Shown here: positions 1-64,000 of the stretch, in pieces
Numbering within the stretch: the stretch's first letter is position 1
Layout: the number at the start of each line of letters is the position of its first letter
IMG/VR virus record: IMGVR_UViG_3300020118_000164
Location: 1-64,000 of that record
Source of the DNA: a virus
Reading direction: 5' to 3' (one strand)
Length of the DNA stretch: 64,000 nucleotides
Made by a program: the position numbers and the translations under genes
Notes under the pieces: generated by a model
Told to the model about the DNA's origin: nothing
What the model saw: only the letters and a program-made list of their open reading frames with translations
Database searches by the model: none

Positions 1-70
1 ATCTTGGCGCCGACCGGCATCTCGATCTCCTGCCGGTCGGTCACGAGGAGTGCGTACTTGAAGATGGCTT

Positions 71-619
71 TCACGGCTTCACCTCCCGCGACATCCGCAG
101 GTACGCGTCTCTGTATCCGTCCCCGTAGGTGGGGATGCTCATGGAGTCAGCATGGCGCGCGGCAGCGTCCTCGCTTGCCCAGGCGTCGAGTTGCTCGGGG
201 GTCGGGAAGTCACGGGACGGAGCACGTCCACGGCGCCTCGCCTCTAGGGCGGAATCGATTACCGCCTCCTCTAGCTCAGCGATACGCGCCGAGAGCTTCT
301 GTGCGAGGCTGCGGGCCGCTCTGTTCGTCTCACTCTCCGTTGCGATTGCCCCGTCCCGCTCTCGGATTGCCGTCGCCAATTCACGTTCTACCCGAATGGC
401 GCGCTTGAGCGCCTCCTCCTCCCGTTGCAGCGCGTTGTCTAGCTCCCGCTTGAACTGCTCGATCTGCTGCTTGAGGGAGAGATCGGAGAAGCTGGCGCCG
501 GCAGGGGGCTCATCCGGGTCACGGAGCCAGGTTCCCTTGGCCGTCCTTCTCCATGAAAGGGTAGGGTCGGATGCCTCCTCGCGCATCTCGTCACCGATCG
601 GCTCGTTGCGCTCGCTCAT
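71..619 (-). CDS. hypothetical coiled-coil protein
   Basis: Within ORF 71..730; ATG at 619 overlaps the stop of the upstream gene (ATGA). Confidence 0.6.
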   Translation of the reverse strand: MSERNEPIGDEMREEASDPTLSWRRTAKGTWLRDPDEPPAGASFSDLSLKQQIEQFKRELDNALQREEEALKRAIRVERELATAIRERDGAIATESETNRAARSLAQKLSARIAELEEAVIDSALEARRRGRAPSRDFPTPEQLDAWASEDAAARHADSMSIPTYGDGYRDAYLRMSREVKP

Positions 620-990
620 GACTGCACCTCGACGGCACCATCGTCCCGCGCCGACTGATCCTCGGTGTAGTCGGCCGGGAGACCACAGAGCGCGGGGCAG
701 CCATCCTGGTGCTGCCGGCCACCCTCCCAACAGAAACAGCCCTCGGCCGGGCTGAGTGGGAAATCCCAGCCGTCACCAGCGACGATGATCGCGCTGCCGT
801 CGCGGAAATCCCAGCGGTAGGTGGCGGTTCTCCAGCCGTCGCGGAAGGTCCGCCTGCCGCCGACGCTCCGTGCGAGATCATCGAGCGTCGCGCTGTTGCC
901 GACCGGCGAGAACCGCCGGCCGTCGTTGTCGAGCAGACCGGCGAGCGCTTGGGCGGTTGTGATTGCGGTGGTCTGCGTCTCCGTGCTCAT
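616..990 (-). CDS. hypothetical protein
   Basis: 124-aa ORF with purine-rich RBS, downstream of the promoter at 1045-1073. Confidence 0.65.
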   Translation of the reverse strand: MSTETQTTAITTAQALAGLLDNDGRRFSPVGNSATLDDLARSVGGRRTFRDGWRTATYRWDFRDGSAIIVAGDGWDFPLSPAEGCFCWEGGRQHQDGCPALCGLPADYTEDQSARDDGAVEVQS

Positions 991-1044
991 GTCGGGGTTT
1001 CCCTCTCAGTCCGGCCGGGCTCGATCGCCCTTGCCATGCCCCCT

Positions 1045-1073
1045 ACTGTACGCACTGCGGACTACGATGTCAA
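1045..1073 (-). promoter_or_regulatory. sigma70-like promoter containing operator family B
   Basis: Minus strand TTGACA-N17-TACAGT; near-palindrome GTCCGCAGTGCGTAC at 1048-1062. Confidence 0.75.
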
Positions 1074-1273
1074 GGGGTCTGGGCGAGAATCTTGTCCAGC
1101 GCCTCACCGGGGTCTATCCCGGCGAGCTGCATCTCAGCCAGCCGGTCCACTAGAGGCACGAGCCAGGGGGCCAGGTTCCGCTGGCGGTCCGTCACGGCAA
1201 GATCCGCCGCCCGCTGCCAGAGGAGGCGGCGCTTCGGGGTCAACTCTAGGGAGAAGCGGGGAGGTCTGCTCAT
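1070..1273 (-). CDS. small protein, possible ribbon-helix-helix-type regulator
   Basis: 67 aa (RFSLEL strand followed by helices); family B sites on both sides. Confidence 0.45.
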   Translation of the reverse strand: MSRPPRFSLELTPKRRLLWQRAADLAVTDRQRNLAPWLVPLVDRLAEMQLAGIDPGEALDKILAQTP

Positions 1274-1279
1274 GGAGAT

Positions 1280-1630
1280 CTAGCCTATCACGCCGCAATG
1301 CGGACTGGCGGGGTCCGCGAAAGTGACCGGCAGTCCAAGTTCTCGGGCGATTAGGATCTCGGCCGCGATCCCCTCTGAGGTCTGGTAGCCGTCCACCTTG
1401 AGCACGCGTAGCTCACTGCATGCACCAAGGACTGCGCGGTCGAACGCCTCCCAATAGGCCCAATCGCCCGGTAGCTCTCCGCACTCCGCGATGGGGTGGG
1501 AGTGCGAGATCGGGGAGAAGACGAGCAAGCCCTCGGCCATCAGGCGCGCCGCGGCACGGTTGGCGGCATCAAATCGCGCCCTCCGCACCGAGGCGTCGGG
1601 ATGGCTGTAGGGACAGGCGAGGTAGATCAT
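1280..1630 (-). CDS. DUF1937 family (nucleoside deoxyribosyltransferase-like fold) protein
   Basis: MIYLACPYSHPD...VFSPISHSH...SEGIAAEI motifs. Confidence 0.8.
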   Translation of the reverse strand: MIYLACPYSHPDASVRRARFDAANRAAARLMAEGLLVFSPISHSHPIAECGELPGDWAYWEAFDRAVLGACSELRVLKVDGYQTSEGIAAEILIARELGLPVTFADPASPHCGVIG

Positions 1631-2673
1631 GTGAGCACCTCCTCCTCCGCCATCTCGCCACCCTCGGCTTCACTATCGGCATCCGGCTCATCCTCGCCGC
1701 CGCGCCATTCGATCTCGGCCTGTTCTCCGATATCCCGGCTCGCCTGGGCGACGTTCTTGACGGCCTGCCGGTAGTAACTCGGCTTTAGCTCGATACCGAG
1801 TCCTCGCCGGCCAGCGCGAACCGCCCCGTATATCTCGCTCCCTACGCCCATGAATGGGCTGAGAACCGTCTCGCCGGGATTGCTCCAGAGCGTCAGTATG
1901 CGGTCGATCACGTCCAATTGCAGAGGGTGGACGTGCTTCTCATCCTCGGGGTCGCGCGCCTCGCGGTACGGGAGCACGCGATCCAAGCGGATGTCGTCCC
2001 AAAACGCGCTCGCGTACTGTCTCCAGATCCAATGCGAGTACCTGTTTTCGATCTGGTTCCCGGTCCATCCCCGGTAGTGCAGCAGCTCGGCCGGGATCTT
2101 CCGCTCGCCGGCATACTCCATCAGCCCGTGCGGGTGCGCAATCGGGATCTTGTTCTTGCCGCTCCGCCGGAAGACTAGAAGGTAGTCCGCAGAGGCGACC
2201 GTACAGCGCGAGCTGTCATCGACAATCCCTTTGTGTGCTAGCGCCTTTGTCATCGTGCGGTTGCGCACGGTGAGCGGTTCTTTGAAGACATGGTAGCGCG
2301 CCACGTACGCCCATCCGTGTTGCTTGTGTAGACGGATGATGTCGCCTGGGAAATCCATCAGCTCATCGCATCCGGTGTTCCCGGTTGCCACATCCGTGCA
2401 GTGCACCGCGGTCATCCTCCCCGGCAGCGTCAGGCGGTGCAGCTCGCGCACCACGAAGGCGTAATGCTCGAAAAATCCCTCGTATGATCCAGAGTTGCTT
2501 AGATCGTGCTCACTTGAGGAATAATGGTATAACCCGCCTCCGCGATGCGCAAATGGAGGAGAGTACACGGAAAGATGCACCGACTCTTTCGGCAAGGACT
2601 GCATGACTTCGCAGCAGTCGCCGTTGTAGAGAGCGTAGTTGGCTGTTATGGATTGGGCGGCGATCCCGCTCAT
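1627..2673 (-). CDS. DNA N4-C/N6-A methyltransferase (beta class)
   Basis: GDC, catalytic SPPF, HVHPLQLDVIDR and SAM-binding SPFMGVGSE motifs. Confidence 0.9.
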   Translation of the reverse strand: MSGIAAQSITANYALYNGDCCEVMQSLPKESVHLSVYSPPFAHRGGGLYHYSSSEHDLSNSGSYEGFFEHYAFVVRELHRLTLPGRMTAVHCTDVATGNTGCDELMDFPGDIIRLHKQHGWAYVARYHVFKEPLTVRNRTMTKALAHKGIVDDSSRCTVASADYLLVFRRSGKNKIPIAHPHGLMEYAGERKIPAELLHYRGWTGNQIENRYSHWIWRQYASAFWDDIRLDRVLPYREARDPEDEKHVHPLQLDVIDRILTLWSNPGETVLSPFMGVGSEIYGAVRAGRRGLGIELKPSYYRQAVKNVAQASRDIGEQAEIEWRGGEDEPDADSEAEGGEMAEEEVLT

Positions 2674-3146
2674 CGCGTTCTCCCAAAGGCGCCGTGGAGC
2701 TTAGCGCTGGCCGCAGCATAGGCCGCATGAGCTTCCTCTTTCGTGTCAAAGCGACCGAGATGTATTTGCACTCGGTTGACGGTAATCTTGGCCTGCCAGC
2801 GGCCGTGCTGACAATCCCATGAAGCGCCCTTAAGTTCGCTAGAGTTGCTTCACGGCATCCTCTGATTTCTGTTGTTCTCGGCGCGGCTTGCGAGTCTAAG
2901 ATTCGAGCGTACGTTGTTTAGGCCGTCGAGGTCCATATGATCTACTTCGGATCCCTCGGGGGCCGCAAGGATCACGCGATGCATATAGATCTTTGACCAC
3001 TTGCCCGAAGGGGTTCTCTGAGCCCGAATGGCGTAGAACGCGTCTCCGTGCCGATCGGCGCACCAGTTGAACACCGCCAAGCGTTCATAGTCGCAGTCAT
3101 CGACGACGGTGACTAGTCCTTGGGTGAGTTCAATTAGGCGAGCCAT
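2670..3146 (-). pseudogene. HNH-AP2 homing endonuclease interrupted by an in-frame TGA at 2850-2852
   Basis: HNH (MHRVI..VDHMDLDGLNNVRSNLR), then after the stop in the same frame an AP2 domain (KGASWD..RWQAKI..HLGRFDTKEEAHAAY) ending at TGA 2670-2672. Confidence 0.85.
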
Positions 3147-4528
3147 GCCGGCACCTCGACAGGAAGCTCATAGTCCCGCGATCGGGCCACGTGCAGGGCG
3201 TCGCGCATGTGAAAGACCAATTCGGCGAACATCTCATCTGCGGCCCGTCCCTTGCGCCGCAGATTCTCTTTGGCCTCTCGGCCCCCCTCGGTGGTCACGA
3301 TGTCCACGACGACGGGCGACTTCTGCCCGAAGCGCCAGCACCGACGGATCGACTGAAACGTCTGCTCGAAGGAATGACTGGGGAACATGGTCATGTGCGC
3401 GCAGTGGCTCCAGTTTAGACCCCAAGCAGCGATCTTGGGCTTCACGATCAAGAGGCGAAGCGATCCCGCGGCGAAGGCCGCGAATATCTCTTCCTTCTCC
3501 TCTGGTGATTGCGAACCGCTCACTTGGCGAGCCTCCGGCAGTATCTTGGCGAGGCGGTCACCTTCATCGTTGAGATGACACCACAGAATCGCCGGCTTGC
3601 CAGTGCCGGCTACCAGCTCGGCAGCCTTCTCGCATCGCTCCTGGATCGTCCGCCTCTGCTCTTCGCGCTCTTCCCTCAGTCCGATGGCCGGCAGCTCGAA
3701 CAACATCCCGTCCGCCCGCGTCCGCGCCTCAACGATATACTCGTTTTCAATCAGCGGCGGCAGGATGAACTTCTCGTCACTGAAACCAAGGTCCGATGGT
3801 TGACGAATCGCGCGAGCCCAAGAGCAAACCCACCGCCAGAAATGCGGCCGGGCATGTGCCTTGAAGCGCCACTGCTGACGCTCGAAAGCTCTCGGTGCCC
3901 CAAAGCCGCGCCACTTGCCTTTCTGGTCAATCGTGTTGCCGGCGTTCTTGAAGAAGCGGGTCAACATATCAGTATGACCAAGGTATCCGAGCGCCTCGCT
4001 CGATGTCCCTAATTCGATGTAGTCGTTCGGCGCCGCAGTAGCCGTGCAGAGCAGCCGATAGTGCATCTTGCGCATGAAGTCGGTTATAATCGCCTTTCGA
4101 GCGCTATCGAAAGATTTTAAACACGACGATTCGTCACATACCATTCCAATGTAGTCACTTGGGTTGAAGTGGTGAAGCCGCTCGTAATTGGTGACAGTCA
4201 CCCCGGCATGCGGTCGCCCGTCCATGGATCGCGCAGCCGTCACGCCGAACTTCTCAGCCTCTTGTATGGTCTGAGCTGACACGGCCAGCGGCGTCGCGAT
4301 CAGGACCCTACCGTTGGTTTGGCGCACCACGTTCTCAGCCCAGGCAAGCTGCATCGGCGTCTTCCCCGACCCGCAAGAAGAGAAAATTGCCGCGCGCCCC
4401 TTGCGCACCGCCCACTCGACCAGCGCCTGCTGGAAGTCGAACAGGAAGTCCGGCATCCATACTGGCTCGAATCCATGATTGGTGTCATCCTGCGCCTTGC
4501 GCGCGAGGAACTCGGTATACGATTCCAC
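3134..4528 (-). CDS. SNF2/DEAD-like superfamily 2 helicase
   Basis: GSGKT Walker A, DESS, TATAAPND, GLNW, QSIRRCWRFGQ. Confidence 0.88.
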   Translation of the reverse strand: MESYTEFLARKAQDDTNHGFEPVWMPDFLFDFQQALVEWAVRKGRAAIFSSCGSGKTPMQLAWAENVVRQTNGRVLIATPLAVSAQTIQEAEKFGVTAARSMDGRPHAGVTVTNYERLHHFNPSDYIGMVCDESSCLKSFDSARKAIITDFMRKMHYRLLCTATAAPNDYIELGTSSEALGYLGHTDMLTRFFKNAGNTIDQKGKWRGFGAPRAFERQQWRFKAHARPHFWRWVCSWARAIRQPSDLGFSDEKFILPPLIENEYIVEARTRADGMLFELPAIGLREEREEQRRTIQERCEKAAELVAGTGKPAILWCHLNDEGDRLAKILPEARQVSGSQSPEEKEEIFAAFAAGSLRLLIVKPKIAAWGLNWSHCAHMTMFPSHSFEQTFQSIRRCWRFGQKSPVVVDIVTTEGGREAKENLRRKGRAADEMFAELVFHMRDALHVARSRDYELPVEVPAWLA

Positions 4529-4531
4529 GGC

Positions 4532-4732
4532 CTAATCTTCCCAATTGGCGTCGCTGAGCCACTCGATATCGTCTTCGCGGAAGCGCCGCACGATGAACGC
4601 GCCGTGTGAGTCCTCGTGCGCGAGAGAGATGCCGTGCTTCCGGGCAACGGCGATCACTTCAGCCAGGAACTCCTCGACGGCGGGCATGATTACGAAATCG
4701 CCCTGCTTGCTATTCCATCTCTTACGCGCCAT
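4532..4732 (-). CDS. hypothetical protein
   Basis: First ORF after the promoter at 4746-4778; GGGAGG RBS. Confidence 0.6.
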   Translation of the reverse strand: MARKRWNSKQGDFVIMPAVEEFLAEVIAVARKHGISLAHEDSHGAFIVRRFREDDIEWLSDANWED

Positions 4733-4745
4733 GAGGCCCTCCCGA

Positions 4746-4778
4746 CACCATGCTATGGTGCGCCGGCCGAGGAGTCAA
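4746..4778 (-). promoter_or_regulatory. promoter with operator A (palindrome flipped; -10 = TAGCAT)
   Basis: Minus strand TTGACT-N17-TAGCAT, with the -10 inside CACCATAGCATGGTG (4746-4760). Confidence 0.8.
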
Positions 4779-5101
4779 GCACGCCGCCGCGGGGCGAGTC
4801 GGTCCCGTGCCACAATCGCGCCGCGCAGCTCCCCGGCGAGAATGGCGCTCAGCCGGAAGGCTAGATCCGCGCCGAGAACGATCTTCTCGATTGCCTTCTT
4901 GCCGGATGACTTGGCGAGGTAGTTGCCGGCGTTGTAGGAGTAGAGCGGCTCGCCGTCCACGAACCGTTCCCGCGACTGGCCGCTCGGGCCGGTCTCCACT
5001 ATGCGATAGCGTAGGCAGGCGTAGCAGCCCCGCTCTATAGGGCAGATCACGACCCCTGGTAGGACGTTGCGGGAGACCTCGGTCCACGCGTCCGCGCTCA
5101 T
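4775..5101 (-). CDS. hypothetical protein
   Basis: 108-aa ORF coupled by ATGA to the upstream ATPase gene. Confidence 0.55.
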   Translation of the reverse strand: MSADAWTEVSRNVLPGVVICPIERGCYACLRYRIVETGPSGQSRERFVDGEPLYSYNAGNYLAKSSGKKAIEKIVLGADLAFRLSAILAGELRGAIVARDRLAPRRRA

Positions 5102-6378
5102 GCCGTCGCCTTTTCCTCGGCGGCACCGCGTACGACGGCGCGGAGTCGGGTGCGCGCAAGATCCGCAATCCTCTCAAGAGCGCCTTCCGCGGAATCGGAA
5201 TGCGTGATTAGGTATTCCTGGATCGCAGCGGGAGAAATCGCGCGATCAGGCAGCGCAGATCCGAACGCCTCAGCCTGAACCGCTGCGCCAGGGAAGAATC
5301 TTAGGAATATCCGGCGCGCCTGATCATGAGAGGCGAGGTCTAAATGATATCTCCGGTTCACCCTGCCGGGGCGGCTGATGGCGGCGTCGAGGCGATCGGG
5401 GCAGTTCGTGGTGATGAAGAGCAACCTGCCTTCTGCGGCCAAGGAGCCATCTAGCGCGTTGAGCAGCCCCGAAAGGGTGAGGATAGAAGCCGTAGCGTCG
5501 AGTTGGACATCCAAATCTTCTGCGAGGACTACCGCGCCGACCGGAATCCGGGAAAGGCTCAGCACGAGATCGCGGTCCGCGAACTCTTTCGAGGTGAGGT
5601 CGAGGACGTAGAGCGGGAGGCCCAACTCACAAGCCAGGGCGCGCGCCACGCTTGTCTTCCCTGTTCCGGGAGGCCCCCAGAGTTCCACGGTGTGTCGCCA
5701 GGGGATTCCACGCGCCGCATACCAGTCCCTGCTCTTCAGGAACCGTCGCGCATCGGCCTCAATCGATTCGGCGATTCCCGCGTCCAGGATCACTGAATCC
5801 ATAGACCGCGGCGTGCCTACGGCGAGGCGGTCCCAATCCCCGCTTCCGTCGGCGAGGTAGGCGGCGTGGCGCTTGCCGAGGGCCTCGCGGGAGAACAGTT
5901 TAGCCTCCTCTATCAGGGACACCGCAACGCTACGTGAGCCCGGCACGCGTATCCGAAAGAAATCTCGCGCATAGCCGCCGACGATCTTCGCCTTTTCATC
6001 CTCCCGGCAGCGCTCGACGTAGATCCATCGTCCGTGATGACGGAAGATATGCGCGCCGTATCCGGGCTCAAAGAACACGGTTGGACCCTCGGGACGGTCC
6101 GGCTCAGTCTCCGTCACGCTACCGCCCCATGTGAATGTTTTCAGGCGGCGGCAGCGTCGGCCGTAGGCGCTGTGCGCCAGCCAAACGCCGAGCCAGGTCA
6201 CGGTTTCGTAGTCGCGCACTTCAAGCTCGGCGATCAGGCGCCGCCGCAGAACGCCAAGGAATCCAAGGAATAGGCCGCGGCCATAGGCCACCAGGCCGGC
6301 GAGGGCGCCGAGCATGAGACCGCCCGAGAGGAACTGATTGCCGGTGAGGAGCTTGTGCAGATCAGGCGGCAGCGTCAT
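5098..6378 (-). CDS. BCS1-like membrane-anchored AAA+ ATPase
   Basis: N-terminal TM (NQFLSGGLMLGALAG), PGYGAH, WYAARGIPWR, GPPGTGKTS, LSGLLNALDG, TTN..RLDAAISRPGR. Confidence 0.85.
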   Translation of the reverse strand: MTLPPDLHKLLTGNQFLSGGLMLGALAGLVAYGRGLFLGFLGVLRRRLIAELEVRDYETVTWLGVWLAHSAYGRRCRRLKTFTWGGSVTETEPDRPEGPTVFFEPGYGAHIFRHHGRWIYVERCREDEKAKIVGGYARDFFRIRVPGSRSVAVSLIEEAKLFSREALGKRHAAYLADGSGDWDRLAVGTPRSMDSVILDAGIAESIEADARRFLKSRDWYAARGIPWRHTVELWGPPGTGKTSVARALACELGLPLYVLDLTSKEFADRDLVLSLSRIPVGAVVLAEDLDVQLDATASILTLSGLLNALDGSLAAEGRLLFITTNCPDRLDAAISRPGRVNRRYHLDLASHDQARRIFLRFFPGAAVQAEAFGSALPDRAISPAAIQEYLITHSDSAEGALERIADLARTRLRAVVRGAAEEKATA

Positions 6379-6713
6379 AGGTCTCCCCGGACTACGGCAG
6401 AGATGACCTTCCCGATCTCGCCGGACTCCTGCATGGCCTTCAACTCCTTGCGGACGGCCTTAGCCAGGTAGGTGGCGGTCTCCTCGCGCACGATCTGTTC
6501 GGCAAGGGCCGGGGCGATTGCGGCGACCTGGGCGCTCACGTCGTAGGTGCGGACGAACTCACGCACGGCGGTTGCCGTCTTCTCCGCAAGATGGACCCGG
6601 CCTGCGGCGCGGTCATCGCGGTAGTGACCGTCTGCGAAGGACTGCTCGACCTGGCGGCGCACGATCTCCTCCAGGCCAGCGAGGGGGATCGTCACGGTTA
6701 GGGTGTCGGTCAT
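6375..6713 (-). CDS. hypothetical protein
   Basis: 112-aa ORF with coupled overlaps. Confidence 0.6.
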   Translation of the reverse strand: MTDTLTVTIPLAGLEEIVRRQVEQSFADGHYRDDRAAGRVHLAEKTATAVREFVRTYDVSAQVAAIAPALAEQIVREETATYLAKAVRKELKAMQESGEIGKVISAVVRGDL

Positions 6714-7405
6714 CTTTCCGCCTTCCTGCGGAACTGCGCGCGCTTCTCTTTCTCGATGCGGCGATTGATCGCGAGTAGCTCTCGGGAGCCGCGGGGCTTG
6801 AGATCAAACATGGCTTCGATCTCGGCTATCCTTTCAGCGAGCCGCTTCCTGGCGCGCTGGCGCTTCGTCTCGCCAGCCACTATTCTTGCGCTCCCGTGAG
6901 CGGACGCCCCGCAAACTCCACGCCCGTTAAGAATCCGGTCTCCGGGCTGCTCATGCCGGAGGGCGCCCATCCGCCGCGTTCGATCATGCGGAGCCATGTC
7001 TCATAGGTCGAGCCGCCGTCATCGTTCACGGCGAGCCAGTGCGCCAGACCTTCGGCGGTGGCGCAGACCGGGGAGATCGGGCTGCCCTCGTAGACGGTTT
7101 GCCGACGCATGATCAGTAGCCCATCTCGATGAGGGTCTCCGCCACGCGCTTCCGCAACGCCGGGAACAAGGGGCGGCCTCCGTAGCCGAGGAGGTCAGGG
7201 CCGAGTTCTGATTCCGTGCGCACGATCAAGTTCTCGGCCATCTCCGGCACGGTCAAGTCGGGGTGCGCGTCGAGCCCAGAGATCGCGACGGCCGCGATGA
7301 CTCCGGCCACGCGATTCAGGCTCCGGTAATAGATGTGGTGGTCGCTGCCGGTTGCTGCCGCCTGAAGCGCTTTGATGACGGCCGCGCGCATCTGCTTTCC
7401 AGAGT

Positions 7406-7921
7406 TCACGGCCGCACCTCCAGATCGAAGCCATGCGCGCGGACGTGCGCGAGGGCGCGCAGGAAGTACGCCCTTAACCACCCGTTGTCGGTTTCATCCG
7501 CCGGGATCATGCCCAACCCGCCGCAGGTATCGGATGCGCAGGGCTCGCTCTCCCAACAGCCGGAGCGGTCTACCTCCGCGTGGCGGATTTCACCGTGCTC
7601 ACACCCCTCGGGGCATGGAACACGGGTTGCGTCGGTCTGGTGCCCATCGGGACACTGGCCGTGGACAGGCGCCCATTCCCCGCACTCGACGCAGGGGGCG
7701 ACCTCTCCGCGCAGGGCTGCCGGGATGTCCCGCTGCCAGGGCGAATAGGCACGCCAGAGCCTTGCGCGCCGAACCGGATCGGTCTCTACGGCCGACAGGG
7801 CCGCGCCCATCTCACGCCGCTGATGCCGCAGAAGTTGCTCCACGGCGGCGGCGTACTCGCGGGCCGTCAAGGCTCCGTCGCCCTTCTCTCTCAGCTCGCC
7901 TGAACCGTTGTAGGTGTCCAT
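7406..7921 (-). CDS. hypothetical protein with CxxC motifs, probably leaderless
   Basis: ATG at 7921 lies 7 nt after the -10 of the promoter at 7928-7957. Confidence 0.6.
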   Translation of the reverse strand: MDTYNGSGELREKGDGALTAREYAAAVEQLLRHQRREMGAALSAVETDPVRRARLWRAYSPWQRDIPAALRGEVAPCVECGEWAPVHGQCPDGHQTDATRVPCPEGCEHGEIRHAEVDRSGCWESEPCASDTCGGLGMIPADETDNGWLRAYFLRALAHVRAHGFDLEVRP

Positions 7922-7927
7922 GGCGCA

Positions 7928-7957
7928 TACCATAGCATGGTGCGCCAGGGCTGTCAA
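7928..7957 (-). promoter_or_regulatory. promoter with operator A
   Basis: Minus strand TTGACA-N17-TATGGT; CACCATGCTATGGTA. Confidence 0.85.
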
Positions 7958-8253
7958 CGTGAATCTTCGGAATCGATGCGCTCGACCCGGTCTGCGTCCA
8001 GGGCCTTGCCCAACGCCCAGGGCCTGAAGCGCTTCGGCAGGTAACGCATGGCGCGGAGCCACGGAGAGACGGGCGGCGCGTCCGGGTCTGGCATGCTCCA
8101 GATGATTCCGATGGCGAGGGCGAAGAGGAGGAGGCCGACGCCCATCGGGCGTGCGTGGTGAAGTGCGGCTCCCCATCCCGCGAGGACGGCTCCTGATATC
8201 TCCAGAAGCGTTGCGGTGCCGATGCGGAGACACCGGCCGAAGTATTGGGTCAT
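7954..8253 (-). CDS. small membrane protein
   Basis: Two hydrophobic segments; coupled ORF. Confidence 0.55.
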   Translation of the reverse strand: MTQYFGRCLRIGTATLLEISGAVLAGWGAALHHARPMGVGLLLFALAIGIIWSMPDPDAPPVSPWLRAMRYLPKRFRPWALGKALDADRVERIDSEDSR

Positions 8254-8582
8254 AGCTCGCGTCCCTCTCTCGCCATGGCACGGATCTCGGCGACCGTGAA
8301 CGGCAAGCCGGTCTCGCTGACGAGCTGCAGGCCGGGATCAAGGCCGCGGACGTTCTCGACGACCACGACGGCGCCGTTGGGGCCGCCGAGCGTTCGCATC
8401 GGGCAGCGGGCATCGTCCTCGTCTTCCGCGAGCATGAGCGCGATGCGCTGTCCCGCGCCTGCCGTGAGCACTAAGGTCCCGGCGTAGCCGCCGGTTTCCC
8501 AGATCTCTAAGCGGTCATGAACGCCCCTGACCAGACGAAGTGACGTGATCGGCGGGCGCAGATGGTTGTATGAGGTGCTCAT
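8250..8582 (-). CDS. hypothetical protein
   Basis: Coupled ORF (ATGA overlaps). Confidence 0.6.
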   Translation of the reverse strand: MSTSYNHLRPPITSLRLVRGVHDRLEIWETGGYAGTLVLTAGAGQRIALMLAEDEDDARCPMRTLGGPNGAVVVVENVRGLDPGLQLVSETGLPFTVAEIRAMAREGREL

Positions 8583-8796
8583 CCTCGGTCCTCTCTCATG
8601 TAAGCCGCAAGCTCACGAGCCGATTCGAGGCAGGGCGCAAGTTTCTCACGGAGGTCCATGATCCCATCGGCTACGTAGCTACGGCCACCATACTCGGCCC
8701 ATGCGTCCTCTAGGTCACTCGCCGCGGCGGTGAGATGGCGGACAAGCTCGGCCATCGCGCGCTCAGCGGCGCCTTCGGTTACCTGGCGCCGCGGTA

Positions 8797-9561
8797 TCAT
8801 TCTTGCCCTTCTCGTGCCGGTATCGGCGGCGGTTCATGCTGCGCCCGTCGCCAGCAGTAGGTCGCGAAGCCGTATCGAAAACGGAATTGCGGGCCATCGA
8901 TCGCGTCACCGCGCCAGGGAACTTCATCGCGGATGGGGCGCAGCTCCGGCTTATGCGGGTAGTGCCGCCAGATATCGAGCCAGATCTCCTCACCCTCCGC
9001 CGGTTCCGGTGGCAGCTCCGGCAGGTAGTGCCAGCCGCCGGCCGTCTGCGCCTCCGGGAGGGCGCGGATCGCATCAGCCAAGTCCTCGCCGTCCAGGGGC
9101 TCGACGAGAGCCGCTGCGGTCTCCCGGATTCGCGCCGGGCTCGCCGCCGACTCAGCGGGCCCTGGGCGCATCTCGGCGACCGACATCAGGGCCTTTGCGA
9201 GCGCGCCGAGGCCGGCTTGTGAGTCCACGTGATAGTGCCCCACGCCAAAGCCATGAAACCACTCGCGCGGGCTCGGCGCGCCGCAATGCCCATCAACGCG
9301 CACCTCGCGGCCGTAAGTCTCATGCAGCCGATCGGCAATCTCGACAGGTAATCCAGGGCCCTTCGCGATCCAATAAGTCCACGCGCGCTCAAACGTCCAC
9401 CCGCACAAGGAGCCGATCACCTTGGCCGGAACCTCGCGCCCCAGGAGGAGTATCGGAACGGTTAACGGCTTGATCCCCGCCTCTTCTAGCTCGGCGGTCG
9501 CTTGCTGCGTTACTTCGCGAATCACTCCGTCGTCCGTGACGTGCCGCGCCAGATTTATCAC
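8797..9561 (-). CDS. hypothetical protein
   Basis: GTG start overlapping the stop of 9558..10187; globular-looking sequence. Confidence 0.6.
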   Translation of the reverse strand: MINLARHVTDDGVIREVTQQATAELEEAGIKPLTVPILLLGREVPAKVIGSLCGWTFERAWTYWIAKGPGLPVEIADRLHETYGREVRVDGHCGAPSPREWFHGFGVGHYHVDSQAGLGALAKALMSVAEMRPGPAESAASPARIRETAAALVEPLDGEDLADAIRALPEAQTAGGWHYLPELPPEPAEGEEIWLDIWRHYPHKPELRPIRDEVPWRGDAIDGPQFRFRYGFATYCWRRAQHEPPPIPAREGQE

Positions 9562-10187
9562 TTGTGAGCACTCCCCTCCGCCCCCGCAGCCGGTTCCCGG
9601 AGGAGGGCGGCGGCGCGGCGGAGTTGGTTGCATGTCTCTTCAACTGCGGCCTTCTCGACGCGACAGCGCCAGAAAGCTAGTGCGGTTAGGGAAAGCGCGA
9701 GGTGCTCTCGCTCCTTCGCATCCATTGCCGCCTTCACAGCCTGCGCTTCTAGTTCTCGGGCGCGACCCTCCAGCCAGGATCGCTGCTCTCCGTAGTCCAT
9801 GCCCCTGGTCATGCTCCGCAGTTGATCGGCCGTCCAGTCAGTCGGCGTCTCCTCGGCCATTGCCGGCACATGGAATCGCCGAGCGTCCGCGAGCGCTTCC
9901 TCCACCGTGGCGCGGACGGGACCGCAGGCGTAGCAAGAGACCTGCTCGGCACCGTCAAGAGAATGCCGGTGCTTCTCGACGACGATGGGCGGGACGTAGC
10001 CATCCGCTGCCGGCGCGCCCCTCGGGTCAACCGCCATCGCCTCGTCGCGCCGCTCCCTCTCGCCCGCGGGAAGGGGATAGGAGCGGAGGAGGGCGATGAT
10101 TTCCTCACGCTGCGCCGGAACCACCGTATTGCAGCGCATCAGGTAGTGGACGATGCTGTCGAGTCGCGCGCGCGTAACGGCCTTCAT
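9558..10187 (-). CDS. hypothetical protein
   Basis: 209-aa coupled ORF. Confidence 0.55.
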   Translation of the reverse strand: MKAVTRARLDSIVHYLMRCNTVVPAQREEIIALLRSYPLPAGERERRDEAMAVDPRGAPAADGYVPPIVVEKHRHSLDGAEQVSCYACGPVRATVEEALADARRFHVPAMAEETPTDWTADQLRSMTRGMDYGEQRSWLEGRARELEAQAVKAAMDAKEREHLALSLTALAFWRCRVEKAAVEETCNQLRRAAALLREPAAGAEGSAHK

Positions 10188-10822
10188 GCCGTAGCCTCCT
10201 CGCCCTCACCCTCCGGACTCACGAGCGAGCCCGCGCCCATCTCCTCGTAGATGATGTCGGCAAGGGTGTCAGCCATGGCCTTGACCTCCTCGGGAACCAA
10301 GCCCTCACCGAACAGGGCGGTGTTGACGCGCTCCGCCGCCTTGTCCGCTTGCCTACGGTACATCCGTTCTGTTGCCTCTTGGAGCGCGACGCCGAAGGCT
10401 CTGTCGTCTTCGTCGTCCTCTCCGTGGAGGATGTTGTGGCAGCGCACCAGCTCGCGCAGAATCACGGCCTCTTCCGGGGTCCACAAGGCCACTGACCAAA
10501 GAACTTCACCGTCTCGCGTCAGTTGAATTTGCTCATAGGTGGGCACACCGTCATACGGACCGCCAACGTCAATCAGGCGCAGAGGGCTGCCGGGGTCGGG
10601 CGCCAGTCCCTTCGCCTCCAATTCGGCGAGGCGCTTCTGCGCTTCAGCAAGCCTCTCTCCGCGGGCTTGCGCTTCCTCCTCGGCGGTCTGCATGCGTTCT
10701 TGGAGGAGGAGGGCTTGCTCCTCATAGCGCGCGTCTCGGTCACGGAGTTCGTTGCGGAGGCGTTCGCATTCTGCTTCGGCCGTGGTGAGACGTTCATGAA
10801 GGTCTTCGTCTACCGGTATCAT
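10184..10822 (-). CDS. hypothetical coiled-coil protein
   Basis: 212 aa, GAGGAG RBS. Confidence 0.6.
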   Translation of the reverse strand: MIPVDEDLHERLTTAEAECERLRNELRDRDARYEEQALLLQERMQTAEEEAQARGERLAEAQKRLAELEAKGLAPDPGSPLRLIDVGGPYDGVPTYEQIQLTRDGEVLWSVALWTPEEAVILRELVRCHNILHGEDDEDDRAFGVALQEATERMYRRQADKAAERVNTALFGEGLVPEEVKAMADTLADIIYEEMGAGSLVSPEGEGEEATA

Positions 10823-11152
10823 TCGGGGCTCCTCTCGTGTACCGCATTGCCTCTGGCGTATTTACGCATCAGCCCCACGACCACGCTCTGGACCGGCGAG
10901 CAATCCACCCACCAGCTCCGCCATGACCTCGCTCTGCTTGTCCGCCACAACGATCGCCTCTAGCCCCTTGATCAGCACTTCTAATTCGCTTCGCGTCAGT
11001 TCGTTCGTGGTCACTGCGACTCCTTCACCGGAATCAGGCCCGGCTCCGCGCGTACCGCCGACCGCAGCGTCGAGGCCGTGGCGACACGGGGAGCCGGGCA
11101 GAGTGCCGGCGGGGTTGAAGCGGAGCGGGTCATTGTTGGCCTCGACGGAGAG

Positions 11153-11237
11153 CACCATAGCATGGTGCTGGAGCGGGGTCAAGCGGTGCGGTCGGGATTC
11201 TCGGAGTTGACGGCGCGGAAGGCACCATGCTATGGTG
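11153..11237. promoter_or_regulatory. divergent promoter pair, each carrying operator A
   Basis: Minus: TTGACC(11182)-N17-TATGGT, operator 11153-11167. Plus: TTGACG(11207)-N18-TATGGT, operator 11223-11237. Coincides with the strand switch of gene blocks. Confidence 0.85.
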
Positions 11238-11256
11238 CGGCTCGAAAGGGGAACGC

Positions 11257-11463
11257 ATGAGCGACGATTCCGATTCGAGAGCAGCGCGCGGCGGCTGTTT
11301 CGGGCTTGGCTCCGTTGTGGCTGCCGTGCTCTCGGCGGCCCTCAATCACTCCTTCTGTTGGGGCTTCCTGCACTTCGTCCTCGGATGGATCTACGTGCTC
11401 TATGCCTTGATCGTGCGGAGCCGGGAAATCCTGCCGGCCCTGCGGCAGATGTTAGGAGTCTAA
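11257..11463 (+). CDS. small membrane protein
   Basis: Hydrophobic 68 aa (GFLHFVLGWIYVLYALI). Confidence 0.65.
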   Translation: MSDDSDSRAARGGCFGLGSVVAAVLSAALNHSFCWGFLHFVLGWIYVLYALIVRSREILPALRQMLGV

Positions 11464-11683
11464 TGATGAGATTCTACGGCCGGTGGGCGGGGAACAAAAC
11501 AGGCACGCCGGAAGACCCGAGTCGCTGCATCGTGCAAGTGCCGCAGCACGCCGGCAGCTACGTGTACCGGCAGTGCTCGCGGAAGAGGGGACACGGCGTG
11601 CACCTCGATCTCTGCGGCATACACGCCCGCAAGGAATTCGCCCGCGGCCGAAGCTGCCTTTACATCCCGCCCGAGGAGGAGTC

Positions 11684-12100
11684 ATGATGAAGCGCAGCAC
11701 CATGTCAGACAAGCTCGACGCCGCCGGAGTCCACGGCAGCGCCCGGACAATCCTCCTCGCCGAGATGGACGATGCCGGGATGCCGTGGGAGGAAGAGGAG
11801 CCGGCTAGCGCAGAGCGCCTCTATTTTCTTGCGGGGGCGATGCTCAATCCAAATCTTCCGCCAGCGTGGGTGATCTCGATGTATTCAAACTGCGTCGGGC
11901 TGCGGGAGTCTGAAGCGCGCGCCGCCGTTGAGTTGTATGGGCGCCGAGTGTCAATCCAGACCGTCATCCGCGAGATGCGCTATCCGACCTATACGGGCGG
12001 GATCGGCCTATCTATACTCGCCCGTTGGGCGGACATGCTCGAAGGTGGTGACGGCGGCGCTCCCGTAAGTCGGCGGCGCCAAGAGGAGGATAAGCTATGA
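11684..12100 (+). CDS. hypothetical protein
   Basis: GAGGAGG RBS, coupled. Confidence 0.55.
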   Translation: MMKRSTMSDKLDAAGVHGSARTILLAEMDDAGMPWEEEEPASAERLYFLAGAMLNPNLPPAWVISMYSNCVGLRESEARAAVELYGRRVSIQTVIREMRYPTYTGGIGLSILARWADMLEGGDGGAPVSRRRQEEDKL

Positions 12101-12335
12101 GCGAGTACGCCGTGATTCAGGCCGGGGACGCCGTGCGCATCGAGCCCGTAACAAATCCCTTCCGCCGCGGAGTCACCCTGCGCGAAGCCTTCCGCCGGGC
12201 GCGCCAACTGGCGGGATGGGCGCCGGAAGAGCGGGAGGGCGGCGAGATCTGCCGGCGGTGCGGCGGCGCGGGCTGCGGGCTCTGCGATGGCGAGGGTCAC
12301 ACGTTGAACCGCGCGGATGATGAGGAGGATCTGGT

Positions 12336-12872
12336 ATGAACGCGGCGAAGCCGGTGAATCCTCCAACAGACGAAGAGCTGAGGCTGCTCGCGGCGACGGC
12401 TGGCAGTCACGCGCGGGTTTTGCGCGGGGTGGACAGAAAGCGGTACCTCCGAATCGAGGCACTGCTTGCCGCCTACCCGATGGATCGCGACGCCCTCGCG
12501 ATTACGGCGGAGGAATCCGCCGAGATACTTAGCGAGGTTGCGTTAGGACTCGCATGGGCGGCCGGCGATGCCGAACCGCCGAGGTACTGCGCGGAAGGCT
12601 GTTCACTGCCTCACCTCGGCGCGCGCGCCAACGCCGCAATTCATGAAGCGGTAGAAGCAGCGGCGGCCGGGACCCGGGCACCTCCGGGCGTGTGGCATCA
12701 TCTTCCTGAGCTACCGCCGGAAAGCGCGATGGTGCTCGTCGCCTCATCCTCATGGCCGCACCCCGTTCTTTGCATGCATCGCGGCGGTCGCTTCCTCATG
12801 GAGGTTGATCGTGAGGTGCCGCGGCCGTTCGCGTGGATGCCGGGTCCCCGCTTGCCGGAGCGCCGGCCATGA
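12336..12872 (+). CDS. hypothetical protein with DUF551-like C-terminus
   Basis: WHHLPELPPE..VLV..AWMPGP pattern. Confidence 0.5.
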   Translation: MNAAKPVNPPTDEELRLLAATAGSHARVLRGVDRKRYLRIEALLAAYPMDRDALAITAEESAEILSEVALGLAWAAGDAEPPRYCAEGCSLPHLGARANAAIHEAVEAAAAGTRAPPGVWHHLPELPPESAMVLVASSSWPHPVLCMHRGGRFLMEVDREVPRPFAWMPGPRLPERRP

Positions 12873-13530
12873 GCTGGCCGCAGGCATGCGTTGAGATCGC
12901 GGGATTTATCTTCGGTGCCGTGTGCGTCCTCGGGCTGGTCACCTTTCTTGAGGGCGAGGCGATTGTCCGCGCATGGAGGAACAAGCGATGAGCGCGAGCG
13001 TCGAGGAGCGGGAGCGGATCGCGCGCGGATGGCTCCTGCTCATTCGCGCCCACGATCATATCTTACGGCGGCGGGAGATCCCGCTACGGGACCGCAAGGA
13101 CACTTGCGACCTGATGCATCGGCTCAGTATCGAGGTGCTCCGATGATCGTAGACTTATACCGACACCTCCGCCGAATCCTGGGCGAGAGGCAGACCGAGC
13201 ACGCCCTCCCGCAGTGCGCGGACCCGGCGTGTGCCCGGATCTTCGTCCGCACCCGGCCGGGGCAGGCGCTGTGCCAGCGCTGCGAGGACGCGACCCGCGA
13301 GGCTGAGGCGTCCATCGTGCCGCTAGAGATCTGGCGCGGAAGGGCGGCGAAGTGACCGGCCTTACGGTCGCTGCTGGTGCTCGGCGCCCCAAACCGGCGC
13401 CGCCCTGCGATATGCCGGAGGGCTGCTGTTTCTGCGATAAACCGGACATCTGCCGATGCCAGCGCTGCGGCCACCGATGCTGCGGGGACTGCGTCAAGAG
13501 GCACTTATGCAGGCGGCGCCCGGTGACTCG

Positions 13531-14094
13531 GTGACCGCTCCCACTCCCTCCGCCCTCACCAAGAGGGAACTCGACCGTCGCGGATGGCCCTGGGCGCAGG
13601 GGGAGTATTTTCAGGTGATGGGCGATCCGAAAGATGCCGGCAGGCTCGCCGCGTTCCTGGAGTGCGTCGCGATGATAGAGAGCCTGTCATCCTTCACCGC
13701 CGACGCTTTCACGGCTGACGTTCTGCGCGCGACGCTCGGAGATCTTCGCGGAGCCGTGCTCACTCGTGCGGCCGCGATCAAGCAACGCGAGGGACCGCCC
13801 GGCGTCAAGAAGGATTTGTTCGGCTACGGGGACTTGTTGGTGCTCGACGGCCACCCCGGCTCGCTCCTGATCCAATGCACCTCGGCCTCCAACGCGAGCG
13901 CCAGGGTCGCCAAGATCAAGAGCCTGGACGTGGCCCGCGAGTGGCTCTCCGCGGGCAATCGAATCCAGGTCTGGGGCTGGGCAGAGCGACCGGTAGATGA
14001 GGCGCAGGCGTTGCTCCTGCGTGGCGCCCGGAAGCCCCGGATGTCCTGGCAGGTCCGGATCGTTCCCGTCACCATGGACATGTTCGGCGCTTGA
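13531..14094 (+). CDS. putative PD-(D/E)XK-fold nuclease/resolvase
   Basis: DLFGYGDLL..IQCTS..N..AR..KI..IQVWGW pattern seen in phage proteins. Confidence 0.5.
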   Translation: MTAPTPSALTKRELDRRGWPWAQGEYFQVMGDPKDAGRLAAFLECVAMIESLSSFTADAFTADVLRATLGDLRGAVLTRAAAIKQREGPPGVKKDLFGYGDLLVLDGHPGSLLIQCTSASNASARVAKIKSLDVAREWLSAGNRIQVWGWAERPVDEAQALLLRGARKPRMSWQVRIVPVTMDMFGA

Positions 14095-14120
14095 CGCTCC
14101 GCGCGCACCATGCTATGGTG
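14091..14120 (+). promoter_or_regulatory. promoter with operator A
   Basis: TTGACG-N17-TATGGT; operator 14106-14120. Confidence 0.85.
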
Positions 14121-14947
14121 CGTCTGTTCGAGGCCGTCATGCAACGCATTCCAAGTTTCCACACCTCTCGGCTGTCGCTGGCTCGCTAGCCGCCGCGGTC
14201 GGGATTTACAACCGAGGTAACGCCTCATGAGAGAGTGCAAATCGACGCGCGGCACGGCGCCCAAGGGCGTTCGGACTCAGACGCAATGCAGCGGTCATGA
14301 GGATTGCAACCGCGGCAAGTGCAACCACCCCAAGCCGTGGTGGCACGCTCAGGAAGCGAAGAAGTAGATGGCCGCCGGTCGCTTCCGTTCCCCGAAGCAT
14401 CCGAAGCAGTCCAAGGTCGCCCGCGGAGGGATGACGGACGACAAGACGCGCCGCTGGCTTACCTACCGTGAGGTGCTCGACGGCACAGAGCCGTCGCTCT
14501 ACACCCCGCCAGCCCGGCGCTGCCTCTACGGACTCCGCAACCTCCTGCGCCGGAAGCGGGAGGCGATCAGGCGGGATCTGCGCAAGAAGGCCGCTCAACA
14601 ATCTGGCGGCTGACGGTGTCTAGGCGGTAGCAGCCCGGCGCGGAGCCGGGTTGTGTCCCTGCGGAGGAGACGGCCATGGCGAAGACAAGCACTCAAATCG
14701 CGCGAATCATACGAGATGAACTGGTTCAGATTGGCAATCGACACCCCGAGGCCGGGCGCGACCTCGATTACTGCATCGGCCTCCTCGATAAGCTGCGCGA
14801 GCGCGCTTCGGATGAAGGCTTCGGCCAGGCGAGAGAGGCCGCTGCGGCTGGCGTCGCGTTGACCGCTTGAGCGTTCTTGCCGCCCATCTCCGCGAGGTGG
14901 GCGACAGCGAGCGCTCAAGCTCGATCGACGCCACAGAGGAGGTTTCT

Positions 14948-15229
14948 ATGCATTTGGCCGCGACCTGTCTCGTCAGCTTCTGGCTCAACCTCGCCCCGGC
15001 GCTCACGCCGGTGGCGATCCTGCCTCAGAACCAGTACAGCGGCGGCTGTCCGAGCCGGTGCGACTGCGCCGACCAATGCGAGGCGGACAAGGAGTATTAC
15101 TGTTGGCCCTCGTGCAGCGGCAAGACCGGCACCGCCTACAACGACTGCATGAACCAGTGCGCAGTCACCTTCAACGCCTGCTATTCGTGGTGCGCCAACA
15201 ACTGCCCCGGAGACTTCGGGGCCTGCTAG
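14948..15229 (+). CDS. small cysteine-rich protein, possibly exported
   Basis: GAGGAGG RBS; hydrophobic N-terminus; 12 Cys in the last ~60 aa. Confidence 0.65.
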   Translation: MHLAATCLVSFWLNLAPALTPVAILPQNQYSGGCPSRCDCADQCEADKEYYCWPSCSGKTGTAYNDCMNQCAVTFNACYSWCANNCPGDFGAC

Positions 15230-15297
15230 GCCGACCTCACCCGCTGCCGCTCGCCATGGTGGGCGGCAACGAGAGATGCCGGACAAGGAGGAAGAGC

Positions 15298-15819
15298 ATG
15301 CCAGAAGAGTCGCCGAGGGAAACCCGAACCGCCGCCGAGGTTCTCGCCTACGTCGGGAGCGACGGCGAGCCGTCATTCCTCGGATTCGACCGTGAGGCGC
15401 TCGCGCGCTTCCTGTCATTCGAGGAGGCGCGGCCGTGGATGAAGCCGGACGCGACCGCGGATGGATGGCCCGCCCCTCTGCCCCGTACACGCGAAGCGTC
15501 GCTTGCTGAGGCCGTGGATTACATTCAGCGTGTCGGGATCGATAAGGCCGTGAACCATCGGGGCATCAGCGCGAACCGCACGGTGGAGAAACTCCGCGTG
15601 TTATGCTGGCTCGCCGGAGATGAAGAGGCGGTGAAGATCTGCGACACCGAGCCGTACCCGAACTATGGCGCGCCGATTCAGCGCGCCCTCTGCCGGCACC
15701 TCGGGGTCAACTACGCCTCGCTACTCGACGCCTACAATCTCGGCGTGTTCGAGGATATGGCGGACGGGCGGACCTGCCGGGCATGTCGAGAAGGACGCGA
15801 GTCGGGGTGCGGCGCATGA
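15298..15819 (+). CDS. hypothetical protein
   Basis: AGGAGG RBS; coupled to the next gene. Confidence 0.6.
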   Translation: MPEESPRETRTAAEVLAYVGSDGEPSFLGFDREALARFLSFEEARPWMKPDATADGWPAPLPRTREASLAEAVDYIQRVGIDKAVNHRGISANRTVEKLRVLCWLAGDEEAVKICDTEPYPNYGAPIQRALCRHLGVNYASLLDAYNLGVFEDMADGRTCRACREGRESGCGA

Positions 15820-16229
15820 AGCCGAACGCGAGCAAGTCGCGCAGTGATCGCCTGAGCGGGGCACCTCTCCATACCAAGTACCGCACCGAGGAGTTCTATA
15901 GCGGCCTGGACGCCGGCATCCGGTTCGCCGTGCGCGTTCTGCATGCTGCGGGCCTCGATACCTGCCAGTCATGCCAGGGCGGCGATGGGCATTCCTACTT
16001 GGAGCCGTCCGTTGATATGGACGCGTGCGGTGACGGCGCGGACGGCCTCGCAGCCCTCGCTGCGCTCAACGCCTACGGCCTAGAGGTGAGCGCCGTATCG
16101 ATCGTTTGGAACGTTCGCCACGGCCTGCCCTATGAGAAGTTGTGGCGACTCACACTCACGCGGGCAGTGGAAGAGCGGGCAGAGGAACGTCCGCTGTTCG
16201 TGTGGTGCTATCAGGCGCAGGAGGGATAG
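15816..16229 (+). CDS. hypothetical protein
   Basis: LDAGI..AV..L...G..TCQSCQGG pattern. Confidence 0.6.
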   Translation: MKPNASKSRSDRLSGAPLHTKYRTEEFYSGLDAGIRFAVRVLHAAGLDTCQSCQGGDGHSYLEPSVDMDACGDGADGLAALAALNAYGLEVSAVSIVWNVRHGLPYEKLWRLTLTRAVEERAEERPLFVWCYQAQEG

Positions 16230-16445
16230 GTGCAAATCGAGATCGTAGAGATCGCAACAGGCGCCGTCGTGCACGCCGTTCAGTGCGACGGCGAGGATCG
16301 TACATCACGCGCAGCGTAGCGCCTAATGTCGGGCGTGCTCAACAATATTGGGCGCTTCAATTGCCGGCTGTCGCGCGGCGGTGACGAAGAGGTTGATGAT
16401 CGGCTAGATCTCGACCGCTACTTCGCCCGGTACTCATCTCCGTGA
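16230..16445 (+). pseudogene. small gene interrupted by an in-frame TAG (16317-16319)
   Basis: GGAGGG RBS, GTG start; the frame continues past TAG to a TGA overlapping the next start (GTGA). Confidence 0.55.
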
Positions 16446-17701
16446 GCCATCGCGGCTGGCGCTCGACCACCCTGAGCCTGGCAGAGCAGCGTTGCCCCGC
16501 TGCTTTAACCTACGCAGAGCAGGGCCGTCCCTACGACCGCCGGATGTTCGCCGTAGGCTCCGCGGCGCACGCGGTCCTAGAGGAGATTGGTAAGGTCAGC
16601 GCAGCGGCAGGGCGCTTCCTGGACACTCTGGAGGCCGAGGAGGTCGCGCGGGTCACCTGCGGCGAGCTGATCGCGTTCGGGCGGGACTTCGAGGGCGACC
16701 GTGAGCCGCCCCTGCCATCGGACTTGGTGTGGCGGGGCCGCGACCTAGCCATGTCCTACGTCAAGGATTGCCCCCTCCCCTATGATGCCCGGTATGAGGA
16801 GGGGCTCGCCGTTGATCGCGAGTGGCGCCCGCAGCCCTACCACGAGGACGCATGGCTGCGCGTACGGATCGATCGCCACGGCACCGCGCTACCGTCCTGG
16901 CTAGACGATGACGAGGGCGCCGGGCCGATCCTGGAGGTCGCCGACTATAAGAGCGCATGGACCGCAGACGAGGCCGAGCTCCAGACGATCCAGCGCAAGA
17001 TCCAAGCGGTCATGTCCTGGGATCGGTGGGGCGCGGATCATGAGGCGCTGCGGCTAGTCGTGGTCAACTTTCGTCTGCGTCGCGAGTTTGAGACGATGGT
17101 CTTTCCGAACACCCCAGAGGGCGCCGCGGTCTTGGCGCGCTGGCGCTCCGATATCGAGACGGAGATCCGGGCGCGCGAGGAGCAAGTAGGCTTCGACGGC
17201 GAGCGTGTCGCGACCCCGGGAGGCCAGTGCTATGGCTGTCCCTACCTGGGCGGCTGCGCACCGGCGCAGGAGTTCCTTCGTTCCGTCTACGGCTCCTCAG
17301 AGCCGCTCTCCATAGCCTACGCCTACGCGATGGCTGAGGCAGAGATGCGGCGAGTTGCGGGTACAACTGCCGCGCCGGGTCCGCTGCGGTTCGCCACGGC
17401 CGAGGAGCCGCTACAGATCGACGGCGCCCAGGTCGGGACCGTGATCGAGATGCAGCGCGCGCTCACCCCGGATGCTGCGGAGGTGTTGGGCGAGGCGTGG
17501 ATCAGGAAGATTCGCACGGGCGAGGCGGAAGCACAGCAGGCGACCATGCCGGGTCTCATTCAGGCCCTGGGGGTCGGGGTCCAACAGGCGGAGAACCTGA
17601 TGCGCTACATCCATCCGAAGGATCGGGATGCCCAGGCTCGCGCCCTCGCTCCGATCCTGACGGAGAAGTCGAAGCGGCGGTTTGGGGTGCATCGGGATTG
17701 A
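16442..17701 (+). CDS. Cas4/RecB-like PD-(D/E)XK exonuclease
   Basis: EQRCP, GSAAHAVLE, VRIDR, VADYKS, C-terminal CYGCPYLGGC. Confidence 0.75.
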   Translation: MSHRGWRSTTLSLAEQRCPAALTYAEQGRPYDRRMFAVGSAAHAVLEEIGKVSAAAGRFLDTLEAEEVARVTCGELIAFGRDFEGDREPPLPSDLVWRGRDLAMSYVKDCPLPYDARYEEGLAVDREWRPQPYHEDAWLRVRIDRHGTALPSWLDDDEGAGPILEVADYKSAWTADEAELQTIQRKIQAVMSWDRWGADHEALRLVVVNFRLRREFETMVFPNTPEGAAVLARWRSDIETEIRAREEQVGFDGERVATPGGQCYGCPYLGGCAPAQEFLRSVYGSSEPLSIAYAYAMAEAEMRRVAGTTAAPGPLRFATAEEPLQIDGAQVGTVIEMQRALTPDAAEVLGEAWIRKIRTGEAEAQQATMPGLIQALGVGVQQAENLMRYIHPKDRDAQARALAPILTEKSKRRFGVHRD

Positions 17702-17727
17702 TTCCCGCAGCGCACCATGCTATGGTG
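17698..17727 (+). promoter_or_regulatory. promoter with operator A
   Basis: TTGATT-N17-TATGGT; operator 17713-17727. Confidence 0.8.
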
Positions 17728-17748
17728 CGCCCTGGAGGTGCCTAGGCG

Positions 17749-18000
17749 ATGGCAACTAAGAAACCGAGCAGGGCGGCGCGCTGGGAAGCGGCGTGCGTCG
17801 GAGCCGAGCTGGCCTTACAAGCGTTGAAGGATGTTCAGGAAGAATATCAGGAGTGGTTCGACAACCTTCCCGAGAATTTGCGGGACTCGGCCGTAGGCGA
17901 GAAACTTGAAACGGTCTGTGATGTCGATGTCGAGGGAGTCCTTGACCAGATCGTCGAGGCTGGTTCGCTTGATCTGCCGCAGGGCTTCGGGAGGGACTAG
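17749..18000 (+). CDS. hypothetical phage protein
   Basis: EEYQEWFDNLPENL motif; GGAGG RBS. Confidence 0.65.
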   Translation: MATKKPSRAARWEAACVGAELALQALKDVQEEYQEWFDNLPENLRDSAVGEKLETVCDVDVEGVLDQIVEAGSLDLPQGFGRD

Positions 18001-18003
18001 GGA

Positions 18004-18324
18004 ATGCGCGGCGCGCCCGTCACGTCTAAGGATCTATCCGACGCCGCCCTCCTCGCCAAGCTCCGCGAGAGGTACGCCCCGACCGTCATCCCGCCGTGCC
18101 GGGTGTGCGGCGGGGAGCTGAGCTTGGAGAGCTTCGGCGGCGGCATGCCGACGATCTGGCGCTGCTCACCATGGCAACCTACTGAGGATGAGCCCCTCCG
18201 GCGCAAGCCTGGCCGAGGCATCGCCGACAAACACTACTCAGATTCGGAGTTCATCGACCGGCGCCAGGGCGGCGATGCCGACGTGATCGAGCTTATCGAG
18301 CGGTTTGAGAGCCACGGATACTAA
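18004..18324 (+). CDS. hypothetical protein (CxxC)
   Basis: 106-aa ORF in operon. Confidence 0.55.
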   Translation: MRGAPVTSKDLSDAALLAKLRERYAPTVIPPCRVCGGELSLESFGGGMPTIWRCSPWQPTEDEPLRRKPGRGIADKHYSDSEFIDRRQGGDADVIELIERFESHGY

Positions 18325-18335
18325 GGGAGGCGGCG

Positions 18336-18563
18336 ATGAAGCTTTTCTTCTGGGATCGACCTAGGCCAACAGGGGACCCAAGTATTTTCTTTGCCGTCGC
18401 CGAATCGGTGGAGGAGGCTAAGCGCCTCGTGCGCTCGGCGCCCAGGTACGACTTTGGAATCTACCTGCAAGATCCGGCCGACTATGATCCCGAAGTTGAG
18501 CTCGGTGAGCCGACGCGCGTCCTAGACCTTCCCTGCGCCGAGTGGCATGAATGGAGCGAGTGA
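18336..18563 (+). CDS. hypothetical protein
   Basis: GGGAGG RBS. Confidence 0.6.
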   Translation: MKLFFWDRPRPTGDPSIFFAVAESVEEAKRLVRSAPRYDFGIYLQDPADYDPEVELGEPTRVLDLPCAEWHEWSE

Positions 18564-18874
18564 TGAAACTCTACCTGCTTACCTTCGATGGTCAGGAGTA
18601 CTACGTTGAGGCGACAAGCATGCATATGGCTCAGGCCGTTTGGTTGGACGCGATGCGCGCGGAGTGGGAATCGGACTGGACGGGTGACGAAGAGCCTGAT
18701 CAGGTCGCCCTCGTTCACGATGAACCCGTCCTTCGCGCCGCTCCCGGCCGTGAGGGCGTACCCGGCGAGCCCGAGCACGGCATGGGCTTCGGCCTAATGA
18801 CGGAGCAGCTCATCGAAGAGGGACTTATCGATCCGCCGACTGCCGCTGACTATCGGGCGGCTAGCGAGGAATGA
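18563..18874 (+). CDS. hypothetical protein
   Basis: TGATG coupling. Confidence 0.6.
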   Translation: MKLYLLTFDGQEYYVEATSMHMAQAVWLDAMRAEWESDWTGDEEPDQVALVHDEPVLRAAPGREGVPGEPEHGMGFGLMTEQLIEEGLIDPPTAADYRAASEE

Positions 18875-20277
18875 TGGCAACCGCCAAGATCCCGACCCCT
18901 ACCGGCCTAGTAGGCGCGGAGCCCCGCAGGGGCGTAGGTGTCGCCGTCACCGTAGGCCGCCGCGGCGCTACCGGCATGGCGGAGTTGACGGATCGGTTTT
19001 GGTTCATGACGCCGACTCCGCACGCCCAGACCTTCGGTAGTCGCTCCTACCAGACGCGCGACCCGCACCCCGGCTTCGTCGCCTGGAACACTGGCGCGGA
19101 GGTGATCCGCAAGCGGACGGCGGGCGGCGCAATCGGTCGCTTCGCCACGCTCAAGGGCAACATCATTCATGCGAACCTCAGGGAGGCGCTGCTTTGGAAT
19201 CGCTCCGCGCAGAAGCTCTCCGCGCCTCATCCCAACCCCAAGAGCCAGCGACCGGCGTGCGAGGGGGACGGTGTGCGGGCGGTGCGGTTTGAGGGTGAGG
19301 TTGAAGGCGTCGAGAGTTACGGCGAGATCCCGTGCCCGAATCAGGAGTGCGTGTTTGCGATGAACGGGCTCTGCAAGCCGTCCGTCCACTTCATCTTCCG
19401 GCTGCGCTGGAATCCTGATGACGCATTCGAGTCTCAGTTCCAGGCGCTGCGCGCGAAGTGGACCTCGCACTCCTGGAACTCGCTGAAGAACCTCCTCGGA
19501 ATGCTTGAGGCGGTTCTCGGTACTGAGGCGGTGGCGCCATGGATGCCGCGCGAGGAGTGGAAGGCCGGCCTTGCGGCGGAGCTGGGCGTCGAGCACCCTT
19601 CGCTCATCGGCATGCCGTTCAGCATGACCATCGGCTCCAAGACGAGGGCGGCCGATGCGAAGACTCCGCAGGGCCGGCGCTATCCCGTCGTTCACTTCTC
19701 TGAGGACGGAGACCTGGTGGAGTGGCTCCTCGCACAGCGCTTGAAGTTCCGTGCGCTCGGCGCAGTTGAGCCGCTCGCGCTTCCCGGGCCGTCCGTTACG
19801 GACCCTGAATTCCTAGAGGTAGCGCGTCATGCCGATCGGGTCGAACTCGATTCCGTTGCCGAGGTTGCCGATAGTGGATCTGACGGCCCTCCCGGGGAGC
19901 CAAGCGTTCAGGGCGATGATAGAAATTCTCGCCGATCCGGGTCACCCGCATCCGCTGCCGGGTCTAAGGATTCAGCCGCCGCCGGACTTCTGGCCGGAAG
20001 TTCCGAACCCGGCGGTGCCATAGATGCGGCAGTCGCCTCGCCCCGCCCCGATCCTCTCCTCCCCCTTGGCCCGCCGTGGGAGACCATCTCCGCACGTGAG
20101 GCGGAAGCCCTGGCGCTCCGGCTCGAGGCCCTTGGTCGAGATCCCTTAGACCTACTAGAGGCGGCCGGCGTCGATCCCGCGCAGGCGTCCGACCTCCCGC
20201 ATCTCCCCGCGGACAAGCTCCGCAAGATCTGCTCTCTCCTAGAGGCGTGGGAGCGGGCGGGACGGGGGCGGACGTGA
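18871..20277 (+). CDS. Gp3-like (recombination-directionality-factor-like) recombination protein
   Basis: CEGDG..A..IPCP..C....CKP motif, TSHSWNS; near the Cas4-like nuclease. Confidence 0.55.
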   Translation: MMATAKIPTPTGLVGAEPRRGVGVAVTVGRRGATGMAELTDRFWFMTPTPHAQTFGSRSYQTRDPHPGFVAWNTGAEVIRKRTAGGAIGRFATLKGNIIHANLREALLWNRSAQKLSAPHPNPKSQRPACEGDGVRAVRFEGEVEGVESYGEIPCPNQECVFAMNGLCKPSVHFIFRLRWNPDDAFESQFQALRAKWTSHSWNSLKNLLGMLEAVLGTEAVAPWMPREEWKAGLAAELGVEHPSLIGMPFSMTIGSKTRAADAKTPQGRRYPVVHFSEDGDLVEWLLAQRLKFRALGAVEPLALPGPSVTDPEFLEVARHADRVELDSVAEVADSGSDGPPGEPSVQGDDRNSRRSGSPASAAGSKDSAAAGLLAGSSEPGGAIDAAVASPRPDPLLPLGPPWETISAREAEALALRLEALGRDPLDLLEAAGVDPAQASDLPHLPADKLRKICSLLEAWERAGRGRT

Positions 20278-20473
20278 TTCACACCTTCTCTAATCGAGCC
20301 GAGCGCTGGCTCTATCGGCGTCCCTTGGCGGTGATCGTGGCTTCGTTCGTCGCCGGCGGACTCATCATGCGATGGCCCCTCACGGCCATTCCGCTTATAC
20401 CTCTCGCCGCCTGGCTCGGCTCTGTAAGTGCGGAACTGGATTGCGCTGTCGAAAGGCGGAAGTGGGGCGAGCC

Positions 20474-20905
20474 ATGAGCATCTACGGGACGATCGGCGAG
20501 TTCCGCCTCCCCGTCCTCCTCTCCCCAGAGAAGGCGCAGGAGGTCGGGCTCGTGGCGCCTAATGAGCCGATCGGCCGCATGTGGGGGTCGGGCGATGATG
20601 AAGAGGGCGACGGGCGTCCCTGCCTAGAGACCTGGGTGCTCGTCCTGATCCAGTGTGTCCCGGCCCATATCCAGGACACCGGCCCCGGTTGGGATTTCCT
20701 TCCGCCGCCGGTCGAGGATACGGCCGACGGTCCCGCGCGTGCCATTCTCTTTGTCCGGGCCGTGGCCGGCAAGGGGACCGCCCGCAACCCCCAGGAGTAC
20801 CGCGAGACGCTCCTCTGCATGACCGGCGCGGAGTACCGCGCCGCCAGCTTCGGCGAAGTCCTGTGGCGCGTGCAGGAGGCCCTCGATACCGCACTCGGCC
20901 GTTGA
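20474..20905 (+). CDS. hypothetical protein
   Basis: Coupled ORF. Confidence 0.6.
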   Translation: MSIYGTIGEFRLPVLLSPEKAQEVGLVAPNEPIGRMWGSGDDEEGDGRPCLETWVLVLIQCVPAHIQDTGPGWDFLPPPVEDTADGPARAILFVRAVAGKGTARNPQEYRETLLCMTGAEYRAASFGEVLWRVQEALDTALGR

Positions 20906-20931
20906 CGGCGGCGGCGCACCATGCTATGGTG
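20902..20931 (+). promoter_or_regulatory. promoter with operator A; leaderless ATG at 20937
   Basis: TTGACG-N17-TATGGT-N6-ATG; operator 20917-20931. Confidence 0.85.
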
Positions 20932-20936
20932 CCGGT

Positions 20937-21248
20937 ATGAGAAACGACTCAGAGCGGATTCTTTTCTACATCCCTGAACCGACCGAGGTTGAGTTGGCGA
21001 TTTGCATCAACGGCGAGCGGCGGCGACCGCCAACCGCTAAAGATCTTAAGCAGGCCGGCCTGTGCCTTCGCGGGGATTTACAGGATCGCGCGCGGAGCCT
21101 CTTACTCCGTCTCGGCGAGGATATGGAGGAGGGACCGCTCGGCGCACTGAGATACTTCATCGAATACCTCACGCTTTGGGATCATGAGCCGCCCGAGGAG
21201 TTGATCGCCGAGATGCGGGCGCTCATCGGTGGAGGCTCCGATGGATGA
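20937..21248 (+). CDS. hypothetical protein (leaderless)
   Basis: ATG 6 nt after the -10 hexamer. Confidence 0.6.
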   Translation: MRNDSERILFYIPEPTEVELAICINGERRRPPTAKDLKQAGLCLRGDLQDRARSLLLRLGEDMEEGPLGALRYFIEYLTLWDHEPPEELIAEMRALIGGGSDG

Positions 21249-21479
21249 TGATGATGCGGCGGCGATGCACCCCTACGCGCGACTGCCCTCCGTCTACCTC
21301 AAGCGGCGTCGGCCGTGCTTCCTCTGCTCTCGTTCCTTGCAGCGGTTAGGGTGGGGCCCGCATAAGGGGCACTACGTGGCGAAGGAGGTAGTAATCGATG
21401 GGTTGCCGAGGTTCGTTCACGGTCGGTGTTCCGATCTCCAAGATCACCAGCCGCGCTACGGTGACCTAGAGGAGGCCGA

Positions 21480-22091
21480 ATGAGAGACCTCCTCCCTGAC
21501 GTGCGCAAGGTGCTAGAAGGATTCGACACCGACATCTTCGTCCGCTCGATTGAGGGCGACGGTGATCCCGGATGGGCGCTCCGCTTAGCGCCTTATCTGG
21601 CGGCACTCGGGAGGCTCACTAAGGCTTCCGAGGGCGCAAGCAAGATCCTCGCCTGCGGCGGCGCTGGATGGTCGGACGCGGATTGGTGGACGGACAAACT
21701 GCCCGAGCGCCTGCGCGCGCAGGACAATCGTGCCACCTCGCATCCCATCTTCGTCGTTCAGCAGCGACGCCGTGTCTACGGTTTCGATCCATCGTCCGGC
21801 GATGGCATCGCCTGGCTCGGTGATGAATCCGAGGTCGAGGAATCGCTAGCTTTCTCGCTAGAGGCCGGATATCAGAAGAACCACCATGAACCGGATGGCT
21901 ACACGCGCACAGCGTACAAAGATGAATATGAGTTCGTAACGGCCTGCCTCACCGAAGCAGCGGCCGACGCGTACATAGTCGCCAACCGGCACAACCTATG
22001 TGATCCTCGCGTGTATGCGGCGTCTGGCTATCGCAATTCGGAATGGATCGCGGTTCGCGAGTTCTTTCTTCACCTCGCGGAGGCGCAATGA
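21480..22091 (+). CDS. hypothetical phage protein (Ead/Ea22-like C-terminus)
   Basis: QDNRATSHPIFVVQ...FVTACLTE...N.HNL..PR.Y. Confidence 0.6.
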   Translation: MRDLLPDVRKVLEGFDTDIFVRSIEGDGDPGWALRLAPYLAALGRLTKASEGASKILACGGAGWSDADWWTDKLPERLRAQDNRATSHPIFVVQQRRRVYGFDPSSGDGIAWLGDESEVEESLAFSLEAGYQKNHHEPDGYTRTAYKDEYEFVTACLTEAAADAYIVANRHNLCDPRVYAASGYRNSEWIAVREFFLHLAEAQ

Positions 22092-22759
22092 TCCGCTGCG
22101 CCGCCTACGCCTGCAAAGAGCCAATCCAATCGCCGGAGATTGTCTGCGACGACTGCTGGCGGGCGATCCCTCCCCGTTTGCGCACGGCGATCAACCGCTG
22201 CACCAAGGAGCTGGGCACCGCCGAGGATCGTGCGGAGGCATCGGCTCGCTACGTCCGGGCGTGGGGCCATGCGCTCTCGCGGCTCGCGGAAGAGCGCGTC
22301 ACTGAGCGCCTATCCTGTGAACTCATGGAGCGTGAGAGGTACGTGCAGGAGCCGGGGCAAGTATGAGCATCCACATGCCGACCGCACAGGAAACCGAGGA
22401 ATACGAATACGCAGAGTCTAGGCGTCGGCGCGTTCTGCGCGAGCGGCCCTTTCTGTGCGTGATCCATTGGGGCGCATGGCACGGATTCCGGCATGGTAGC
22501 GTGTGGCTTCGGGGGCGATGTCTGTGGGCGTGGTGACTGGCGAGACGCGCGCTTTTGAGCTGTACCATGACCGCGGCTTGTGTGATCCGCGAGGATGCGC
22601 ATGTGGATGGGAGGGAACGCTCGGTGAGCTACGCTTTCTTGGCGAGCAAGACGGACTCGCCCTGTTCGGCTGCCCGGCTTGTCGTTCATCGCTTGTGGCG
22701 CTAGATCAGCCCCTCGGCACCCCTGCGGGACGAAGCCTTGCCGGCCGAGCGGAGGACTC

Positions 22760-23164
22760 ATGACCACCACCAAGGATCGCCGGGCTAGTAGGCTCGCGAC
22801 ATGCACGCACTTCACCGGCATTCAGCACGATGCTTGCGATGCCGGCGTAGCCTATGACTCCGTGCGCGATGTCTCTGTGCGGCCCTACCGTTGGCCGTGC
22901 CTTCATCCCGACGCGGCCATCTCCTGCGTGAAGCGCGAGTTGCCGACAGAGGAAGAGGTAGACGCCCGCGAACGGGAGGCAACGGAGGCGCTTCATCGCG
23001 GAATGCGGGCGCGCGAGGCTATAATCGCGGCGTCCGATGGAAGGCGCGACGGCGGCGGATCGATCGCGTGCCCTGAGTGTGGTCAACGGCTCAACTACAC
23101 CATCGCGAGCAATGGCCATATCTGGGCCACTTGCTCCGGCGGTTGCGTGTCTTGGATGGAGTGA
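22760..23164 (+). CDS. hypothetical Cys-rich protein
   Basis: CTHFTG..CPECG..NGHIWATC..C..WME. Confidence 0.6.
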   Translation: MTTTKDRRASRLATCTHFTGIQHDACDAGVAYDSVRDVSVRPYRWPCLHPDAAISCVKRELPTEEEVDAREREATEALHRGMRAREAIIAASDGRRDGGGSIACPECGQRLNYTIASNGHIWATCSGGCVSWME

Positions 23165-23166
23165 CC

Positions 23167-23499
23167 ATGAGCTGCCCCTATCCATACGAAGACAGCGAGA
23201 GGCCGGATCTCTGGCGCGAGGGGCGGGTCGTTGCCCGGAAGCCGCACCGCTGCTGTGAGTGCCCGCGCACGATCACGGCCGGTGAGCGCTGCGAGACAGC
23301 CGCCACGCTCTACGAAGGTCGATGGGAGCGGCTCTACCGCTGCCTGGACTGCGCGGCCTTCGCCCAGGCAATCGCCGATGAGAACAAGGAATGCCCGCTC
23401 TGGGGCGGGTTGGCGGAGAGCGCGGACTATGCCGGTTTCGAGTGGGGGACGTTCCTCGCCGAGAGGCGGATTGTGCGGAGCGCTGGCTCATGCGACTAG
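23167..23499 (+). CDS. hypothetical Zn-binding protein
   Basis: ARKPHRCCEC..I..GE..Y..CLDC. Confidence 0.6.
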   Translation: MSCPYPYEDSERPDLWREGRVVARKPHRCCECPRTITAGERCETAATLYEGRWERLYRCLDCAAFAQAIADENKECPLWGGLAESADYAGFEWGTFLAERRIVRSAGSCD

Positions 23500-23547
23500 A
23501 GCGCATCGCGGATCTTGACGCGCGGCGAGCCGGGAAAGGTAATACCG

Positions 23548-24495
23548 ATGGCTGAGCAGAGCAGCATTTCATGGACTGACGCAACATTTAATCCGTGGTG
23601 GGGCTGCTGGCCGGTCTCGCCCGGCTGCGCTCTCTGCTACGCCGATCGCGAGGCGTCGAGACATGGCTACTCCGATCTCTGGCAGAAAGCGGGACCGCGG
23701 AGGGCGTTCGGCGAAGCGCACTGGAATGAGCCGCGTCGCTGGGCGCGCAACCTCCCGCGCAAGCTCGGCCGCCGGCCGCGCGTGTTCTGTGCCTCCATGG
23801 CGGACGTCGGAGAGGATCATCCGGTAGCTGAGGCGGAGCGCCCGAAGCTCTGGCGGCTCGTTGAGCAGACGCCTGAGTTGGACTGGCTGCTCCTGACGAA
23901 GCGGACGGCGACCGCGCGAAAGTGGCTGCCGGCGCACTGGCTGTCCGGCGGCTGGCCGCCTCACGCCTGGTTCGGTTTCAGCGCCGAGGATCAGCCTCGG
24001 TATGACGAGCGCGCTAGCGCGGCCCTGAGCCTGGGCGCGCCCGTCACCTTCTGCTCGTATGAGCCGGCGCTTGGGCCGGTCGACTTCCGGTTTCCGGCCG
24101 TGCTCAGACGCACGCGCCCCGAAGGCTGGGAGGGAATGGGCGAGGCGAGGCGCGAGGAGGCCATCGCGACAGCGGCCCGCGCCGAGTACATCGCTCGCAG
24201 CGAGTCACTTTCTTGGGTGATCGGCGGGGGAGAGAGCGCGCGGCCGGCTGCGCGCGCGCGACCAATGCACCCGGACTGGATTCGGAGCGCTCGAGATCAG
24301 TGCATTGCGGCCGGCGTCGCCTTCCATTTCAAGCAATGGGGTGAGTACGTGTGGCGCGCCACTCGTGGCGATTCCACGGGCCGACCAAAGCACTATTTTG
24401 ATGACGGCGTGTGGGTGGAGCTGGTCGGCAAGAAGGAGGCCGGCCGCGAGCTCGACGGCCGCACCTGGGATGAGTTCCCGGAGCCGCGCGGATGA
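23548..24495 (+). CDS. DUF5131 (phage Gp37/Gp68-like) protein
   Basis: ISWTDATFNPWWGC..VSPGCALCYA, VFCASMAD, LLTKR, WVIGGGES, FKQWG. Confidence 0.9.
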   Translation: MAEQSSISWTDATFNPWWGCWPVSPGCALCYADREASRHGYSDLWQKAGPRRAFGEAHWNEPRRWARNLPRKLGRRPRVFCASMADVGEDHPVAEAERPKLWRLVEQTPELDWLLLTKRTATARKWLPAHWLSGGWPPHAWFGFSAEDQPRYDERASAALSLGAPVTFCSYEPALGPVDFRFPAVLRRTRPEGWEGMGEARREEAIATAARAEYIARSESLSWVIGGGESARPAARARPMHPDWIRSARDQCIAAGVAFHFKQWGEYVWRATRGDSTGRPKHYFDDGVWVELVGKKEAGRELDGRTWDEFPEPRG

Positions 24496-24881
24496 TCCGC
24501 CGCGCGCCCCTGCGCCGGCGCCGTCCGGCATCGGCGCTATCGCCCCGCGCGCTCGCGGTCCTGGAGAAGCGCAGGGCTGAGCGACTGGCGAGGGCGAAGG
24601 CGCGCCACGCCGCGCAGTTCGGACCGCAATCCGAGCTGTGCCGGCGCGGCCCGTGCCAGGGCTGCGGCAAGCACGTCCGCTGCATCCCTCACCACTGGCC
24701 CCATAGAAAGCACGGCGGCCTGGACAAGGACACGTGCGCCCTCTGCCCGTTCGATTGTCACCTCGCGGCGCACGAGGACCGCGAGGCATTTGAGGCGCGC
24801 GTCGGGCGGACGGTCTCCTCCATGGTGGAGGAGATGAGGGAGCGGCTGGCGGCCCGCACAGGAGGCTCCGTTGACGGATAA
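24492..24881 (+). CDS. HNH-like small protein
   Basis: CQGC..PHH..GG..LC..CH. Confidence 0.45.
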   Translation: MIRRAPLRRRRPASALSPRALAVLEKRRAERLARAKARHAAQFGPQSELCRRGPCQGCGKHVRCIPHHWPHRKHGGLDKDTCALCPFDCHLAAHEDREAFEARVGRTVSSMVEEMRERLAARTGGSVDG

Positions 24882-25188
24882 GGAACTACTCATCTTCGTT
24901 GCTGAGTTCCGTGCCGGCTTGCTTGGCGGAGCTTCAGCGCGCGGTATGTGCGCCGTGGTCTGCTGGCCCCTGGTCAGCCTACTGGCCGCGGTGGGGGTCG
25001 AGGCGGAGCTGGAGGATCTCGATTGGTCTGATGCGCCCCGAGGGCTATTGAACCATGTCATCATTCGGCTGGCAGACGGCCGAGTCCTTGACCCGACCGC
25101 CGATCAATTCGGCCTCGCTTCCGTCTACCTTGGCCCGATGCCGGAGATCTACAGTGACCATGCGCGCCGGTTGCGATCGGTGGATTGA
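24871..25188 (+). CDS. hypothetical protein
   Basis: GMC..H..VLDPTADQF pattern. Confidence 0.55.
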   Translation: MTDKELLIFVAEFRAGLLGGASARGMCAVVCWPLVSLLAAVGVEAELEDLDWSDAPRGLLNHVIIRLADGRVLDPTADQFGLASVYLGPMPEIYSDHARRLRSVD

Positions 25189-25706
25189 TGGCTGAGCGAG
25201 CCCGCACCCTCTGGCTCTACGACCTCCCCGGCCTGACGGGACAGATCATCGGCGAGGAGGCGCGTGCACTGCATCTGATCGTCCATGTCAAGGAGTTGGA
25301 CGTGACGCTCGCCCAGAAACTCGGGGAGATCCCCGAGGCGCAATGGTTGGCCCTCCGTGCCGCATGCGCGGCCCGCTGCGGCATCCCGGACTATGAGGTA
25401 TGGGCTGAGCAACGCATCCTCGCCTCGCCCGGCTATCAGAAGTGGCGCGAGGATCTCACGCGCTACCAGGAACGCTACGTGCCGAGTGTCAAATGAGGCT
25501 AAGGAGGCTGCGGAGGTAACCTACATGAGCACCGGCGATCTGACTGGTGGAAGACGCCTGACGGAGGATGAGCTGGCCGAGGCAATTGAGGAACTCCGGC
25601 GCCCCGATCTGCCTTCGTTTCTCGCCCGCATGCGCGAGCCTAAGGCTGGTAAGCGCGTGCTACGGCATCGGACGCTCTCGGAATTGGATGGCGAGCGGGG
25701 AGACTA

Positions 25707-26375
25707 ATGCGGCCCTCGTGCTGCGAACACCCCATGCGCAACAAGGGACCGGCGCGCCCCGGCTCGCCGATTCGATGGCTCTGCCTTTTCTGTGGGAAAT
25801 ATGGCCCCGCATTGGGGGAACCAAAAACCCGCCTGCGCCTCTGCGCCCACGAGGACGGCGGCTGGCTCCTGTACGAGGGCCGGAGGGGCATGCCGGTCAC
25901 CGTGGACAAGCGCAACCGCAGGCGCGTCTTCCTGGGCACGAGGCATCCGTATGCCAACTCCGGCGGCTGGCAGTACCTCGCCCGCTTCCTGGTCATGGAT
26001 GCCCTACGGCGCCGTCTTGGCTCACGCGAGCAGGTCCACCACGGAGACGGCAACCGGTTGCATGACCAGCTCCGAAACTGCGAAGCGCTGATCCCGGAGC
26101 TACACGGCCGCTACGGTGCCGCGGCCTCCTCCCTCGGCGGCTTCCGGAATGATCTCGGGCGGTTCGTCGAGTGGGATGGGGAGGCGGACCTGGTAAAGCT
26201 CGCACCGTTCGCCATTGCCAGGTACGGCCCCGTCGTAGGCAATGCCGCGCTCCGGCTCCTGGAGGGCATGGGCGACTCGCTGTGGGGCGATCGAGCTGAG
26301 GCGCTACCCATCTTCATCCCGTCGTCGGTCGGCCTGCCTGAGTCCCTGGGCATTGCGGCGCAGGTCATTCCGTGA
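25707..26375 (+). CDS. degenerate HNH endonuclease-like protein
   Basis: HPYA..R.L..REQVHHGDGNR..N. Confidence 0.5.
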   Translation: MRPSCCEHPMRNKGPARPGSPIRWLCLFCGKYGPALGEPKTRLRLCAHEDGGWLLYEGRRGMPVTVDKRNRRRVFLGTRHPYANSGGWQYLARFLVMDALRRRLGSREQVHHGDGNRLHDQLRNCEALIPELHGRYGAAASSLGGFRNDLGRFVEWDGEADLVKLAPFAIARYGPVVGNAALRLLEGMGDSLWGDRAEALPIFIPSSVGLPESLGIAAQVIP

Positions 26376-26875
26376 CTCAGCCATCACTCTTCCGGTCTAG
26401 CGGCGCGCGGTTCTCTTCTTGCCGGACCTACCGATACCATCTCGGCCGGCGATGGGAGACCGGTCCGGCGTGTCTGTGGGTAATGCTGAATCCATCAACT
26501 GCGGATGCGGATTCCAACGATCCGACCGTGGAGAGGTGCGAGCGGCGGGCTCGCGCGTGGGGATTCGGAGCGGTCGAGGTAGTCAACTTGTTCGCCCTGC
26601 GGAGCACCGACCCGTCCGCGCTTAAATCTCATGCCGATCCTGTCGGACCCGAGAACGACGGCATCATCGTAGAGGCCGCCGAACGGTCCGGCGTGATCGT
26701 CTGCGCTTGGGGATCATGGGGAGCCTTTCGGGGACGAAGCGCCGAGATTTGTTTCCTACTCGGCCGGTTCGACTTGCATGCCCTGCGCGTGATCAAGAGT
26801 GGCGAGCCCGCCCATCCCCTGTATCTCCCCTATTCACTGCGCCTGATGCCGTGGCAGAGGCGGTCGGCGCCATGA
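26372..26875 (+). CDS. DUF1643 domain protein
   Basis: YRY.L.R.W, MLNPSTAD..DPT, NLFALRST, AWG, PAHPLY. Confidence 0.9.
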   Translation: MTQPSLFRSSGARFSSCRTYRYHLGRRWETGPACLWVMLNPSTADADSNDPTVERCERRARAWGFGAVEVVNLFALRSTDPSALKSHADPVGPENDGIIVEAAERSGVIVCAWGSWGAFRGRSAEICFLLGRFDLHALRVIKSGEPAHPLYLPYSLRLMPWQRRSAP

Positions 26876-27316
26876 GCGGCTACGCTGGCCGTCTCCGCGG
26901 CCCTCTCCGTGACGTGGTACCCGTAGACTCAGGCGCCGAGCAAGGCCCGGTCCCGGAGCACCTGAGACCGCCTCCGCCTGCCCGCCGGCCACCCTCCGAG
27001 CCCTTGACCACCGCCGAGCGAGAGGCCCTCCGCAACCGCCCGTTGCCCAAGGGGCTCGGGCTCGGCTACTTCAAGCGGCCGGGCGCGCTCAGGCGAGCCG
27101 TTCAACCTGCCCAAGATCTGAAGATCCCGCGGCCCCGCAAGCAACCCTCTGCGGTCTCTCGTGCGCCGGTCATTGACCGCCCGTCCTGCCCCACAGGATG
27201 CGGAGGCAAGGTGAAGACGCGGGGCATGCGCGGCGTGCATCGGCGGTGGCACTGCGAATGCGGGCGCAACTGGACGGTTTGAGGGGGGAATTGCCTCCAT
27301 GCTATGATCCCCTCTC

Positions 27317-27655
27317 ATGGTGACCGCTACCCCTTCCCCCAATCCCACCAAGAAGCCCAAGAAGCGTGTACCCGAAGGCGCCTCGATTAGCGCCGTCTAC
27401 CGCTCTCGCCCCACGAATAAGAAACTCCTCACCTTGCGCCGCCGGTATGGGCTTGGCGCGGCGTCTGTTCTGCGGATTCTCCTTGATCTCTTCGGCGAAG
27501 ATCCCGGGTTCCACCAAGCCCTGGCAGAGGAGAAGGCGGCGAGCAAGGATGCGGAATGGAAGCCGAATAGCCGGCGCAGGCGGCGGGCGAATGCGGGTAA
27601 CGGGGCCGTCGTGGTGACCGACCCCGTCTCGAAATCCTCTCCCGGCCAAAACTAG
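27317..27655 (+). CDS. basic putative DNA-binding protein
   Basis: Own promoter TTGAGG-N18-TATGAT with a degenerate operator A; last plus-strand gene before a convergent block. Confidence 0.5.
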   Translation: MVTATPSPNPTKKPKKRVPEGASISAVYRSRPTNKKLLTLRRRYGLGAASVLRILLDLFGEDPGFHQALAEEKAASKDAEWKPNSRRRRRANAGNGAVVVTDPVSKSSPGQN

Positions 27656-27796
27656 CCCGGCCGGTCAGTGCGCCTGCGGCGGGCCGTCGCTCAGGATGCG
27701 GCGGCAGGAAGAGCCGCCGTCGGGATGACAGCTCCCGCAACGCCGAGCGGATTCTCTCCTTCTCCCGCCTCTAGCGTCATCGCTGGCAGGAGAGCG

Positions 27797-28576
27797 CTAC
27801 CCTCCGCTAGGCGCCCCGTCAGGCGGGCGTGTTCCAACGTCACGGCGAGCACGCGCGTCGCGGCGGCTAGAAGTCTTGCCTCGGCGTGCGCCGTCATCGC
27901 ATCGGTTTCCTTCTCCACTAGGCGTCGATGCGCCTTGTGGATCGTGTCCAACAGATCGGTCGAGCTGTTCCACATGGGTCAGTCCTCCCTTGGCTTTCGC
28001 CTTGAGTGTCCTCTTGAAGGCCCACAGCGCCACGGCACAATCCGCGGCTTCTGGTGTCAGGCCCTTCCTGTGTACGAGTTGCCAGTGATACCGCTGGCAA
28101 CGATCGGAGCAAAATCGCTGGCGGCGGTGAAAAGCGATGAACGCCTCGCCGCAGGGACAAATGCGATCCTCGGTCCACCTCTCGATCTTTCGGCGCCACC
28201 GCGCGGCTGCCACGACTTTGTTGTCAACACCGTAACGTGCCGCCAGTACAATGTCCGGAACGCTGCCGAGATCCTTCATTTCATCCCAGGCATAGCGCGA
28301 TCCAGGCAGTCCGCGCTTCCGCCGCACTCTCGACACCTGAGCTTCTGTCAGACCGTGCTTTGTGGCGATCTCCCGGTCCGTGGCGCCCGTTCCTAACTCG
28401 CGTGAGAACATCTCTGGATTGCATCTCTCTCGCTGCGGACGAAGGGCGGCGATGCCGCGCCGCTTGCGCTGATAATAGACCGCCTGGGAAGTGCAGCCGA
28501 GGCGCCGAGCGAGGACTCTATCCTCGATGCGCCCGAGCGGTTGCGCGTCCCAATCGATTCGAGCCATGCGACCCAT
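27797..28576 (-). CDS. multi-HTH protein with Zn-ribbon
   Basis: Three D..lA...G.....V...R...GI-like repeats, then CPCG..F..RFCSDRC. Confidence 0.6.
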   Translation of the reverse strand: MGRMARIDWDAQPLGRIEDRVLARRLGCTSQAVYYQRKRRGIAALRPQRERCNPEMFSRELGTGATDREIATKHGLTEAQVSRVRRKRGLPGSRYAWDEMKDLGSVPDIVLAARYGVDNKVVAAARWRRKIERWTEDRICPCGEAFIAFHRRQRFCSDRCQRYHWQLVHRKGLTPEAADCAVALWAFKRTLKAKAKGGLTHVEQLDRSVGHDPQGASTPSGEGNRCDDGARRGKTSSRRDARARRDVGTRPPDGAPSGG

Positions 28577-28605
28577 GCCTAGATCTCCAGTCCCCGTGCG
28601 CGGCG

Positions 28606-28887
28606 TTATAGAACGCGGGACGCTTCCTCTATCCGGCGCCTGTAATCAAGGTCGCCGTTGCGCTTGGGGGCGAGCGTGTATTTGTCGGCCGGGAACGCTC
28701 GTGTCCTATCTAGTAAGCCCGCAGCGTGCAGCCTCGCGGTATGGGCGCGAACCGTCCGCAGCGACACCTCGGCGTGCTCGCGCGCCAGTTCGGCGGCCTC
28801 CCTGTTAGTCATCCATCGACCTGGGTTGGTCGTGAACGCGCGCCAGACAGCTATTTCGTGAGGCGAAACCAGATCCTCGTCTCTCAT
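28606..28887 (-). CDS. winged-helix-like protein
   Basis: WMTNREAAE..VSLRTVRAH..L...GLL; AAGGAG RBS; upstream TTGACC-N17-TACTAT. Confidence 0.6.
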   Translation of the reverse strand: MRDEDLVSPHEIAVWRAFTTNPGRWMTNREAAELAREHAEVSLRTVRAHTARLHAAGLLDRTRAFPADKYTLAPKRNGDLDYRRRIEEASRVL

Positions 28888-28966
28888 ATGCAGCGCCACT
28901 CCTTTCCGGGCCATAGTATGCCGGCCTACGGGTAAGGTCAAGCCTTTTCGCGGCACCATCGCGGAA

Positions 28967-29389
28967 CTAGGTCTCCCGCCGTCCCGCGATCACCGCGAGC
29001 ACAGAGCCCCGGCGAGCCAAGAGTGTCCGAGCCTCCTCTGTGGGGAGCTTGCGCCGTGCGCACGCCTTGACGTGGGCGAGGATCTCTTCCGGTGTGACGC
29101 CGTGATTGAGGTATGCCGCGACGGCTACGGCGAACCCTTCCGGGCTGCGGTTGCCGCGCGAATCGTTGCAGCGCTTGTCGGCCGTCACCAAGTTGCGCGC
29201 GTCGTTCGTGCCGCCCTTAGACTTCGGCTTGAGGTGGTCGAGCGAGAGTCGGGCGCCGTCTTCGACTGAGGCTCCGCACCAGACGCAGGCGAAGCCATCA
29301 CGAGAGTAGATGCTCAGTCTTTTCAGCGGCCGGCACCAACAGCCTACGGGCTGATGGGCTGTGTGGGCACGCTTGGCGGCGGAGGCCAT
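28967..29389 (-). CDS. HNH endonuclease
   Basis: RDGFACVWCG..LDHLKPKSKGG....NLVTA...CN..RG. Confidence 0.85.
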   Translation of the reverse strand: MASAAKRAHTAHQPVGCWCRPLKRLSIYSRDGFACVWCGASVEDGARLSLDHLKPKSKGGTNDARNLVTADKRCNDSRGNRSPEGFAVAVAAYLNHGVTPEEILAHVKACARRKLPTEEARTLLARRGSVLAVIAGRRET

Positions 29390-29391
29390 GG

Positions 29392-29571
29392 CTAGTACTC
29401 GTTCTTCAGGAGCATGACGATGAGCCAGTACGCCCCAGCCTGCTCCGCGAGGTACTGGATTCCCTCGGTGTAGAGGAGGCTCGTGAAGTTGCGGAAGTAG
29501 CGTTCCGTTCCGCTGAACTGCCGGAGCGATGTGGTGAGGTCGGCCGGTGAGGCGCTGCCCTTGGTGTCCAT
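29392..29571 (-). CDS. 59-aa DUF6876-like minigene (apparent internal deletion)
   Basis: Own translation: LRQFSGTERYFR..LLYTEGIQYLAEQAGAYWLI joined directly to VMLLKNEY-stop. Confidence 0.6.
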   Translation of the reverse strand: MDTKGSASPADLTTSLRQFSGTERYFRNFTSLLYTEGIQYLAEQAGAYWLIVMLLKNEY

Positions 29572-29577
29572 GGGGAT

Positions 29578-29606
29578 ATAGTACGCACTGCGGACTAAGA
29601 AGTCAA
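29578..29606 (-). promoter_or_regulatory. promoter with operator family B, leaderless
   Basis: Minus strand TTGACT-N17-TACTAT-N6-ATG; site 29581-29595 is identical to 1048-1062. Confidence 0.8.
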
Positions 29607-29626
29607 TGGGTAATTTCTCTTTGGTG

Positions 29627-30025
29627 TCAATGACTTAGGATTTGCCTGGCGGGAGTGAGGTCATCCGCTGCCTTCGGCGCGCGTGGTCGCCAAAGACTCC
29701 AGCCGAGCAAGGAGCCGGCGAGTGCGCTTAAGGTCATGATCGTAATGACCACCTCTGGCACAGGGATGCCGAGCCACCGCGCCAGGAGGGAGGCGAGGAA
29801 AGTTCCATGGCTATGGGCGCCGCTGAGGCGGAGCGAAAGCTCCTGCAAGGGGCATCCGCCGCAGAGGATTTGGCTCAGCACCGTCACGGTGACCATCGCG
29901 ATTTGAAGACGATGAAGCCGACCGCGCGGCCAGAAATAGATCGCCACGCAGAGGGTGACCTGCAAGATCACCCAGGCGAGATGGAAGACGTCCACTGCGC
30001 GGGCGAGGTCGGGGTGTATGCCCAT
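29627..30025 (-). CDS. DUF2784-like membrane protein
   Basis: LA.AV..FHLAW..GGCPL.EL..RL; several TM segments. Confidence 0.65.
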   Translation of the reverse strand: MGIHPDLARAVDVFHLAWVILQVTLCVAIYFWPRGRLHRLQIAMVTVTVLSQILCGGCPLQELSLRLSGAHSHGTFLASLLARWLGIPVPEVVITIMTLSALAGSLLGWSLWRPRAPKAADDLTPARQILSH

Positions 30026-30032
30026 GGACAGC

Positions 30033-30062
30033 AGCCTAGCACCATGCTATGGTAGGCGTCAA
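30033..30062 (-). promoter_or_regulatory. promoter with operator A in the -35/-10 spacer
   Basis: Minus strand TTGACG-N18-TAGGCT-N7-ATG; operator 30040-30054. Confidence 0.75.
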
Positions 30063-30117
30063 GGCCCGGCGTTCGCGTAGTGCGGCGCGCGGCGTGATTG
30101 AGGGGAGTATCACCACG

Positions 30118-30573
30118 ATGGCACCGACGACCGCGCCAAAAACCTGTGGGGCGCTCTTTCAACAGTGCATTGACCATCTCCTGCCCATACCGATGACGCC
30201 GCTCCAGTTGTTCGCTGCCGGTATGGTCTACGGACAGGCTGAGAAGGTATATCTTGGGGCGTGCCAAGCATCGATGTTTCGACCATCCGCCGAGCACCGG
30301 GCGTGGCACCTCGAACTGACGCGGTATATATGCGACCTGATGGATCTGCGCCTGGTCACCGCGTTGCGCTTCGAGATCTCCGACGAGATATGGATATGCC
30401 GCCCAGGGGCCGAGCGCATACTCCGTGAATGTCTAGAGCGCGACGAGGTCAACTCGCCGGCCTGGCATACCTTCCGGGGGTTGATGACCGGGGTACCAAT
30501 GGATGAGGTGGACATGGAATTTCACCGACGCAGAGGCTTCGGGCTTCCGTGCGATCGGGTGACGCGAACCTAA
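30118..30573 (+). CDS. hypothetical protein
   Basis: GAGGGGAG RBS; coupled to the next gene. Confidence 0.6.
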   Translation: MAPTTAPKTCGALFQQCIDHLLPIPMTPLQLFAAGMVYGQAEKVYLGACQASMFRPSAEHRAWHLELTRYICDLMDLRLVTALRFEISDEIWICRPGAERILRECLERDEVNSPAWHTFRGLMTGVPMDEVDMEFHRRRGFGLPCDRVTRT

Positions 30574-31028
30574 TGACCGATGCACTCGCCCTCCGCACCG
30601 CTGACGCCATAGCGGAGTTGTGCCTAAGCGGCAAGCTCGACAAGCAAGGCCGCCCGCTGATTGAGCACGTCCGCCGAGTCGCCGCGGCGTGCGCTGGCCT
30701 CTCACTAGATCAGCGTCTCGCCGCCCTTTTGCACGAGTGCATAGAAGACGGTGGCCTAGAATCTCGCGGCATCAGCCTCATCTTCGGGCACTCCGTTGGA
30801 CAAATGGTGTGGCTGCTAAGCCGACGCCCCGGCGAACCGTACCTGGAAGCCTACATCCCCGCTATAGCGCGGCTCTTCCCGGCGGCCATCCCAGTCAAGC
30901 TGGCCGACCTCGCCGACAACCTAGACCCCTCCCGCGGCCCGATCCCGGACTCCCTCCGGCGGCGATATGAGAGGGCGCGGGAGATCCTGATATCGTCCGC
31001 TGCGGAGGATGCCCATGCCGGACGATGA
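30573..31028 (+). CDS. HD-domain small alarmone hydrolase-like protein (HD replaced by HE)
   Basis: DKQGRPLIEHVRRVA, AALLHECIED, VKLADLADN. Confidence 0.75.
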   Translation: MTDALALRTADAIAELCLSGKLDKQGRPLIEHVRRVAAACAGLSLDQRLAALLHECIEDGGLESRGISLIFGHSVGQMVWLLSRRPGEPYLEAYIPAIARLFPAAIPVKLADLADNLDPSRGPIPDSLRRRYERAREILISSAAEDAHAGR

Positions 31029-32055
31029 ACAGCCGTTACTTTTCGACCTCCCGCCGGAATGGAGGTCGAAGTGGGAGGGGATGCCGGACTTTGAGCAGAG
31101 AGACCAAGAGGCGTTCGACTCAATCACCGTCCATTTCCGCAATGATGATGACCGCCGAGCATTCCTAGCGCTCCTCGGTGAGCACCCCATGCGCCGACGC
31201 TCAATCTGGTATCCGCGGATGGAACTTGTAACGCAGAGTGAAAGAAACGCCGCGCCGACCACTGTCGAGCAAGGCTCCTATCCAATCTATGTCATCTCCA
31301 AGGGCCGATGGGAGTGGAGTCAGCGGCTCACTTGCCGCGCGCTTGATAAGCTCGGGATTCCTTATCACCTGGTCATTGAGCCGCAGGAATATGATAGCTA
31401 CGCGGTCATACCGTGCCGCACGGGCGTGATCCTAACGCTTCCGTTCAGTAATCTCGGAAGCGGCTCAATCCCTGCCCGGAATTGGGTTTGGGAGCATTCG
31501 GTCGCGAGTGGAGCGCGGCGCCATTGGATTCTCGATGACAATATGGACGGCTTCTATAGGCTGAATGAGAACCTAAAAACCAAGGTCATCGACTCAAACC
31601 CATTCATTCCTGTTGAGCAGTTCGCGGATCGCTATTCTAACGCCGCCATGGCGGGGATGAACTATGAGTTTTTCGCAAACCGGAGGAGCAAGAAACCGCC
31701 GTTCTATCTCAACACGCGGGTTTACTCCTGCATTCTAATTGACAACAACATTCCCTTCCGCTGGCGGGGTCGGTACAATGAAGACACGGACCTATCCCTT
31801 CGCGTGCTTAAGGCGGGTCTCTGTACGGTGCTTTTTAACGCACTCCTCTGCAAGAAGATGCCCACGATGACCATGGGCGGCGGCAACACCGCGGAGCTTT
31901 ACAAGGATGATGGTCGGTTGCTCATGGCGCAGTCTCTCCAGGAGCAGCACCCGGACGTGGTGACGATCACGCGCAAATGGAATCGCTGGCAGCACCAGGT
32001 CAACTACAAGCCCTTTAGAAGGAACAAACTGATCCCCGTTGAGGAGGTGACCTGA
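31009..32055 (+). CDS. TAGT/GREB1-like glycosyltransferase (putative DNA base modification)
   Basis: YPIYVISKGR, VIEPQEY..Y, PARNWVWEHS, HWILDDN, NTRVYSCILI, WRGRYNEDTDLSLRVLK, MGGGN. Confidence 0.75.
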   Translation: MPMPDDEQPLLFDLPPEWRSKWEGMPDFEQRDQEAFDSITVHFRNDDDRRAFLALLGEHPMRRRSIWYPRMELVTQSERNAAPTTVEQGSYPIYVISKGRWEWSQRLTCRALDKLGIPYHLVIEPQEYDSYAVIPCRTGVILTLPFSNLGSGSIPARNWVWEHSVASGARRHWILDDNMDGFYRLNENLKTKVIDSNPFIPVEQFADRYSNAAMAGMNYEFFANRRSKKPPFYLNTRVYSCILIDNNIPFRWRGRYNEDTDLSLRVLKAGLCTVLFNALLCKKMPTMTMGGGNTAELYKDDGRLLMAQSLQEQHPDVVTITRKWNRWQHQVNYKPFRRNKLIPVEEVT

Positions 32056-32376
32056 TGCCGGGTAGAACGCGCGGTAGCTGCCGATTTGAGACCTACTACC
32101 AGGTCCAGGTGCGGGATGAGATGAGCGCCGCATGGAAGACCGTCAAGGGCAACCACGCGACTGAGAAGGCGGCTCACGCCGCCGCGCCGGCCGGGAAGTA
32201 CCGGGTCGCCACGGTCTCTGAAGCGGGGCGCTCCTACTCCCCGATCCAGAATCGCTAGGCCGACCAATTGCGCGTGCGAGGGAGATCTTGATGGGAGGCT
32301 AGATTTCCCCTCTTGACTCACCCCTCGCCGTTGCTATAGCTTTTCCTCCTGCGCTACCCGTGCAACAGGAGGGGAG

Positions 32377-32616
32377 ATGGCTGACCTTTTGGAGTTGTCG
32401 CGCAACCTTGACCCTGAGCAGTCCGTCCGCGGAGTCCCTCTTGGTTCCGGTGTGGCAGGACGGAACCTCGCCGTCATCGAGGAGATGCGATCCCGCGGCT
32501 TCACCTGGAGAGAGATCTGCAAGTTCCTGTCCGACCATGGCGAGTATGACGGCCGACCAGATGGCCTCCGCACCTGCTACGTCGCCTACAAAAAGGCTGC
32601 CGGGCGGAGAGGGTAG
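32377..32616 (+). CDS. small helical protein, possible regulator
   Basis: First gene after a TTGACT promoter at 32313; AGGAGG RBS. Confidence 0.5.
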   Translation: MADLLELSRNLDPEQSVRGVPLGSGVAGRNLAVIEEMRSRGFTWREICKFLSDHGEYDGRPDGLRTCYVAYKKAAGRRG

Positions 32617-32626
32617 CAACGCGCCT

Positions 32627-33610
32627 ATGAGCCGTATGCGCACGCGCCTGATTGAGCCCGGATTCTTCCAAAATGAAGACCTCGCCGCCCTACCGCCGTT
32701 CGGTCGTCTGCTGTTCGCGGGATTGTGGTGTCTCGCGGATCGGGAGGGCCGACTAGACGACAGACCGCCCAAAATCCGGGCGCTTCTCTTCGCCTATGAG
32801 GAGGTTCCGGTTGATGAACTCCTCGGCGGGTTAGCCAAGGCTGGCCTTGTGACGCGGTATGAGGTAGGCGGCCGCAAGTACCTGCAAGTCAATAAGTTCC
32901 TCGAACATCAGAAGCCTCATCCCCGCGAAGAAAAATCCATCATCCCTTCCCCAGGGTTAGCCAAGGTTAGCCCTGGGCCAACCTTGGACACGCCAAGGCG
33001 CGTGGTATTAGTTTCTGTTTCTAATTCTGTTTCTACTTCTTCTGCGTCGAGCCCTGCGGACTCGACGCCGGAACCGGAACTCTTCAAGCTCGATACGCCG
33101 CCGATCCCAGAGCCGGTGCTCGTGTTCCCGGCGAAGGGAGAGCCGAAGCAATGGCACCTCACCCCTGCGAAGCTCGCCGAATGGCAGGGGACCTTCCCCG
33201 ATCTCGATGTCCTCGGCACATGTCGGAAAGCCCTCCAGTGGTTGCGTGACAACCCACAACACGGGAAGACCGCCAAGGGTATGACGAAGTACATTGGGGG
33301 TTTTTTGGGGCGCGAGCAGAACGACCCGCGTAGCGCCCTCCGGCGGAACGTCTCACGCGGCAACGGCAACGGCAATGGTAGGGCTCACGAGCTCACCGCC
33401 GAGGAACAGGGCCGGTGGTACAAGCTCATCAAGCGGGGCCGGGTTGGCCTTGCTGACGGCCATGTGCCGGGGTGGCGCGACTGGCTCGATGAGCTAGAGA
33501 CGGTGCCGCAATCGGCGGGCGCCGATGCGCTCTCGGCGAAGCTCGACGAGCTGTTCGCCCGGAAGCATGCGGCCGAGACGGCCCACGGTTCCGAGGTCGC
33601 GCATGGCTAA
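32627..33610 (+). CDS. phage replication initiator protein
   Basis: R.RLIEPGFF.NEDL..L....RLLF.GLWCLADREGRL N-terminal domain; immediately upstream of DnaB. Confidence 0.8.
   Translation: MSRMRTRLIEPGFFQNEDLAALPPFGRLLFAGLWCLADREGRLDDRPPKIRALLFAYEEVPVDELLGGLAKAGLVTRYEVGGRKYLQVNKFLEHQKPHPREEKSIIPSPGLAKVSPGPTLDTPRRVVLVSVSNSVSTSSASSPADSTPEPELFKLDTPPIPEPVLVFPAKGEPKQWHLTPAKLAEWQGTFPDLDVLGTCRKALQWLRDNPQHGKTAKGMTKYIGGFLGREQNDPRSALRRNVSRGNGNGNGRAHELTAEEQGRWYKLIKRGRVGLADGHVPGWRDWLDELETVPQSAGADALSAKLDELFARKHAAETAHGSEVAHG
32951..33043. repeat. candidate replication origin: iteron-like repeats plus AT-rich tract
   Basis: CCAGGG/CCAAGG/CCCTGG/CCTTGG/CCAAGG at 10-11 bp spacing, then GTTTCT-like hexamer repeats (33011-33043), inside the initiator gene. 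Confidence 0.55.
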
Positions 33611-34934
33611 CGCATCCATCGTCCTCACCCTTCCGCAGCCAAGCCTGCCGGAACACGAGAACTCCCTCCTCGGCGCGCTCCTCCTGTTCCCGGAGAAGCT
33701 GAAAGAGGTGGAGGATCTCTACCCGTCCGACTTCTACGGCGAGCGTACACGCATACTGTTCCAAGCGATGCTAGACCTCGATGCAGACGGCGAGCCGATA
33801 GACCATCTCTCACTCAAAGACCGAATCGGCGAGGAGGTCTGGGAGCGGATCGGCGGGTACGCATGGCTTTGTGCTCTCGATCTCGACATGCCTGACGTAG
33901 GAAATCTGCCGGTTTGGTCGAAGGCGATTAAGACAGCCTCGGCGGCGCGAGCGGCGGCGTGCGTCGCACTTGATCTCGCGCGGCAGGTAGGAGGTAAGGG
34001 ATCGCTCGCGGACGCCCTCGGGCTCGCGGCGGAGCGGCTCGAAGTCTTGCGCGATGGACTTCCTGGCGCGATCCGCACCTGGTCATCACTCGGGCATTCC
34101 CCATCCGAGGAAGAGTTACTCGCCCCGTACACCCCCGAGCAGCTCGCGTTACAGGTCAAGACGGGACTGCCAACCGTAGACGCCGCCGGCCTCATGGGGC
34201 CTTCGACCTTGAACCTCATCGTCGCGAGGACGGGTGTCGGCAAGACGGCGCTCGCCCTCCAGATCGCCGCGCACAACGCAATCACGCGGCGCCTCCCTGG
34301 CGGATATGTCTCGCTTGAGATGCCGAAGAAGCGCCTAATACAACGCATCATTGCGGCTCGTGCGCGGGTGGACTACACGCACATTCACACACATCGCCTG
34401 AGTGACTATGAACGCGCGGACTGTTCACGGGCCTACCAGGAGATTCAAGGCGCACCACTATTCTTCGATGACAGACCATCGCTGACGGCGGGACAGATTG
34501 GACTCGCGATTCGGCGCCTCAAGATCGAGCACCGAGACGCGGCGTGGTTTGTGGTGGACTACCTGAGCTTGATTGAGTTGGAGCGGCAGGATGTTCGCCG
34601 GCCGGACCTGCCACTAGCGAAGATCGCGGAGGGGTTAGCGAGTTTGGCGCGGCAGCTAGAGATCCACATTACGCTATTGTGCCAGCTCTCGCGGCGCGGC
34701 GAGCAGGAGAATCGCGAGCCGATCTTGACGGACATCAGCGACAGCGATGGACTCGCGAAGCCCGCCAACAGCGTGCTAGCCGTACATCGCGGCTATCGCC
34801 AGGATGAGCCGGGCGTGAGGGATGACATCGGTTACGTCACGACGCTCAAGCACAGAGATGGACCGCAGCCGAGAGTCAAGATTCGGTTCCTTGGCGCCTT
34901 CCAGACATTCCGCGAGGAGACGGGAGATCGATGA
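33603..34934 (+). CDS. dnaB: DnaB-like replicative helicase
   Basis: E.SLLGALL, DFY, ARTGVGKTA, SLEM, VVDYL, LCQLSR, KHRDG. Confidence 0.92.
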   Translation: MANASIVLTLPQPSLPEHENSLLGALLLFPEKLKEVEDLYPSDFYGERTRILFQAMLDLDADGEPIDHLSLKDRIGEEVWERIGGYAWLCALDLDMPDVGNLPVWSKAIKTASAARAAACVALDLARQVGGKGSLADALGLAAERLEVLRDGLPGAIRTWSSLGHSPSEEELLAPYTPEQLALQVKTGLPTVDAAGLMGPSTLNLIVARTGVGKTALALQIAAHNAITRRLPGGYVSLEMPKKRLIQRIIAARARVDYTHIHTHRLSDYERADCSRAYQEIQGAPLFFDDRPSLTAGQIGLAIRRLKIEHRDAAWFVVDYLSLIELERQDVRRPDLPLAKIAEGLASLARQLEIHITLLCQLSRRGEQENREPILTDISDSDGLAKPANSVLAVHRGYRQDEPGVRDDIGYVTTLKHRDGPQPRVKIRFLGAFQTFREETGDR

Positions 34935-35438
34935 CCGACGAAGAAAGAGAGGCCGATTTCCGTTGGCAGGCTATGCGGTCCATGAGCGAGAGTATCGCGG
35001 CGCGGCAGAAGGCCGGTGCCTCGCCGGATGAGTTGCTCACCCTCGCGGAGGAACGGCTTGCGCTGGCCCGCGAGTTTCACGGCGTGGCGCTGAAGGATTC
35101 CGCGCGGTGAGCCACCTGCCGCTCTTCGACCCGCCGGAGCCAGCACGCGAACAGCGCGCCGCGGCTCTCGCTATCCTCCCGCCGCCGCCTGATCGCGGAC
35201 CCTGGGTTCCAAGCGCCCGACAGGACCCCTGCGCTCACGCAGAAGTGTGCGAGGGTTGTGCGGACTGCGAACGGTGGCGCGCCTTCTTCGTCGAGTGCTC
35301 GTGCTGTGGCCGGTACCAGCACGAGCGAACGATGTACGGCACCCGTTGCCGGCTCTGCCAAATCAAGGCGAAGAATGAGCTAGACCCCGAAACGGAGCGC
35401 TTCGCCTGGGAACCTCCATGGTGACCGAAATTAACCCC

Positions 35439-35467
35439 TTGACGCGCACCCTAGCATGGTGTACGCT
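35439..35467 (+). promoter_or_regulatory. promoter with operator A (one mismatch) in the spacer
   Basis: TTGACG-N17-TACGCT; CACCCTAGCATGGTG at 35447-35461. Confidence 0.75.
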
Positions 35468-35765
35468 TTCCCCCGCGATGAGAAATTCAAGCCTCTACCT
35501 CGGCGCCCCCGCAGCGATCTCTGCGGCGGATAGGGGCTCTCGCGTGCAGTGCGAGCGGGGACGCCGAGGAGAGGTGTCAGCGTGAGGCGCAACCGGGTAT
35601 CCAACCACGGCGGCGCACGCCCCGCCCCGCGTAGGAAGAGCGGGGCGGGGCCGCGTCGGTACCCGCGGGGGCTTCGCGAACGGAATGAGACACTCCGATT
35701 CGCGCGGTTAGCGGCGCGGCTCAAAAGGGTGAGCGCGACCGCCTGCGACGCGTCGAAGTCTGCGG

Positions 35766-36074
35766 GTGAGTGAACGCATGACTTCTTTCGGCCAGGTCAA
35801 CACGGCCCTGCTCGTCACGGGCACGCACCGTGACGGCTCGGCCCGGATCGAAGTCCGGCAATCCATCGCGAGCCGAGATCTCCACCCCGGCCAGCGGTTC
35901 ACGAGCGCGCAGGGCACGGAGTACGCCGTCGCCTTGGATGGTTCTGTGCGCCGGGTCATGCGCCGTCGAGCCCGCGGGGCGTCGGCTCGGCAGATAAGAA
36001 TCGCAACCAAGGCGCGGCGCGAGGCGGCGCGGATCGCCGCGAAGAACCAAGAAAGGGTGAGCGCTAATGGCTAA
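35766..36074 (+). CDS. hypothetical basic protein
   Basis: Coupled ORF. Confidence 0.55.
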   Translation: MSERMTSFGQVNTALLVTGTHRDGSARIEVRQSIASRDLHPGQRFTSAQGTEYAVALDGSVRRVMRRRARGASARQIRIATKARREAARIAAKNQERVSANG

Positions 36075-36396
36075 GAGCACACAGGCAGAACAGGCCCCCG
36101 TGGGCCGCAAGCCGCGAGGCCCCAACCGCACCACCTTCTTGCCGCCGGCCACGCTCGACGACGAGATCAAGGCGGTGAGCGAGAAAACCGGCGTCCCGAT
36201 CCCGAAGCTGCGCGGCTACGTGCAGGCTGAAGCGGCGACGCTGCTCGCCGGACTGCGCGGGAAGGTTCTCGAAATCTACGCCCGCGCGGTCGGCCTCTCC
36301 GCAGGCTCGCCGGTCGCCGAATACAAGCGCGACTTCAACCACGGCACGGGCGAGACCGGGCTGTCCGTGCTGCCAGCCGACGAGCCGGCGAGTTAG
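36067..36396 (+). CDS. hypothetical protein
   Basis: Strong GC3 codon bias. Confidence 0.6.
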   Translation: MAKSTQAEQAPVGRKPRGPNRTTFLPPATLDDEIKAVSEKTGVPIPKLRGYVQAEAATLLAGLRGKVLEIYARAVGLSAGSPVAEYKRDFNHGTGETGLSVLPADEPAS

Positions 36397-36401
36397 GCGG
36401 A

Positions 36402-36833
36402 ATGATGCCGAAACACAAACACGTCCACGTTCACTACCATGAACACGGCGGCGGCGAGATTCGAGACAAGCTCGACCTCATCCTCGCCAAATTGACCAAG
36501 GAGGATGAAGTCATGAGCGCCCATTCCGACGCCCTCGCCGCCCTCGAATCGATCGCCCAGAAGCTAGAGGGTGACCTCGGCTTGTCGATCGCGGAGAAGC
36601 AGTCCCTCCAGTCCCAGAAGGACGACCTCGCCGCACAGCTCGCCGCCGCGAAGGCGGAGGACGACACCGAGGCCATCCAAGCGCTGAGCACGCAGCTCCA
36701 GGCGCTCGACGCGCAGCTCGCCCCGGCGCCGGCGCCGGCCCCCGCGCCTGAGCCAGTCCCGGCGACCCCGGCCGCGACCAACCCCGACGGCACCGCGGTC
36801 GTCACGACCGATCAGCCGCCACCGACCGCGTAG
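36402..36833 (+). CDS. coiled-coil protein with His-rich N-terminus and Pro/Ala tail
   Basis: HKHVHVHYHEH; PAPAPAPAP tail. Confidence 0.65.
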   Translation: MMPKHKHVHVHYHEHGGGEIRDKLDLILAKLTKEDEVMSAHSDALAALESIAQKLEGDLGLSIAEKQSLQSQKDDLAAQLAAAKAEDDTEAIQALSTQLQALDAQLAPAPAPAPAPEPVPATPAATNPDGTAVVTTDQPPPTA

Positions 36834-36844
36834 GCTCGCGCGCC

Positions 36845-37125
36845 ATGAGTTGGAGCATCAACATCATCGGCAAGCCTAGCGCGGTTGCGGCCGAGCTTGC
36901 GAAGCACGCTGAGAGCCTTTCCGGCGAGTCACGCCGGGAGTTCGAGGCGGCTCTGCCATCGCTCGTCGCCCTCTGCCACGAGAACTTCGCGAACGGCGGC
37001 GGCTATACTGAGCCCGTCCTTGTCCTCGAAGCGAGCGGCCACGGCACGGCAGTGCCAGAGACGGCAAGGATCTCGCTCGGTCGCTTGCTGTCAACCTCCG
37101 CCCGATGTACGGCAAGGTCGTCTAG
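36845..37125 (+). pseudogene. ~91-aa phage protein frameshifted by a 5-nt duplication
   Basis: ACGGC-ACGGC at 37041-37050; removing one copy gives ...SGHGSARDGKDLARSLAVNLRPMYGKVV-TAG(37123-37125). Confidence 0.6.
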
Positions 37126-37127
37126 GC

Positions 37128-37790
37128 ATGAACTCTCCGACGCGGCAGTCACGCAGGGCGCAGGTGCCCGAAACCGCGGGGACTGCCGCGCCGGAGCTGT
37201 TCATCCCAACACGAAAGCGGCGAGAGGAGGACTCGCATACCGCGATTCCGCGGTCGGTGGAAGCCTGGCTAGTTTCATCTCCCGCGGCCCTCTCGGGGAC
37301 TACGGCACACACCCCGGACGGGCCGTGTCACAACCCGGAGTCTCGGCGGGGGAGTACCGAGACATGAATGGAGAAGGGGCCAAGGTGCCCCTCGCACCGG
37401 GGAGCCCGGCACCCTGCGAGTGCACGGCCCGAAGTACCGCAAGCGGACGGCGCGTGAGCCGAAGCGGTGGTCGTGCAGGGGCTTGGGGTGAACAGCCGAG
37501 CGGGCGGCGCCGCGGAGCGGGTGAAAGCCCCGCGTTTCCCTTCGATACACCGAAGGGCGCCGCGCATCAGTACCGGCGAGTCATCGGGGGCCGAGCAGCC
37601 ATCCTCTGGCGGGGCGCTCAGCTTGGGTTGTGCGAGGAGGGGATCGGGTACCTCGCCCAACCGACGACTCCGCGCCGCCAGGCCGGAGCGCAACTGCCCA
37701 CTGCCGCAGGACCGGCGCCGGACCCGACTCGGCGCCGGGCTTCATAATCCCCGCTTCGGGGGCGGTTTCACGGCGACCGTTAATTTGCCG
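37128..37790 (+). ncRNA. candidate large structured ncRNA (GOLLD/ROOL size class)
   Basis: More than ten stems across ~650 nt with no credible ORF; see finding. Confidence 0.6.
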
Positions 37791-38019
37791 CGTACTGAGG
37801 AGGCTCGCAAATGAATGCCAGGTTCAGGTTTGAGAATGAGGTCGGCGCCGATGTCTACGCAGGGGCGATCCCGATCGGCGACACCCTTCGCCCCGGAGAG
37901 TACGTAATGCTTCGGATCGATTGCGGGTTGGAGGATGAACACACCGAGACGATGGTTCCGATGCGCAAGGCAGAGGCCCGCGCACTCGCCAGCGCCATCA
38001 TGGGCGTGGCGGCGGAGCT

Positions 38020-47039: not shown

Positions 47040-48380
47040 ATGCGCACGAACACCTCCGCCGTCCAAGTCGCTGTCACTCATGAGGGAGCCAAGGCCGGGC
47101 ATCAGAAGCCGGTCGAGGCGCTTCTGCGTGCGGTCTCTACCTGCATGCTCTGGGAATCGACCTTCTACGAGTCCGGTTCCGAGATCGCCAAGAACATCGA
47201 ATCCCTCTGCGGCCAGGTGAGCGCGGAAGACTTGGCGGCTGTGGCCGTCGAGGCTCGCCAGCGGCTGAACCTCCGGCACGTCCCGCTGTTCCTGGTGCGC
47301 CAGCTCGCGAAGCTCCACCGCGGGCCGATCGTCGGTGACACCCTCGCGGCAGTCCTGCGCCGGCCGGACGAAGCGACGGAGTTCCTCGCGCTCTGGTGGA
47401 GGGATGGGCGCGGAGAGACCGTCAAGCTCTCCGCCCAGGTCAAGCGCGGCCTCCGTCTCGCCTTCTCGGGATGGGATGAGTACCGGCTCGCCAAGTACGC
47501 CGGGGCCGGCGACAAGATAAAACTCCGCGACGCTCTTTTTCTGAGCCATGCCAAGCCGAAGGATGACGAGCAGGCCGCGCTGTGGAAGCGGCTCATCTCT
47601 GGTGAGCTGACGCCGCCCGATACCTGGGAGGTCGCACTCTCTGCCGGCGCCGACAAGAAAGAAACATGGGAACGCCTTCTTCGGGAGCGCAAGCTCGGCT
47701 ATCAGGCGCTCCTGATGAACCTGCGGAACATGACCGATGCGGGAGCTGATCCGGCGCTCGTGCGGGAGGCGTTGCTCGACGGTCGCGGGAGTGAGCGGAT
47801 GTTCCCGTACCGCTTCTTGGCCGCGTCGCGGGTTGCCCCGCAGTACGCTGACGCCCTGAGTGAAGCCATGCTCAGTTCGCTCAGCGGTCATGAGAAGCTG
47901 CCGGGCGCCACCGTCCTGGTCGTGGACGTATCGGGATCGATGGAAAGCCCCCTCTCCGCCAAGAGCGCGATGCATCGCCTCGACGCGGCCGGCTGCCTTG
48001 CCGTGATCCTGCGCGAGGTCAGCGAGTCGCTGCGCGTGTTCTCGTTCAGCAACGCAGTCGTCGAGGTCGCCAACCATCGCGGATTGGCGCTGAGTCACGC
48101 GGTCACGGAGAGCCAGCGTCACGGCGGCACCGAGTTGCGCGCCGCGCTTGAGGCCGTGCGCAAGGCGATCCCGAACGCGCATCGCGTCATCGTCATCACC
48201 GACGAGCAGTCGCAGGATGGCATCGCCCCGGCCTGGGCGCCGCACTCTTACCTAATCAACGTCGCGCCGTACAAGCCCGGACTCGAGACCTCCCAGGGCT
48301 GGACGCGCATCAACGGATGGTCAGACCGGGTCGTGGACTGGATTCTGATGGAGGAGGCGACCGCGCCCGATGGGCAGTGA
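47040..48380 (+). CDS. rsr: Ro60/Rsr-like TROVE-domain RNA-binding protein with vWA domain
   Basis: THEGA, LWESTFYESG, EAR..NLRHVPL, YRLAKY, LSHAKP, TWEVALS, ALLMNLRN, PYRF, VDVSGSM (MIDAS), GGT, VITDEQ. Confidence 0.93.
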   Translation: MRTNTSAVQVAVTHEGAKAGHQKPVEALLRAVSTCMLWESTFYESGSEIAKNIESLCGQVSAEDLAAVAVEARQRLNLRHVPLFLVRQLAKLHRGPIVGDTLAAVLRRPDEATEFLALWWRDGRGETVKLSAQVKRGLRLAFSGWDEYRLAKYAGAGDKIKLRDALFLSHAKPKDDEQAALWKRLISGELTPPDTWEVALSAGADKKETWERLLRERKLGYQALLMNLRNMTDAGADPALVREALLDGRGSERMFPYRFLAASRVAPQYADALSEAMLSSLSGHEKLPGATVLVVDVSGSMESPLSAKSAMHRLDAAGCLAVILREVSESLRVFSFSNAVVEVANHRGLALSHAVTESQRHGGTELRAALEAVRKAIPNAHRVIVITDEQSQDGIAPAWAPHSYLINVAPYKPGLETSQGWTRINGWSDRVVDWILMEEATAPDGQ

Positions 48381-50214
48381 GTCAACCTCCGCCGCACCCG
48401 CTGACCGCCTAACCCTTGACCAGCTAGTCGCGGCCATCCGCCGTCTACCTCCCGGCCTGGAACAGGCGCGGGCGGTCGCGGCGTTCGCCAAGAGGTATGA
48501 GGGGCGGACAAGCGCCGGCCGAGATCCGGCGCAGCGCCGGAAGTATGCGGGCGATCCGTGGGCCTACATCGCGGACGTGTTCGGCTATCCAGCGACGCCT
48601 CAGCAGGAAGAGGCGCTCGCGCTCATGGAGGCGCATGACCGCGTCCTTTTGCCCTCCGCCAATGACCTCGGGAAGACCTGGCTTTTGGGAGAATACGCAG
48701 TTTACTACATGGACGCTGTTGGTGCGCAGCTCGATGAAGATACGGGCGGCGAGCAGGGCGCCCGCGTGCTCCTCCCCGGCCCGGATCACCCGACCATCCG
48801 TGCCACGATCTACAACAAAATGCTCCTGATGGCCGAGCGGGCAGAGGCCCGCGGCTTCAAGATGCCAGGCAGGCGGTCTCTCGATTCCGTGCTCTGGCGC
48901 GTGCGTCCGGAGTGGGAGGTCGAGGCGTTCTCCCCGCCGCGGCAAGTTGGCCAGGAGGTCGCCCATACCGCGAGCGGCCGGCACCACAGGAACCAAATCG
49001 CGCTCATCGAGGAGGGGCAGGGCGTATCGGAGCGCGTCTGGAGAGCGGCCGAGGGCATGTGCGCCTCCCGCGGAAACAAGATCATCAGCTCGTTCAACCC
49101 CACAGAGGCGAGCGGCCCGACCTACCAGCGTTCCCGCCGGAACTATATCGTCATGCACTGGGATGCCTTCGAGCACCCGAATGTCGTGCAACGGAAGATC
49201 GTCATAGAGGGCGCCGTGGACTATCTGGTGACGGATGACCGGGTGAGGGAGTGCCGTGACCGCGGTCCTTATCCTGGCACACAGCCGGACGCGACCTACG
49301 GTGACTTCATTTACGCTGCCCCGACGGTTGAGGAGACGCGTGCCGGCCTCGTAGAGCGAGGCCCGCGAGAGGATGGCATCCTGGGCCATCCCGACGCGAC
49401 GCCGCACGTCTGGAGGCCCACGGGGGCTTTCGAGGCCCAAGTCCGCGGGCGCTGGCCTAAGTCGTCGGACACCGGCCTGTTCAACCCTGGCGCATGGGAT
49501 GCGGGTGTCGAGCGCTGGCTCTCTGGACAAGATCCGGTCATCCTCCCGGACCGTATCGGCGTGGACGCGGCCAGAGAGGGTGGCGACGACTGCTGCTACT
49601 GTCCGGCATGGGGAGAGACCTCGGCCGCGCTCCTCCGCGCCCATCACCAGGCGCAGAAGGATGGTGACTCTCGGCTCCTGGAGGAACTCCGCATCTCGCG
49701 CCGAGTTCGCGTCGGGGAGATCCGCGTCGCTCCCAAGGGCGATGGGCCGCTCGTGGCAGAGGCCATCTTCAAGGTCTACCCATCCTCGCCCTGGGTAGTC
49801 GATGAGGGGAGCGTAGGCACCTCCGTCCTCGACCACGCCGCGAAGGTCTTAGGCGCGTCGGCCTCCGGCATCAGCTTCTCCGGCAAGCGTCCAGACCGCA
49901 TCCCCGGCGAGCGGCTGGTCTACAACATGCGCGCCTCGCTCTACGTCCGCGCCGCGCTGCTCTTGGATCTCGGCCTCGCCGATCCCCCGGATGATCCTCT
50001 CCTACGGGAAGAGGTGCTTGCCCACGAGATCGTCAAGTGGGAGGCCGTAACGGTCAAGGAGTCTCCCGGCGGCAAGAAAGAGACCAAGTATGCCGCCCGC
50101 GTCCTGGAAAAAGCCGAGGTCAAGAAGAAGATCGGCCGCTCCCCAGACCGGGCGGACGCGTTCGTGCTGGCGCTCGCTCCGGCGAAGGCTAAGGGTCGCG
50201 GGTTGATCTGGTGA
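48370..50214 (+). CDS. terL: terminase large subunit
   Basis: SANDLGKT Walker A, LIEEGQG Walker B, FNP, IGVDAAREGGD nuclease motif, RSPDRADA. Confidence 0.88.
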   Translation: MGSESTSAAPADRLTLDQLVAAIRRLPPGLEQARAVAAFAKRYEGRTSAGRDPAQRRKYAGDPWAYIADVFGYPATPQQEEALALMEAHDRVLLPSANDLGKTWLLGEYAVYYMDAVGAQLDEDTGGEQGARVLLPGPDHPTIRATIYNKMLLMAERAEARGFKMPGRRSLDSVLWRVRPEWEVEAFSPPRQVGQEVAHTASGRHHRNQIALIEEGQGVSERVWRAAEGMCASRGNKIISSFNPTEASGPTYQRSRRNYIVMHWDAFEHPNVVQRKIVIEGAVDYLVTDDRVRECRDRGPYPGTQPDATYGDFIYAAPTVEETRAGLVERGPREDGILGHPDATPHVWRPTGAFEAQVRGRWPKSSDTGLFNPGAWDAGVERWLSGQDPVILPDRIGVDAAREGGDDCCYCPAWGETSAALLRAHHQAQKDGDSRLLEELRISRRVRVGEIRVAPKGDGPLVAEAIFKVYPSSPWVVDEGSVGTSVLDHAAKVLGASASGISFSGKRPDRIPGERLVYNMRASLYVRAALLLDLGLADPPDDPLLREEVLAHEIVKWEAVTVKESPGGKKETKYAARVLEKAEVKKKIGRSPDRADAFVLALAPAKAKGRGLIW

Positions 50215-50218
50215 GGCG

Positions 50219-50249
50219 TTGACCAGGTACCGCGCACCATGCTATGGTT
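50219..50249 (+). promoter_or_regulatory. promoter with operator A
   Basis: TTGACC-N18-TATGGT-N7-ATG(50256); operator 50235-50249. Confidence 0.8.
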
Positions 50250-50255
50250 CAGGGT

Positions 50256-50720
50256 ATGTTCTCAAGCGAAGTGATTTTCATCCTGACCGTGGCCTGCGTG
50301 AGCTTCGGCCTCGGCATGTGGCCAGGTCGTCACCGGCGCCCTCCGGCCACGGCAGTTGCGGCTAGGCGTTGCGCCCCGAATGACTCCTCGGATGACGCGC
50401 ATCCCCTGCTCACGCCATTCCTGCGCCCAGATGGCGATGATCCCGCCGAAGGGACGATCCCAAAGTGCGCTCTTTGTGGAGAAACCGCGCCGCATCCCCA
50501 TAGCATCGAGGAAATCGGCGCCTGGAGGGGCGATCACGGCCTCGTGACGCGGGACACCGCCGAATCAAGGCTTGAACGGGCCCGCATGGAAGTATCGCTG
50601 GCCGAATCCCTCGCGGCGACTGAGATTGAGCGTGCCCGAGCCAAGTTGAGGGATGCAGAGATCAGTCTGGGATACATGGCCGAGAACGGCCCGACTAGGG
50701 CGGCGTCATGTCCGGACTAA
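50256..50720 (+). CDS. membrane-anchored hypothetical protein (moron-like)
   Basis: N-terminal TM; own promoter between terL and portal. Confidence 0.55.
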   Translation: MFSSEVIFILTVACVSFGLGMWPGRHRRPPATAVAARRCAPNDSSDDAHPLLTPFLRPDGDDPAEGTIPKCALCGETAPHPHSIEEIGAWRGDHGLVTRDTAESRLERARMEVSLAESLAATEIERARAKLRDAEISLGYMAENGPTRAASCPD

Positions 50721-51029
50721 TCCTCTTGTTCGCCTGCCTCGCAATGGACCGGCATCGGACCGTGAGCTTCGGCGGCATCCAGTTGACTGATGTCGCGACT
50801 GATGACGCGACACTCCTGGCGCGCTTACTCAAGTCGATGCACGTTGGCCTTCCTCATAGACACTCGATCTACATAATCCGCGGAGAGGGCGCGCGCATCG
50901 CCCCTCCACCAGTCCCTCTGAGCGACCTCTCTCGGTGGCTATCTGATCGCCGCCGTCTTCACTCTGTCGCCCGGCGCCATACTGGCTTATGGGCTCACCG
51001 CTGACCCGGAACACGTCTTCGTGTTGAGC

Positions 51030-51251
51030 ATGTTGATTTCCTTGGCGCCTGAAGAGATCGGCCTGACCGCCGGATTCGACCTCCGCAAGCTGCGCGAGAA
51101 GAGCCCGGACGGCATGAGCCTGAAAGACGCAGCCGTAGCGGTCGGCGTCTCGCTCTCCTACCTCTCTGACGTAGAGCGCGGCTACCGACCCGTCTCGCCG
51201 AGGGTCGAACGGGCCTACTACCGCCTCTTCTCCGGCAGGCCCACCGAGTGA
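51030..51251 (+). CDS. XRE-family HTH protein
   Basis: LRKLRE..GMSLKDAA...GVSLSYLSDVERG. Confidence 0.85.
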   Translation: MLISLAPEEIGLTAGFDLRKLREKSPDGMSLKDAAVAVGVSLSYLSDVERGYRPVSPRVERAYYRLFSGRPTE

Positions 51252-51478
51252 CGGCAGAGTCCCGAACCGTCGCCGTGCTACTCTGTAGCGGATGGATCTT
51301 GCTCACCTGGGGGGTGGCCGAGCTGACATCTCGCTGGGCGTGGCCCATCGGGCTCGGGCTCGGGCTGCTCATTGCGGGCTGTGCCTTCGGGTGGGCGATG
51401 ATCCGGGAGGCTCGCCATGAAGCAGCGGCTCTTCGCGGTCCCCAACCTCCTGCGGGCGGCATCCCTCCCGAGTACTGA
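51248..51478 (+). CDS. small membrane protein preceding portal
   Basis: Two hydrophobic helices. Confidence 0.55.
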   Translation: MTAESRTVAVLLCSGWILLTWGVAELTSRWAWPIGLGLGLLIAGCAFGWAMIREARHEAAALRGPQPPAGGIPPEY

Positions 51479-52790
51479 CAAGACGACGGCGATGACGTTT
51501 CTCCCATGGGGCGCCGGCCGCTGGCCGCTCCAACGGGACTACGACCCCACCGAGTCCTACATCCAAGGCTGGGATGCCTGCTGTTGGGTGTTCGCCTGCG
51601 TCTCCCGGATCGCGCAGTGCGTCAGCTCCCTGCAATGGATCGTCAAAGAGAGGCGCAAGGGCTCGGACAAGTGGGAGCCGATTCCCGGCGGTCATGACTA
51701 TGAGACGCTCCTAGAGTACCCGAACGCCCGACTCTCTCGGAAAACTATGGTCACGCTCGCCGTGCAGCACCTTCTACTGCCCGGCGAGTTCTACTGGAAA
51801 AAGGTGCTCATCGGGAACCGGGTAGACGAGCTGTGGCCGATGAACCCGCTCGTCATCGACCCGGTCGCATCGCCGGATGAGTGGATCAAGGAATACCGGG
51901 TGCGGCGCGGTACGGTGACGGTCGGCCGCACGGTCCCCGCGGAGGAGATGGTGCACGGGCTCTATGTCAACCCGCGCCTCCCCTTCCGAGGCCACAGCCC
52001 ATTCCGCGCCCTCCGCGAGACCGTAGCCATGGACAATGACCAGGTCACATGGAACCGCAACCTGCCACGGAACGGCAACGTGCCGCGGGGCGCCTTCGTA
52101 GACCCGACCATCACCGATGAGAACGCCCAGGAAGCGAAGGACCGGATCATGGCGCAGTCCGGCCCCGAGCACGCCGGCAAGCCCATGGTGATCGGGGGAC
52201 AGGCAAAGTGGGAGCGGATGGCTCTCTCACCGGTCGAGGTGGACTGGCTGAACACCACGAACATGACGGTGAAGAGAGTCTGCGCCGTCTATAACGTCCC
52301 GCCGGCCGTCATCATCCCGGAGACCGCAACCCGCGGCATGAACAACTCCAACTTGGCCGAGTCCATCCGCTACCTCTGGGAGCACAGCGCCCTGCCCGTG
52401 GCGGATCTGGTCGAGGAGGCGCTCAATCAGTCGCTCTTCGGCTCCCGAGACGACCGCAAGAAGTTCTGGATTCACTACGACACGAGCGGTGTGAAGGCGA
52501 TGCAACAGACCTTCAAGGAGCAATTGACCGCAGTGACCGAGGGGGTCAAGAACGGTATCCGGCTGAACGACATGCTCTCCCTCATGGACATCCCGATTGA
52601 TCCCCAGCCGGGCGGAGATCAGCCGGTGCGGGCGAACACGCTCATCGCGATCCGGCTAGCCGGTGATGCGGGAGCACGACCGCCCAAGAAGCCGCCAGTG
52701 GGCGCGGCAGAGACCTCTCCGGGAGACGCTGCGCCGCCGCCCAGCGCGCCGCCGGCCCCGGATGCCGCCGTCGCGGCTGCGGGTGGCTAG
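51417..52790 (+). CDS. phage portal protein (HK97 family)
   Basis: WVFACVSRIA, LLEYPN, GEFYW, ELWPMNP, GHSP, NGNVP, AGKPMV, VCAVYNVPP; GGAGG RBS. Confidence 0.9.
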   Translation: MKQRLFAVPNLLRAASLPSTDKTTAMTFLPWGAGRWPLQRDYDPTESYIQGWDACCWVFACVSRIAQCVSSLQWIVKERRKGSDKWEPIPGGHDYETLLEYPNARLSRKTMVTLAVQHLLLPGEFYWKKVLIGNRVDELWPMNPLVIDPVASPDEWIKEYRVRRGTVTVGRTVPAEEMVHGLYVNPRLPFRGHSPFRALRETVAMDNDQVTWNRNLPRNGNVPRGAFVDPTITDENAQEAKDRIMAQSGPEHAGKPMVIGGQAKWERMALSPVEVDWLNTTNMTVKRVCAVYNVPPAVIIPETATRGMNNSNLAESIRYLWEHSALPVADLVEEALNQSLFGSRDDRKKFWIHYDTSGVKAMQQTFKEQLTAVTEGVKNGIRLNDMLSLMDIPIDPQPGGDQPVRANTLIAIRLAGDAGARPPKKPPVGAAETSPGDAAPPPSAPPAPDAAVAAAGG

Positions 52791-52990
52791 GCGAGCTTCA
52801 GGTATACGGTGAGGAGTTGGCTCGTGCTGCCAGTTGAGGGACTGACGCGAATATAGGCATCGATCTGCGCGACGACGAAGCGATCAGCCACGCCCTGGAT
52901 CGAGACCTGCGCGCCAAGAGGAGGCGGCTCAACATCAGAGACCGTGAACCACTCCCTTTCACCCGGCAGCTTGTAGGAGACGGTGCTCAC
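52787..52990 (-). CDS. hypothetical protein (reverse cassette)
   Basis: Coupled minus-strand ORF. Confidence 0.5.
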   Translation of the reverse strand: MSTVSYKLPGEREWFTVSDVEPPPLGAQVSIQGVADRFVVAQIDAYIRVSPSTGSTSQLLTVYLKLA

Positions 52991-53298
52991 CGCTCAGCCT
53001 GACCCATCGTCAGAATGCCGGCAGGCTTGGGGGCCCCTGGTCGGCCGTTGAGCACCCATTCTTCGGCGAGGTCGAAGTGATCGGCGATAGCGTCGAAGGC
53101 TTCAGCCTCCGGGAGGTCACACTCCGCCACGAGACGCTTCGCGAGGGAGTTAAGCATCTTGCCTTCGAGGTCGCGCGCGGCGTCATTCACGCCCGGCGGT
53201 CCTCGCTGCGCCGTGGTCAGTCCATCCAGAAGGAAAGGCGCGACGCGCGATCCGCGTGCACAGTAGGTTCTGCACGAGGTGAACCGCCGAGCAGACAT
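52987..53298 (-). CDS. hypothetical protein (reverse cassette); start may be GTG near 53186
   Basis: Coupled minus-strand ORF. Confidence 0.45.
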   Translation of the reverse strand: MSARRFTSCRTYCARGSRVAPFLLDGLTTAQRGPPGVNDAARDLEGKMLNSLAKRLVAECDLPEAEAFDAIADHFDLAEEWVLNGRPGAPKPAGILTMGQAER

Positions 53299-53500
53299 CC
53301 CCGATATCGTCGGGGTGCTGCACAGGGAGGGCGAGCCATGCCGCCCAAAGAGCGGCGGCGAGTTTCGAGATTCGGTCCTCCTCCGGCGTCAGACCTGTTT
53401 CTGGGTTGATGAACACCTTCCCTCGCTGCTCCCACGCGTGCAGATCATCAGGCCGCAGGGGCGTCAGCGGGTGGCCGCATACTCCGCAAGTGGCCGTCAC
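53183..53500 (-). CDS. hypothetical protein (reverse cassette)
   Basis: GLT..E..AW..LPVQHPDD....H..Q pattern. Confidence 0.6.
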   Translation of the reverse strand: MTATCGVCGHPLTPLRPDDLHAWEQRGKVFINPETGLTPEEDRISKLAAALWAAWLALPVQHPDDIGDVCSAVHLVQNLLCTRIARRAFPSGWTDHGAARTAGRE

Positions 53501-53691
53501 CTCCGCGCCTTCACTTCCGCCACCGTATCCCGCTTCACCCGCTCCACCTCAGACGGCTCCACCATCCTCCGTCCGGTAGGCCCCGCCGGCCGGAACGTCG
53601 CCAGCCTCCCATCCTTCGCCATCATCCGCGCAGTTTCATAGCCGAGCCCCAGCTCGGCGGCTGCTTCCTTGAGCGTTAGCGGCCTAGCCAT
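53497..53691 (-). CDS. excisionase/BldC-like HTH_17 protein
   Basis: LTLKEAAAELGLGYETARMMAKDGRLATFR..G.R; GGAGG RBS. Confidence 0.8.
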   Translation of the reverse strand: MARPLTLKEAAAELGLGYETARMMAKDGRLATFRPAGPTGRRMVEPSEVERVKRDTVAEVKARR

Positions 53692-53890
53692 CGATTCGCA
53701 GATCCTCCGCAGGGAGACCAAGTAAGGCAAGCGTCACCCAAGAATAGCCAAATCCACCAAAGAGTTCAAGCGTGGCGGATTCTGGAGCTTTCCCCGGTGG
53801 CACACTTGCCCCGTGGAACTCGGCCTCCAGTCGATCCCCTTTAGCTGTCTCCCGCTCGCGGTGCAAACCAAGCGCCGCGAGTTGGGGGGC

Positions 53891-54772
53891 ATGGGCGTCG
53901 AGTTCAAGGCGCTACCGTGTGAGATGAAGGTGGACAAGGCGAAGCGTCGCTATGAGGGGCAGTTCGCCAGCTACGGCAACGTGGACAAGGGCAACGACCT
54001 CATAGAGCCATTCGCCGGCGGCTCCTACCTCAAGAGCCGATGGGACAACTACCTGATCAAGACCTTCTGGGATCACGAGGTGCCGTGTGGCCCTCGCCCT
54101 GACGTGCTAGAGGAGACCAAGGACGGCCTCTTCGCCGCTGGGACGATCACCGATCACCCGAGCTTCGATCTCCTCCTCGCCCAGCTAGAGGACGGCACGA
54201 TCCGCCACGGCTCCATCGGTTGGATCAACCGCGGGTCCGAGATCAAGTCCATCGACGGCAAGTCAGTGCGCGTGGTCAAGGCGTACGAGCCGGTCGAGGT
54301 CTCGCCCTGCTACTACCCGATGAACGAGAAGACGTCCGTCACCCTCACCAAGGCCATGAGCGCTTTGGGCGAGGCAGCGGAGAGCAAGTCCCTCTACGGG
54401 CTGGCGGAGGCCATCTACGCCCTCGCGGGCGCCCGTTCCGCGGTGGATTACGTAGACCAGCTCCTCAATCCGCAGCCCGCGCTCTCGCCCCAGGAGGCAG
54501 AGATCATCCGCCGAATCTATGAAGAGACGGCCGCGATGTCTGACACTGCGGCGACGCTCTTCCGCGCTAAGTGCGAGACGACCCCCGACAAGCCGCCCAC
54601 GGCCGAGGAATGGGGCCGCGTCATCGCGCAGGTCTTCGCGGGCCACAAGTCGGCCTTCGACCTTACCGGCCTAGAGACCAAGGCCGGCGCGCGCCACTCC
54701 GCCGCGGACATGAAGATGATTCAGGCCATGCACGATAACGCCGTCGCTCTTGGAGCGTCCTGCCCCACCTAA
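53891..54772 (+). CDS. HK97-family prohead protease
   Basis: EG.FASYGNVDKGNDLI, FWDH, E...GL, SIGW, EVSP..PMN; start could be GTG 53813. Confidence 0.88.
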   Translation: MGVEFKALPCEMKVDKAKRRYEGQFASYGNVDKGNDLIEPFAGGSYLKSRWDNYLIKTFWDHEVPCGPRPDVLEETKDGLFAAGTITDHPSFDLLLAQLEDGTIRHGSIGWINRGSEIKSIDGKSVRVVKAYEPVEVSPCYYPMNEKTSVTLTKAMSALGEAAESKSLYGLAEAIYALAGARSAVDYVDQLLNPQPALSPQEAEIIRRIYEETAAMSDTAATLFRAKCETTPDKPPTAEEWGRVIAQVFAGHKSAFDLTGLETKAGARHSAADMKMIQAMHDNAVALGASCPT

Positions 54773-54787
54773 CCCGAGGGAAATGCC

Positions 54788-56371
54788 ATGGAACCCGAGG
54801 CCCTTAAGGCCGTACAGACCGCGATCGAAACGGAGATGAAGAAGTTCTCCGAGGAGACGCTCGTCCCGCTGGTCAAGAAGCAGGACGACGAGATGAAGAA
54901 GCACGGCAAGGCGACCGAGGAGACCGGCAAGGCCCTCTCCGACGCCGGCAAGAAGCAGGACGAGATGACGAAGGAGCTGGCCGAGATCAAGGCGTCGCTG
55001 GCCGAGCAGACCGAGACCATCGGCGGCTACAAGTCGAAGATCGGCGACTTGGAGGAGGCCATCAAGAAGGGCCAGCGGCCGGGATGGGGCGATCCCTCCG
55101 TCGAGGAGTACAAGTCCGCTGGCGCGCGGTTCACGGAATGGCTCGGTGACGAAGGCCAGAAGTCGTTGCTCGACGGCCTCAAGCGCACCGAGGGCGCCCA
55201 GCTCCGCAGCTCCCCGGCGTTCGGCGTCAAGCGCCTGCATCCGCCCAAGGTCGAGCGCAAGGCGGTCGCCACTACAGACATCGTCCTGGTGCCGCAGCTT
55301 CAGCCCGGCATCGTCCAGCTTCTGGGGCCGCGCCTCATGATCCGCGACCTGATGCCGTCCTCGCCGCTCGGCCCTCCGGGGCTGACGGCCTGGGTGGAGG
55401 AGACCGGCTTCTTCTCCGTCGCGACGCAGGCCGTTACCTCGATCACCCGCAGCGGCTCGGTGGCCACGGTCACCACGACTGCGGCCCACGGCCTGCGTAG
55501 CATGGACCGGGTCCAGATCGCTGGTGCCGCACAGCCCGAGTACAACGTCATCGGCCGCGTGACCGTCACCGGCGCGACGACCTTCACCTACGCGGTGAGC
55601 GGCACGCCGGCGACTCCCGCCACGACCACGACCGCGCTCACCGCGAACCGGATGAACAATTTCGGTGCCGCTGCGTTCGTGGCCGAAGGTAGCCCGAAGC
55701 CGGAAGCCGGTCTCAAGCTCACGGAGCGGACGGGCCGGGCCGAGGTCATCGCGCACTGGCTCACCGTGACCCGCCAGTCACTCGACGACATGCCCGGCCT
55801 CCGTGCGCAGATCGACAACCGCCTCCTGACCGGCCTCGATTACGCCGAAGAGCAGGCGATCCTCTACGGCAACGGCAGCACGCCCAACGTCCAGGGCATC
55901 ATGACTCACCCCAACGTCCAGAAGTACAACTGGAGCGCGGGCAAGGCAGGCGACAACAAGATGGACGCGATCCGGCGAGCGATCACCCGCGTCCAGCTCG
56001 CCTTCATGACTCCGAGCGGCGGAGTGGTCAATCCCCTCGACTTCGAAGACATCGAGACCGCCAAGGGCTCGACCGACTACTACATCTGGATGCAGGCGCC
56101 CGGCGCCGGTGCCGGAGATCGTGTCTGGCGCCTGCCGCTCGTCGTGACCCCGGCGATCGTCGAGAAGGACTTTCTCATCGGCGCCTTCGCTGAGGGCGGC
56201 GAGATCCGAGAGCGAGAGGACAACACGATCCGCTTCTCGGACAACGTCGGCACGAACTTCACCTCCAACCTCCTCGTGATCCTGGCGGAGGAGCGGATGC
56301 TGCCGGTCTGGTATCGCCCGGAGGCGTTCGTGGCCGGTGACTTCGACAACGCCCCGGTCGTGACGCCGTAA
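54788..56371 (+). CDS. HK97-fold major capsid protein with N-terminal coiled-coil delta domain and an internal insertion
   Basis: IRDL, VAEG..KPE, IAHW, L..AEEQAILYGNG, NP.D, WRLPLV, F..NL..ILAEER..RPEAFV. Confidence 0.95.
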   Translation: MEPEALKAVQTAIETEMKKFSEETLVPLVKKQDDEMKKHGKATEETGKALSDAGKKQDEMTKELAEIKASLAEQTETIGGYKSKIGDLEEAIKKGQRPGWGDPSVEEYKSAGARFTEWLGDEGQKSLLDGLKRTEGAQLRSSPAFGVKRLHPPKVERKAVATTDIVLVPQLQPGIVQLLGPRLMIRDLMPSSPLGPPGLTAWVEETGFFSVATQAVTSITRSGSVATVTTTAAHGLRSMDRVQIAGAAQPEYNVIGRVTVTGATTFTYAVSGTPATPATTTTALTANRMNNFGAAAFVAEGSPKPEAGLKLTERTGRAEVIAHWLTVTRQSLDDMPGLRAQIDNRLLTGLDYAEEQAILYGNGSTPNVQGIMTHPNVQKYNWSAGKAGDNKMDAIRRAITRVQLAFMTPSGGVVNPLDFEDIETAKGSTDYYIWMQAPGAGAGDRVWRLPLVVTPAIVEKDFLIGAFAEGGEIREREDNTIRFSDNVGTNFTSNLLVILAEERMLPVWYRPEAFVAGDFDNAPVVTP

Positions 56372-56378
56372 GGAGGCG

Positions 56379-57092
56379 ATGATGCGACGCAACGTCATCT
56401 CTCTTGCCGTCTTGGGCGCGCTCCTCCTAACGCTCGGGCTCGGTGCGCAGGTCCCGCGCACGACGGACTCTCTGCGCCGCGCCGATATCCAGCGCAGCTT
56501 TCTCAAATCAGCCGCATTCACCAGGACGATCACCGTCGCCCCGGACGGCCGCGGCGACTACTCGACGCTCGCCCTTGCCTACACCTACATCACCTCGCAG
56601 ACGCACGACGCGACGCATCACTGGCAGGTCATCGTCTACCCGGACGCCACGATCACGTCGCCCGGCACGCGGCCGACCTTCACCTCGGTCGAGGTGCTCG
56701 GCTCGGTCCCGTCCGGCATCACCAGCACGTTCACTTTCGCCCCGGCCGCAGGCGCCGCGAACGTGTCCGAAATCACGATCACGGCGACGGATGCGGCCGG
56801 GGCGACTGTCGCCTCGGTCCAGAACTATGACCTCTGGCTTTCCGATTCCGCGACGTGCGCCGGGTTGACCGGCACGACCGCAACCGGCGCGGTCGCGGCG
56901 AAAGCGGCGTCTGGTGTCGATCTGGTCGTCTACACGGCCAAGAAGGCGCAGCGAGTTCAGACGCTCGCAACCGGGGTCTACGTCCTCAGCATCACGGACA
57001 CCGCGAAGACGGGATTCTTCGTCTGCGCCGCGATTCCGTCGAGCGGCAAGGCTGTCTCCTCCGCGCAGCTCGTGGCCGGCAACTTCGGGTAA
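56379..57092 (+). CDS. putative head decoration protein with signal peptide
   Basis: Directly after the capsid gene, AGGAGG RBS; MMRRNVISLAVLGALLLTLGLGAQ; Thr/Ala-rich beta sequence. Confidence 0.6.
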   Translation: MMRRNVISLAVLGALLLTLGLGAQVPRTTDSLRRADIQRSFLKSAAFTRTITVAPDGRGDYSTLALAYTYITSQTHDATHHWQVIVYPDATITSPGTRPTFTSVEVLGSVPSGITSTFTFAPAAGAANVSEITITATDAAGATVASVQNYDLWLSDSATCAGLTGTTATGAVAAKAASGVDLVVYTAKKAQRVQTLATGVYVLSITDTAKTGFFVCAAIPSSGKAVSSAQLVAGNFG

Positions 57093-57104
57093 GGAGGTCT
57101 CCTG

Positions 57105-57428
57105 ATGCCCGTCGAGATCGAGAAGGTTGGACCGCAGGCGCCGCAGATCACGCCGCCAGCCGCGAGTACGGATCTCGTGGGCCACTCGCGTGAGGTCTCG
57201 CCGCAGAGAGAGGTCAAGCGGCCTCACAAGATGACGGCGCTCCGCCGCATGATCGCGCCAGATACCAATCGGCTCGTCGGCAAGGGATCGGCGTTCAATG
57301 CAAGCGATGTGGAGCGGCAGAGCTTCCTTGCTCACGGCAGCCTCGCCGAGGATGCCGTAGAGACCGGCAATAGCGTGACGCCTCCGCCGGCTACCCAGAA
57401 GAGCGCCGCGCCGCAGAAGGCCAAGTAA
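57105..57428 (+). CDS. hypothetical protein (head module)
   Basis: AGGAGG RBS. Confidence 0.6.
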   Translation: MPVEIEKVGPQAPQITPPAASTDLVGHSREVSPQREVKRPHKMTALRRMIAPDTNRLVGKGSAFNASDVERQSFLAHGSLAEDAVETGNSVTPPPATQKSAAPQKAK

Positions 57429-57450
57429 GGGCCGAGGGAGATGCGCCATC

Positions 57451-58083
57451 GTGATCCCGCTCTCAGAGCTGAAGGCTTGGCTCACGATCACTGACAGCGG
57501 GAGTGATGACCTCCTGACGCAGCTAGAGGCCCGCATGGTCGCCAAGGTCGAGCAGTGGACCGGCGACTACCTAGGACCCGTCGTCGCGTTCACCGAGATC
57601 CTCGACGGCGGCGGCCGCGACAGATTGTGGCTGCGGCAGAAGCCGATCGGCGCCCCTACCATCTCGCTCCGTACCTCTCCGGCGGATGACTGGATTGATC
57701 TGGCGCCGACGGATATCGAGGTAGATGGTCGGAAGGTCTACCGCAAAGGCAACAGCCTCTCCTCACCGCTCATGCTCGACAGCTACCACTACGGCTCGAC
57801 CTTCGGTGTCCATGCATGGCCGCGCGGGTGCCGCAATGTACGCGCGGTCTATGAATCCGGATTCGCTGAGGGCGACGAGCCGCAGTTGGAGAAGGACGTC
57901 GTAATGGAGCTGGTGGCCCGCTCGTTCTTGGGCCGGAGTGCCGGCGGCGGTGGTGTCGCATCGAAGCGCTGGTCGGGTCCAGAGGGTAGTGCGGATAGCG
58001 GGAGCGCCGAGATCGTCTTCCGCCCCTACAAGGATCTCGCAAATCCACTCGACGTGATTCCGCGGCGTCCAGCGGTGGCCTAG
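57451..58083 (+). CDS. head-tail connector (gp6/gp15-like)
   Basis: LSELKAWL.I....DDLL..L....VE..TG; WPRG.RNV...Y..G. Confidence 0.75.
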   Translation: MIPLSELKAWLTITDSGSDDLLTQLEARMVAKVEQWTGDYLGPVVAFTEILDGGGRDRLWLRQKPIGAPTISLRTSPADDWIDLAPTDIEVDGRKVYRKGNSLSSPLMLDSYHYGSTFGVHAWPRGCRNVRAVYESGFAEGDEPQLEKDVVMELVARSFLGRSAGGGGVASKRWSGPEGSADSGSAEIVFRPYKDLANPLDVIPRRPAVA

Positions 58084-58085
58084 CC

Positions 58086-59018
58086 ATGGACCTCACTCTG
58101 CCTCTCGGCGCATCCGGTCTCACCCTGGCGGACATCGGCCTGCGCCTCTACTCGGGCGCGGTGCGTCAGACCTTGCCTGCGGGCGTGGCGCTGACGCCGC
58201 TTACGGGCGATGCGGTTGATTACGTTCTCTCCGGCCTGCCTGACACCGGCGACAATCTGATCGTCACAGGGGAGTATCCCGCGGGCATCGGGTTTGAGCT
58301 GCACTGGAATGAGCGCTCCCCCGTGCCGCCGCGGGCCATCGTGCCGGTGCGAACGGGCGGCCTAGATCTGGCCGGGCTGGGGGTCTCGGTGGCGCGTGAT
58401 GGGATCAGCGTCACGGCCGGCATCACCGCGACCGAGCTCGGGACGGTAGAAGAGGCCGGAGACTACGCCGTGGCGGGCTGGCCGACGACCGCAAGGGCCG
58501 CCGCGCAGGAGTCTTGGACGGTGCGCGCCCGCATGGGCGGTACGTACTACGCTCGCACCTGGACAGTCCCGCGCTTCGGCTATGCCTCGGTGGACGACTT
58601 CCTGGCAAAGTTCAACGGAGCGAACTCCTTACGGCTCTCGACCGGCTACATGCCGGCCCCGAACCTCACCGACGCAGAGGTGCGGGCAATCGTGCAAGAT
58701 GCGCTCGACGCCGCCACGGCGCGCATGAACGCGGCGCTCTCGAATGCCCGCTATGCGGTGCCGGTGCTGGTCGAGTCCATCGCCGATCCCGCTGAGGCCA
58801 TCCAGGTCGCGGCGGCGCTGCGATCAATCTGTATCGACGGCGCCGCGGCGCAATTGGCAATCGGCCTCTCCGATATCCCGGCGACGCTGACCGCGGCTGA
58901 GGCTCGATTCAACCTCTGGGCGCGCAGCTTGATCGGCGTCCTCGTGTTCGATGACTTCGGGAACCTGGTGCGCCGTGGCCAGACCGCGAGCCTGCCGGGC
59001 TTGGCGAGGGTGGCATGA
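58086..59018 (+). CDS. structural protein with C-terminal Mu gp36/DUF1320-like domain
   Basis: YASVDDF....ALDAAT..MNA.L...RYAVP..L..IC. Confidence 0.55.
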   Translation: MDLTLPLGASGLTLADIGLRLYSGAVRQTLPAGVALTPLTGDAVDYVLSGLPDTGDNLIVTGEYPAGIGFELHWNERSPVPPRAIVPVRTGGLDLAGLGVSVARDGISVTAGITATELGTVEEAGDYAVAGWPTTARAAAQESWTVRARMGGTYYARTWTVPRFGYASVDDFLAKFNGANSLRLSTGYMPAPNLTDAEVRAIVQDALDAATARMNAALSNARYAVPVLVESIADPAEAIQVAAALRSICIDGAAAQLAIGLSDIPATLTAAEARFNLWARSLIGVLVFDDFGNLVRRGQTASLPGLARVA

Positions 59019-59443
59019 CCGCGGAAGACGCGTGCGACGTGGTAGCCGGCGAGCTGGTCGGCGGCTTTCGTGCGCTCCCCGTACTGCTCGACGACAACAC
59101 GGACCCCGGCTTCATCCCGGACAGCGGCGGGGTGCGGCTCGTCCTCTCTTCGGGGAGCGAGGTGCCGTACGCGAGCTCTGGGGTCTATGAGGAGCCGCTC
59201 GTTTTCACTGCCGAGATCAGCACACTCAAGGGCTCGGGTCGGCGTCTCGCGCAGCGGCACGGCGAGACCATCCGCGCGATCTTCCGCGGACGCACTCTCC
59301 TGGCCCCGAATCCAGGGGGCGGCCACCTTCTCACTACACGGACGCAGTCTGATTTCCTGGGCATCGTCAAGACCGCGACCGATGGCCGCGAGTTCTACAG
59401 GGTCAACGCCGTGCTCGTCTTCAAGAACCTGTCCTATCACTAG
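59015..59443 (+). CDS. putative tail terminator
   Basis: Size and position; I.T.KGSG.......I.AIFR..Y.VN. Confidence 0.55.
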   Translation: MTAEDACDVVAGELVGGFRALPVLLDDNTDPGFIPDSGGVRLVLSSGSEVPYASSGVYEEPLVFTAEISTLKGSGRRLAQRHGETIRAIFRGRTLLAPNPGGGHLLTTRTQSDFLGIVKTATDGREFYRVNAVLVFKNLSYH

Positions 59444-59452
59444 GAGACCTCA

Positions 59453-59794
59453 ATGGACCCGCTCACCAAGAAAGGCAACGGCATCATTCAGCCCACCGCA
59501 CCAACCGAGGAGCCGGCGCCGGTCGAGGAGGAGCTGGTCGAGATTGAGGCGCTCTACACCTCGCCGATGCCGGAGCCGGTACGTACCGGCCTGCGGGTGT
59601 GGCGCCCCCGGAGCGAGGCGCTGCTCTACGTAGACCAGGGCAAGGCGAAGCTCGTCACGCCGGAGCACGAGACGCCACCCGCGCCGCCCGAGAATCCCGC
59701 GCCTGAGCAGCCCGCCCCGTCCGGCGCCAACCACCCCTTGACCGGCGAGCCCGCGATCCTCTCCGGCCTGCCTGTGCATGAGGTCGAGCCGTAA
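59453..59794 (+). CDS. Pro-rich hypothetical protein
   Basis: AGGAG RBS. Confidence 0.55.
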   Translation: MDPLTKKGNGIIQPTAPTEEPAPVEEELVEIEALYTSPMPEPVRTGLRVWRPRSEALLYVDQGKAKLVTPEHETPPAPPENPAPEQPAPSGANHPLTGEPAILSGLPVHEVEP

Positions 59795-59803
59795 GGCACT
59801 CCT

Positions 59804-60217
59804 ATGGCCGGCGGCGACATGAACCTGAGCGAGTTCGCCACCTTCCTGGAGGATGACCTCCCGGTGGTCGGGATGAACGAGCCCGCGCGGGTTGTGGTCA
59901 CGGACATAATGGATCGGCTCCAGGCGGGGCTGACCGGACCCGGCGGCGTGCCGGTGCTCTCGGGCAGACTGCGCGCATCCGTATCCCCGTTCTCCGCCAA
60001 GGTTCCTGAAGGCGAAAGGGCGAGCCCGCCGGCCGGCGAGACGTCGCTCATCCAGAGCCACGCCGAGGTCGAGGCGGTCATGAAGGGCTGGCAGATCGGG
60101 GATGACTGCGGTGCGGTCACCAGCCTGCCCTACTCCTCGATCATCCTGGCGGACGGCCATTCACAGAAGTTCGACACCGGCCGACTCGACGTCATCATCG
60201 AAGAGGCAACGCGGTGA
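59804..60217 (+). CDS. HK97 gp10-like tail completion protein
   Basis: PVLSGRLRAS..LPY...L..GHS. Confidence 0.65.
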   Translation: MAGGDMNLSEFATFLEDDLPVVGMNEPARVVVTDIMDRLQAGLTGPGGVPVLSGRLRASVSPFSAKVPEGERASPPAGETSLIQSHAEVEAVMKGWQIGDDCGAVTSLPYSSIILADGHSQKFDTGRLDVIIEEATR

Positions 60218-60720
60218 GCTTCTATTTGCCCTCGCCCCCGCCCTTCATGGAACAAACGGCCAAGGAGCTGCCGCCGGGTACATGGCTCGCGTTCAATGGC
60301 CATGAGGCCAGAATCCAAGAGGCATGGAATGGCGAGAAGTTGATCCTCTGGTCGTTCGACCGATCGACTGGCAGCGAGCGGGTGACGGAGATCGCTAGCG
60401 AAAGCCTTGGGCGGCTGGGTCCCGTCGCGACGATTGGGGGTGGCGCGGAATGGCGCATGAAGGTTCTGCCCGCCCTTACAGCCGGGCTTCTGGGGGCCGT
60501 GGTCGCCCGAAGCGTAGCGCCGCAAAGGGACGAGTGGAACGAGTTGAAGTGGCGCATTGAGCTAATACATCGCGTTGCAATCCAGGACGGCAACGCACCG
60601 CCCCTTAACCTCCAAGAGGTTGACTCCGTCGCGGACTTGCTCAGCGATTGGTGGGTAGGGGTCGCGCCAGAATTGCGGCGCGATCCGCCGCCCCGCGATT
60701 TCGATAATCCAGGACTCTAG
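60214..60720 (+). CDS. hypothetical protein
   Basis: Coupled ORF in the tail module. Confidence 0.5.
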   Translation: MSFYLPSPPPFMEQTAKELPPGTWLAFNGHEARIQEAWNGEKLILWSFDRSTGSERVTEIASESLGRLGPVATIGGGAEWRMKVLPALTAGLLGAVVARSVAPQRDEWNELKWRIELIHRVAIQDGNAPPLNLQEVDSVADLLSDWWVGVAPELRRDPPPRDFDNPGL

Positions 60721-60729
60721 GAGACGCAC

Positions 60730-61950
60730 ATGACCAATCCGATCCCGACGACCCTCAGTGGGTACACCGTGCGCTCCATCCGCGAGGTCACGCCCGGAAC
60801 CACTCCGGCCGGCGCGATGCAGAGCCTTCCATTCAAGACCTTTACTCCCGCGGGCGGCGACGTGACGCGCACCAAGGCCGGCAACGTGAGCGGCTCGGGA
60901 CAGGTGCCCGCCAACATCGCTACGGATCTCGTCACGCCCTCGGTCGCCGCCTCGTCGGATCTACTCCACTCCCACTATAACCAGATGTGGGGTGAGGTGA
61001 TGTGCGCCGACGCCGTGGCCGGTCCCGCCGCGGTGACCGGCACGAACATCTCGATCACATCCGGGAACAAGCTCACTCTCGTCTCCGGCACCTGGCCGTT
61101 CCTGGTCGGCGACTACGTCTACGTGACCGGACCGTGGGTAAGCGGCAATCCGGTCAAGTTCATCTCGCGAGTTACGGCGAATGCGACCGTCAACCTGACG
61201 CTCGACACGGCCTATGGCACGCTCACCGCCGAGGCCAACCCCGGCACCGTCTCGGTGAGCTACGCCAGCCGGTTCCGGCTCGGGAACTCGTTGCTCACCG
61301 GCACCTACGAGATGTTCCACCCGACCGCCCTCACGGGGAGCGTGCTCACCTACCTATCGGCGTACGGCGTCACGGCGAAGTTCACGCACCCCGGCGCGCC
61401 GGATCTGACCTGGCAGTTCATGGGGCCGAACATCGCTGCGATCACGACGGCCCTAGCGAACACCACGACCGCGGCGGCCGCGCAGTATCCGATGAATAGC
61501 AATATCGGCTTCGGGGCGAAGTTGCTAACGGGCGGCGGCGGCGGACTCTTCTACTCCGGCGCGCTGTACCCGAACGTCAGGGTCCAGGAGCTGAGCGTTG
61601 CGATCACTCGACCCCGCAAGGTGTCCGGCGCCGCCGGCACGCTCGGGCCGCTCGTGGTCTTCGTGGATGACCTGTTCGACATCAAGGTGTCCCTGAAGGT
61701 CTGCAACGACCACGCCGACGCCCGCGCGCTACTCACCGACTCGCGCAACCCGAACACCGTCGCTAGCCTCGGATGGGCCTGGCAGGCACCTGACGGGGCC
61801 TTGGAGTACTGGTATTTCGCCGGCCTCGACCCGAGCAAGGGCACGCCGGGACAGGGCGTCGCCCAGACCGGAGAGGACATTTTCGAGTTCGAGTGGATGG
61901 CTCACGCGGACGCCACTCACACCATGTTCGAGCGCGTTTTGTTGACCTAA
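60730..61950 (+). CDS. tail tube (major tail) protein
   Basis: IREVTPGTTP N-terminus; position before chaperone and tape measure. Confidence 0.75.
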   Translation: MTNPIPTTLSGYTVRSIREVTPGTTPAGAMQSLPFKTFTPAGGDVTRTKAGNVSGSGQVPANIATDLVTPSVAASSDLLHSHYNQMWGEVMCADAVAGPAAVTGTNISITSGNKLTLVSGTWPFLVGDYVYVTGPWVSGNPVKFISRVTANATVNLTLDTAYGTLTAEANPGTVSVSYASRFRLGNSLLTGTYEMFHPTALTGSVLTYLSAYGVTAKFTHPGAPDLTWQFMGPNIAAITTALANTTTAAAAQYPMNSNIGFGAKLLTGGGGGLFYSGALYPNVRVQELSVAITRPRKVSGAAGTLGPLVVFVDDLFDIKVSLKVCNDHADARALLTDSRNPNTVASLGWAWQAPDGALEYWYFAGLDPSKGTPGQGVAQTGEDIFEFEWMAHADATHTMFERVLLT

Positions 61951-61960
61951 CGGGAGATCT

Positions 61961-62536
61961 ATGGCAGTTAAGATTAAGGTCGAAAAGCAGTTCACGGAGA
62001 TGCCGGTGGCTGGCGGCGGCGTGATCTTGGTACGCGCCGAGGGAGACGAACTCGCCCGCCTCACTGCCGCGAGATTCCAGGAACTCAAAGCCGCGCGGGG
62101 CATGAAGCCGGACGACCCGACTGCGTTCGATATCGTCATGGCGGTTGCGAATGAGACGGCGACGGCTGAGGGCCTGGCCACGCAGCTCATCGCGATGCCT
62201 GACTCTCCGTTCATCGCCAGCGACAAGGCGGCGCTGGCCGCGTTCGGAGTCGGCAAACTAGCCGCGCTCGCGACGAAGTACTCCGGCGTATCGATCGAGG
62301 AATGGCAGAAGGTAACATCAGAGTGCGCGATCGGCCAGAGCTTCGGCGGTTTCAGGAACTTCGTGGATGAGGACGGCAATCCGGTGTCGGACAAGAATCC
62401 TGACGGCTCGCTGAATGTTGAGATGTGCACGGCGCTCTTGCAGCTCGACGAGGTGTTCGACGCCTATATGACCGGCAAGGGCCGCCTCAACCGCGCCCGG
62501 AATGAGCGCTGGGGTGGCGTGCAAAAAAACTCTTAA
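61961..62536 (+). CDS. tail assembly chaperone (gpG-like)
   Basis: Position; ends at slippery site ...QKNS. Confidence 0.75.
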   Translation: MAVKIKVEKQFTEMPVAGGGVILVRAEGDELARLTAARFQELKAARGMKPDDPTAFDIVMAVANETATAEGLATQLIAMPDSPFIASDKAALAAFGVGKLAALATKYSGVSIEEWQKVTSECAIGQSFGGFRNFVDEDGNPVSDKNPDGSLNVEMCTALLQLDEVFDAYMTGKGRLNRARNERWGGVQKNS

Positions 62537-62573
62537 GCGCCTTCCGCTGGTGGACGAAATGGGGAGGCGCTTA
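62524..62573 (+). promoter_or_regulatory. -1 programmed ribosomal frameshift signal
   Basis: A AAA AAC at 62524-62530; 12-bp stem 62534-62545/62562-62573; -1 frame open to 62985. Confidence 0.85.
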
Positions 62574-62985
62574 CAAGTCTAAGCTGGCACGCGAAGAAGA
62601 GCGCGAGACTCTCTACCAACACGAAAAGCAACAGGCCATGGAACGCGCGAGTCGCACCGGAGAGGATCTCGGCGCCCTCATGGTCAAGGTCGAGGCGGAT
62701 CATGCTGGGCGGGCGCAGCCATGCTTTCTTGAGCCCGCTTACCGGGACTATTTAGACCATCGGTATCCTCCGTCGCTAGCAGGTGAGGTTTGGCTAGGCT
62801 ACAACCGCCTCGCCGGTGACCGCACCATGATCGTCCTCCCGATGGGAGGCGTCGTGCCCGGACCGATCCCATGGTTCAACGGTGAGGAGTTCTTCGACCG
62901 GAACGACGTGGACCCGGATGACCGCAACATTTGGCGCGACCTCTGGGCCGTCATGGACAGTATCCAGGCGGAGGCGCAGAAGTAG
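62524..62985 (+). CDS. tail chaperone frameshift extension (gpGT-like)
   Basis: -1 frame reads KKLLSAFRWWTKWG... into ORF 62638..62985. Confidence 0.75.
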   Translation, partial: KKLLSAFRWWTKWGGAYKSKLAREEERETLYQHEKQQAMERASRTGEDLGALMVKVEADHAGRAQPCFLEPAYRDYLDHRYPPSLAGEVWLGYNRLAGDRTMIVLPMGGVVPGPIPWFNGEEFFDRNDVDPDDRNIWRDLWAVMDSIQAEAQK

Positions 62986-64000
62986 GTGAGCGGCGACACC
63001 GTCACCCGCACCGTCCGGGTCACCATCGACAGCAGCTCCGGCAAGGTAGCGATGTCGGACATGAAGAGCGGCGGCGATGCCGCCGCCGCCTCCATGCGTT
63101 CGCTGAGCACCGCAACCAATACCATTCAGGAGCAGTACCGCCGTCTCGCCTCCACTCTAGACCCGGTCATCGCGGGGCATATCAAGTATGAGAACGCGCA
63201 GCACACCCTCGCTGAGGCGCTGAATCGCGGGATCATCTCTCAGACGCAATACAACGCGCAGCTCGCCGCAGCCAAGAGCAAATTCGAGGATGCCGGACAG
63301 GCGGCTGGCGGATTCGCGGAGGCCCTGAGCGGCAAGATCAAGGACGCCCTCCTAGAGCTGGCGGCCATGGCTGTTGGCTTCCTGACGGTTCAACAGGCCG
63401 TCGAGCAGCTCAAGCAATCCGTCGAGGACTTCGGCAAGTTCCAGGACAGCCTCCTCGCCATCGCAGCGAACACGGGGGCCGCCGCGGATCAGATGCGGCT
63501 GCTCTCGGACGCCTCTAAGGATATCGGCGCCAATACCAAGTTCGGGGCCGACCAGGCGGCGGACGGCCTCAAGGTCCTGACCAAGGCCGGTTTCTCGGTT
63601 TCTGATTCCATCGGCCAGCTCCCGCAGGTCGAACACCTCGCGATCATCGGCACCATCGGCCTCGCGGATGCGGCCGACAACCTTGCGAAGACGCTGGAGC
63701 GCTTCAACCTTCCGGCGTCAGAGTCGCAGCATGTCGTCGATACTCTGGCCACGGTCGCAGCGCACAGCAGGGTATCGATAAGCGCCCTCGTGGACACGAT
63801 GAAGATCGCAGGCCCCACCGCTGGCGCGATGGGTCTGCAATTCAACGACGTGGCCGCGACCCTTGGGGTCATGGCGAAAAACGATGCCGCCCTCCGGCAG
63901 ATGGGCGGAGCCGTTGTCACCGCCCTATCGGCGCTTTCTATCGGTAGTAAGAAGGTCACCGACGACCTAGGGCGCCTCAATCTCAAGCTTGCCGATGTAA
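62986..64000 (+). CDS. tape measure protein (TP901-family-like), 5' part
   Basis: GTG at 62986, open to the window end; T.FGA.QAADGL..L..AG, AGP.A...G..F.DVAA.LG.MA. Confidence 0.9.
   Translation, partial: MSGDTVTRTVRVTIDSSSGKVAMSDMKSGGDAAAASMRSLSTATNTIQEQYRRLASTLDPVIAGHIKYENAQHTLAEALNRGIISQTQYNAQLAAAKSKFEDAGQAAGGFAEALSGKIKDALLELAAMAVGFLTVQQAVEQLKQSVEDFGKFQDSLLAIAANTGAAADQMRLLSDASKDIGANTKFGADQAADGLKVLTKAGFSVSDSIGQLPQVEHLAIIGTIGLADAADNLAKTLERFNLPASESQHVVDTLATVAAHSRVSISALVDTMKIAGPTAGAMGLQFNDVAATLGVMAKNDAALRQMGGAVVTALSALSIGSKKVTDDLGRLNLKLADV

Follow-up and report, generated by a model that had tools for sequence, protein, structure and literature searches.

Phages and prophages carry large ornate RNAs of several hundred nucleotides, among them GOLLD (RF01998) and ROOL (RF03087), which in phage genomes are usually placed beside tRNA genes. 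Phage polycistronic mRNAs also carry intercistronic hairpins that serve in processing or stabilisation, such as the RNase III sites of the T7 early mRNA, and T7-type processing sites are single hairpins in short gaps. RNA elements of processive antitermination are exemplified by nut boxB of phage lambda and put of HK022. The VIPR vrRNAs are built from 9–16 tandem YNNGG (GGY/NN) units (bioRxiv 10.64898/2026.04.26.720920).

Here, we analyse an untranslated stretch in an uncultured soil phage, whose record of 93,367 bp, seen in soil metagenomes, carries direct terminal repeats and is rated complete; the window, meaning the whole stretch of DNA that was analysed, comprises its first 64 kb. The spacer occupies 37126–37810 on the + strand, 2.2 kb downstream of a DnaB-type helicase gene (33525–34934), and its G+C content of 0.66–0.72 lies above the genome mean of ~65%. 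A GAGGAGG ribosome-binding site and the next gene, of 70 aa, follow at 37797–38023 (+), and this gene is the first in a run of overlapping or tightly spaced genes 3' of the spacer.

Being several hundred nucleotides long, non-coding and phage-borne, the spacer resembles GOLLD and ROOL, and a preliminary description of the sequence had suggested a GOLLD-like or new large RNA. The GOLLD/ROOL likeness is not supported on closer comparison: the spacer differs from both in having no covariance-model match, no tRNA neighbour, no promoter of its own and no family members that could be found, and in being structured above chance over only about half of its length. A cmscan search of the whole window against Rfam 15 at gathering thresholds gave 0 matches, with none to GOLLD, ROOL, group I/II introns, RNase P RNA, tmRNA, HEARO, OLE or the other 4227 Rfam families. 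A permissive scan of 36700–38000 (E ≤ 10), in which GOLLD and ROOL were likewise absent, returned only noise from miRNA and snoRNA models: the best match, mir-3622, scored 23.6 bits where the cut-off is 78, and a fragment of RNaseP-T scored 13.6 bits where it is 60. ARAGORN detected neither tRNA nor tmRNA in the 64-kb window, in line with the preliminary remark that tmRNA, RNase P and tRNA signatures are lacking, and it places the only two tRNAs of the genome (90326–90481, one of them also called by Rfam) ~53 kb from the spacer.

The resemblance to T7 RNase III sites lies in a ~22-bp interrupted hairpin (H1, described below) situated right after a stop codon, within an operon and between gene blocks; it differs in that ~600 more untranslated nucleotides follow H1. 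Two copies of a small hairpin in a long operon without internal promoters recall lambda nut boxB and HK022 put, but there is no sequence likeness to these elements, no recognisable N- or Q-type gene, and the downstream terminator-like sites are weak and unenriched. With VIPR vrRNAs the spacer shares its nature as a phage-borne non-coding stretch after small genes; however, it has no period-5 GGY/NN tract, its best 45-nt window holding 2 (+) or 3 (−) of 9 units in register, and this identity was rejected. Windows reaching 7/9 YNNGG units occur nowhere in the genome, a search of the 93-kb genome for DUF6847 (PF20935) came back empty even at E ≤ 1, and the proteins neighbouring the spacer show no DUF6847-type Pfam or NCBIfam match. 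Three further element types were also rejected: a retron or DGR, the genome having no reverse transcriptase; an attP site, the genome having no integrase; and an IS-type element, the 'transposase' PHROG match at 44153 being a metallopeptidase by Pfam. The genome holds no second copy of the spacer.

The spacer and the gene ahead of it

An ORF of 300 aa had been called across the spacer. Compared with 1.84 billion representative proteins, it gave 217 matches, nearly all of them ~80–130 aa long; they cover residues 1 to ~70 only, with the single exception of P0137, a weak alignment (30% identity, E 7e-6) that reaches residue 149. The matches define a widespread family of ~90-aa phage proteins, which we call MSWS after its first residues. 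Members start with MSWS...IGKP and end with ...EASGxGxARGxxQxxRxxxVxxxxxxxxLV. Several other phages have in-frame fusions, in which MSWS runs on into a membrane-like or low-complexity segment downstream (P0030, P0058, P0115, P0119 and P0162).

Of the 300-aa ORF, only the N-terminal 67 codons are genuine; they belong to the MSWS gene (36845–37045, +), with G+C at the three codon positions (GC1/2/3) of 0.66/0.49/0.81. The C-terminal 26 codons follow in the −1 frame (37045–37125, +; GC1/2/3 0.67/0.44/0.78), end with the stop codon TAG at 37123–37125, and match the family member P0029 with 48% identity over 25 aa (BLASTP, E=6e-7). At the frameshift site the sequence reads CACGG-CACGG in tandem (37040–37049, +); a slippery heptamer is absent there, and we infer that a 5-nt CACGG duplication caused the shift. 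Contigs from two other soil studies contain the identical frameshifted sequence, bringing the number of soil data sets to three, so the frameshift is not an assembly error of this record. Judged by its homologues, the real gene upstream of the spacer is a frameshifted MSWS family member of ~93 aa, which bears out the upstream frameshift proposed in the preliminary description.

Past this gene, the periodicity of GC by codon position vanishes, from about 37100 to 37800. In the frame of the 300-aa ORF, GC1/2/3 values are 0.67/0.67/0.66 for 37046–37363 and 0.74/0.72/0.69 for 37364–37747, against a mean of 0.66/0.51/0.79 for genes. Log-odds of codon usage, modelled on 45 confident genes from the phage's own genome, come to at most 0.03 bits per codon in every frame of 37050–37800, against +0.1 to +0.55 in the flanking genes. 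Pfam and PHROG returned no match for any ORF of the spacer region on either strand, even at E ≤ 1. Residues 95–300 of the 300-aa ORF have no homologue among the 1.84 billion proteins apart from the weak P0137 alignment, and when residues 90–300 were compared with a 5.8-billion protein set (in the size ranges 165–525 aa and 30–164 aa), only the query itself was returned. Stop triplets are scarce across all frames of the spacer region (8 in 663 nt), so that by our estimate an open frame of 300 codons is unsurprising. The ~685 nt of 37126–37810 are a real, untranslated spacer within the operon, as codon scores, flat GC by position and the lack of protein-family matches show, and the 300-aa ORF over it is a spurious gene call; the preliminary description had also regarded the stretch as non-coding.

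Folding energy and individual structures

Folded as a whole, the 663 nt reach −336.8 kcal/mol on the + strand (z=−2.05), a stability equalled by 3/70 dinucleotide shuffles, and −346.1 kcal/mol on the − strand (z=−2.91), equalled by 0/70. Seven same-length coding windows, folded on both strands as controls, gave z between −0.9 and +1.4. The shuffling comparison that the preliminary description had proposed thus places the folding energy of the spacer below that of dinucleotide shuffles, modestly, and it is also below that of the coding controls.

Every stem and motif quoted in the preliminary description was recovered in its place by sequence, repeat and fold checks, but its picture of a stretch tiled with stems applies to part of the spacer only. 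Among unbiased 120-nt windows, the folding excess is restricted to 37120–37239 (z=−3.2 on the + strand, −5.4 on the − strand) and 37320–37439 (z=−2.0 and −3.3), and all remaining windows of the spacer lie between −1.7 and +1.2. The ~350 nt from 37440 to 37790 fold like shuffled, random sequence of ~70% G+C, and no 220-nt window of the spacer is an outlier from the genome's energy-versus-GC trend. On the + strand the ensemble is diffuse and poorly defined, whereas the fold of the − strand is better defined. Half of the length being no better than shuffles and the + strand ensemble being diffuse, these data argue against a single dense, ornate, full-length fold.

The first of the two significant structures, H1 (37128–37204), found by folding and by an inverted-repeat scan, is an interrupted hairpin of ~22 bp; it begins 2 nt past the MSWS stop codon and is topped by a branched tip of 30 nt. 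Its energy is −46.4 kcal/mol (z=−4.5) on the + strand and −52.4 kcal/mol (z=−5.5) on the − strand, and it ranks as the best non-overlapping inverted repeat, or strongest true hairpin, within the 64-kb window. The second, D2 (37319–37431), is a 113-nt four-way junction in which a 9-bp helix closes over three hairpins (dG −58.1, z=−2.8 on the + strand; −64.8, z=−4.3 on the − strand). H1 and D2 each contain one copy of the hairpin GGGC-NNAGGU-GCCC, which is found nowhere else in the genome: GGGC-GCAGGU-GCCC at the tip of H1 (37156–37169, +) and GGGC-CAAGGU-GCCC within D2 (37377–37390, +). Over 2 x 93 kb, the word GGGCNNAGGTGCCC has exactly two occurrences against 0.076 expected, each of them in the spacer, and the second hairpin copy belongs to a 27-nt direct repeat with 37156–37182. 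Both structures, and the repeated hairpin as well, go beyond what chance would give.

H1 and D2 are each ~6 kcal/mol more stable on the − strand, because G-U pairs there replace A-C mismatches of the + strand, so energy leaves the strand unsettled. A 13-bp long-range helix, detected as an inverted repeat and with a pair probability >0.8 on the + strand, joins 37196–37208 to 37484–37496; owing to its single G-U pair it is specific to that strand, and there it is in competition with H1 over the 3' arm of the latter.

The remaining stems are less distinctive. Two small hairpins at 37517–37557 (+), GCGGG-UGAAAGC-CCCGC followed by UUU, which is a terminator-like match, and CCCUUCG-AUACAC-CGAAGGG, reach z of only −1.5 and −2.1 with borders chosen to fit. 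A long interrupted hairpin, CUGGCGG...CCGCCAG (37606–37682, +), has z=−1.8 and −2.3 with fitted borders and is not significant in unbiased windows. A short GC hairpin followed by GGUUUC (37750–37770, +), 40 nt ahead of the next start codon, falls below the threshold of the terminator scan. As for terminators in general, H1 has no U-run, only UUU comes after those at 37252, 37517 and 37750, and we do not take terminator-like matches, at 16 against 9.7 +/- 3.0 in shuffles, as commoner than in shuffled sequence. The heptamer AGTACCG, singled out in the preliminary description, was given no weight and rejected as a binding motif: it is enriched genome-wide, its copies outside the spacer lie mostly in apparent coding stretches, and many of these have the context xAG-TAC-CGx, which would read as E/K-Y-R. 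In a variant strain the third AGTACCG copy of the spacer reads AATACCG.

Transcription context, relatives and strain variation

The phage has its own promoter family, the pattern TTGAC-N17-19-TANNNT occurring at 14 sites against 0.73 expected; pattern scanning places members at, for example, 7929–7957 (−), 11207–11236 (+), 14091–14119 (+), 20902–20930 (+), 35439–35467 (+), 42649–42677 (+) and 50219–50248 (+). The near-palindromic operator word CACCATGCTATGGT, which overlaps the −10 region in most family promoters, is present at 23 sites against 2.4 expected, and none of them lies between 35461 and 42276. It looks as though a single repressor/operator system governs many operons. The nearest promoter upstream of the spacer belongs to this family and reads TTGACG-N17-TACGCT, with an operator-like CACCCTAGCATGGTG (35439–35467, +). 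Between it and the next + strand promoter, at 42649, there are no others, and the intervening genes are all on the + strand and close or overlapping, which would make the spacer internal to a polycistronic + strand RNA. It is very probably transcribed on the + strand as part of such an RNA.

The 35439 promoter is followed by a leader of ~300 nt (35474–35767), which includes a GC hairpin of 12 uninterrupted base pairs (35619–35651). On either strand this leader ranks with the genome's most stable 220-nt windows (z about −2.2), and it has no Rfam match.

Searches for homologues covered collections without near-identical records of the phage. The DnaB-type helicase has a single relative of 97% identity, encoded on a JGI contig of 14.7 kb, while its second-best match is 31% identical; the same contig encodes P0177, a homologue of the 70-aa gene at 96% identity, and since it carries both genes it spans the position of the spacer. 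The putative large terminase (48370–50214) has no Pfam match, and neither tblastn against 50,697 phage genomes nor exact-peptide patterns in IMG/VR gave any match for it. By these comparisons the phage lineage is an orphan.

No homologue of the spacer was found with blastn ('distant') of 36800–38100 against the 50,697 phages, at the loci around the 70-aa gene, a 973-aa gene, DnaB and the putative terminase, or at 45 MSWS-gene loci from IMG/VR and JGI metagenomes (blastn, nhmmer, tblastx). Six degenerate 24-nt words of the spacer, scanned by way of a pseudo-protein translation in IMG/VR and 185,579 genomes (GTDB), gave no relatives, nor did a two-hairpin pattern scan of IMG/VR, and protein-database searches, both for spurious ORFs over related spacers and for cluster members, likewise yielded nothing for the spacer. 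The MSWS gene itself is carried by phages spanning 23–70% G+C; in the GC-rich ones the following gene directly adjoins it with no spacer between, so the spacer is not a conserved partner of the MSWS gene. As no relatives were found and the MSWS loci of GC-rich phages have no spacer, it appears specific to this lineage.

Scanning genome contigs for the H1 stem pattern produced 12 matches, which were judged unrelated, their flanks and loops differing from those of H1. Six of them share a similar flank and look like a REP-type repeat, in MAGs of Acetobacteraceae, other Alphaproteobacteria and Betaproteobacteria; this REP-like palindrome, TGCGAGGAGCGCAGCGACGCGGCAGTCCAGGG...CCCTGGACTGCCGCG, is common to the alpha- and betaproteobacterial MAGs and unrelated to the phage.

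Strain variation was read from contigs of 87–520 nt and covers only the parts that align. In two other soil studies (runs X2 and X3) the contigs carry an identical spacer sequence. A third run, X4, represents a divergent strain in which the flanking genes differ at 40/570 nt (~7%); of the changes listed there, about 62% affect third codon positions. In its spacer, 9/181 aligned nt differ, compared with an estimated ~13% for third positions of the flanking codons, and in two X4 contigs the alignment breaks off within the spacer (at ~37255 and ~37537). The comparison hints weakly that parts of the spacer are constrained, with a bias toward what aligns.

Explanations for the spacer

We tentatively prefer, at somewhat less than even confidence, to read the spacer as a lineage-specific RNA-level element, either cis-acting or processed from the mRNA, whose transcription, strand, processing and function we infer. 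The whole-region z values of −2.05 and −2.91, set against −0.9 to +1.4 in the 14 coding controls, favour this reading, as do the rank of H1 as the strongest hairpin in 64 kb, the significance of D2 and the confinement of the duplicated hairpin to these two structures. It also fits a non-coding stretch in a + strand unit, with the nearest + strand promoters at 35439 and 42649, and, weakly, a spacer that is identical in two other soil studies and present in the ~7% divergent strain. It is weakened by the lack of detected homologues, the ordinary folding of 37440–37790, the ill-defined + strand ensemble, the competition between H1 and the 13-bp helix, and the greater stability of H1 and D2 on the − strand; moreover, terminator-like matches are unenriched, the contigs of the divergent strain lose alignment within the spacer, and the spacer is not a conserved partner of the MSWS gene.

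Under this RNA-element reading, the 35439 promoter would drive the spacer together with the flanking small genes, and the informative part would be the first ~300 nt, where H1 and D2 each display the GGGC-NNAGGU-GCCC hairpin. The two structures might form a processing or stabilising site that parts upstream from downstream cistrons, or paired binding sites for an RNA-binding factor of the phage or host, and an RNA fragment could possibly be released from the operon mRNA. If the hairpin pair and junction are functional, they would be a further case of phages with private structured RNAs, in a lineage far from known phages, given a putative terminase with no detectable relative, and the duplicated hairpin would offer a concrete target for seeking an RNA-binding partner.

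A serious rival, which we consider less likely, is that the spacer has no function: it would derive from genes since lost or scrambled, or from an insertion of long ago, and be tolerated because this region is dispensable, with stems that arise by chance at 70% G+C. The adjoining MSWS gene is broken, its frameshift persisting in three soil data sets, the spacer is lineage-specific and thermodynamically ordinary over most of its length, and within it the alignment of X4 contigs breaks off. However, no frame shows a codon signal or protein similarity, so recent decay of a gene does not account for it; useless DNA is usually lost from phage genomes; the 64 kb contain no better hairpin than H1, and chance is a very unlikely source of the duplicated one; and the alignable parts are seemingly no less conserved than the coding flanks.

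It is improbable that the spacer is an autonomous ornate RNA of ~650 nt, a new class folded over its full length and comparable in kind to GOLLD and ROOL. Its size, non-coding nature and phage setting would fit, its G+C content is above the genome mean, the whole-length z is −2 to −3, and the small hairpin with UUU near the 3' end could mark the end of an RNA. The phage also invests in RNA biology, encoding a Ro60-type protein with TROVE and vWA domains by Pfam (47040–48380). Against this, there is no Rfam match even at E ≤ 10, the stretch has neither its own promoter nor a nearby tRNA, half of it shows no structure beyond that of shuffles, the ensemble is diffuse, and no relatives emerged from the IMG/VR and GTDB scans or the IMG/VR and JGI metagenome loci. 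The label 'large ornate RNA' is unwarranted on present evidence, being possible but unproven. Upstream of the Ro60-type gene, at 46808–47020, candidate Y-RNA-like units gave no Rfam match even at E ≤ 5.

A more speculative extension of the RNA-element reading, to which we likewise give little credence, is that processing of the operon transcript yields an orphan RNA that belongs to a new class and whose two identical hairpins dock a dedicated protein, forming a new phage ribonucleoprotein. One candidate for the protein is the phage's own RNA machinery, given the Ro60/TROVE gene 9 kb downstream.

Still less probable is a DNA-level element with H1 acting as a cruciform or DNA hairpin, for instance a palindrome bound by protein, or an initiation site of the replication or single-strand type; both strands give a stable H1 and D2, and the DnaB-type helicase gene lies 2.2 kb upstream, but a better origin candidate exists inside the initiator gene (32834–33036), and the genome has no integrase or reverse transcriptase. 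A replication origin in the spacer was rejected, the stretch being GC-rich (0.66–0.72) and free of iterons. In the replication-initiator gene (32360–33610), four iteron-like copies of GCCAAGGYTRGCC occupy 32834–32988 and an AT-rich tandem repeat (TTCTGTTTCTAA x2) follows at 33013–33036; together with an inverted repeat, they make 32834–33036 a candidate for a lambda-style origin within that gene.

That the spacer is coding after all, as the 300-aa fusion or as a 127-aa ORF (ATG 37364, GGGGGAG upstream) for a disordered basic protein, is highly improbable, for although 300 codons pass without a stop, the codon-position GC of 37530–37680 weakly resembles that of genes and both listed strain differences in the spacer (37291 and 37570) are, in our reading, third-position and synonymous, overall GC1/2/3 is flat, codon scores stay at or below 0.03, stops are rare in all frames, and residues 90–300 have no homologue among proteins of 30–525 aa, a database that does contain the neighbour genes of a close relative. 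As it stands, the practical value of the analysis is a correction of the record, in which a spurious 300-aa call gives way to a real, frameshifted gene of ~93 aa.

The preliminary description took the spacer for the longest stretch without a credible ORF. Outside the window, at 89265–91031 of the genome, a crude gene finder leaves ~1.7 kb with no called gene around tRNA-Thr (90326–90400) and tRNA-Pro (90404–90481), and this gap may hold further RNA genes.
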